From a virus (taxonomy: Duplodnaviria; Caudoviricetes): a stretch of 35,689 nucleotides of DNA. The position numbers and the translations under genes are program-made. Positions 1 through 35,689 of this stretch are shown one piece after another (position 1 is the first letter of the stretch; each line of letters starts with the position of its first letter). Location of the stretch: positions 1 through 35,689 of the IMG/VR virus record IMGVR_UViG_3300035703_000245; one strand, 5' to 3'. The notes under the pieces were generated by a model. The model was not told the DNA's origin, did no database searches, and saw only the letters and a list, made by a program, of their open reading frames with translations.

Positions 1-86
1 GAAAAACGGTCGAGCGGTACGGTCCGCCCACGCTCCGCCCACACCTCGTTCAACAGCGCCAGCGCCTTCTTCTCGATATCCGTCAT
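1..86 (-). CDS. Small early protein, runs off the left edge
   Basis: ATG at 86 overlaps the upstream TGA (ATGA coupling); MTDIEKKALALLNEVWAERGR... Confidence 0.6.
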   Translation of the reverse strand, partial: MTDIEKKALALLNEVWAERGRTVPLDRF

Positions 87-211
87 TTCCTCATCTCCTC
101 GATTTCTTGCGCCTGTGCCTCGTATTCGGACAGGTCGAACAGGTGTTGCACCTCGAACGGGATGCCGTCGTTGTCGGCCAGCCATGCGGCCATGCCGAGG
201 CGATGGTTCAC
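83..211 (-). CDS. Small acidic early hypothetical protein
   Basis: GTG at 211 overlaps the upstream TGA (GTGA); in frame with track ORF 83..271. Confidence 0.6.
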   Translation of the reverse strand: MNHRLGMAAWLADNDGIPFEVQHLFDLSEYEAQAQEIEEMRK

Positions 212-378
212 GAAGACCTCCTGTAATTTGCCATCAGACCCAACGGCAGAATAAGCCACCACGCAGACCACCCTTGCCAGCCTATGAGGTAGGCAGTGCC
301 GCCGAGCAGGAATGCGTTATAAGACGTGATGATCGCTAGGAGAGCAATTTCACCCCCAGTCACTTTCGCCGCGCTCAT
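208..378 (-). CDS. Small membrane protein, two predicted TM segments
   Basis: ATGA-coupled start at 378; hydrophobic IALLAIITSYNAFLLGGTAYLIGW...WWLILPLGLM. Confidence 0.6.
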   Translation of the reverse strand: MSAAKVTGGEIALLAIITSYNAFLLGGTAYLIGWQGWSAWWLILPLGLMANYRRSS

Positions 379-482
379 GACAGCCAGTCCCACACCAGCG
401 CCGTGATGGCGATGGCAGCGCAGACGATCAGCGCCAGCAGCACCTGACAGCCGCGCGGGTCGAAGTCCTCGTCGAACATCAT
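375..482 (-). CDS. Small single-TM protein (35 aa, below ORF track cutoff)
   Basis: MMFDEDFDPRGCQVLLALIVCAAIAITALVWDWLS; ATGA overlaps at both ends. Confidence 0.55.
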   Translation of the reverse strand: MMFDEDFDPRGCQVLLALIVCAAIAITALVWDWLS

Positions 483-736
483 TCCACCCTCCAGCAGCGG
501 GCTACGCCTGCCTCGCGGTCGGTGCGGATCGAGAACCGCACACCATGAAAGCGCGAGTGTCGGCTGGCAGCGGCGCGCAGCCGTGCGGTCGCGCGATCCT
601 CAGAGCCGCGCATGCTGCCTGTCAGCGGTATGGCGAAACTGTCGCCCACCTTCATGATCGGGAAAGGATACTTGAAGGGCCGCCCGTTGGACGGGATCGG
701 CGGCGGCAGGTCGGAGTCAATCGTCGGTTCGGTCAT
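479..736 (-). CDS. Small basic putative DNA-binding protein (YPF..MKVGDSF...RCWR phage family)
   Basis: GRPFKYPFPIMKVGDSF and C-terminal VARCWRVE match a recurrent small phage family; start re-called at ATG 736. Confidence 0.7.
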   Translation of the reverse strand: MTEPTIDSDLPPPIPSNGRPFKYPFPIMKVGDSFAIPLTGSMRGSEDRATARLRAAASRHSRFHGVRFSIRTDREAGVARCWRVE

Positions 737-737
737 G

Positions 738-893
738 TTACTTTCCCAAGGGCAGTAGGCGGCCCGTGCGCGGGTCGCGGCGGTGGCTGTTAGCGCGCAG
801 GCGCTGGATGTCGCGCCGCCAAAGCGCGAGCGTCCAGACGTTAAGCGCGAAGGCGAGCGCAATGGTGGCTAGGTATAGTTCAAGGTCGGTCAT
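738..893 (-). CDS. Small membrane-anchored protein
   Basis: ATG 893 after GGAGG; N-terminal TM helix then RRDPRTGR. Confidence 0.6.
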   Translation of the reverse strand: MTDLELYLATIALAFALNVWTLALWRRDIQRLRANSHRRDPRTGRLLPLGK

Positions 894-895
894 GG

Positions 896-958
896 TCAGT
901 TTTCCTCCGCTAGTAGCGTTACGATTATCAGCAGCAGCCCGAAGGCGAAGGCGATCAT
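896..958 (-). CDS. Possible 20 aa hydrophobic peptide
   Basis: MIAFAFGLLLIIVTLLAEEN; ATGA-coupled to the upstream gene and fills the gap. Confidence 0.4.
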   Translation of the reverse strand: MIAFAFGLLLIIVTLLAEEN

Positions 959-1197
959 GCGTCCGCCTCGGCATCATGGAAGGTTTGCAGTTCATCGCGC
1001 AGGGCATCGACCCGCCGTTCGAGTTCAAGGTTCTCCGCCTGAGCGTCGGCCAGCATAGCGTCGGCGTGTTCTAGTTCTTCCAGCCGTTCGCCTAGGGCGA
1101 TGGCCAGTTCGTGTCCGCTATCGCGCGCGGCTTCAATCAGTGTGCGGGTCGAGACAGCGCGCCAATCGGTGCGGTCATGGTTCGGGTTATAGGTCAT
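955..1197 (-). CDS. Early hypothetical protein, acidic coiled coil
   Basis: 80 aa ORF in a tightly packed operon; heptad pattern LEELEHADAMLADAQAENLELERRVDAL. Confidence 0.7.
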   Translation of the reverse strand: MTYNPNHDRTDWRAVSTRTLIEAARDSGHELAIALGERLEELEHADAMLADAQAENLELERRVDALRDELQTFHDAEADA

Positions 1198-1200
1198 GGC

Positions 1201-1386
1201 TCAGAGTTCCTCTTCTTCTATGGCGAAGCCCCAGCCGCTGCGCAGGGCGCGCGTTGCGGCGGTTTCGGCTGCTACAGGGTCTGCGAAGCGCATGGCGCAG
1301 GCATCGCAGGCGGTCAGGCTCCCGTCGGCGGCGAGGTATTGCTCGCCATCCTCAGGGCTCCACATGGTTACGAGATAGACTGTCAT
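1201..1386 (-). CDS. Early hypothetical protein
   Basis: 61 aa; GGAGCAAA RBS upstream. Confidence 0.65.
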   Translation of the reverse strand: MTVYLVTMWSPEDGEQYLAADGSLTACDACAMRFADPVAAETAATRALRSGWGFAIEEEEL

Positions 1387-1389
1387 TGC

Positions 1390-1530
1390 TCATTTGCTCC
1401 GTTTGCGTGTCAGGTGCGCGATGATGCGCGGGTGCTGGTCGCGCAGCGCCGCCAGTAGGCGGTCGCTGGCAGTCTCCATCTCTTGCCGCCTGTGGTGTTC
1501 CACCTCGGCAGTGTAATCGCGGGCGGACAT
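1390..1530 (-). CDS. Early hypothetical protein (46 aa)
   Basis: MSARDYTAEVEHHRRQEMETASDRLLAALRDQHPRIIAHLTRKRSK; fits between its neighbours. Confidence 0.55.
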   Translation of the reverse strand: MSARDYTAEVEHHRRQEMETASDRLLAALRDQHPRIIAHLTRKRSK

Positions 1531-1533
1531 GGC

Positions 1534-1791
1534 TCAGGCGTCCACAGAGGCGTGATGGTCGGCCAAACCTTCCCAATCCACGGCGTTAATGTCGAGCATG
1601 TCCCAGATGAAACCGGCGGTGGTGCTGTCCTTGCCGATCAGGTCGAAAACATATCCCTCCACCTGTTCGCGGCAAAAGTCCGGCGTGATGTCGAAACCTT
1701 CCTCGGCCATCTCAGCCCATCCGTCATTGAACCACAGGCCCACAGTCCACGTCGCGGCATTGCGCCAGCCGTTGCAGGTATTGTCAGTCAT
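1534..1791 (-). CDS. Acidic early protein of the NGW.N..TW.V.LW family
   Basis: CNGWRNAATWTVGLWFND...VDWEGLA resembles a widespread phage early family; ATG 1791 after AGGAG. Confidence 0.7.
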   Translation of the reverse strand: MTDNTCNGWRNAATWTVGLWFNDGWAEMAEEGFDITPDFCREQVEGYVFDLIGKDSTTAGFIWDMLDINAVDWEGLADHHASVDA

Positions 1792-1862
1792 AGCGTTGCT
1801 CCTATCGTGTTTGGCACTAGCGCCAATGCTGCCACGGACGCGCGCCCGTGGCAGTGAGGGCG

Positions 1863-2456
1863 TTAGTCTATCAGCGCGCGGCGTGAGGCCCATGCGGTCG
1901 AGCCGTTATCGCTGTGGTGCGCACGGATGGGCATAAGCACAGCGAAAGCATGGTCGATCTCGGGGAAGGTAATGGCCGCAGCCCCCTCGCCGTTGTGGTG
2001 AATATGCGCGTCAAGGCTGTTGCGACGCTTGCCGCGCAGGATAACGCCAATCTTGCCCATGTCGGCGATGTAGGCAGGGTTAAATTGCGCAGTCTCACCG
2101 GTCAGCCCGTCAGCGTTGGGCACCACGCGCCGCCAGTCGGGATAGAAGCCGTCAACGGGCGCGCACATGATAGCGCCCACGCGATCGGGCGCGATCGTGA
2201 TGGTGTCGGCCTTGTAGCCTGTCAGCGCGCGCTTGATGGCGTCGGACGGGATAATCCAGCCGTCAAAGGCGGGCGTGTCGGACAGGTCAATCTTGCCCAC
2301 AAACATGCGGTGGCCATCGGTCGAGACAAGGAAGCCCTTGGGGTCCACGTAAACGCCGCAAAGGTAATAGCGCACCTGTTCGGTCGAAACGCACACAAGC
2401 GCGGCCTTGAGCGTGGCGGTCGGGATTTCGATAGTCGGGATGCTAGTCATGGTCAT
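1863..2456 (-). CDS. Truncated DNA polymerase III beta-clamp (DnaN)-like protein
   Basis: RYYLCGV, STDGHRM, DGFYPDWRRVVP and VLMPIR parallel E. coli beta RYYLNGM, ATDGHRL, DGRFPDYRRVLP and VVMPMR; 197 aa only. Confidence 0.8.
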   Translation of the reverse strand: MTMTSIPTIEIPTATLKAALVCVSTEQVRYYLCGVYVDPKGFLVSTDGHRMFVGKIDLSDTPAFDGWIIPSDAIKRALTGYKADTITIAPDRVGAIMCAPVDGFYPDWRRVVPNADGLTGETAQFNPAYIADMGKIGVILRGKRRNSLDAHIHHNGEGAAAITFPEIDHAFAVLMPIRAHHSDNGSTAWASRRALID

Positions 2457-2563
2457 TCGCTCCGGTTGATGATGCGCCAGATGCGCAGGGCGCTATCGGC
2501 AACGGACAGGATCGCGACGATTGCCGCAAAGATGAAAAAGACGTTGATGGCAGTTTGCAGCAT
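2453..2563 (-). CDS. Small single-TM protein (36 aa)
   Basis: MLQTAINVFFIFAAIVAILSVADSALRIWRIINRSE; stop overlaps the clamp-like gene start. Confidence 0.5.
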   Translation of the reverse strand: MLQTAINVFFIFAAIVAILSVADSALRIWRIINRSE

Positions 2564-2567
2564 GACT

Positions 2568-2726
2568 TCAACGCGTCCGCACCCATGCTTCGCCCGGATA
2601 GGCGGCGCACGCTAGGCGCGCTTCCTCTGCCGCCCGGTGGTGCAATTCCTTTGTGTGGTCGCATACATGACGCGAGATGACGCGACCGAAATAGGTGTAG
2701 ACTTCAAAGGTGGTGGTGGTGGTCAT
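2568..2726 (-). CDS. First gene of the early operon (52 aa)
   Basis: ATG 2726 after CGGAGCAAACGAC; MTTTTTFEVYTYFGRVISRH... Confidence 0.6.
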   Translation of the reverse strand: MTTTTTFEVYTYFGRVISRHVCDHTKELHHRAAEEARLACAAYPGEAWVRTR

Positions 2727-2763
2727 GTCGTTTGCTCCGGTTTGGCGTGTTTGCCTGAGACGT

Positions 2764-2792
2764 TTGCTATTGGGTTAATTGATGCCTGTCAA
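2764..2792 (-). promoter_or_regulatory. Sigma70-type early promoter
   Basis: TTGACA (2792-2787), 17 bp spacer, TAGCAA (2769-2764), AT-rich upstream. Confidence 0.6.
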
Positions 2793-2935
2793 CACAAAAA
2801 GTGTGCCGGAAAAAAATAGTCATTTGGCTTTCGAGAATAGCCTAACTCATGACTATTTGGCGCCCAAAAGCGCCTAAGCGCGCCATGCGCTATTTACATG
2901 GTTGTCAGTAAGAAAAGCGGATTGGCGGTTTTTGG

Positions 2936-3303
2936 GGCGGTCTAGGCAAAATTCTAGGCTATTGTTCAGCCCAAAATGACCAGAAAATTACGTCGCCAAT
3001 CCAAGGGGCTAAGTAGCAGTTAGGCGGTCTAGGCTATGGAAAAGATAGTCAGCTGGGATTTTTATGATTGTTAAGAATGATTCTTAACTAGAGCATTTAT
3101 AGGGGACGACTGGCAAAACGATAGCCTAGATCGCCAATGTCCCCTTTTGTTCCGCTTTTTGGCCCCCTCGCCCACGTCCCACGCATCACGCATTCGAGCG
3201 TTTCCCTTTTGTTCCTTATTGAAATATTGCTGCCCCTTGTTGTAATAATGTGTCCCGCCATTCTCGCCAGCCAAAAAGGTCCAACGCGATTGCCTAGATC
3301 GCC
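2936..3303. repeat. Four copies of GCCTAGAYCGCC around a palindromic AT-rich core
   Basis: Minus-strand copies at 2936-2947 and 3023-3034, plus-strand copies at 3124-3135 and 3292-3303; palindrome at 3070-3088. Confidence 0.8.
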
Positions 3304-3445
3304 TAGGCCAAAAGGCCCAACGCGCCAGCGCTGCGCCGTCTGGTTTTTGCTGCGTTGCAGCATGGAAGGGAGGGGGGGTGGGGCCGGCGGGGCGCGTGAC
3401 TGTCACGGCACGGTCCGCAAACAATTTTTATTTTTTTTAGAAAAA

Positions 3446-3474
3446 TTGCAAACCCGACCGACACAGATTATAGT
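3446..3474 (+). promoter_or_regulatory. Sigma70-type promoter for the terminase operon
   Basis: TTGCAA-17 bp-TATAGT with an A/T-tract UP-like element at 3423-3445. Confidence 0.7.
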
Positions 3475-3482
3475 GCGGCGCC

Positions 3483-3941
3483 ATGACCTTTTATTCGCTG
3501 CCATTCACGCCCGAGCGCGTCGAAGCCACCGAGGCGCGTCTCGAAGCCATCTATGAAGCTGCCAAGTACGGCCTGAAGGGCGACAGCCTCGCCTTGCGCG
3601 CTGGCCTCACCCCAACGCAGTACCGGCGCTTGCAGGAGTTCGACCCGCTGGTTGAGATGGCGGAACTCAAGGGCCGCGCTGATGGTGAGTGGCTGGCGGC
3701 CAAGACGCTGCACGACGCTGCGGCGGATGGCGACGCCAAGGCGGCGCTGGACATCCTCAAGCACCAGCACGGCTGGGTGGCCAAGCAGCAGGTGGACATT
3801 AACGTCGATCAACAGATTAGTGTGATCGGCGCGCTGGAGCGGGCGCAGACCCGCGTGATAGAAGGTATCTATTCGCCGGTAGATGCGTTAGAAGACCTGC
3901 GCCAAGCGACGGAGACGGTTGATGCGCAACGCGATGAATAG
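3483..3941 (+). CDS. terS: Terminase small subunit (probable)
   Basis: 152 aa helical protein at the head of the packaging operon; HTH-like N-terminus and ALDILKHQHGW motif. Confidence 0.7.
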   Translation: MTFYSLPFTPERVEATEARLEAIYEAAKYGLKGDSLALRAGLTPTQYRRLQEFDPLVEMAELKGRADGEWLAAKTLHDAAADGDAKAALDILKHQHGWVAKQQVDINVDQQISVIGALERAQTRVIEGIYSPVDALEDLRQATETVDAQRDE

Positions 3942-4350
3942 CCTGTACATGACGCCGATTGATTACGGCGGCGGCCCTTACATGACGACCATGAGCCGCT
4001 TTGACCCGGTCAATAATGACCTGTTCCCCGGCCCCAGCCCCACGGCAGGCGCGAGCACCTACGGCGCCGGCGGCGGTTCCGCTCCCGGCATCCGCCCGAG
4101 CCCCAGCGCACCGCCCATGATGTTCGCGCCGACCGCGTCCGCCTACCAAGAGCCGATGGGCTTCGGCAGCTACGACCAGATGATGGGCCGCCCCATGAAC
4201 TTCATGGCTGGCGGCGGATACCGCCCGCCGCCGGTGGCGCCCTACGGCGGTCGCTTCGGCGCGTTCAGCGGCGCGGGCCGCGGCTACAGCACCTACAGCC
4301 CCATCCCAGGCGCCTACGGCGGTCTTAACCCCTACGGCCAGATGTTCTGA
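3922..4350 (+). CDS. Gly/Pro/Tyr/Met-rich low-complexity protein
   Basis: ATG 3922 after GGAGA; high GC3 codon use like neighbours; stop overlaps the terL ATG. Confidence 0.65.
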   Translation: MRNAMNSLYMTPIDYGGGPYMTTMSRFDPVNNDLFPGPSPTAGASTYGAGGGSAPGIRPSPSAPPMMFAPTASAYQEPMGFGSYDQMMGRPMNFMAGGGYRPPPVAPYGGRFGAFSGAGRGYSTYSPIPGAYGGLNPYGQMF

Positions 4351-5885
4351 TGCAGCAGCCCATCTACTCGGCCGCGGATGAAATGGAGTTGATGTCGCGG
4401 CTCTGGAGCCCCGGCATCAAGGACGACCCGCTGGCCTTTGTGCTGCTGGCGTTTCCGTGGGGCGAGAAGGGCACGCCGCTGGAGCACTTCACCGGCCCGC
4501 GGCGCTGGCAGCGCAGCATCCTCGCCGACCTGCGCGACCACATCAAAGCGAACCACGGCAAGATCGACTTCGACACCTTCCGCATGGCGGTGGCGTCCGG
4601 GCGCGGGATCGGCAAGTCGGCCCTCGTTTCGTGGCTGGTGATCTGGATGCTGTCCACGCGCATCGGCGGGTCGGTCATCGTGTCGGCCAACAGCGAAGCG
4701 CAGCTACGCTCGGTCACATGGGCGGAGATTACCAAGTGGCTGGCGATGTCGCTCAACAGCCACTGGTTCGAGATCGCCGCCACGCGCATCATGCCGGCCA
4801 AGTGGCTGACGGAGATCGTCGAGCGCGACCTGAAGAAAGGCACGCGCTACTGGTCCATTGAAGGGCGGCTGTGGTCGGAAGAGAACCCCGACGCCTACGC
4901 GGGTCTGCACAACCACGACGGTGTCATGCTGGTCTTCGACGAAGCCTCAGGTATCCCGGACAGCATCTGGTCGGTGGCGGATGGTTTCTTCACCGAGAAC
5001 ACGCCGCACCGCTTCCATCTGGCCTTCTCCAACCCGCGTCGCAACACGGGGTACTTCTACGAGACGTTCCACGCCAAGCGGGCGTTCTGGCGCACACGCA
5101 ACATCGACGCGCGCGACGTAGAGGGCACCGACAAGAACCTCTACCAGCGCATCATCGACGAGTACGGCCCGGACAGCTACCAAGCCAACGTCGAAGTTTA
5201 CGGCGCCTTCCCCAGCGAAGGCGATGACCAGTTCATCGCCAGCAACATCGTCGATGACGCGATGGCACGGCCCAAGCACAAGGACGAGAGCGCACCCATC
5301 ACCATCGGCGTCGATCCGGCCCGGTTCGGGTCCGACGCCACCGTCATCGCCGTGCGGCAGGGGCGCGACATCATCGCCCTCAAACGCCACCGCGGCGCCG
5401 ACACGATGGAAGTGGTCGGGCACGTCATCGACGCCATCGAAGAGTACAAGCCGGCGCTCGTCTGCATCGACGAGGGCGGTCTGGGCGCGGGGGTCGTGGA
5501 CCGCCTCAAGGAGCAGCGGTACAAAATCAGGGGCGTCAACTTCGGCAACAAGGCGCAGAAGCAACTCATGTACGGCAACAAGCGGGCCGAGATGTGGGGC
5601 GCCATGCGCGACTGGCTCAAGGACGCCCACCTGCCGCCGGATCGCTTCCTGAAGACCGACCTGATCGGGCCGCGCGTCAAACCCGACAGCAAGGGCACGA
5701 TCTTTCTCGAAAGCAAGAAGGACATGAAGGCACGCGGGCTGGCCTCGCCAGACGCCGCGGACGCCATCGCGCTCACATTTGCATACCCGGTGGCCTCACG
5801 CGAGTTCCGCGGCGACCGCGTTGACAGAAACCGCCCGAGAGCGTATTCTTCGGCCGGTGTATCCACGTCATGGATGGGCAGTTAA
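4350..5885 (+). CDS. terL: Terminase large subunit
   Basis: Walker A SGRGIGKS, Walker B LVFDEAS, RNase H-like nuclease IGVDPARFGSD and SPDAADA. Confidence 0.95.
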   Translation: MQQPIYSAADEMELMSRLWSPGIKDDPLAFVLLAFPWGEKGTPLEHFTGPRRWQRSILADLRDHIKANHGKIDFDTFRMAVASGRGIGKSALVSWLVIWMLSTRIGGSVIVSANSEAQLRSVTWAEITKWLAMSLNSHWFEIAATRIMPAKWLTEIVERDLKKGTRYWSIEGRLWSEENPDAYAGLHNHDGVMLVFDEASGIPDSIWSVADGFFTENTPHRFHLAFSNPRRNTGYFYETFHAKRAFWRTRNIDARDVEGTDKNLYQRIIDEYGPDSYQANVEVYGAFPSEGDDQFIASNIVDDAMARPKHKDESAPITIGVDPARFGSDATVIAVRQGRDIIALKRHRGADTMEVVGHVIDAIEEYKPALVCIDEGGLGAGVVDRLKEQRYKIRGVNFGNKAQKQLMYGNKRAEMWGAMRDWLKDAHLPPDRFLKTDLIGPRVKPDSKGTIFLESKKDMKARGLASPDAADAIALTFAYPVASREFRGDRVDRNRPRAYSSAGVSTSWMGS

Positions 5886-5888
5886 CGC

Positions 5889-6155
5889 ATGGCCGGCAAG
5901 AAAAAGTCCGTATCGCTGGCTGTGGGGCGCGGGGAAAAGCTGCCTGTGTCCAAGGGCGCAGGGCTGACAGCCAAGGGCCGAGCCAAGTATAACCGCGAGA
6001 CTGGCTCGAAACTGAAGGCTCCGGCACCCAACCCCAAGACGAAGGCCGATGCGGCCCGCAAAAAGTCGTTTTGCGCCCGTATGGGCGCTGTTGCAGCCAA
6101 GGCCAAGGACGGCGAACGCGCCCGAGCCAGCCTCAAACGGTGGAAATGCTCATGA
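5889..6155 (+). CDS. Small basic protein (DUF6321-like)
   Basis: GLTAKGRAKYNRETGSKLKAP...RKKSFCARM...SLKRWKC. Confidence 0.75.
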   Translation: MAGKKKSVSLAVGRGEKLPVSKGAGLTAKGRAKYNRETGSKLKAPAPNPKTKADAARKKSFCARMGAVAAKAKDGERARASLKRWKCS

Positions 6156-6313
6156 AACCGGGTCTCTACGCTAATATTCACGCCAAACGCGAGCGCATCA
6201 AGGCCGGATCGGGCGAAAAGATGCGCAAACCGGGCACCAAGGGCGCTCCGACCGCCAAGGCGTTCCGCGAGAGCGCCAAAACTGCCAAAAAACCCGCCAA
6301 GAAAGGTAAATAA
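6152..6313 (+). CDS. Small Lys-rich protein
   Basis: MKPGLYANIHAKRERIKAGSGEKMRKPG..., a recurrent phage family; ATGA-coupled. Confidence 0.75.
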   Translation: MKPGLYANIHAKRERIKAGSGEKMRKPGTKGAPTAKAFRESAKTAKKPAKKGK

Positions 6314-6658
6314 ATGGCCAAGCCGTTCATGCGCGTCCGTCTCGACCAGCCCAAAGCGCCCAAAATGACGCCCAAGGGCACCCCCAAGCCGGCTCCGAAG
6401 CCCATGCCGCTGGTCAAGCCGCGCGCTAAGGTCGCTGCGGCCGCTAACGCGGCCATTGACCGCGCCAACCGCGCTCAGGCGATGGAAGCGCGCGAAGCAC
6501 GGGCTATGGGCGTCAGCGCCAAGCCTGCGGCCAAGATGAAGGCTACGGCTGCCGAAGCAGCGGCCATCGACCGCGCCAACCGCGCGCAGGCCCGCGAAGC
6601 GTCGTTTATTCGCACGACTGTCAACGAGCGCACCACCCCGCAGAAAAAGAAGAAGTAA
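6314..6658 (+). CDS. Basic Ala/Lys/Pro-rich protein with an internal repeat
   Basis: AAIDRANRAQA occurs twice (DNA repeat 6449-6480 and 6560-6591). Confidence 0.65.
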   Translation: MAKPFMRVRLDQPKAPKMTPKGTPKPAPKPMPLVKPRAKVAAAANAAIDRANRAQAMEAREARAMGVSAKPAAKMKATAAEAAAIDRANRAQAREASFIRTTVNERTTPQKKKK

Positions 6659-6659
6659 G

Positions 6660-6803
6660 ATGCCGCTCGTCAAATCGACCAGCAAGTCGGCCTTTCGCAA
6701 GAACATCAAGGCCGAAATCGCGGCTGGAAAGCCGCAAAAGCAGGCTGTCGCCATCGCCTACTCGGTGAAGCGCGAAGCGGCCAAGAAGGGCAAAAAGAAG
6801 TAA
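6660..6803 (+). CDS. Small basic protein (47 aa, KPQKQAVAIA family)
   Basis: MPLVKSTSKSAFRKNIKAEIAAGKPQKQAVAIAYSVKREAAKKGKKK; missed by the ORF track. Confidence 0.75.
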   Translation: MPLVKSTSKSAFRKNIKAEIAAGKPQKQAVAIAYSVKREAAKKGKKK

Positions 6804-6804
6804 C

Positions 6805-9057
6805 ATGGCGGACCCTACGGGCATTAATAAGGCGGGCGAAATCGCCAACGTGGGGTCTAACCCTGCCAAATCGTCGCGTGGTGACGACGATAAGATGGCA
6901 ACCATGCGCAGCCGTCTCCAGATGGCGATAACGGCCTACTCGGACACCCGCGAGGACGAGTTGGACGACCTGCGCTTTACGGCAGGCTCGCCCGACAACC
7001 AGTGGCAGTGGCCCGCTGACGTGCTCCAGACCCGCGGGGCGGTGCAGGGTCAGACGATCAACGCACGGCCCTGTCTGACCATCAACAAGCTGCCGCAGCA
7101 CGTCCGGATGGTGACGAACGAGCAGCGCCAAAACCGGCCCTCGGGCAAGGTCATCCCGGCCGACGACAACGCTGACATTCAGGTCGCTGAGATTTTTAAC
7201 GGTGTGGTGCGCCACATCGAGTACATGTCGGACGCCGACGTGGCCTACGACACGGCCTGCGACAATCAGGTCACCTACGGCGAGGGCTACATCCGCCTGT
7301 TGACCGAGTATTGCAACGACGATACGTTCGATCAGGACATCAAGATCGGCCGCGTGCGCAACGCTTTCAGCGTCTACATGGACCCCACGATCCAAGACCC
7401 GTGCGGCGCGGACGCCAAGTGGTGTTTCATCACCGAGGACATCCTCAAGACCGAATACGAGGAGATGTTCCCGGACGCTACGCCGATCAGCACGCTGATG
7501 GCGCAGGGCGTCGGCAACGAAAGCATGGGGCTGTGGCTCGTTGAGGACACCATCCGCATCGCGGAGTATTTCTACGTCGTCAACGAGCCGGGCGAGTTGA
7601 ACCTCTACCCGGACGGCACGACCAGCTTCACCGGCACGCCGGAAGACAATAACAATCGTGCCATGTTCGGCAAGCCCATCCGCCAGCGCCGGTCTGACCG
7701 CCGCAAAGTGATGTGGATGAAGACCAACGGCTTTGACGTGCTCGAAGAGCGCGAATGGCCGGGCAAGTGGATACCTGTCGTCCGTGTGGTCGGCAACGAG
7801 TGGGAAGTCGAGGGTCGCCTCTACATCTCTGGCCTTGTGCGCAACGCGAAGGACGCGCAGCGCATGTATAACTACTGGACCAGCCAAGAGGCAGAAATGC
7901 TCGCGCTGGCGCCCAAGGCACCCTTCATTGGCTATGGTGGCCAGTTTGAAGGCTACGAGATGCAGTGGAAGACCGCCAATACGACCAACTGGCCGTATCT
8001 GGAGGTCAATCCCGACGTGACGGATGGCGCGGGTAACGTCCTCCCTCTCCCGCAACGCGCGCCGCCGCCGTTGCCCCAGACTGGCCTCATCCAAGCCAAG
8101 ATGGGGGCTGCTGAAGACATCAAGGGCACCACGGGGCAGTACGACGCCTCGCTGGGTATTGGCGGCAACGAGCGGTCCGCGAAGGCCATTGTCGCCCGCG
8201 AAAAGCAGGGCGACACGGGCACCTACCACTACGTGGACAACCTCGCCCGCGCGATCCGGCACATCACCCGTCAGATCGTGGACCTGATCCCGAAGATTTA
8301 CGACACGCAGCGCATCGCCCGCATCATCGGCGTCGATGGCGAAGTCGGCATGGTCAAGTTCAACCCCATGCAGCCGGAACCCGTCAAGGAAGTCCGCGAC
8401 ATGGAGACGGGTGCGCTGATCGAGAAAATCTACAACCCCGGCGTGGGCACCTACGACGTGATGGTCACGACTGGCCCCGGCTACATGACCAAGCGTCAAG
8501 AGGCACTTGACGCCATGAGCCAGATTTTGCAGGCCAACCCGGCGCTCTGGCAGGTGGCCGGCGACCTATTCATCAAGAACATGGACTGGCCCGGCGCGCA
8601 GGAAATGGCCGAGCGGTTCAAGAAGATTTTGGACCCCAAGGTGCTGTCGGAGGGCGACCAGTCGCCCGAGATGATGGCTGCGCAGCAGCAGATCGAGATG
8701 ATGACGCAGGAGTTGAACCGCGTCACGGACATCCTGCAAAACATTCAGGACAGCACCGAGCAGCAGAAGGTCGAGATCGACCGCTACAAGTCGGAAATCG
8801 ACGCCTACAACGCCGAAACCAAGCGCATCGCGGCCGTCCAGAACTCCATGACGCCCGAGCAAATCCAAGACATCGTCATGGGCACCATCGCGGCCGCTCT
8901 CGACACGGGCGACCTGATCGACGGTGCGCCTGAGATGCGCGCGATGCCTGAAATGGCCGAAATGCAGCCCGAAATGGCGCCCATGATGCCCGAAGGGCAG
9001 ATGATGCCGGAAGAACCTATGATGCCCGAAGGACCGATTGAAAATGAGCCAATGTAA
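6805..9057 (+). CDS. Portal protein, P22 gp1-like
   Basis: 750 aa; RPCLTINKL, GLVRNAKDAQRMYNYW, YDVMVTTGPGYMTKRQEA and a C-terminal coiled coil. Confidence 0.92.
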   Translation: MADPTGINKAGEIANVGSNPAKSSRGDDDKMATMRSRLQMAITAYSDTREDELDDLRFTAGSPDNQWQWPADVLQTRGAVQGQTINARPCLTINKLPQHVRMVTNEQRQNRPSGKVIPADDNADIQVAEIFNGVVRHIEYMSDADVAYDTACDNQVTYGEGYIRLLTEYCNDDTFDQDIKIGRVRNAFSVYMDPTIQDPCGADAKWCFITEDILKTEYEEMFPDATPISTLMAQGVGNESMGLWLVEDTIRIAEYFYVVNEPGELNLYPDGTTSFTGTPEDNNNRAMFGKPIRQRRSDRRKVMWMKTNGFDVLEEREWPGKWIPVVRVVGNEWEVEGRLYISGLVRNAKDAQRMYNYWTSQEAEMLALAPKAPFIGYGGQFEGYEMQWKTANTTNWPYLEVNPDVTDGAGNVLPLPQRAPPPLPQTGLIQAKMGAAEDIKGTTGQYDASLGIGGNERSAKAIVAREKQGDTGTYHYVDNLARAIRHITRQIVDLIPKIYDTQRIARIIGVDGEVGMVKFNPMQPEPVKEVRDMETGALIEKIYNPGVGTYDVMVTTGPGYMTKRQEALDAMSQILQANPALWQVAGDLFIKNMDWPGAQEMAERFKKILDPKVLSEGDQSPEMMAAQQQIEMMTQELNRVTDILQNIQDSTEQQKVEIDRYKSEIDAYNAETKRIAAVQNSMTPEQIQDIVMGTIAAALDTGDLIDGAPEMRAMPEMAEMQPEMAPMMPEGQMMPEEPMMPEGPIENEPM

Positions 9058-9409
9058 CGAGTTCATCGGTATGCTGTTTCTGGCGCGCGATGTGACCCAT
9101 TCCGCGCACCTGAACACGCGCAGCTACGCCAAGCACAAGGCGTTGGGCAAATTTTATGGTCAAATCATCGACTTGGCGGACACTTTTGCGGAAGCTTATC
9201 AGGGCAAATACGGCCTGATTGGGCCGATTTCGCTGATGTCGGCCAAGAAGACCAACAACGTGCTGGAGTTCCTTGAGGGACAACTGGAAGACCTCATGGA
9301 AATGCGGTATAAGGTTGTCGAAAAGGAGTGCACCCCGCTCCAGAACATCATCGACGAGATTTTCGCGCTGTACTACGCGACGATCTACAAACTGAAATTC
9401 TTGGCGTGA
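9044..9409 (+). CDS. Ferritin/Dps-like four-helix protein (DUF5856-like)
   Basis: HSAHLNTRSYAKHKALGKFY...DTFAEAYQGKYG...NIIDEI...YKLKFL. Confidence 0.7.
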   Translation: MSQCNEFIGMLFLARDVTHSAHLNTRSYAKHKALGKFYGQIIDLADTFAEAYQGKYGLIGPISLMSAKKTNNVLEFLEGQLEDLMEMRYKVVEKECTPLQNIIDEIFALYYATIYKLKFLA

Positions 9410-9416
9410 GGTTAGC

Positions 9417-9722
9417 ATGGAACTTCTGAACCCTATGAGCAAGGCCGACTACCCCTCCTACTCGGTGGGGTATACCGGCACCGCGGGTAACACGACCGCA
9501 TGGCTGCCGGGGCCGCAGGGCGTCCTCGTGTGGTCGGATCAGGCGTGCTACGTCGAGGTCGGCGTCGGCGCGGTCGCTACGACTGCCAGCACCCCGATCC
9601 CGCCCTTTACGCCGATCCCGTTCACCGTGCCGCTCAACACGTCGGGCGCTCCGTGGCGCGTCAGCGCGCTTCGCGTCTCGACTGACGGCACGATCTACTG
9701 CAAGCCGATCAACAAGAACTGA
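9417..9722 (+). CDS. Hypothetical virion-region protein, beta-rich
   Basis: 101 aa; GAGGT RBS. Confidence 0.7.
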   Translation: MELLNPMSKADYPSYSVGYTGTAGNTTAWLPGPQGVLVWSDQACYVEVGVGAVATTASTPIPPFTPIPFTVPLNTSGAPWRVSALRVSTDGTIYCKPINKN

Positions 9723-9725
9723 CGC

Positions 9726-9887
9726 ATGAGTTTTGGCGTCGCCCTTCGTAACAGCGTTGCCCTCGGCCTTGGGGGCATTGTCGCGTTGTTTTCGGGTTAT
9801 GGACCAGATCAGGCGCAGGGCAACCTCGAAACGGAAAACGGCAACAATCTCGTCCAAGAGGACGGCGGGTTACTGCTTTTGGAGTGA
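9726..9887 (+). CDS. Small protein with an LETENG..LVQEDG..LLLE motif (putative fibre adaptor)
   Basis: 53 aa ORF filling the gap: MSFGVALRNSVALGLGG...GNLETENGNNLVQEDGGLLLLE. Confidence 0.65.
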   Translation: MSFGVALRNSVALGLGGIVALFSGYGPDQAQGNLETENGNNLVQEDGGLLLLE

Positions 9888-9890
9888 TAT

Positions 9891-10592
9891 ATGGCTGACG
9901 TAAAAATCTCTGCTTTGCCCGCTGCAACGACGCCTCTGGGCGGCACGGAAGTTCTGCCCATCGTGCAGAGCGGTTCGACCGTTAAGGTGTCCATTGCGGA
10001 TGTGACCGCCGGGCGCGCGGTCGCCGCAGCATCCCTTACAACCACCGGCGATACCGGAATTGGGACCGCCAGCCCCAGCTTCCGGCTACAGGTGGACGAT
10101 GCTTCCGGCGCGGACCAAGTCGCTTATTTTGTGAACACCAGCGCCGGCTCTTCGTTGGGCTGTATTGCGGCGTCAATCAACGGCGGCGGCAACAACACGA
10201 ACAGCTATCACTTTGCGGGTGTCACGCAGACGGTTGCGTTGTGGTATCTCTACGGCAACGGGACGACCTCTTACACCTCCGACATTCGCGTTAAGAAAAA
10301 CGTCGAGACGACCCGCGACGGTTATCTGGACGATGTCTGCAAGCTGCGGGTCGTCAAGTACAACTGGTACAACGACACCGATGACACGCCGCGTGAACTG
10401 GGCTTCATCGCGCAGGAAGTGGAACAGGTGTTCCCCGGCCTCGTGCAGGACGCTATGCACCCGACCAAAGACGGCGAAATCCACAAGGTGCTGAAGGGTA
10501 GCGTGCTGACCCCGATTTTGCTCAAGGCGCTTCAGGAGGCTAACGCCAAGATTGACGCGCTTGCGGCCCGCGTGGCCAAGCTTGAAAAGTAA
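9891..10592 (+). CDS. Short fibre with a C-terminal intramolecular chaperone (Peptidase S74) domain
   Basis: MADVKISALPAA N-terminus; TSDIRVKKNV, GFIAQEVEQVFP and LLKALQE coiled coil. Confidence 0.85.
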   Translation: MADVKISALPAATTPLGGTEVLPIVQSGSTVKVSIADVTAGRAVAAASLTTTGDTGIGTASPSFRLQVDDASGADQVAYFVNTSAGSSLGCIAASINGGGNNTNSYHFAGVTQTVALWYLYGNGTTSYTSDIRVKKNVETTRDGYLDDVCKLRVVKYNWYNDTDDTPRELGFIAQEVEQVFPGLVQDAMHPTKDGEIHKVLKGSVLTPILLKALQEANAKIDALAARVAKLEK

Positions 10593-10619
10593 GCGCCTAG
10601 CGCCCGAAGTTTGCTCAGA

Positions 10620-10648
10620 TTGCCAGACTGCAACAAATCATGTAGTCT
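10620..10648 (+). promoter_or_regulatory. Sigma70-type promoter for scaffold and coat
   Basis: TTGCCA-17 bp-TAGTCT in the intergenic gap. Confidence 0.6.
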
Positions 10649-10703
10649 GGCTTACAACCGTACTGGTGCGGATCATCAGGTGACTTGAAAGGGTCAAAAC
10701 CAC

Positions 10704-11498
10704 ATGGACGACAACGTCCCCACTGAAGCGGAAGTGCCCGCGCCGGAACTGGAAACCACGGCGGCTCCAGAACCCGTAGTAACCGAAACGCCGGAAGAAC
10801 AGCCTGTCGATCAGGAAGCGTCCAAGACCTTCACACAAGAAGAACTTGACGCGATTGTCGGCAAGCGGCTTGCAAGAGAACAGCGCAAATGGGAGCGCGA
10901 ACAGCAGCAACGTCTAGCTGAACAGGAAGCCCGTCAACGGTCGCAAGCGGCCGCCGACATCTACCCTGACCAGTTTGACACCTACGACGCTTACGCCGAG
11001 GCTCTGGCCGAACGCAAAGCGGAAGAGTTGCTGGCACAGCGGGAAGCCGCACGCCAGCAAACGGAGATGCTGGAAGCGTACCATGACCGTGAAGAGACGG
11101 CGCGGGACAAGTACGACGACTTCGATCAAGTCGCCTACAACCCGAACCTTCCCGTTACGGAACACATGGCCCTGAGCATCCAAGCCTCGGATGTTGGCCC
11201 CGATGTCCTTTACTGGCTCGGCTCCAACCCCAAAGAGGCCGGACGTATCGCGCGTCTCAACCCAATCTTGCAGGCAAAGGAAATCGGAAAGATTGAGGCT
11301 TCACTGTCCTCAAATCCGCCGGTCAGAAAAACTTCATCCGCCCCGGCACCGATTGCTCCTGTCACAGCCCGCTCCAATGGGGCGCCGCGATATGACACCA
11401 CCGACCCTCGCTCGACCAAGTCGATGAGCACGTCGGAGTGGATTGAGGCGGAACGGCTGCGGCAGATCAAGAAGTTCGAGGCACAACGTAACCGCTAA
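10704..11498 (+). CDS. Capsid scaffolding protein
   Basis: Acidic coiled-coil protein immediately before the coat gene; KTFTQEELDAIV, QAKEIGKIEA, MSTSEWIEAER. Confidence 0.85.
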   Translation: MDDNVPTEAEVPAPELETTAAPEPVVTETPEEQPVDQEASKTFTQEELDAIVGKRLAREQRKWEREQQQRLAEQEARQRSQAAADIYPDQFDTYDAYAEALAERKAEELLAQREAARQQTEMLEAYHDREETARDKYDDFDQVAYNPNLPVTEHMALSIQASDVGPDVLYWLGSNPKEAGRIARLNPILQAKEIGKIEASLSSNPPVRKTSSAPAPIAPVTARSNGAPRYDTTDPRSTKSMSTSEWIEAERLRQIKKFEAQRNR

Positions 11499-11513
11499 GT
11501 AGGGAATTAACCC

Positions 11514-12722
11514 ATGTCCAACAGCATTCTTACTATCGACATGATCACGCGGAAGGCTCTCGAAATCCTCGAGAACAACCTCGTGCTCACCCGCAACGTC
11601 AACCGTCAGTACGACGACAGCTTCGCAGTGGAAGGCGCCAAGATCGGCTCGACCCTGCGTATCCGTCTGCCTGACCGTGCCCTCGTCACCGATGGCGCCG
11701 CCCTTCAGGTGCAGGACGACAACGAGCAGTTCACCACCCTGACCGTTGCTTCGCAGAAGCACATCGGTGTGAACTTTACCACCGCCGAACTGACCATGCA
11801 GCTTGACGACTTCGCCGAGCGTGTTCTCAAGCCGCGTATCTCGCAGCTTGCTTCGAGCATCGACGCGGACGTTGCCAACGCCTTTCAGACCATCGGCAAC
11901 TCGGTCGGCACCCCCGGCGTCACCCCGGCGACTTCGGCCGTTCTGCTGGCTGCCCAGCAGAAGCTGAACGAGAACGCTGCCGTGATGTCGCCGCGCTACG
12001 CGACCGTCAACCCGGCTGCCAACGCTGGTCTGGTCGAGGGCATGAAGGGTCTCTTCAACCCCACCGACACTATCAGCAAGCAGTTCAAGAACGGCCTGAT
12101 GGGCACCGGCGTGCTCGGCTTCGACGAAATCAACATGTCGCAGTCGATCAAGCAGTTCACCACCGGCACCCGTAACGCCACCGGCGGTTCGACCGCAGCG
12201 GCCGTTACCTCGGAAGGCGCCAGCACCATCTCCATCACTGGCGCTGGTAATGGTCTGACCGTGAAGGCTGGCGACGTGTTCACCATCAACGGCGTGTTCG
12301 CTGTCAACCCGCAGACCCGCGAAAGCACCGGCTCGCTGTTCCAGTTCGTCTCGCTGACGAACGTGACGCTGGGTAGCTCGGGCGAAGGTACGATCACCGT
12401 GGCTCCGATTTACTCGGCCAACCACGCGCTCGCTACCGTCAACGTTCTGCCGGGCAACGGCTCGGCCGTCGTGTTCGTCGGTGCCGGCGGTCAGCAGTAC
12501 GCCCAAAACCTCGTGTACCACAAGGACGCGATCACCTTCGCCACCGCCGACCTCCTGCTCCCGCAGGGCGTCGATATGGCGTCGCGCGCTGTCCACAACG
12601 GCATCTCGCTCCGCGTTGTCCGTCAGTACGACATCAACAACGACCGTATGCCCTGCCGTATTGACGTTCTGTACGGCTACAACACGATCCGTCCGCAGAT
12701 GGCTTGCCGTCTCTGGGGCTAA
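11514..12722 (+). CDS. Major capsid protein, P22 coat-like
   Basis: 402 aa; LENNLV..RNVNRQYD, KIGSTLRIRLP, RIDVLYG; highly biased codon use. Confidence 0.93.
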   Translation: MSNSILTIDMITRKALEILENNLVLTRNVNRQYDDSFAVEGAKIGSTLRIRLPDRALVTDGAALQVQDDNEQFTTLTVASQKHIGVNFTTAELTMQLDDFAERVLKPRISQLASSIDADVANAFQTIGNSVGTPGVTPATSAVLLAAQQKLNENAAVMSPRYATVNPAANAGLVEGMKGLFNPTDTISKQFKNGLMGTGVLGFDEINMSQSIKQFTTGTRNATGGSTAAAVTSEGASTISITGAGNGLTVKAGDVFTINGVFAVNPQTRESTGSLFQFVSLTNVTLGSSGEGTITVAPIYSANHALATVNVLPGNGSAVVFVGAGGQQYAQNLVYHKDAITFATADLLLPQGVDMASRAVHNGISLRVVRQYDINNDRMPCRIDVLYGYNTIRPQMACRLWG

Positions 12723-12731
12723 CCTGAACTC

Positions 12732-12753
12732 GGCCCCCGGTTCGCCGGGGGCC
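12732..12753 (+). terminator. UUCG hairpin after the coat gene, no U-tract
   Basis: GGCCCCCGG-TTCG-CCGGGGGCC. Confidence 0.55.
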
Positions 12754-12776
12754 ACACCATTTGAAAGGATATTATC

Positions 12777-13181
12777 ATGGCTCTTCCTAACGGTGCCGGC
12801 GGTTATCAGGTCGGCGATGGCAACCTCAACGAAGTCATTCTTGGCACGCAGGTTGCTCCCCCCACCTACACTGGCGCGGCGCCCCTCACCGTGCTTGACC
12901 TCGAACAGGGTCTGATCGTGTTCAATTCCGGCAGCGGCGCCAACCTCGCTCTGCCGGCTGTCACCGGCGTTGGCGGTGTTGATGACCGTATCAGCAGCGC
13001 CAAGGTCAACTCGGCTTTCGACTTCGCTCTGCTCTCCACGGGCGCTGGCGCCGGCACGCTGACCGCGGGCACGGGCTGGACGCTGGTCGGTTCGGGCGCT
13101 GGCGAAGCTGGCAAGGCGGTTGTGTTCCGCGCTCGCAAGACGGGCGACGGCACCTACACCCTGTACCGCGTCGCCAACTAA
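12777..13181 (+). CDS. Putative capsid decoration protein
   Basis: 134 aa Gly/Ala/Thr-rich protein directly after the coat gene; FRARKTGDGTYTLYR. Confidence 0.65.
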   Translation: MALPNGAGGYQVGDGNLNEVILGTQVAPPTYTGAAPLTVLDLEQGLIVFNSGSGANLALPAVTGVGGVDDRISSAKVNSAFDFALLSTGAGAGTLTAGTGWTLVGSGAGEAGKAVVFRARKTGDGTYTLYRVAN

Positions 13182-13187
13182 TAGGGT

Positions 13188-13218
13188 TTGCCCCGGCTTC
13201 GGCCGGGGCAACTTCTTT
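13188..13218 (+). terminator. Intrinsic terminator, weak U-tract
   Basis: TTGCCCCGGC-TTCG-GCCGGGGCAA then CTTCTTT. Confidence 0.65.
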
Positions 13219-13229
13219 CGGAGGTTCCT

Positions 13230-13532
13230 ATGCCCAACACCAAAGCAGTCGGCGTCGCCTTTGCCGACCCTGAGTTCGAAAGCGTCACTGTCACCGGCCC
13301 TGTGTCGGCTACCGGCGCCGTGACTGGCGGTTCGATTGTTTCGACCGCTACCAGCGGCGCGGTCGCCAGCAACGCCAACGCGGGGATTTACGTTCTCAGC
13401 ACCGCGATCACCGCAGGTGTTACCACGACTTCGGTTCCGGCCGGTTCGCTTGGTATCACTACCAACGCGACTGGCATCGGCAAGCTGTTCTACTCGGACG
13501 GCACCAACTGGCAGTTCATGGCGATCACTTGA
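13230..13532 (+). CDS. Small virion protein (possible head fibre or decoration)
   Basis: ATG 13230 after GGAGG; MPNTKAVGVAFADP...KLFYSDGTNW. Confidence 0.7.
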   Translation: MPNTKAVGVAFADPEFESVTVTGPVSATGAVTGGSIVSTATSGAVASNANAGIYVLSTAITAGVTTTSVPAGSLGITTNATGIGKLFYSDGTNWQFMAIT

Positions 13533-13537
13533 TCCAG

Positions 13538-13565
13538 TGGACGGCCTTCGGGCCGTCCATTTTTT
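13538..13565 (+). terminator. Intrinsic terminator
   Basis: TGGACGGCC-TTCG-GGCCGTCCA then TTTTTT. Confidence 0.85.
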
Positions 13566-13576
13566 GAGAGGTTTTT

Positions 13577-13795
13577 ATGTCCGTAATCTACATGGTGCAC
13601 CCCGTGCACGGCGCTAAGGTCGCAATCAGCGAACACGAAGCGGAACATGATGAAATGTACGGCTGGATGCGCTATGATCCGACCACGCCTGCTGAAGAGG
13701 CGGACGAGGACGCGGACGAAGCCGAGGCTGCCCCCGTCAACGAGATGGCGGAGCCTAAGCGCCGTGGACGCCGACGCGCAGCGCAGGAAGACTAA
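13577..13795 (+). CDS. Hypothetical protein with acidic linker and basic tail
   Basis: HPVHGAKVA N-terminus, PKRRGRRR C-terminus; GAGG RBS. Confidence 0.7.
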   Translation: MSVIYMVHPVHGAKVAISEHEAEHDEMYGWMRYDPTTPAEEADEDADEAEAAPVNEMAEPKRRGRRRAAQED

Positions 13796-13798
13796 GTC

Positions 13799-14509
13799 AT
13801 GACCACTGCCGGCGACATCATTAATGGTTCGTTGCGCCTGCTGGGCGTTCTGGCCGAGGGCGAAGTGCCTTCGGCCGAAACGTCGCAGGACGCCCTGAAC
13901 GCCATGAACCAGATGATCGACAGTTGGAATACGGAACGACTGTCGGTGTTCGCCACGCAGGACCAGGTCTACATCTGGCCGGCTGGCCAGTTGTTCCGCA
14001 CGCTTGGCCCCACGGGCAACTTCGTCGGCAACCGCCCTGTTCTGCTCGACGACAGCACCTACTTCAAAGACCCCGGCACGGGGGTCAGCTACGGCATCAA
14101 GTTCATCAACCAGCAGCAGTACAATGGCATCGCGGTTAAGTCCGTCACGTCCACGTACCCGCAGGTGATCTTCGTCAACAACACATTCCCCGACGTGGAG
14201 ATGTATGTCTACCCGCGCCCGACGCGCGATCTGGAATGGCACTTCATCTCCGTCGAGGAACTGACCAAGCCGGCAACGCTCAACACGGAACTGCATTTTC
14301 CGCCGGGCTACCTGCGCGCCTTCCGCTACAATCTGGCGACCGAAATGGCCCCGGAGTTCGGCATGGAGCCGACCCCGCAGGTGCAGCGCATCGCCATGAC
14401 CAGCAAGCGCAACCTCAAGCGGATCAACAACCCTGACGACATCATGTCGATGCCTTACAGCATCGTGGCGACCCGCCAGCGGTTTAACATCTACGCAGGC
14501 AATTACTGA
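13799..14509 (+). CDS. Head-to-tail adaptor, P22 gp4-like
   Basis: TAGDIINGSLRLLGVLAEGE...ALNAMNQMIDSW...AFRYNLA; syntenic position. Confidence 0.75.
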   Translation: MTTAGDIINGSLRLLGVLAEGEVPSAETSQDALNAMNQMIDSWNTERLSVFATQDQVYIWPAGQLFRTLGPTGNFVGNRPVLLDDSTYFKDPGTGVSYGIKFINQQQYNGIAVKSVTSTYPQVIFVNNTFPDVEMYVYPRPTRDLEWHFISVEELTKPATLNTELHFPPGYLRAFRYNLATEMAPEFGMEPTPQVQRIAMTSKRNLKRINNPDDIMSMPYSIVATRQRFNIYAGNY

Positions 14510-16047
14510 TGAAGACGCCGATCCTTGGGTCGGCGTATGTCGCCCGCAGCGTCAACGCCGCCGACAACCGCATGGTCAACCTCTTTCCGGAAATCGTTCC
14601 GGAAGGTGGCAAGGAGCCGGCGTTTCTCCAACGCGCACCGGGTCTGGTGCGGTTGCTGACCGCCGGCACCGGCCCGATCCGCGGGCTGTGGCAGTTTGGC
14701 GGCTACGGCTATGCCGTGTCTGGGAACACGCTCTACCAGATCGACACGAACTGGAACGCAACGGCCAAGGGGTCGGTTGGCGGTGGCGGCCCGGTCAGCA
14801 TGGCCGACAACGGCACGCAGCTTTTTATCGCGGCCAACCCTGACGGCTACATCTACAATTCCGCCACTGATGTGTTTCAGCAGATCACGGACCCTGATTT
14901 CCCCGGCGCGGTAACGGTCGGCTATCTGGACGGCTATTTCGTGTTCAACGAACCGAACAGCCAAAAGATTTGGGTCACTGCGCTGCTCGACGGCACACAG
15001 GTTGACCCGCTGGAGTTTGCGAGCGCCGAAGGCAACCCAGACAACGTGGTGGCGGTCTTTGTCGATCACCGCGAGGTCTGGGTCTACGGCACCAACTCGG
15101 CCGAAGTCTGGTACAACGCTGGCACGCTCGACTTTCCGCTGGCGCGCATCCAAGGGGCGTACAACGAACTCGGCTGCGCTGCGCCGTACTCCATCGCCAA
15201 GATGGACAACCAGATTTACTGGCTCGGCAAGGATGCCCGCGGACAGGGGATGGTGTTTCGCGCCGCCGGCTACATGGGCCAGCGCATCTCGACGCACGCT
15301 ATCGAGTGGCAGCTTCAGCAGTACACCGATCTGTCGGACGCGGTTGGCTACACCTACCAGCAGGACGGCCACAGCTTTTACGTTCTAAACTTTCCCAGCG
15401 CCGACACGACTTGGGTGTTTGACGTTGCGACGGGGGCTTGGCATGAGCGCGCGTCGTTCTCGAACGGCGAGTTTAACCGGCACCGCGGCAACTCGCAGAT
15501 GTTCTTCAACGGCGAGACCGTTATCGGCGACTACCAGAACGGCAAAATCTACAAGTTCGATCTGGATGTGTACGCCGACGACGGTCAAATCCAGAAGTGG
15601 CTGCGCTCATGGCGCGCGCTTCCGACCGGCGCGAACAATCTAACGCGCACGATCCAGCACGGGATGCAGCTTGACTGCGAAACCGGCGTCGGGCTGAACG
15701 GCTTCTCGCCGCTGGATGTTTTCAAGCTGCAAACAGAAAGCGGCTTCCCTCTCATCACGGAAAGCGGCGACCCGATTACTACGGAAACCGTTGTTTCGCC
15801 CAACCCAACGGTGCAGGGCGCCGACCCGCAGGTCATGCTGCGCTGGTCGGATGATGGCGGCCATACGTGGTCGAACGAGCACTGGAAGTCGATGGGCCGC
15901 ATCGGCCGCTATGGCTTTCGCACGATCTGGCGGCGTCTCGGGGCCACGATGAAAATTCGTGACCGCGTGTACGAACTGTCGGGCACCGATCCGGTTCGCA
16001 TCTACATCATGGGCGCGGAACTGATCTTGACTGGGACTCGCGCTTAA
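14509..16047 (+). CDS. DNA stabilization/tail hub protein, P22 gp10-like
   Basis: 512 aa; VSMADNG, YLDGYF, TWVFDVATGAWHER, MLRWSDDGGHTWS. Confidence 0.85.
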   Translation: MKTPILGSAYVARSVNAADNRMVNLFPEIVPEGGKEPAFLQRAPGLVRLLTAGTGPIRGLWQFGGYGYAVSGNTLYQIDTNWNATAKGSVGGGGPVSMADNGTQLFIAANPDGYIYNSATDVFQQITDPDFPGAVTVGYLDGYFVFNEPNSQKIWVTALLDGTQVDPLEFASAEGNPDNVVAVFVDHREVWVYGTNSAEVWYNAGTLDFPLARIQGAYNELGCAAPYSIAKMDNQIYWLGKDARGQGMVFRAAGYMGQRISTHAIEWQLQQYTDLSDAVGYTYQQDGHSFYVLNFPSADTTWVFDVATGAWHERASFSNGEFNRHRGNSQMFFNGETVIGDYQNGKIYKFDLDVYADDGQIQKWLRSWRALPTGANNLTRTIQHGMQLDCETGVGLNGFSPLDVFKLQTESGFPLITESGDPITTETVVSPNPTVQGADPQVMLRWSDDGGHTWSNEHWKSMGRIGRYGFRTIWRRLGATMKIRDRVYELSGTDPVRIYIMGAELILTGTRA

Positions 16048-17699
16048 TGGCTTCGGCCCCTATAAACCCTACGGCCCTTACGCCGCCGCGTGTTGAACTG
16101 ATCGACCCGCGGACCGGCGCTATCAGCCGCGAGTGGTATCGGTTCTTTTTGTCGCTGCTGTCAGCGACGCAAACCAACCAGCAAGAAACAAGTACGGCGC
16201 CCGACACGTCGGCGTTGCTGGCATCATATGACGCCATGCTGGCCGATCTGGCGCAAGAAGTGCAGTCGGCGCCCGACGCTGCCTCGGCCGTTTCGTCGTT
16301 GAGCGAAAAGGTCGATGATCTTTCGCAAGCGTTCGGCGTCAGCCCCCAGCCGCCGCTTGGCACGATGGCGTCTGTTCAGCAAGACAACGCGCGCTTTATC
16401 GGCTACTCGACTGCGCCGTCGCCGCCTGTGGTCTACACGCCGGGCGTAACTGCGTGGAACATCGACGACGGTACGCTGGACCTCGGGCTTTACGGCGGCG
16501 CGGTCTTAAAGATTGGCCAGCAAACCCTGTATTACGCCAAGAACACCAGCGGGTCATCTATACCCATTGGCACGCCGGTCATGTTCACCGGGGTTGTGGG
16601 GTCGTCGGGCAAGCTGACTTTCGGCTTGGCCGTGGCGGACGGCAGCGTGCCGCCCGAGTACATGATGGGCGTCACTAAGCAGACTATCGCCAACAACGAT
16701 TTTGGCTATATCGTCGATTTCGGCCTTGTGCGCGGGTTTAACACAACCGGCGCGCCCTACGGCGAGACGTGGTCGGACGGCGACCTTTTGTATTTCGACC
16801 CCGCGACGCCCGGCACATGGACGAACGTCGAGCCCGTAGCGCCGAACATCCACGTACCCGTGGCCGTGGTCGTCAACGCCGCGACGAGCGGCAGCGGCTC
16901 GATCTTCGTGCGCATGACCCAGAGCGAGCGGCTCGGCGAGTTGCAGGATGTGCGCATCAACGGCGTCGGGCCTGCCGCTGGACAAGTGCTGATCTACGAC
17001 GCGACGCAGCAGCGTTGGGAAAACAACACCCTTACCGCTGGCTCGAACGTCACCATCACAAACGGCGACGGCAGTATCACCATCGCGGCCAGCGACCAGT
17101 TCGTCGGCACTGTCACCAGCGTGAGCGGCACCGGCACCGTCAACGGCATCACGCTGACCGGCACGGTCACTAGCAGCGGCTCCCTAACGCTGGGCGGCAC
17201 GCTTTCTGGCGTCAGCCTGACCACGCAGGTGACGGGCACGCTTCCGGTCGGCAACGGCGGCACAGGCGCGACCACCCTGACCGGCTACGTTAAGGGCAAC
17301 GGCACTAGCGCGTTCACGGCGTCTTCCACCATTCCCGCCAGCGATGTGACGGGATTGGCTACGGTTGCCACGTCGGGGTCGTTCGCCGATCTGTCGAACA
17401 AGCCCGGCATCCGATCCAACGGCCAGAACGTCATTTCGGCCAGCACCACGCTTGGCGCGGGCGATAAAGGCACGAACATTCTCATTGTCACGTCCGGCAT
17501 CACCATAACTTTCCCTTCCACCGGCTACGCCAGCGGCGAAGGCGTGGTCATCAGCAACATCAGCGGCGGAAACGTCACGCTGTCTGCCCCCGGCGGCAGC
17601 GACTTTGGCACGACACTACCTAACGACGGCACCTTTTTTGCGTTCTGCGATGGCGGGGGTTTCTGGCGCCAGTATTGCTACTCAACGAGCCGCCTGTGA
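16047..17699 (+). CDS. Tail needle/fibre protein
   Basis: ISREWYRFF N-terminus; GTVTSV and LPVGNGGTGAT fibre repeats; Thr/Gly-rich. Confidence 0.75.
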   Translation: MASAPINPTALTPPRVELIDPRTGAISREWYRFFLSLLSATQTNQQETSTAPDTSALLASYDAMLADLAQEVQSAPDAASAVSSLSEKVDDLSQAFGVSPQPPLGTMASVQQDNARFIGYSTAPSPPVVYTPGVTAWNIDDGTLDLGLYGGAVLKIGQQTLYYAKNTSGSSIPIGTPVMFTGVVGSSGKLTFGLAVADGSVPPEYMMGVTKQTIANNDFGYIVDFGLVRGFNTTGAPYGETWSDGDLLYFDPATPGTWTNVEPVAPNIHVPVAVVVNAATSGSGSIFVRMTQSERLGELQDVRINGVGPAAGQVLIYDATQQRWENNTLTAGSNVTITNGDGSITIAASDQFVGTVTSVSGTGTVNGITLTGTVTSSGSLTLGGTLSGVSLTTQVTGTLPVGNGGTGATTLTGYVKGNGTSAFTASSTIPASDVTGLATVATSGSFADLSNKPGIRSNGQNVISASTTLGAGDKGTNILIVTSGITITFPSTGYASGEGVVISNISGGNVTLSAPGGSDFGTTLPNDGTFFAFCDGGGFWRQYCYSTSRL

Positions 17700-17707
17700 C
17701 CGAGCAA

Positions 17708-17736
17708 TTTACAAACAGGGCGATATGCCTTAGTGT
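17708..17736 (+). promoter_or_regulatory. Possible internal sigma70-type promoter for the tailspike
   Basis: TTTACA-17 bp-TAGTGT in a 75 bp gap. Confidence 0.5.
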
Positions 17737-17774
17737 TGCGCCGTACACGGCCGCGCCCAACAGAAGGATTGGTA

Positions 17775-19688
17775 ATGACTGTTAATCTTTCATCGCTCGG
17801 CGGCGCTGGGTGGCAGTTTTTCGACAACAACGGCAACCCGCTTTCGGGCGGCAAGATGTACACTTACGCAGCGGGAACGACCACGCCTGCGCCTACATAC
17901 ACGTCGAACAGCGGTTCCACAGCCAACCCCAACCCGATCATCCTAAATTCGGCAGGGCGCCCGCCTTCGCAGGTTTGGCTCGACAACAACGCCACGTACA
18001 AGTTCGTGCTGGCCACGTCTAACGACATTGTTCTGTGGACGATGGACAACATCCCCGGCATCGGGTCGTTTGCCACCACCACGATTGCCAACCTGCCTTC
18101 TGTCCTTCCGGCTGCGGGCGATATTGCGTTCGTGACGGACCTTGGCCGCGAGGGAACTTTTATCTGCCGCGCAGGCACCGCACCCAGCGATCCGCTGCAA
18201 GGCATCTATGTCCCGTCGAACACCGCCAACTTCTATTGGGAGCGCGAGTGGGACAACATCAACGGCTACCCCGAATGGTTTGGCGCGGTTGTCAACTCAA
18301 ATTCTGGCGGCGTCCCCGCGGCCAACTTGGCTGCGCTTCAGGCGTGCGTGGCGCTGTGCCCCGTCACTAACCTTCAGCCGGAAGACTACTGGATCAGCAG
18401 CACTTGGAAAATCCAGACGCAGTACCGCACCGTGCGCGGACAGGTCATGTCGGACGGCTACAACACCGGCACTGGCACCCGCGTGCTGTCAGTCAACGCC
18501 GCCGCTAACGTAATCCAAGTTGGCCCTGACAGCCCGCCGGGGGGTGGCACCAGTTTTTACTTCCGAAACATTATCGTCGAGAATATCTGCGCTCGGTGGG
18601 GGGTCGCGCTCACGCCCCCTAGCGCCGGCAACGAGAGCACTGCGGTCAAAGCGTGGCTCGTCAACTACGTCCTCAACTGCCAGTTTAAAAACTGCGCCGC
18701 GTGGGAGCCGATTATCGGTTTCTACATGTACGGATGCGTTTACACCAAGTTTGACGATTGCGTTGCTTTCCGCTCTGGGACTTACGGCGGCACCAACGAT
18801 TTTTACAGGGGTTTCTGGGCGCAAGGGGCGCCGCCCATTCTTGCGGGCGGCAACCCGTCGCTGTTCATCAACCGTTGCAACGCGAGCACCGGCGGGTCTC
18901 CCGCGCTTACCAGTTCCATCGGTTTTTTTGCGAACGCCAACATGTCGGACATGTTTATCGACAAGTTCGAAGTGGCCGCTATTCAGACAGGCATTTCGCT
19001 TGACGGAACCGGCGGCAATACCGGCGCGACAAAAATTAACATCCACATCCGCGACAGCATTTTGGATCAATGCACCCAGAACGGCATTGTTATCAACGCG
19101 CTAAACGAATTGGCTGCGATCACGATCAACGGTGGGTATGTTCAAGTCAACGACACCGGCCTGTCTGGCAAAGGCATTTTCTTGACCGGCAGCGTAAATG
19201 CGGGTTCCGTCTCTATCGGCGGCGGCATCCAGATATTTAGCGGCATCGGCACAACCAACAGCGGCATCTACATCAGCCAGCAGTCTAACGTTAAGGTGGA
19301 CAGCACCGTTATCATTAATAACTTTTACAACCCCATCGTTATCGACGGCGGTTCTGTAAACTGCAAGATTGACGCATCCATCAACAACCCTGACACGGGT
19401 AACGCTGGGTCGGCCGCTGTTCTGATAAACAACGCCCAACGCATTAGCATCGGGTGCAGCATCGACGGCAAGAGCAATGCTTTTGGCCAAGGCGTGTTTT
19501 CGGTCGGCACCGCGCTAGACAAAGCTGTTATCGACCCAACCATGTTTGACGCGGCGGCGATCAGCGGCGGTGCGGCTAACAAAGTCGTGGTCAACAGCGT
19601 GCAGATCACCAGCCCCGGCTACTACGACACGGCTGGCGCTTCTGGCACCAGCGGCGCCGGCATTTATGTGACCGGCATCACGGCATAA
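17775..19688 (+). CDS. Tailspike with probable beta-helix depolymerase domain
   Basis: N-terminal particle-binding region QFFDNNGNPLSGGK..YAAGTTTP..NPIILNSAGR, PEWFGA motif, then Asn/Ile/Gly-rich repeats; start re-called after AAGGA. Confidence 0.8.
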   Translation: MTVNLSSLGGAGWQFFDNNGNPLSGGKMYTYAAGTTTPAPTYTSNSGSTANPNPIILNSAGRPPSQVWLDNNATYKFVLATSNDIVLWTMDNIPGIGSFATTTIANLPSVLPAAGDIAFVTDLGREGTFICRAGTAPSDPLQGIYVPSNTANFYWEREWDNINGYPEWFGAVVNSNSGGVPAANLAALQACVALCPVTNLQPEDYWISSTWKIQTQYRTVRGQVMSDGYNTGTGTRVLSVNAAANVIQVGPDSPPGGGTSFYFRNIIVENICARWGVALTPPSAGNESTAVKAWLVNYVLNCQFKNCAAWEPIIGFYMYGCVYTKFDDCVAFRSGTYGGTNDFYRGFWAQGAPPILAGGNPSLFINRCNASTGGSPALTSSIGFFANANMSDMFIDKFEVAAIQTGISLDGTGGNTGATKINIHIRDSILDQCTQNGIVINALNELAAITINGGYVQVNDTGLSGKGIFLTGSVNAGSVSIGGGIQIFSGIGTTNSGIYISQQSNVKVDSTVIINNFYNPIVIDGGSVNCKIDASINNPDTGNAGSAAVLINNAQRISIGCSIDGKSNAFGQGVFSVGTALDKAVIDPTMFDAAAISGGAANKVVVNSVQITSPGYYDTAGASGTSGAGIYVTGITA

Positions 19689-19698
19689 GGACGAGATC

Positions 19699-20034
19699 AT
19701 GACCGTAAACGTCAGCAACATCATCCCGGCCAAGACCGCCGAGAACACCCAGACGACGCAGTACACGTCCGCGGGCGTCCAGACGATCATCGACAAGTTC
19801 ACCGCGACGAACTACAGCGCCTCGGCGGCGACGATCAGCGTCAACCTCGTCACGGCCGCTGGCAGCGCCGGCAACGACAACTTGATCGTCAAGACCAAGA
19901 CGCTCCAGCCGTCTGAGACCTACACGTTCCCGGAACTGGTCGGTCACGTCTTGCCGCTGAACGGCTTCATCTCGACCATCGCGGGCACGGCGTCGGCCAT
20001 CAACATCCGCGCGTCGGGTCGTCTGGTCAGCTAA
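19699..20034 (+). CDS. Hypothetical virion protein
   Basis: 111 aa beta-rich; TIIDKFTATN, ETYTFPELVG. Confidence 0.7.
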   Translation: MTVNVSNIIPAKTAENTQTTQYTSAGVQTIIDKFTATNYSASAATISVNLVTAAGSAGNDNLIVKTKTLQPSETYTFPELVGHVLPLNGFISTIAGTASAINIRASGRLVS

Positions 20035-20450
20035 TGTTGGAGCGGTGCTTCGACGCTGAGGTAGTCAACCTTGCGGCGAACCACCCCGACGTGCGCCCGT
20101 TTTTAGGCCCGGCGTCGCTTGGCGAACTGGACTTTGAAGAGGCCGTCGCGGAGGACTACAACTGGTTTCTGATGGGTGAGCACGGCGGGTTTGCGCTCGC
20201 TTGGAGTGGGCCGGGCGTCTACGAAGTGCACGTATTCATACTGCCGGAAGGCCGCGGCAAGTGGGCGGCGCAGGCGCGGCAAGAAGTGATCGACTTCGCC
20301 AAGGCCAACGGCGCGAAGATGTTGTGGGCGCGCATTTCACCAGCCGCCCGGTTTGTCTCGTATTTCGCCCGGCGCGGGGGTATGCAGCCAACAGGCGAAA
20401 TGATATACACACTAGGGTCGCCCTACGACCTGTATAAGATGGAGTTGTAA
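20034..20450 (+). CDS. GNAT-fold protein, P22 gp14-like position
   Basis: NHPDVRP, YEVHVFILPEGRGKWA acetyl-CoA loop-like motif; precedes the ejection genes. Confidence 0.7.
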   Translation: MLERCFDAEVVNLAANHPDVRPFLGPASLGELDFEEAVAEDYNWFLMGEHGGFALAWSGPGVYEVHVFILPEGRGKWAAQARQEVIDFAKANGAKMLWARISPAARFVSYFARRGGMQPTGEMIYTLGSPYDLYKMEL

Positions 20451-20452
20451 CG

Positions 20453-21478
20453 ATGCCACCGGCAGTTATTGCAGCAGGCGTAGGCGCAGCCGCTTCGGTT
20501 GGCGGCGGTTTGATCGCGCGCAGCGGCGCTAAGAAGGCGGCCCGCGCGCAGGTGCAGGCGGCCCAGAGCGCGGAACAGACCCAGCGCCAGATGTTCGAGC
20601 GGCAGCTTGAACTGCAAGAGCCGTTCCGTCAGGCGGGCATGACGGCCCAGCAGCAGATCATGAATTTGCTGGGGATCGGCCCGCGCCCTGCGGCGCCCGG
20701 CGCCCCCGGCGCGGCGGTTAACATCCGCGAAAACCCTGAAGCGTATGGCCTGAGCGCGATCAACATCCCCGCCATGTTTGGCCAAGCACCGCAGACAATC
20801 TACACAGACCAGCAAGGCCAAATTGTCTCGGACCTTGACGCCTACGCAGCCCGCAACCCGATAGCCGCGCCTGCCGCCGCGCCGGGCGCCCCTGCCGCGC
20901 CGGGCGCCCCTGCCGCGGCGGACGAATACGGCAGTCTGGCCCGCCCGTTCGGGATGCAGGACTTCCAGCAAGACCCCGGCTATGCCTTCCGCCAAGCGGA
21001 GGGTATGAAGGCGCTGGAGCGGTCGGCGGCTGCGCGCGGCGGCCTGATGTCGGGCGCCACCATGAAGGGCATCCAGCGGTTCGGTCAGGACTTGGCCAGC
21101 CAAGAGTACCAGAACGCCTTCAACCGCTTCCAGATCGAGCGCGCCGCGCGCCTGAACCCGCTCCAGTCGCTGATGGGTTCGGGCCAGTCGGCCGCGAACG
21201 TCATGACCGGTGCGACCGGGCAGGCCGGCCAGAACATCGGCCAGATGCAGCTTGGGGCTGGGCAGGCCCGCGCGTCGGGCTACGTCGGCAGCGCCAACGC
21301 GCTGGCCGGCGCGTTGCAGGGTATCGGGTCGGCGGCGATGCAGTTCCCGCTGTATCAGGCGCAGATGAACTATTTTAATCGCGGCGGCCGCGGCGCGGGC
21401 GGCGGCACATTCGGCCAAGTCTTTGCGGATTTGGGAGAGCCGCCGTACAACACGCCGCCGTACAATCCGGGGTATTAA
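20453..21478 (+). CDS. DNA ejection protein, P22 gp7-like
   Basis: Gly/Ala hydrophobic N-terminus; DPGYAFR..EG..ALERSAAARGGLMSGAT. Confidence 0.8.
   Translation: MPPAVIAAGVGAAASVGGGLIARSGAKKAARAQVQAAQSAEQTQRQMFERQLELQEPFRQAGMTAQQQIMNLLGIGPRPAAPGAPGAAVNIRENPEAYGLSAINIPAMFGQAPQTIYTDQQGQIVSDLDAYAARNPIAAPAAAPGAPAAPGAPAAADEYGSLARPFGMQDFQQDPGYAFRQAEGMKALERSAAARGGLMSGATMKGIQRFGQDLASQEYQNAFNRFQIERAARLNPLQSLMGSGQSAANVMTGATGQAGQNIGQMQLGAGQARASGYVGSANALAGALQGIGSAAMQFPLYQAQMNYFNRGGRGAGGGTFGQVFADLGEPPYNTPPYNPGY
20879..20914 (+). repeat. 18 bp tandem repeat, two copies (APGAPA)
   Basis: GCGCCGGGCGCCCCTGCC twice. Confidence 0.8.
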
Positions 21479-21481
21479 ATA

Positions 21482-23230
21482 ATGGCAAACCAAGCAATTG
21501 CCCTTCAGGCCCGCGCACCGCAGAATGACTTCCTAGGCCGCGCGATCCAGCAGAACGCGCAGATGATGAATATGATGTCGCAGCAGCGCGCAGCCGAGCG
21601 TCAGGCAGCGGCGCAGCAGCAAGAGATGAAACTGGCGCAGGAAAAGGCTGGGCGCGAGGCGACGCAGGCTGAGATCGACAACGCCGGTAAGCTGATCGAC
21701 CTGTACACCAAGCGCGCCGGGCAGACTTTGAACGCGGAAGGCTATGGGCTGCTGCTGCGCGACATGGACCGCGACGCGCCAGAGATTGCGGCCGCGTTCC
21801 GCGCCAACCTGCCGCCTGAGCGGTTCGACCGCAACGTGCTTTTGCAAATGGTCGGCAGCATCGGCGACAACTTCAAGGCGACCTTTGGCCCGCTGGAAAC
21901 CGAAGTGGTGCAGATGGAAGACGGCACGTTTGCCGTTGCTCGCACTGGCGGCTTCGGCAAGCCGGGCGTGTTCGAGTTGGAAGAGTTTCAGTTGCAGCCC
22001 GGCGGCAGCCCGGCGCCGTCTGGCGCGCCTGCGCAAAACCCCATGTCGGCGCCTCGCGCAACCGCGCCGGCGACCGACGCGCAGATCGACGAAGCTGCCC
22101 GCGCGATCATTGGCGGCGCTGGCGTCCAAGACGGCCCGCTGCGCGGCCTGAGCATGGAAGACTTCGACCGTGCGACCGAACGCGCCAACCAAATGACCGC
22201 CGGCGGCGGCGGCCGTATGCAGCCCATCTCCATGACGACTGGCGCACAGATGGGCGGCCAGCCGGACATGACTGCCGTGGTGCAGGACATGATGTCGTCG
22301 GGTCAGATTTCGCAGTCGAACCTGCAACTGATGCGTGAGATGGCCGGCCCCGACAAGGACGCCCAACTCGCCCAAATCCTCAAAGCCAACAACATCCGGA
22401 TCGTCCCCGACGAGCAGCCCGGTATGCGCAGCGCCGTGTTCCGGCCCGGTCAGGACGCCGCGCCGCAGATGCAGCTGGCGCAGTCGATGGAAGACTACCG
22501 TCCGACCGGCCGCGCGGCGCGGGGCAAGCCGCCTTTGCAGTCGCCGTCGCAAGCGCCCGGCGCCGCAGGCGCTGTGAGCGGGGCTACTACCGCTGCCAGC
22601 GAAGGCGTCCGCGTCCGGACGCAGCCCAAGATCGTCGCCGGCGAAGAGCGCGTTAAACGAGTAGAAAAGCTGCGTGGCGAACTGCCGCTGGCGCGGTCGG
22701 AAACGCAGACGCTGATCGACAACCTCGACCGCCGCATTGACGCGATTGATCGGTTCTTGCGCAATCCCTACCGCAGTTCGATCATCGGTGCCATCGAAGG
22801 CCGCATCCCGAAGATGCTTCAGACGCCGACCCGGGCCGACGTGCAGGCATTGTACGACACCATCGTCAGCAACACGGTCCTTAACAAGCTGATCGAAGAC
22901 CGGCAGGCGACCGAGACGGGCGCGTCGCCGCAGGGCATCGTGTCTGACCGCGACTTGGCGGTCGCGGCGCAAGCCTCTAACAGCCTGACGCAGACCGGGA
23001 CGGAGCGTCAGCAAGAGATTGAGATGCAGCGCCTGCGCAACATTCTCTACCAGACGCGCCAACGCGCTCTCGAAAAATACAATACGGTGTACCGTGAAGT
23101 GCTGTCGGAGGCGCCGGACCTGCGTTTGCAAGTGCCGTCGATTGCACCCAAGTACCAGAGCAAGCCGACCAAAGCGCAGCCGCAGCGCGGCGGCATCTCG
23201 CCGGACGTAGCCAAAAAGTACGGACTGTAA
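21482..23230 (+). CDS. DNA ejection protein 2 (gp20-like position)
   Basis: 582 aa Gln/Ala-rich helical protein; second of three. Confidence 0.65.
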   Translation: MANQAIALQARAPQNDFLGRAIQQNAQMMNMMSQQRAAERQAAAQQQEMKLAQEKAGREATQAEIDNAGKLIDLYTKRAGQTLNAEGYGLLLRDMDRDAPEIAAAFRANLPPERFDRNVLLQMVGSIGDNFKATFGPLETEVVQMEDGTFAVARTGGFGKPGVFELEEFQLQPGGSPAPSGAPAQNPMSAPRATAPATDAQIDEAARAIIGGAGVQDGPLRGLSMEDFDRATERANQMTAGGGGRMQPISMTTGAQMGGQPDMTAVVQDMMSSGQISQSNLQLMREMAGPDKDAQLAQILKANNIRIVPDEQPGMRSAVFRPGQDAAPQMQLAQSMEDYRPTGRAARGKPPLQSPSQAPGAAGAVSGATTAASEGVRVRTQPKIVAGEERVKRVEKLRGELPLARSETQTLIDNLDRRIDAIDRFLRNPYRSSIIGAIEGRIPKMLQTPTRADVQALYDTIVSNTVLNKLIEDRQATETGASPQGIVSDRDLAVAAQASNSLTQTGTERQQEIEMQRLRNILYQTRQRALEKYNTVYREVLSEAPDLRLQVPSIAPKYQSKPTKAQPQRGGISPDVAKKYGL

Positions 23231-23233
23231 CTC

Positions 23234-25780
23234 ATGCCGACTATGAAGCAACTTGAGCAGGCGCTGATGAAAGCCGACGCAGCCGGCGATGACCGCGCTG
23301 CTCGGCAGATTGCGGCAGAGATCAAGCGCCAGCGCGCGCAGCAGGCCAAGCCTAAACCTAAGCCGGTCAGCCGCACCAAGGCGTTCGGCGCCGGGCTGGT
23401 GTCGGGCTTCGAAAACGTCTCGAACACCATCGCTGGTATCGCTGGCGACATCGTGGACAAGTTCGACGTGACGCCCGCCGAGGCTGTCAGTTGGGCGGCG
23501 GAAAACCTGAGCGGCTACAGCCCTGCTGAAGCCAAGCGCATCGCCAAGAACCTGAGCGGGCTGCCGGGCTTCGGCGACATCGTCCGCGCTGGTGCTGAAA
23601 AGCGGCGGGAGCGTTTCGGTCCTATCCGCGAGCAACGCCCCAACGTCTTCGCTGCGGGGAAGATCGGCGGCGAGATCGTCGGCACGGCCCCCATCATTGT
23701 TACTGGCGGCGGCCTTACGGCCAAGGCCGGCGAAAAACTAGCGCGCACTGGCGGTCAGTTGACTGCGCGCGGCGTGGCGGGCGGCCGCGCGATCCAGAAA
23801 GGCGGCCGCGCCGTCCAGATGGGCGGCCGCGCGGTGCAGACTGGTGGCGTGGGCGTCCGCGCGCCGACGCGCACTGCCGTTGCAGCGCAGGCACCTGTTG
23901 CTGCGACCCGCACTGGCCGTATGGGGCTGCGGCTTGGCGGCGGCGCTGCTGCCGGGGCGGCCGCAGCGGAACTGACGGATCAGGAGGTTGTGGACGCGGC
24001 GCTGACTGGCGCGGTCATTCCGCTGGTAGGTACTGTCGCTCGGCGCGGTGCGGGCGCCACCTATGACCTGCTGCGCGGGCGCATCGGCGAGACCCGTGCG
24101 GCCGAAGTCATGCGCAACCTGATCTCGTCTAACCCGTCCGCCATTGCGGCCGCTCTGCGGGAGGCCCCGGAAAACGCACGTGCCAACACCGCTGAGTTTC
24201 TGGCGTCGCAGGGTCTACTCACGCCGGAACTGGCAGCCGCTACGCGCATCGCCAGCGCCAGCAGCCAAGGCGCACCGCTGGAGCAGGTGGCCCGGGCGCG
24301 TGCAGCCGGTCAGGAAGAGATGCGCGCGGCGCTGCGCGGCGGCGAGACCGGCACGGAAGCGATGCAGAACATCGGCGCCATGCGCCAGCAAGTCGCGGAA
24401 GTGACCGACCCCATGCGCGCGGCAGAGTTGGGCCGCGCGGACGTTGGCCGCACGGTGATGATCCCGCAAGAGCGCGCGGCCCAGATGGAAGACGCCATCG
24501 CCGCGGAAATCAATCGTTCGGGCCTCGTGCGCCGGATGCGCGGGCTGGAAGGCCGTTCGCTTGAGCAGATGGAAGCGGTGTTCCAAAACCCCGAGTTTTT
24601 CACGCCGGGAAGGGTGGTCGAGCGCATCGGCGAAGTAGCCGAGCAAGCGGGGCGCCGTGCTGACGAAGGAATTGAAGCGCAGATCGCCCTGCGCGATAGC
24701 GCCGCCGCTCGGCGGGCGGCTGTCGAAAACCTGCGCGCGCAGGGTCTCCAGCCGCTTAACATTGGCACCGTTGTCGGCGACTTGCGTGCGAAGGCCGCCG
24801 AAGCTGAGTTCGTCAACCCGCCGCGCTTCCGCGTGCTGACCGAGTTTGCCAACAACCTTGAACGCCGCGCGGCGTCGCAGGGCGGCGTCATCGACGCGAC
24901 CGGCCTCTACGAGTTGCGCAAGAGCATGGCCGACACCGTGGCCGATCTGCTGGGGCCGATGGAACCGGGCGCTCTCCAGCGCCGCACCGCAGAGCTGGTT
25001 GGCGAGGCCAAGCCGCTGATCGACGACGCCATCGAAACGGCGGGCGGCAGCGGCTGGCGTCAGTACCTCAACACCTTCGCTGCCGGTATGCGCGACGTTG
25101 AGCGCCAAGAGTTTGCGCGGGCGCTGGAGAAGCTGCCGGAAAAGCGTTTCCGCGACGTGATGGCCGGGAAAGACCCAGATTTCGTCTCCAAGTTCTTCGG
25201 CCCCGGCCGTTTCGACATCAACGTCGAACTCTTCGGTTCGCAGCTTCCGGTCGCGCAGCGGCTGGCGCGCGAAATCGGCGAGCAGGTGGACGTGGCCACG
25301 ACCGGCATGGAGAGTATGCCCACGTCGCTGCGCCTGTCGCACGGCGCCGGTGCTCGGGCGCGGGTGATGGAAGACCTGCAACCCGGTATGCGCAACCGCT
25401 TCGCGCGTCTTTTCGTCCGCCCCGATGTGCTTCCCGGCGTCAGCGGTAGCGTTGCTGCCGACCAGATCGCTCGCGGCGTTTCGCAGATGGTGTCCGAGAA
25501 CGCCATGCGTAATCTGGTCCCTGCGCTGGCCAGCCCGCAAGCCGCGTCGAACCTGCTGGGCGTCCGCAGCACTAGCAACGTTATGGCCGACTTCGTCAAC
25601 CGTCTTGGGCCGAGGCTGCGCGCGGCGCTCGGGCAGGCGCTTCAGCAGTCCGCGCGGGGCGCGGCGCAGCCTGTCCCCGCAGCGCCGGCGCTGCCTGAAA
25701 TTGACGTGCCGGGGGCCGACAGGCCGTTCAGCAACATCGACTACGACGAGTACGGCAACTACATTGGACCACGACGTTAG
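23234..25780 (+). CDS. DNA ejection protein 3 (gp16-like position)
   Basis: 848 aa Ala/Gly/Arg-rich; QLEQALMKADAAGD..AARQIA N-terminus. Confidence 0.65.
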   Translation: MPTMKQLEQALMKADAAGDDRAARQIAAEIKRQRAQQAKPKPKPVSRTKAFGAGLVSGFENVSNTIAGIAGDIVDKFDVTPAEAVSWAAENLSGYSPAEAKRIAKNLSGLPGFGDIVRAGAEKRRERFGPIREQRPNVFAAGKIGGEIVGTAPIIVTGGGLTAKAGEKLARTGGQLTARGVAGGRAIQKGGRAVQMGGRAVQTGGVGVRAPTRTAVAAQAPVAATRTGRMGLRLGGGAAAGAAAAELTDQEVVDAALTGAVIPLVGTVARRGAGATYDLLRGRIGETRAAEVMRNLISSNPSAIAAALREAPENARANTAEFLASQGLLTPELAAATRIASASSQGAPLEQVARARAAGQEEMRAALRGGETGTEAMQNIGAMRQQVAEVTDPMRAAELGRADVGRTVMIPQERAAQMEDAIAAEINRSGLVRRMRGLEGRSLEQMEAVFQNPEFFTPGRVVERIGEVAEQAGRRADEGIEAQIALRDSAAARRAAVENLRAQGLQPLNIGTVVGDLRAKAAEAEFVNPPRFRVLTEFANNLERRAASQGGVIDATGLYELRKSMADTVADLLGPMEPGALQRRTAELVGEAKPLIDDAIETAGGSGWRQYLNTFAAGMRDVERQEFARALEKLPEKRFRDVMAGKDPDFVSKFFGPGRFDINVELFGSQLPVAQRLAREIGEQVDVATTGMESMPTSLRLSHGAGARARVMEDLQPGMRNRFARLFVRPDVLPGVSGSVAADQIARGVSQMVSENAMRNLVPALASPQAASNLLGVRSTSNVMADFVNRLGPRLRAALGQALQQSARGAAQPVPAAPALPEIDVPGADRPFSNIDYDEYGNYIGPRR

Positions 25781-25794
25781 ACTTGGGCGCAGAC

Positions 25795-25971
25795 ATGACT
25801 ACGATTGACCAGACTGAAGCACGGCTGAACACGCACGAGGAAATCTGCACCCTGCGATACGAAAGCATCTGCGCTCGGCTCAAGCGTCTGGAAAGCGTGA
25901 GCATGGGGGCGGCGGGCACAATCATCATTCTGCTGCTTGGTATTCTTCTGACGCTGCTGGGGTTGAAATGA
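25795..25971 (+). CDS. Coiled-coil plus C-terminal TM protein (holin- or antiholin-like)
   Basis: HEEICTLRY...RLKRLE then a TM helix; ATGA-coupled to the endolysin. Confidence 0.6.
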   Translation: MTTIDQTEARLNTHEEICTLRYESICARLKRLESVSMGAAGTIIILLLGILLTLLGLK

Positions 25972-26360
25972 GCATTATTCTTGGCGCCCGTTCGCTGTCG
26001 CGGCTGCAAGGGGTTCATCCCGATCTGGTCCGCGTCGTCAAAAAAGCCGCCGCGATGTCGGACCTCGACTTCACGGTGCTCGAAGGTTTGCGCACCATCG
26101 AACGCCAGCGCCAGCTTATGAGGGAGGGCGCGACCCGCACGCTCAACTCGCGTCACCTGACCGGGCACGCCGTCGATCTGGCACCCATGCTCGGCGGTAA
26201 GGTATCTTGGGACTGGCCGCTTTATCACCGGCTGGCCAAGATCGTGAAGGCCGCCGCCGCGGCCGAGAAGGTTCCTATCCAGTGGGGTGGGGACTGGCGT
26301 ACCTTCAAGGACGGCCCGCACTGGGAACTGCCTTGGAAGGCCTATCCGAAAGGAAAATGA
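25968..26360 (+). CDS. Endolysin, M15 family L-Ala-D-Glu peptidase (T5-type)
   Basis: EGLRT..RQ, SRHLTGHAVDL, WGGDW..FKDGPHWEL zinc-ligand motifs. Confidence 0.9.
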   Translation: MSIILGARSLSRLQGVHPDLVRVVKKAAAMSDLDFTVLEGLRTIERQRQLMREGATRTLNSRHLTGHAVDLAPMLGGKVSWDWPLYHRLAKIVKAAAAAEKVPIQWGGDWRTFKDGPHWELPWKAYPKGK

Positions 26361-26361
26361 T

Positions 26362-26535
26362 ATGGTTCAGTTCATTCTTTCGCGGCTCAAGGAGCCTTCG
26401 ACCTTCGCAGGGCTGTCCGGCCTCGCGCTGGCGCTCGGCATTTCGGGCGAACTCTACAACGCCGCCGCGGGCGCCATCGCCGGTATCGCCGGTCTGGTCG
26501 CCGTCCTGCTGGCGGAAAAGGGCAAGCCCGAGTGA
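26362..26535 (+). CDS. Putative holin, two TM segments
   Basis: RLKEPSTFAGL then two hydrophobic segments; AAGGA RBS. Confidence 0.7.
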   Translation: MVQFILSRLKEPSTFAGLSGLALALGISGELYNAAAGAIAGIAGLVAVLLAEKGKPE

Positions 26536-26750
26536 TTAAGTTCCTGACGGCCTTGCTGTCGCTGCTGCACCGCATCTGGGTAGAGTGGGACGCAAACAAA
26601 CTTCGGCAGCAGGGCCGTCAGGAAGCCGCGAAGGAAGCAGCCGATGAAGTCCAACGGCAACTCGATCTGGCGGAGCACGCTGCTCGGCTTGACGATCCTG
26701 TGCGTAACCAGCGCCTGCGCAACCGTTTCGACGACGCCGCCGGCGGTTAG
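26532..26750 (+). CDS. Putative i-spanin (Rz-like)
   Basis: N-terminal hydrophobic segment then a coiled coil; follows the holin. Confidence 0.65.
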   Translation: MIKFLTALLSLLHRIWVEWDANKLRQQGRQEAAKEAADEVQRQLDLAEHAARLDDPVRNQRLRNRFDDAAGG

Positions 26751-26895
26751 TCCGTACTGCGCAGTGGCGCATCCCATTCGTTACGATAGTCGGATCGACC
26801 GGCCGGAGACGGTGCGCCAGATTGAGGCGCATAACTCTGTGTGGGCTTGTCTGTGCGAGCAAGACTGCCCCGCCACCGCTCCAGATACCAAATAG
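26644..26895 (+). CDS. Putative o-spanin lipoprotein (Rz1-like)
   Basis: Signal peptide with lipobox VTSA-C, Pro- and Cys-containing mature part; overlaps the i-spanin in another frame; start uncertain. Confidence 0.65.
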   Translation: MKSNGNSIWRSTLLGLTILCVTSACATVSTTPPAVSPYCAVAHPIRYDSRIDRPETVRQIEAHNSVWACLCEQDCPATAPDTK

Positions 26896-27109
26896 CTTTG
26901 CCGACTTCCTGCGCCGTGGCGTCCTTGTGGCCAGCGCGGCTGATGTACTTCAACGCATTCCCGCGACAGTAGCCGGCGAACTCTTCCGGCGACAGCTTGG
27001 CCTCGATGTAGTCGATGGCCTCAATCCCGCCGACCTTATAGTGGTCGGGATGGTTGACCATGTCCGCACCGGCGAAACGCACCTCGGGGTGCAGCGGCAG
27101 CCTAGTCAT
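26747..27109 (-). CDS. DUF3310-like protein
   Basis: DMVNHPDHYKVGGIEAIDYI...GNALKYISRAGHK...KAIWYL; ATGA-coupled start at 27109. Confidence 0.85.
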   Translation of the reverse strand: MTRLPLHPEVRFAGADMVNHPDHYKVGGIEAIDYIEAKLSPEEFAGYCRGNALKYISRAGHKDATAQEVGKAIWYLERWRGSLARTDKPTQSYAPQSGAPSPAGRSDYRNEWDAPLRSTD

Positions 27110-27297
27110 GCCTTGATCCTCTTCGTCAGTTCGCGCCGCTCGCGCATGGTGCGCAACTTGGACAGCCGCTGATGCAGCCGCCGGGCGATGGCGATGCGCT
27201 TGTGCTTGGTGATCTCCTCGTCGAGCATCCGCTCCAGCGTCGGCTCGTCGTAATCGGATAGGTTCACGGCAATTGTCTGCCACGATATCTTAGCCAC
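27106..27297 (-). CDS. Small basic helical hypothetical protein
   Basis: 63 aa; LDEEITKHKRIAIARRLHQR; overlaps both neighbours. Confidence 0.7.
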   Translation of the reverse strand: MAKISWQTIAVNLSDYDEPTLERMLDEEITKHKRIAIARRLHQRLSKLRTMRERRELTKRIKA

Positions 27298-28606
27298 TCT
27301 TCAATTCCTCCAGTGCTACGTCGGACACCGCGCGCTTGTCGTGCAGGGCGCCCCAGATGCGTTCGTCGATGGTTTTGTCCGTCAGCATGACGTAGACCCA
27401 AACGTCGTGCGTCTGCCCACTGCGGTGCAGGCGCCCAACGGTTTGTTCGTATAGTTCCAGCGACCAAGGCAGCGACAGGAACACCATGTGGCAGCCGCCG
27501 TGCTGGAGGTTGAGGCCGTGCCCGGCCGACTTGGGGTGGACCAGCAGCAGTTCGACCTCGCCGCGGTTCCAGCGGTCGATGACGCCCTCGTCGTCCATCG
27601 TCTGCGCGTGCGGGAAGCGGCGCTTCAACTCCGCCAGTTCCTCCAGATAGCTGTAGGCGACGATGGTGTTGGCGCGCTGGTTCTCTTCCAGCAGTTCGGC
27701 CAGCCGGTCGAACTTGTGCGTGCTGAACCAGATGCTCTCGACGCCCGCGCCGCGGTTGTAGGCGAAGCCGCTGGCCATCTGCTGTAGCTTGCTCGTCACG
27801 GCCCCGGCGTTCTGCGCGATGACGCGCTCGTCGCCGAAGCGCGCGACGTATTCCTTCTTCATCTGCTCGTAGGGCGCGCGGTCGTCCATCTGCGTGCGCA
27901 CCTCAACGACGTGACACGGCGGCAGTTTGTCTTTATACTCCCCCGGCTCCAGCACATAGGTGGCCGGGCGGATGCGGGCCATGACCTGCTCCAGCGCGCC
28001 GTGCGCCGGTATCCACTGGCCGAAGTCGCGGTTGATGCAGATGAAGTACTGCTGCATGAAGGCGCCCTTGGCGCGGCCCAGCAGCGACTGGTCCACGATC
28101 TTGCACTGGCCGAACACGTCCTCCAGCCCGTTCGACGTGAACGATCCGGTCAGCCCCCAGCGCACCTTGATGGGGCCGATCAGCTTCTCCAGCGCCTTGA
28201 AGCGTTTGCCGCCGGGGTTCTTCAGGCGCGTGAGTTCGTCAAAGACGATCCCGTCAAAAGCGGACAGGTCGCGCACGGCCTGAAGGTTATCGTAGTTCGT
28301 GACGACAACCTGAGCGTCGCTGTGCCAAGCGGCGGCACGTTCGGCGGGGGTTCCGACTGCAACGCGCAGAGTAACTCCCGGTGCCCACTTGGGCTGCTCG
28401 ACAGGCCATACGTCGGTGCACACACGCTTCGGCGCAAGCACGAGCCAGCGTTTGACATGGCCGTCCTCCAGCATCGCCTTCATGGCGGTCAAGGTAATTG
28501 CGGTCTTGCCCGCGCCGACCGGCGCGAGGATCATCGCGCGGTCCCGCTCGTACAGGAAGTCGGCCGCGTCCTCTTGGTAGGGTCTCAGGCGAAGCGCGTC
28601 AGCCAC
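27290..28606 (-). CDS. SNF2-like SF2 helicase
   Basis: LRPYQ, APVGAGKT, VFDELT, GLTGS, SAGHGLNLQ, QTVGRLHRSGQ; start re-called at GTG 28606. Confidence 0.9.
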   Translation of the reverse strand: MADALRLRPYQEDAADFLYERDRAMILAPVGAGKTAITLTAMKAMLEDGHVKRWLVLAPKRVCTDVWPVEQPKWAPGVTLRVAVGTPAERAAAWHSDAQVVVTNYDNLQAVRDLSAFDGIVFDELTRLKNPGGKRFKALEKLIGPIKVRWGLTGSFTSNGLEDVFGQCKIVDQSLLGRAKGAFMQQYFICINRDFGQWIPAHGALEQVMARIRPATYVLEPGEYKDKLPPCHVVEVRTQMDDRAPYEQMKKEYVARFGDERVIAQNAGAVTSKLQQMASGFAYNRGAGVESIWFSTHKFDRLAELLEENQRANTIVAYSYLEELAELKRRFPHAQTMDDEGVIDRWNRGEVELLLVHPKSAGHGLNLQHGGCHMVFLSLPWSLELYEQTVGRLHRSGQTHDVWVYVMLTDKTIDERIWGALHDKRAVSDVALEELKSG

Positions 28607-28860
28607 TCGTCCACCCCTTCCTTCGACCAGAGGCAGACGTAGTGCTGCCGTGTGTGCGCCATCTCTTCTGCAAAGATTTCCTGCAAGGCCGACAGCCGGC
28701 CGCCGGGTTTCTTCAACTCCACGAACCACGCCTCGCCGTTCGGCATACAGGCGATGCGGTCGGCCACGCCCCGCTGCGATACGCTGCGGAACTTGTAGGC
28801 GTAACCGCCCAGCGCCTTCACGGCCTGTACGAAATAGCGTTCGATCTCTGCCTCAGTCAT
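28585..28860 (-). CDS. VRR-NUC domain nuclease
   Basis: EAEIE...GVADRI...FVELKKPGGRLSALQ. Confidence 0.9.
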   Translation of the reverse strand: MTEAEIERYFVQAVKALGGYAYKFRSVSQRGVADRIACMPNGEAWFVELKKPGGRLSALQEIFAEEMAHTRQHYVCLWSKEGVDEWLTRFA

Positions 28861-28866
28861 GCGAGA

Positions 28867-28926
28867 GGGCTACTCCAAAATTTTTTGTGTTTCAAGAGTT
28901 GACACAAGATTTATGTCAGGTAGGGT
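28867..28926. promoter_or_regulatory. Back-to-back divergent sigma70-type promoters
   Basis: Minus strand TTGAAA(28895)-17-TAGCCC(28867); plus strand TTGACA(28899)-16-TAGGGT(28926); TGACA-N9-TGTCA dyad at 28900-28918. Confidence 0.6.
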
Positions 28927-28959
28927 GGCGTTCCAACAACGCTACAGTAAGGTACAGTC

Positions 28960-30081
28960 ATGCAGCACAGTAGGATCGTCGGCGGTTCGACCGCCAAGCG
29001 CGTCATCAACTGCCCCGGCAGTGTCGCGCTGGTGGACAAGATGCCACCGCAACCCAGCAGCAGCTACGCCGATGAGGGTACGCTCCTGCACGACACCATC
29101 GCAGACATTCTGGACTGCAAGGGCGCCATCGAGGACTACGTGGGTCGCACGCACAACGACGTGGTGCTGACCGAAGACCTGATCGACAGCAAGCTGCGCC
29201 CGGCGCTGGCCGCGCTCGACAGCGTCGATCCTGACGTGCAGATGCAGTACATGATCGAGAGCAGGGTCGGCTTCGGCGACCTGCTGCCCGACGTGTTCGG
29301 CTCGACCGATCTCTTGGGCCGCATCGACAACCGCGCCATCGTGCTGGACTGGAAGTTCGGTGACGGCGTGCCGGTGAGCCCTGAAGAAAACCCGCAACTG
29401 CTGTTCTACGCGGCGGCTGCCATGCGGACGCCGCAGACCAAGTGGGTGTTCGAGGGTGCCGACGAGGTCGAGCTCATCATCGTCCAGCCGCCGAGCATCA
29501 AACGCTGGCTGACGACGCCTGCGCGCGTCAAGGCGTTCGAGGACGAGTTGGTCGCGGCCGTCAAGGTGGCGATGAAGCCGGACGCGCCGCTGGCGGCCGG
29601 CGACCACTGCCGCTGGTGCGCGGCCAAGCCGGTCTGCCCGCTGATGACAGGGGCCGTGGACCGCATGGTGAAGGCCAAGCTGGAGGCGCTCCCTGCCGAG
29701 CAGATCGCGCACTATCTGGAACAGGTGCCGATGATCGAAGCGTTCATCAAGGACTTGCAGCAGTTGGCGCACGGGATGCTCGAAGAGGGCCACGCCGTGC
29801 CCGGCTGGAAGCTGGTCAACAAGCGCGCGACGCGCCAGTGGGTCAACGAAGACAAGGCCGTGGCCTTCCTGACGAGCGCAGGCGTGGAGGCGTGGGGGGA
29901 ACCCAAGCCGCTGTCGCCAGCGCAAGCGGAGAAGGCGCTCAAGAAGGCCAAGATAGAATTGCCGGCGGGCCTCGTGGTCGCCGTCTCAACAGGTAGCACC
30001 CTCGCGCCGGAGAGCGATCCCCGGCCGGCGGTGTTGCAGATCGGTCAGACGCTGTCGAAGGCTATGGCTAAAATCCAGTAG
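28960..30081 (+). CDS. DUF2800-like PD-(D/E)XK / Cas4-like exonuclease
   Basis: CPGS, EGTLLH, FGSTD, LDWKFG, NPQLLFYA, HCRWCAAKPVCP. Confidence 0.85.
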   Translation: MQHSRIVGGSTAKRVINCPGSVALVDKMPPQPSSSYADEGTLLHDTIADILDCKGAIEDYVGRTHNDVVLTEDLIDSKLRPALAALDSVDPDVQMQYMIESRVGFGDLLPDVFGSTDLLGRIDNRAIVLDWKFGDGVPVSPEENPQLLFYAAAAMRTPQTKWVFEGADEVELIIVQPPSIKRWLTTPARVKAFEDELVAAVKVAMKPDAPLAAGDHCRWCAAKPVCPLMTGAVDRMVKAKLEALPAEQIAHYLEQVPMIEAFIKDLQQLAHGMLEEGHAVPGWKLVNKRATRQWVNEDKAVAFLTSAGVEAWGEPKPLSPAQAEKALKKAKIELPAGLVVAVSTGSTLAPESDPRPAVLQIGQTLSKAMAKIQ

Positions 30082-30098
30082 CGAAGAAAGGTAAAGTA

Positions 30099-30758
30099 AT
30101 GTCCAATGAAGTCACGAAGTTTGGCGGGGCCAACCTGCCGTCGGTTAAGTCGCTCTCCACGGCGCTGCGTTCGATCCAGAACGAAGTCGGCGCTGCGGCC
30201 AACATGGTCATCCTCAAGATGGACAAGACCGGCCACTGGGTGTTCGGCGCGGACCAGACCGAGGTCGAGGACGACAGCCTGTGGGCCGTCAACCCGTTCT
30301 CGTTCGTCCACGGCTACATCTGCTGGGGCGACGGCGAAGTGCTGGCCGAGAAGATGGTCGGCGTGGCCGAGCCGCTGCCGGAACTGGAGCCCGCTCCGAC
30401 GGCGTCCAAGCGCGGTTGGGAGATGCAGGTCGGCATGACGCTGGCGTGCACCAACGGCGAAGACGAAGGGATGCAGGCCCGCTACTCGGCCACTTCGGTG
30501 GGCGGCAAGAAGGCCGTGCAGGCGCTGGCTATCGCCATCGCCGAGCAGGTGGACAAGGATCAGGACAACCCTGTGCCTATCGTCCGTCTGCGCAAGGAGC
30601 ACTACCAGCACAAGTCGTATGGGCGCATCTTCACGCCCATCTTCGAAGTGGTGAAGTGGACCAGTCTTGACGGCGCTGCCGCCGAGGCCGAAGATAGCCC
30701 TGAAGACGACGCGCCCGAGGCCGACGCCCCGCGCCGTCGCCGTCGCGCAGTCGCGTAA
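30099..30758 (+). CDS. Putative single-stranded DNA-binding protein
   Basis: Between exonuclease and PolA; aromatic beta-rich core, YQHKSYGRIFTP, acidic tail. Confidence 0.65.
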   Translation: MSNEVTKFGGANLPSVKSLSTALRSIQNEVGAAANMVILKMDKTGHWVFGADQTEVEDDSLWAVNPFSFVHGYICWGDGEVLAEKMVGVAEPLPELEPAPTASKRGWEMQVGMTLACTNGEDEGMQARYSATSVGGKKAVQALAIAIAEQVDKDQDNPVPIVRLRKEHYQHKSYGRIFTPIFEVVKWTSLDGAAAEAEDSPEDDAPEADAPRRRRRAVA

Positions 30759-30765
30759 ACAGGGG

Positions 30766-30826
30766 GCGAAAGCCGGGGCGGTGCTTCCCTGCCGCCCCGG
30801 TGAGTAGCGGATGAAGTGAGGCATCC
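30766..30826 (+). promoter_or_regulatory. Structured RNA element in the polA leader
   Basis: 11 bp stem (30772-30782/30791-30801) with a GAAA/GAGUA internal loop; second stem GGAUG/CAUCC encloses the SD. Confidence 0.55.
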
Positions 30827-32794
30827 GTGACTATTCTTTGGTGTGATTTCGAGACGCGCAGCCGGTGCAATCTGCCCGAGCGCGGCGTCTACAACTACGC
30901 GATGGACCTGAGCACCGAGGTGCTGTGCATGTCCTACGCCTTCGACGATGACGAAGTGCAGACGTGGATGCCGGGGCAGCCGTTCCCCGAAGCCGTGCGC
31001 CAGCACAAGGGCCAGATACGCGCCCACAACGCCGCCTTCGAGCGGCTGATCTTCTGGTATGTCCTCCAGATCGACTACAAGCTGGAGCAGTTCTACTGCA
31101 CCGCTGCGCAGGCGCGCGCCAACTGCGCGCCCGGCAGTCTGGAGGACGTGGGCCGCTTCGCAGGCGCGTCAATGCGCAAGGACCACCGTGGCGCTCAACT
31201 CATTCGGCTGTTGTCTATCCCGCAGGCTGATGGCACTTTCCGCGAGGACGCCGACCTGATGGCCGAAATGGTGGCATACTGCGAGAGCGATGTGCGCGCC
31301 ATGCGGGCGATCAGTCAGGCGCAGCGGGAGTTGTCGGCCGATGAACTGCGAGATTATCACGTTAACGAGCGTATCAATGACCGCGGCATCCTGCTTGATA
31401 AACCTCTGGCTCTGGCGGCGGTGCGTTATGCAGAAACGGAAGCTGTCGAGATACAGGATATTGTTCGGGACGTTACTGAGGGGGTCGTCACGTCGGTCCG
31501 CAGCCCGAAGATGCGCGAGTGGGTTCTCGAAAGGGTCGGGCCGCAGGCGCTGAAGCTGGCGACTGTTCACAAGGACGGCGACGCCAAGCTGTCCATCGAC
31601 AAGAATGTGCGCGCCAACCTGCTGGCGCTGGCGGAGGAAAACCCGGATGAAGTCCCGGCGCAAGTGGCAGACGTTATCCAGTGTGCAGACGACCTGTGGG
31701 CGTCATCAGTGGCGAAGTTTGCGCGCGCGGCGGCTCTGGCTGATGAGGAAGATAGCCGAGTTAGAGGTGCGTTCGTATTTGCAGGAGGCAGCGCTACTGG
31801 CCGTGCTTCATCATTTGGATTGCAGGTCCACAACTTCCCCCGCCGCTGCGCCGACGACCCTGCACTGACGCGCGAGGCGATGGTGCGCGGGCACCAGATC
31901 GTCCCCAAGTTCGGCCGCCGCGTCACGGACGTGCTCAAGGGTATGCTGCGCCCCGCGCTGCACGCTGCACCCGGTAACGTGCTGGTGGTGGCCGACTGGG
32001 CCGCCATCGAGGCGCGGGTGACGCCGTGGGCGTCGAACAGCAAGAGCGGCGCGGCCAAGCTGGCCATCTTCGCCAAGGGCGAGGACGTTTACAAGCACAA
32101 CGCCGCTGCGACCTTCCGCGTGTCCTACGACGAGGTGGACAAGGACCAGCGCCAGATCGGCAAGGTGCAGGAGTTGGCGTGCGGCTTCGCGGGCGGCGTC
32201 GGGGCCTTCGCGTCGATGGGCCGCATCTATAACGTGATCCTGACCGAGAGCGAGAGCAAGCGCATGGTCGATGCGTGGCGGCGCGCGAACGGCTGGTCGG
32301 TGCCCTACTGGTCGAAGCTGGAGCACGCCTATCGCGCGGCCATGCGTAACGCGGGGCAGGAGTTCACCGCTGGCCGAACCACATATTTATTTGACGGCCA
32401 GCATCTCTGGTATGCCCTGCCGAGCGGACGTGTGCTATGTTACCCTTTCGCCCGCTTCAATGACGAGGGCGAACTGACCTACGCGAAGGCGTCGTGGAAG
32501 CCCGCGGCCGACGCGAAGGAGTGGCCTCGCGCCCGTCTGTGGCGCGGTCTGGCCTGCGAGAATATCACGCAAGCCGTGGCCAACGATCTGTTGCGCCATA
32601 GCCTGCGGCAGTTGGATGCGGAGGGGTTGGGCGTGGTGCTGCATGTGCATGACGAAATCGTGCTGGAAGTGCCCGAGGCGGACGCAGAGCGTGCCGCCGC
32701 CCGTCTGGTCGAGATCATGTGTCAACCGCCTGCATGGGCCAAGGGGCTGCCGCTGAACGCGGAAGTCGCCACTATGGTCCGTTATGGCAAGTAG
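30827..32794 (+). CDS. DNA polymerase, family A, with 3'-5' exonuclease
   Basis: Exo I DFET, AHNAAFE, YCESDV, ATGR, motif A DWAAIEAR, motif B RQIGKVQELACGF, motif C HVHDEI. Confidence 0.93.
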   Translation: MTILWCDFETRSRCNLPERGVYNYAMDLSTEVLCMSYAFDDDEVQTWMPGQPFPEAVRQHKGQIRAHNAAFERLIFWYVLQIDYKLEQFYCTAAQARANCAPGSLEDVGRFAGASMRKDHRGAQLIRLLSIPQADGTFREDADLMAEMVAYCESDVRAMRAISQAQRELSADELRDYHVNERINDRGILLDKPLALAAVRYAETEAVEIQDIVRDVTEGVVTSVRSPKMREWVLERVGPQALKLATVHKDGDAKLSIDKNVRANLLALAEENPDEVPAQVADVIQCADDLWASSVAKFARAAALADEEDSRVRGAFVFAGGSATGRASSFGLQVHNFPRRCADDPALTREAMVRGHQIVPKFGRRVTDVLKGMLRPALHAAPGNVLVVADWAAIEARVTPWASNSKSGAAKLAIFAKGEDVYKHNAAATFRVSYDEVDKDQRQIGKVQELACGFAGGVGAFASMGRIYNVILTESESKRMVDAWRRANGWSVPYWSKLEHAYRAAMRNAGQEFTAGRTTYLFDGQHLWYALPSGRVLCYPFARFNDEGELTYAKASWKPAADAKEWPRARLWRGLACENITQAVANDLLRHSLRQLDAEGLGVVLHVHDEIVLEVPEADAERAAARLVEIMCQPPAWAKGLPLNAEVATMVRYGK

Positions 32795-32807
32795 GGAAGG
32801 GATAGCG

Positions 32808-35153
32808 ATGAGTGAGGATCGCGCAAAGTTTATCGAGTTCATCACAGGGTTGGCCGACGTTGACGGCGAGACGGCCCTGCTGCTTCAGCAGAAGCCGAAG
32901 AAGGACGCCGAGGGCAACGTCATCTACCACGGCGACGGCGTGCCGCAGGCAGTGTTTCCGGCCTATCTGCCGGAGGCTGCCAAGATCAAGCAGGGGCAGG
33001 CGTGGTATGTGAACACCGGTTCGTTCATCATTGATCGCTTCACGGACAGCAAGCCGAGCGCCAAGGCCGAGAACTGCGACTACGTCCTGTTCATGATGCT
33101 GGACGACATCGGCACCAAGTCCAAGACGCCGCCCATCGAACCGACATGGATCATGGAAACGTCGGAGGGTTCGTTCCAGTGGGGCTACGCCTTCCGCGAA
33201 CAGCCGACCAAGCAAGAGTTCACCGCCGCGATCAAGGCGATTGCCGACGCGGGCTATACCGATCCGGGCGCGGTCAACGCCGTGCGCAACTGCCGCATCC
33301 CCGGCAGCGTCAACCTCAAGCAAGGGCGCGGGCTGTTCGAGGCGCGGCTGGTGGAGTTCCATCCCGAGCGCGAATACGATCTGCCCGACATCTGCGCCGC
33401 GCTGGGCGTGACGCCTGCCGAGCCTGACACCGCCCAGCACCGCCACGTTGCCATCCGTGACACCGGCGGCGACACTGTGCTGCAATGGCTGTCAGACAAC
33501 AATCTGGTTCTAACCAAGGTTAATAACGAAGGTTGGTGCGGCATCGTCTGCCCCAACCATGCCGAGCACACGGACGGCGCTCTGGAGGCCCGCTACAAGC
33601 CTTTGGATCGCTCGTTCTGCTGCTACCACGGCCACTGCCAGCACCTCGACAGCCGCACCTTCCTTGACTGGGTGGCCGAGAACGACGGCCCGCGCGTGAC
33701 CACGGGGCTGCGGGATGAGTTGATTGCCGAGCGCATGAAGATCATGGCCGACAAGATCATGCCGACCGAGGCCTTCCCTGACGAGGCTGCGGCGGTCGTG
33801 CGCGAGGTCGAGCGCAAGGAGGCCGGGCGGCTGGAAAAGGCCGAGTGGTTTGAGCGGTTCGCCTACGTCCAGTCGGACGACAGTTACTTTGACATGGTGA
33901 CGCGCCGCGAGGTGCCGCGGCAGGTGTTCAACTCTCTGTTCCGGCACGTTGAGTGCAAGTCCGTCCACAACAAGAAGCAGAAGATCAGTGCCTCCTACTA
34001 CTTCGACGAGCGGCGGCAGGAGTATGGCGCGAAGGCGCTGATCGGCATCACCTACGCTGCGGGCGAGGACGTGCTGGTGGCGCGCGATGGGCTGGTCTAC
34101 GGCAACCGCTGGGTCAACCACCGCCCCGATATGTCCGGCTCGGACATCATCCGCGACGAGGATGTCGAGCGGTGGCTGGATCACTGCCGCACGCTGGTCG
34201 AAGAGCCGGAGGAACTGGAGCACGTCCTCAACGTGATGGCGTTCAAAGTGCAGCACCCTAACGTCAAGATCAATCACGCGGTGCTGCACGGCGGCGACGA
34301 AGGGTCGGGCAAGGACACCATGTGGGCGCCCTTCCTGTGGGCCATCGGCGGTGAGCACCAGCATAACCGCTCGACCATCGAGACGGGCGGGCTGGAGAGC
34401 CAGTGGGGCTATGGTCTGGAGGCCGAGGTGGTCATCCTGAACGAGTTGAAGGAGCCGGAGGCCAAGGAGCGCCGCGCGCTGTCGAACAGGCTCAAGCCGA
34501 TCATCGCCGCGCCGCCTGAGACGATCACCATTAACCGCAAGGGGCTGCATCCTTATGAGATGCTCAACCGGCTTCAGGTCATCGCCTTCACGAATGATCC
34601 GCTGCCTATCACGATCCCGACACAGGATCGCCGCTGGTTCTGCATCTGGAGCCGCGCGCCGCGTATGACGGCGGCGGGCGCTGATGCGCTGTGGAACTGG
34701 TATAAGGCGGGCGGCTTCGAAAAGGTCGCCGCGTGGCTCTGGCAGCGCGACGTGACGCGGTTTAATCCGGCTGCTGCGCCGCCTGTGACCGAGTGGAAAC
34801 TGAACATGGTTGAGCATGGGCTGTCGGTCGCGGAGAGTTTCCTTGTCGATCTGATGCGCAACCGCATGGGGCCGTTCGTGCATGGTGTGGCGGCAGGGCC
34901 GTTCCACCGCCTGTGCGACACGATTGCGGCGGGTCACGTTCCGGCTGGCACGAAGGTGCCGCAGGCGGCGCTGCTGCACGCCTTCAAGGAAGCTGGATGG
35001 CGCGACATGGGCCGGATAGGCTCAACCGAGTTCCCGACGAAGAAGCACATCTTCGCCGATCCTGACGTGGCGGCGGGTGTCTCCAAGAGCGATCTGCGCC
35101 GCATGGTCGAGGGGGTTGCCTTGGACGGCGGAAAGGTGGTAGGAACGCGCTAG
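32808..35153 (+). CDS. Primase-helicase (RepB/AEP-like primase, Zn finger, DUF5906-like NTPase)
   Basis: MLDDIGTK, ETSEGSFQWGY, RIPGSVN; CPNHAEH...CCYHGHC; Walker A GDEGSGKD, VILNE, AFTN. Confidence 0.88.
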   Translation: MSEDRAKFIEFITGLADVDGETALLLQQKPKKDAEGNVIYHGDGVPQAVFPAYLPEAAKIKQGQAWYVNTGSFIIDRFTDSKPSAKAENCDYVLFMMLDDIGTKSKTPPIEPTWIMETSEGSFQWGYAFREQPTKQEFTAAIKAIADAGYTDPGAVNAVRNCRIPGSVNLKQGRGLFEARLVEFHPEREYDLPDICAALGVTPAEPDTAQHRHVAIRDTGGDTVLQWLSDNNLVLTKVNNEGWCGIVCPNHAEHTDGALEARYKPLDRSFCCYHGHCQHLDSRTFLDWVAENDGPRVTTGLRDELIAERMKIMADKIMPTEAFPDEAAAVVREVERKEAGRLEKAEWFERFAYVQSDDSYFDMVTRREVPRQVFNSLFRHVECKSVHNKKQKISASYYFDERRQEYGAKALIGITYAAGEDVLVARDGLVYGNRWVNHRPDMSGSDIIRDEDVERWLDHCRTLVEEPEELEHVLNVMAFKVQHPNVKINHAVLHGGDEGSGKDTMWAPFLWAIGGEHQHNRSTIETGGLESQWGYGLEAEVVILNELKEPEAKERRALSNRLKPIIAAPPETITINRKGLHPYEMLNRLQVIAFTNDPLPITIPTQDRRWFCIWSRAPRMTAAGADALWNWYKAGGFEKVAAWLWQRDVTRFNPAAAPPVTEWKLNMVEHGLSVAESFLVDLMRNRMGPFVHGVAAGPFHRLCDTIAAGHVPAGTKVPQAALLHAFKEAGWRDMGRIGSTEFPTKKHIFADPDVAAGVSKSDLRRMVEGVALDGGKVVGTR

Positions 35154-35178
35154 TCTCGTTTGCTCCGATGACTAGCGC
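35147..35178 (+). ncRNA. Candidate 3'-end small RNA hairpin with an anti-RBS loop
   Basis: 9 bp stem GCGCTAGTC/GACTAGCGC; loop contains TCGTTTGCTCCG, identical to 2728-2739. Confidence 0.4.
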
Positions 35179-35216
35179 AAACGCCCCGGCGGGCTCACTA
35201 CCGCCGGGGCGTTTTT
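35179..35216 (+). terminator. Intrinsic terminator between convergent operons
   Basis: AAACGCCCCGGCGG-N8-CCGCCGGGGCGTTTTT. Confidence 0.85.
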
Positions 35217-35219
35217 CGT

Positions 35220-35390
35220 TTAGGTGATCGGCGTGTCATCAGCGCCTATGCCAAGCCTGACCCATTGCCCGTGCCGCTTGATCTCAATGTGGGAGCCTCT
35301 GGTGCGGCCCCAAACGTAACGGGCCGCGTCTTTGGCTGTGCGACACCATGCAATCGCAACGTTGTCGCGGGTGACGCGGTATTCAGCCAT
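35220..35390 (-). CDS. Hypothetical protein (56 aa), last gene of the leftward operon
   Basis: MAEYRVTRDNVAIAWCRTAKDAARYVWGR...; stop lies next to the terminator. Confidence 0.5.
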   Translation of the reverse strand: MAEYRVTRDNVAIAWCRTAKDAARYVWGRTRGSHIEIKRHGQWVRLGIGADDTPIT

Positions 35391-35532
35391 CGTGAGACTT
35401 GGCTGCGTTCTTGGCTTTGCGTTCGGCCCATGTCAGGCCGTCAGCGCCGCGCAGAGGCCATACGCTGTCGGGGCTGGTGCGGCGGTTGGGGTCGGGTCGG
35501 TGGGCGATGATGAAGCGTGGTGTGCTGGTCAT
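35383..35532 (-). CDS. Hypothetical protein (49 aa)
   Basis: MTSTPRFIIAHRPDPNRRTSPDSVWPLRGADGLTWAERK...; GAGGGG RBS and ATGA coupling. Confidence 0.6.
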   Translation of the reverse strand: MTSTPRFIIAHRPDPNRRTSPDSVWPLRGADGLTWAERKAKNAAKSHDG

Positions 35533-35687
35533 TTGTATTCCCCTCTTTCAATGCTGTTGGCTACCTGCCGCATACCGTGCGCCTTGAGCCACTTGGTGAT
35601 TGCTTCGACCTCGGCCTTCACGGCGATTTTAAGCATGTTCTGGATCATCTCGCCCATCGCCTCGATGCAGGTTGCTGCGGCCTCAGT
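35529..35687 (-). CDS. Partial hypothetical protein entering from the right edge
   Basis: ...TEAAATCIEAMGEMIQ...AITKWLKAHGMRQVANSIERGEYK-stop. Confidence 0.55.
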   Translation of the reverse strand, partial: TEAAATCIEAMGEMIQNMLKIAVKAEVEAITKWLKAHGMRQVANSIERGEYK

Positions 35688-35689
35688 CG

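Follow-up and report, generated by a model that had tools for sequence, protein, structure and literature searches.

The question raised by this locus is why a hairpin at the stop codon of a phage primase gene displays a 12-mer that recurs, as the complement of a ribosome-binding site (RBS), before the first early gene. A sequence-only reading had taken this hairpin and the terminator behind it for the end of the replication transcript, which would pair with several early RBSs and so couple early-gene shut-off to the replication operon. We analyzed the window, i.e., the whole 35,689-nt stretch of the virus record IMGVR_UViG_3300035703_000245, together with its relatives. The 35.7-kb record is ~95% complete and represents a podovirus-like phage with the gene order terminase, P22-type portal and capsid, ejection proteins, lysin, helicase, exonuclease (DUF2800), putative ssb (30099-30758; named by gene position, without a Pfam match), DNA polymerase and primase-helicase (32808-35153, + strand; DUF5906, and RepB_primase at the cut-off). 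A DUF5856 gene (9038-9409; ferritin-like according to its PHROGs label) lies amid the structural genes, and a DUF3310 gene (26747-27283) lies 3′ of the helicase. Leftward small ORFs span from 2726 to the left end, restart at the right end and converge on the element described below. A predicted early promoter (TTGACA-N17-TAGCAA, 2764-2792, − strand), which is a consensus match only, would drive this leftward block, and ORF 2568-2726 is the first ORF downstream of the site at 2792. The labels early and late are used here as inferred from gene content and position.

Anatomy and conservation of a predicted two-hairpin RNA

Judged from its sequence, the segment 35152-35216 (+ strand) is a conserved RNA gene of two hairpins, of which the sequence-only reading had seen half. 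The predicted small RNA of ~65 nt, recognized by its fold (z = −5.96 in the window), by covariation and by an alignment-based model that gave one strong match in the window, consists of hairpin 1 (35152-35173), hairpin 2, which is an intrinsic terminator (35179-35216), and a closing U run. The perfect 9-bp stem reported earlier (35147-35155/35170-35178) is present, as is the terminator directly 3′ of it (a 14-bp hairpin at 35179-35214 with a T run behind it); the five outermost base pairs of the stem fall upstream of the predicted start site. Of the claim that the loop displays the 12-mer, the match to early RBSs stands, but UCG is engaged in pairs with CGA, which leaves only UUUGCUC (35159-35165) open in the predicted fold; this stretch forms seed 1 (anti-GGAGCAAA). 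Seed 2 (anti-AGUGAG) is the loop of the terminator, GCUCACUA at 35193-35200. Rfam gave no match at 35147-35216 at E values up to 5 (4227 families, including c4, CI/SeqA-like, AbcR/alpha-r15, cuckoo and Weinberg phage motifs). The RNA was not found described in the literature searched; the supplements of PMC5737381 and PMC12197685 could list a similar one.

A sigma70-type promoter is predicted inside the 3′ end of the primase gene (35116-35145, + strand), with a −35 box TTGCCT (35116-35121), an 18-nt spacer ending in TGG and a −10 box TAGGAA (35140-35145); the RNA start at 35152 is inferred, 7 nt downstream of the −10 box. The pattern TTGnnn-N18-TAnnnn was found at a fixed distance directly upstream of the element in 76 of 80 sequences, and the other four comprise one with N17 and three with the −10 box only. 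In the 40 distinct versions that lie in frame, NTT and NTA codons for Val, Ile or Leu spell out the boxes, as follows by construction for sequences that match the pattern. The third bases concerned make up 13% and 4.9% of such codons elsewhere in the same primases, and given this rarity protein coding does not explain the 76/80 match. In the L070 lineage the promoter (TTGACA-N18-TATA) lies across and after the primase stop, outside the reading frame. T at −7 occurs in only 4 of the 76 promoter-like sequences, a scarcity reported for alphaproteobacteria (PMC7703639). Hairpin 1 starts at the predicted start site in most relatives. Because the promoter pattern keeps its distance in so many sequences, the RNA is likely a primary transcript from its own predicted promoter and not a processed operon end. 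Contigs of four of 19 listed RNA runs were compared, and none of the pieces listed spans the element. Together with the terminator (99.6% paired), sequence conservation gives the element a predicted promoter of its own and the intrinsic terminator of a trans-acting small RNA. The earlier view of the element as the 3′ end of the replication mRNA, coupling early shut-off to that operon, is not supported in view of the upstream promoter pattern and of the L070 promoter across and after the stop. Assignment to the processed, 3′UTR-derived small RNAs is not supported either, since the conserved promoter pattern lies directly upstream of the predicted 5′ end.

Two hairpins and a T run, placed after or across the primase stop, were present in 80 of 81 sequences (80 primase relatives and the window), the single miss being a locus that ends at a contig end. 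A plain alignment covered 43 of the 55 distinct sequences. Both partners have changed in 16 of its 18 pairs, a level reached by none of 500 shuffles; in the same alignment hairpin 1 is only 69.6% paired, because its register shifts. Both loops persist while the stems are rewritten with compensatory changes. This survival of the loop across the clade rules out the reading of the 12-mer as the leftover RBS of a deleted leftward gene. Minimum-energy folds of the 55 distinct sequences contain 73 G-U pairs on the + strand versus 15 on the − strand, and the + strand folds better than the − strand in only 36 of the 55.

In the primase tree the element carriers form one clade (support 100/98; 39 of 51 rows). 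The alignment-based model matched strongly in every member of the clade on which it was tried; in distant relatives (52-67% primase identity), which have a plain terminator or nothing, no match exceeded 30 bits. No close cultured relative was found, the best annotated record being 56% identical and without the element; the carriers are a group of uncultured freshwater-type phages. A pattern search with the terminator loop returned 94 loci in 66 distinct rows, of which 56 are the RNA element and 10 are unrelated terminators. Several distant relatives without the RNA (L246, L247, L248, L251-L253, L257, L258, L260-L262) have three to five tandem repeats of ~22 nt right after the primase stop, which look iteron- or origin-like.

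Complementarity of loop 1 to early RBSs

The 12-mer of the sequence-only reading occurs exactly twice in the window, at 35156 and at 2728, and the minus strand of 2728-2739 is the RBS of ORF 2568-2726. The shorter matches given at 1393, 1796, 2459 and 905 are all present, each 5′ of a leftward ATG. That this reading saw no such motif before late or replication genes also agrees with our counts: TTTGCTCC occurs three times on the + strand and never on the − strand, so that GGAGCAAA precedes no rightward gene in the window. The number of 12-mer matches with at most two mismatches is at chance (four including itself versus 4.78 expected); their placement exceeds chance, as all three other near-matches are early RBSs in antisense orientation. 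When the window was scanned for pairing sites, early RBSs ranked 1, 3 and 4 among 728 candidate sites. Among 39 start regions of the window, the four best partners of loop 1 were the early genes starting at 2726 and 1386, the clamp-like gene and the early gene starting at 1791. Net cofold energies in the window were −12 to −20 kcal/mol for four early starts; the eight starts of late or replication genes that were compared gave 0 to −5.

The putative targets of seed 1 all lie on the − strand. They are the RBS of the first early ORF (2728-2739; 12/12 complementary), that of early ORF 1201-1386 (1390-1401; 12 pairs, one of them G-U), that of the beta-clamp-like gene 1863-2450/2456 (2453-2464; 12 pairs, two of them G-U, extendable over the start codon) and that of early ORF 1534-1791 (1796-1802; the ORF is DUF7249-like, below the cut-off). 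The weak match at the RBS of ORF 738-893 (905-909) is a generic SD outside the top 10 and a doubtful target. The clamp-like early gene (1863-2456) encodes a single domain (PF02767 weak; phrog_947) and was found in 21 of 50 relatives searched.

Across relatives, the 28 genomes with a GCUCC loop have GGAGCA in 100 of their 399 early RBSs, and the 13 genomes with another loop 1 have it in 10 of 129; these counts are approximate because early genes were called with a crude ATG-plus-SD rule, and helicase starts, which had been mis-called, were left out. The motif was absent from late starts in both groups (0/315 and 0/114, respectively), and 75% of early RBSs are without it. Within the early block the motif is far more frequent in the first, promoter-proximal half (54/144) than in the second (8/137), and it also occurs 5′ of the primase in 14 of 29 relatives. 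When the pairing of early RBSs with own and with foreign loops 1 was compared, the difference was significant over all 39 genomes (1/20000 permutations); it was weak within the GCUCC group (1036/20000, or 251/20000 after removal of the L070 lineage), all with kinship still included. Both target motifs, that of loop 1 and that of the terminator loop, hold SD cores (GGAG and GAGG, respectively), and any anti-SD loop would be expected to show some of this match. Taken with the conservation and covariation of the element, the gene-class counts bear out the central claim of a conserved RNA with a loop complementary to early RBSs.

Two genes in the window, for the small terminase (3446-3483, + strand) and a VRR-NUC protein (28895-28860, − strand), appear leaderless: promoter-like boxes end 7-9 nt 5′ of the ATG, without an SD, and the same holds in relatives. 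Such genes would escape an anti-RBS RNA.

The terminator loop, replication-gene starts and natural variants

The terminator loop (CUCACU) is a second conserved seed, absent from the sequence-only reading; CUCAC is kept while its stem varies. Two candidate sites for it were found on the + strand of the window. One is a hairpin 5′ of the GTG start of the DNA polymerase (30808-30827; z = −2.92), whose loop AAGUGAGG (30814-30821) holds the SD. The other is a near-invariant stretch of 18 nt around the likely true primase start (32805-32822, ATG at 32808), with AGTGAGG at 32811-32817; AGUGAGG here falls within codons 2-4 of the primase (GCG in 64/65 and CGC in 65/65 within the 18-mer). Among 105 distinct loci, AGTGAGG is at the primase start in all 66 with loop 2 and in none of the 39 without it, a split that the tree reduces to about one gain and one loss and that is mostly one clade boundary. 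AGTGAG between ssb and polymerase shows a similar distribution (57/58 with loop 2 versus 0/29 without). The stem of the polymerase-site hairpin is rewritten between relatives and the site stays in the loop; a hairpin at the primase start is not predicted in the window (pair probability 0.03 in an 80-nt context). A loop-2 site precedes the exonuclease in 20 of 37 relatives, the window not being one of them, and no site was found before ssb (0/40) or before late genes. Loop-2 pairing in the window amounts to 6 bp, and primase and polymerase ranked first by small margins (−8.8 and −8.7 versus −8.3). Since the terminator loop matches the starts of polymerase, primase and often exonuclease, the replication genes are probable targets of the RNA and not the driver of the regulation. 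Both loops are conserved, single-stranded seeds in the predicted fold and are complementary to translation starts encoded elsewhere. In the L022- or L026-type layout, and between ssb and polymerase in G001, G007, G014, G030 and G042, genes inserted before the polymerase take over the AGUGAGG hairpin, which stays beside ssb.

Some lineages have changed the loops. In L028, L030 and L041, which are nested in the clade, loop 2 is gone together with the primase and polymerase sites, and loop 1 reads TTTCCCCT, the exact complement of their own primase SD AGGGGAAA; it is also opposite AGAGGGG in the polymerase leader. By sequence comparison, this lineage is one clear joint loss or switch of seed and targets. 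A derived clade with an inverted replication block (the L021, L061 and L068 groups, hereafter the inverted-layout clade) keeps loop 2 and its sites but differs in loop 1, and its early RBSs are of the AAGGGAAAC type; genome-wide and start-region scans of this clade found no convincing site for its loop 1.

Further variants were observed. Loop 1 of L061 and L063 forms 14 of 15 pairs (−15.3 kcal/mol) with the capsid RBS common in their clade (e.g., that of G010); the RBSs compared are those of relatives, as the L061 contig begins within the capsid gene and its nearest neighbours are at most 90% identical. Loop 1 may have been re-targeted to a late gene, that of the major capsid protein. RNA variants with a duplicated hairpin-1 module (~85-90 nt) occur in L265, L275, L297, L300, L312, L328, L341 and L350, and in seven of these eight the extra module carries GUCGCUUUG, complementary to a CAAAGCGA-like stretch before some primase starts. 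In the L070 lineage (e.g., L265, L292, G045-G048), many of the early RBSs near the promoter read GGAGTGAG, which complements the 3′ side of the 9-nt loop 2 of this lineage, and so loop 2 may cover early genes there.

Proposed function, alternatives and known systems

We favor, with moderate confidence, a role of the ~65-nt RNA as a trans-acting antisense repressor: by accumulating, it would serve as a timer or feedback and lower the levels of early and replication proteins. Its transcription by host RNA polymerase would begin with infection, alongside that of its targets. Loop 1 would nucleate on unstructured early RBSs (GGAGCAA) and extend over the start codon, and loop 2 would make a loop-loop contact at the polymerase SD and pair across the primase start, often at the exonuclease start too. 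Ribosome loading would be blocked by both loops, repressing translation of the target genes. As the stable RNA builds up, early and replication proteins would be turned down, with late genes, which have neither site, still being expressed. The place of a protein repressor would then be taken by an RNA timer or negative feedback. From the complementarities, the RNA likely switches off both gene sets by base pairing, in phages in which no integrase or standard repressor was found.

The same RNA and the same pairing could instead serve immunity or dormancy, in a non-integrated carrier state or as a superinfection block like P4 CI RNA and P1 c4, which we think unlikely. Such an RNA would strike the first early genes and the replication initiator, the primase has a plasmid-type RepB domain at the cut-off, and hairpin 2 of many relatives has at its apex 16-17 nt that are nearly antisense to the primase start, as in copy-control RNAs. 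A tyrosine integrase (PF00589) was found in 0 of 33 genomes and HTH_3 (PF01381) above the cut-off in 1 of 33, i.e., no common HTH_3 repressor, a result that counts for the timer as well as for immunity or dormancy. However, no partition gene was found among 48 window ORFs scanned against PHROGs, none of 23 loci from bacterial genomes was an integrated copy, and the loops are nearly invariant, whereas the seeds of immunity or incompatibility RNAs are expected to diversify.

Plasmid copy-control antisense RNAs recognize their targets loop-first and are cis-encoded opposite them. One of them, RNAII of pMV158, is described as inhibiting translation of the replication initiator (PMC4485353). The RNA of the window, by contrast, lies 2.3 kb away at the other end of the gene, 3′ of the primase stop and on the sense strand, and has several putative targets. 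As described in PMC12197685, c4 of P1/P7 is likewise a phage-encoded, trans-acting RNA; its loop seeds pair around an RBS in mRNA of the phage itself and prevent translation, which for the window RNA is a prediction. Unlike the window RNA, c4 belongs to temperate phages that also have a protein repressor, and it controls a single antirepressor operon. The window RNA has two seeds for two gene classes and no Rfam match, and its phages have no tyrosine integrase or common HTH_3 repressor. CI RNA of the phage-plasmid P4 is also small, and by pairing at two sites it holds off the replication genes of the element that encodes it; unlike the window RNA, with its own predicted promoter and with translation starts as sites, it is processed from the transcript that it controls and causes premature termination (PMC4825925). 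As judged by PF00589 and PF01381, the temperate context of c4 and P4 CI was not seen in the 33 genomes.

Slightly less probable still is that the hairpins are the 3′ end of the exonuclease-ssb-polymerase-primase mRNA, or a processed piece of it, pairing back on the starts of its own mRNA and on early mRNAs. The terminator does end this operon, read-through lengthens stem 1 to 9 bp in the window, and the loop-2 targets are on the same transcript. The promoter pattern argues against it, being fixed in spacing in 76 of 80 sequences, maintained through rare codons and, in the L070 lineage, shifted out of the reading frame, as does the start of hairpin 1 at the predicted start site in most relatives.

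We consider it improbable that the RNA is aimed at host mRNAs or other host RNAs and that the phage matches are by-products of shared SD usage. Hairpin 1 is kept in the inverted-layout clade although no convincing phage site was found there, and the anti-SD loops of alphaproteobacterial small RNAs have many targets (PMC8844928). Yet GGAGCAAA-N2-8-ATG is rare in three alphaproteobacterial candidate host genomes of 3.3-3.5 Mb (2, 11 and 3 sites), a phage would not gain by placing the motif on its own first genes, and loop 2 and its phage sites were lost together. The small RNAs AbcR1/AbcR2 and NfeR1 resemble the window RNA in having two distinct anti-SD seeds, one of them in a 5′ hairpin loop, with their own target sets, and differ in being chromosomal, 114-121 nt long, with CUCCUCCC-type seeds and metabolic targets (PMC8844928); the window RNA has no sequence or Rfam relation to them, and its second seed is a terminator loop. 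A contig of a Sandarakinorhabdus MAG (L182:1-2676; 319 kb, beside rpsL-rpsG-fusA-tuf) carries a helicase-like ORF that ends in three tandem copies of the C-terminal ~95 aa of the phage primase. These copies are 75-81% identical to the inverted-layout clade (DNA 82%) and continue into a decayed hairpin 1. The RNA gene itself was not found in this incomplete genome at E 0.001. As sequence similarities, the copies hint at Sphingomonadales as hosts, which is a pointer and not proof, and the phage domain may have been captured for use as a decoy or sensor.

A role as DNA or protein signals, either single-strand priming hairpins for the RepB-type primase or operators with a minus-strand decoy for an RNA-binding protein, is very improbable: the RepB_primase domain, the complementary loops at either end of the primase gene, which lie on opposite strands, and the GGA motifs that the minus strand would show in both loops fit it, but a promoter and a U run flank the + strand, G-U pairs favor that strand, the sites cluster at translation starts and the element persists where the converging transcript is absent.

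In our preferred reading of a trans-acting antisense RNA, the element would work like c4 and P4 CI and is built like AbcR1/2, and it lacks the context that defines each of them. A broader idea, which we offer tentatively and hold for less probable than the timer itself, is that the RBSs act as barcodes read by one RNA, early genes being marked by GGAGCAA, replication genes by AGUGAGG and late or leaderless genes by neither, so that a two-loop RNA replaces a protein repressor or phage sigma factor. Loop 1 would then be re-programmable, having moved to the primase SD in one lineage and possibly to the capsid RBS in another, and being duplicated in a third. According to recent work, the functions of small RNAs in phages without an integrase are almost all unknown (PMC12197685, PMC10914365). 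For the RNA described here, seeds and putative targets can be named and natural variants with a loss or a switch exist, so that gene ordering in a small phage with only host-type promoters could be tested by reporters alone. It would be a compact natural design in which two gene sets are silenced by one 65-nt RNA.
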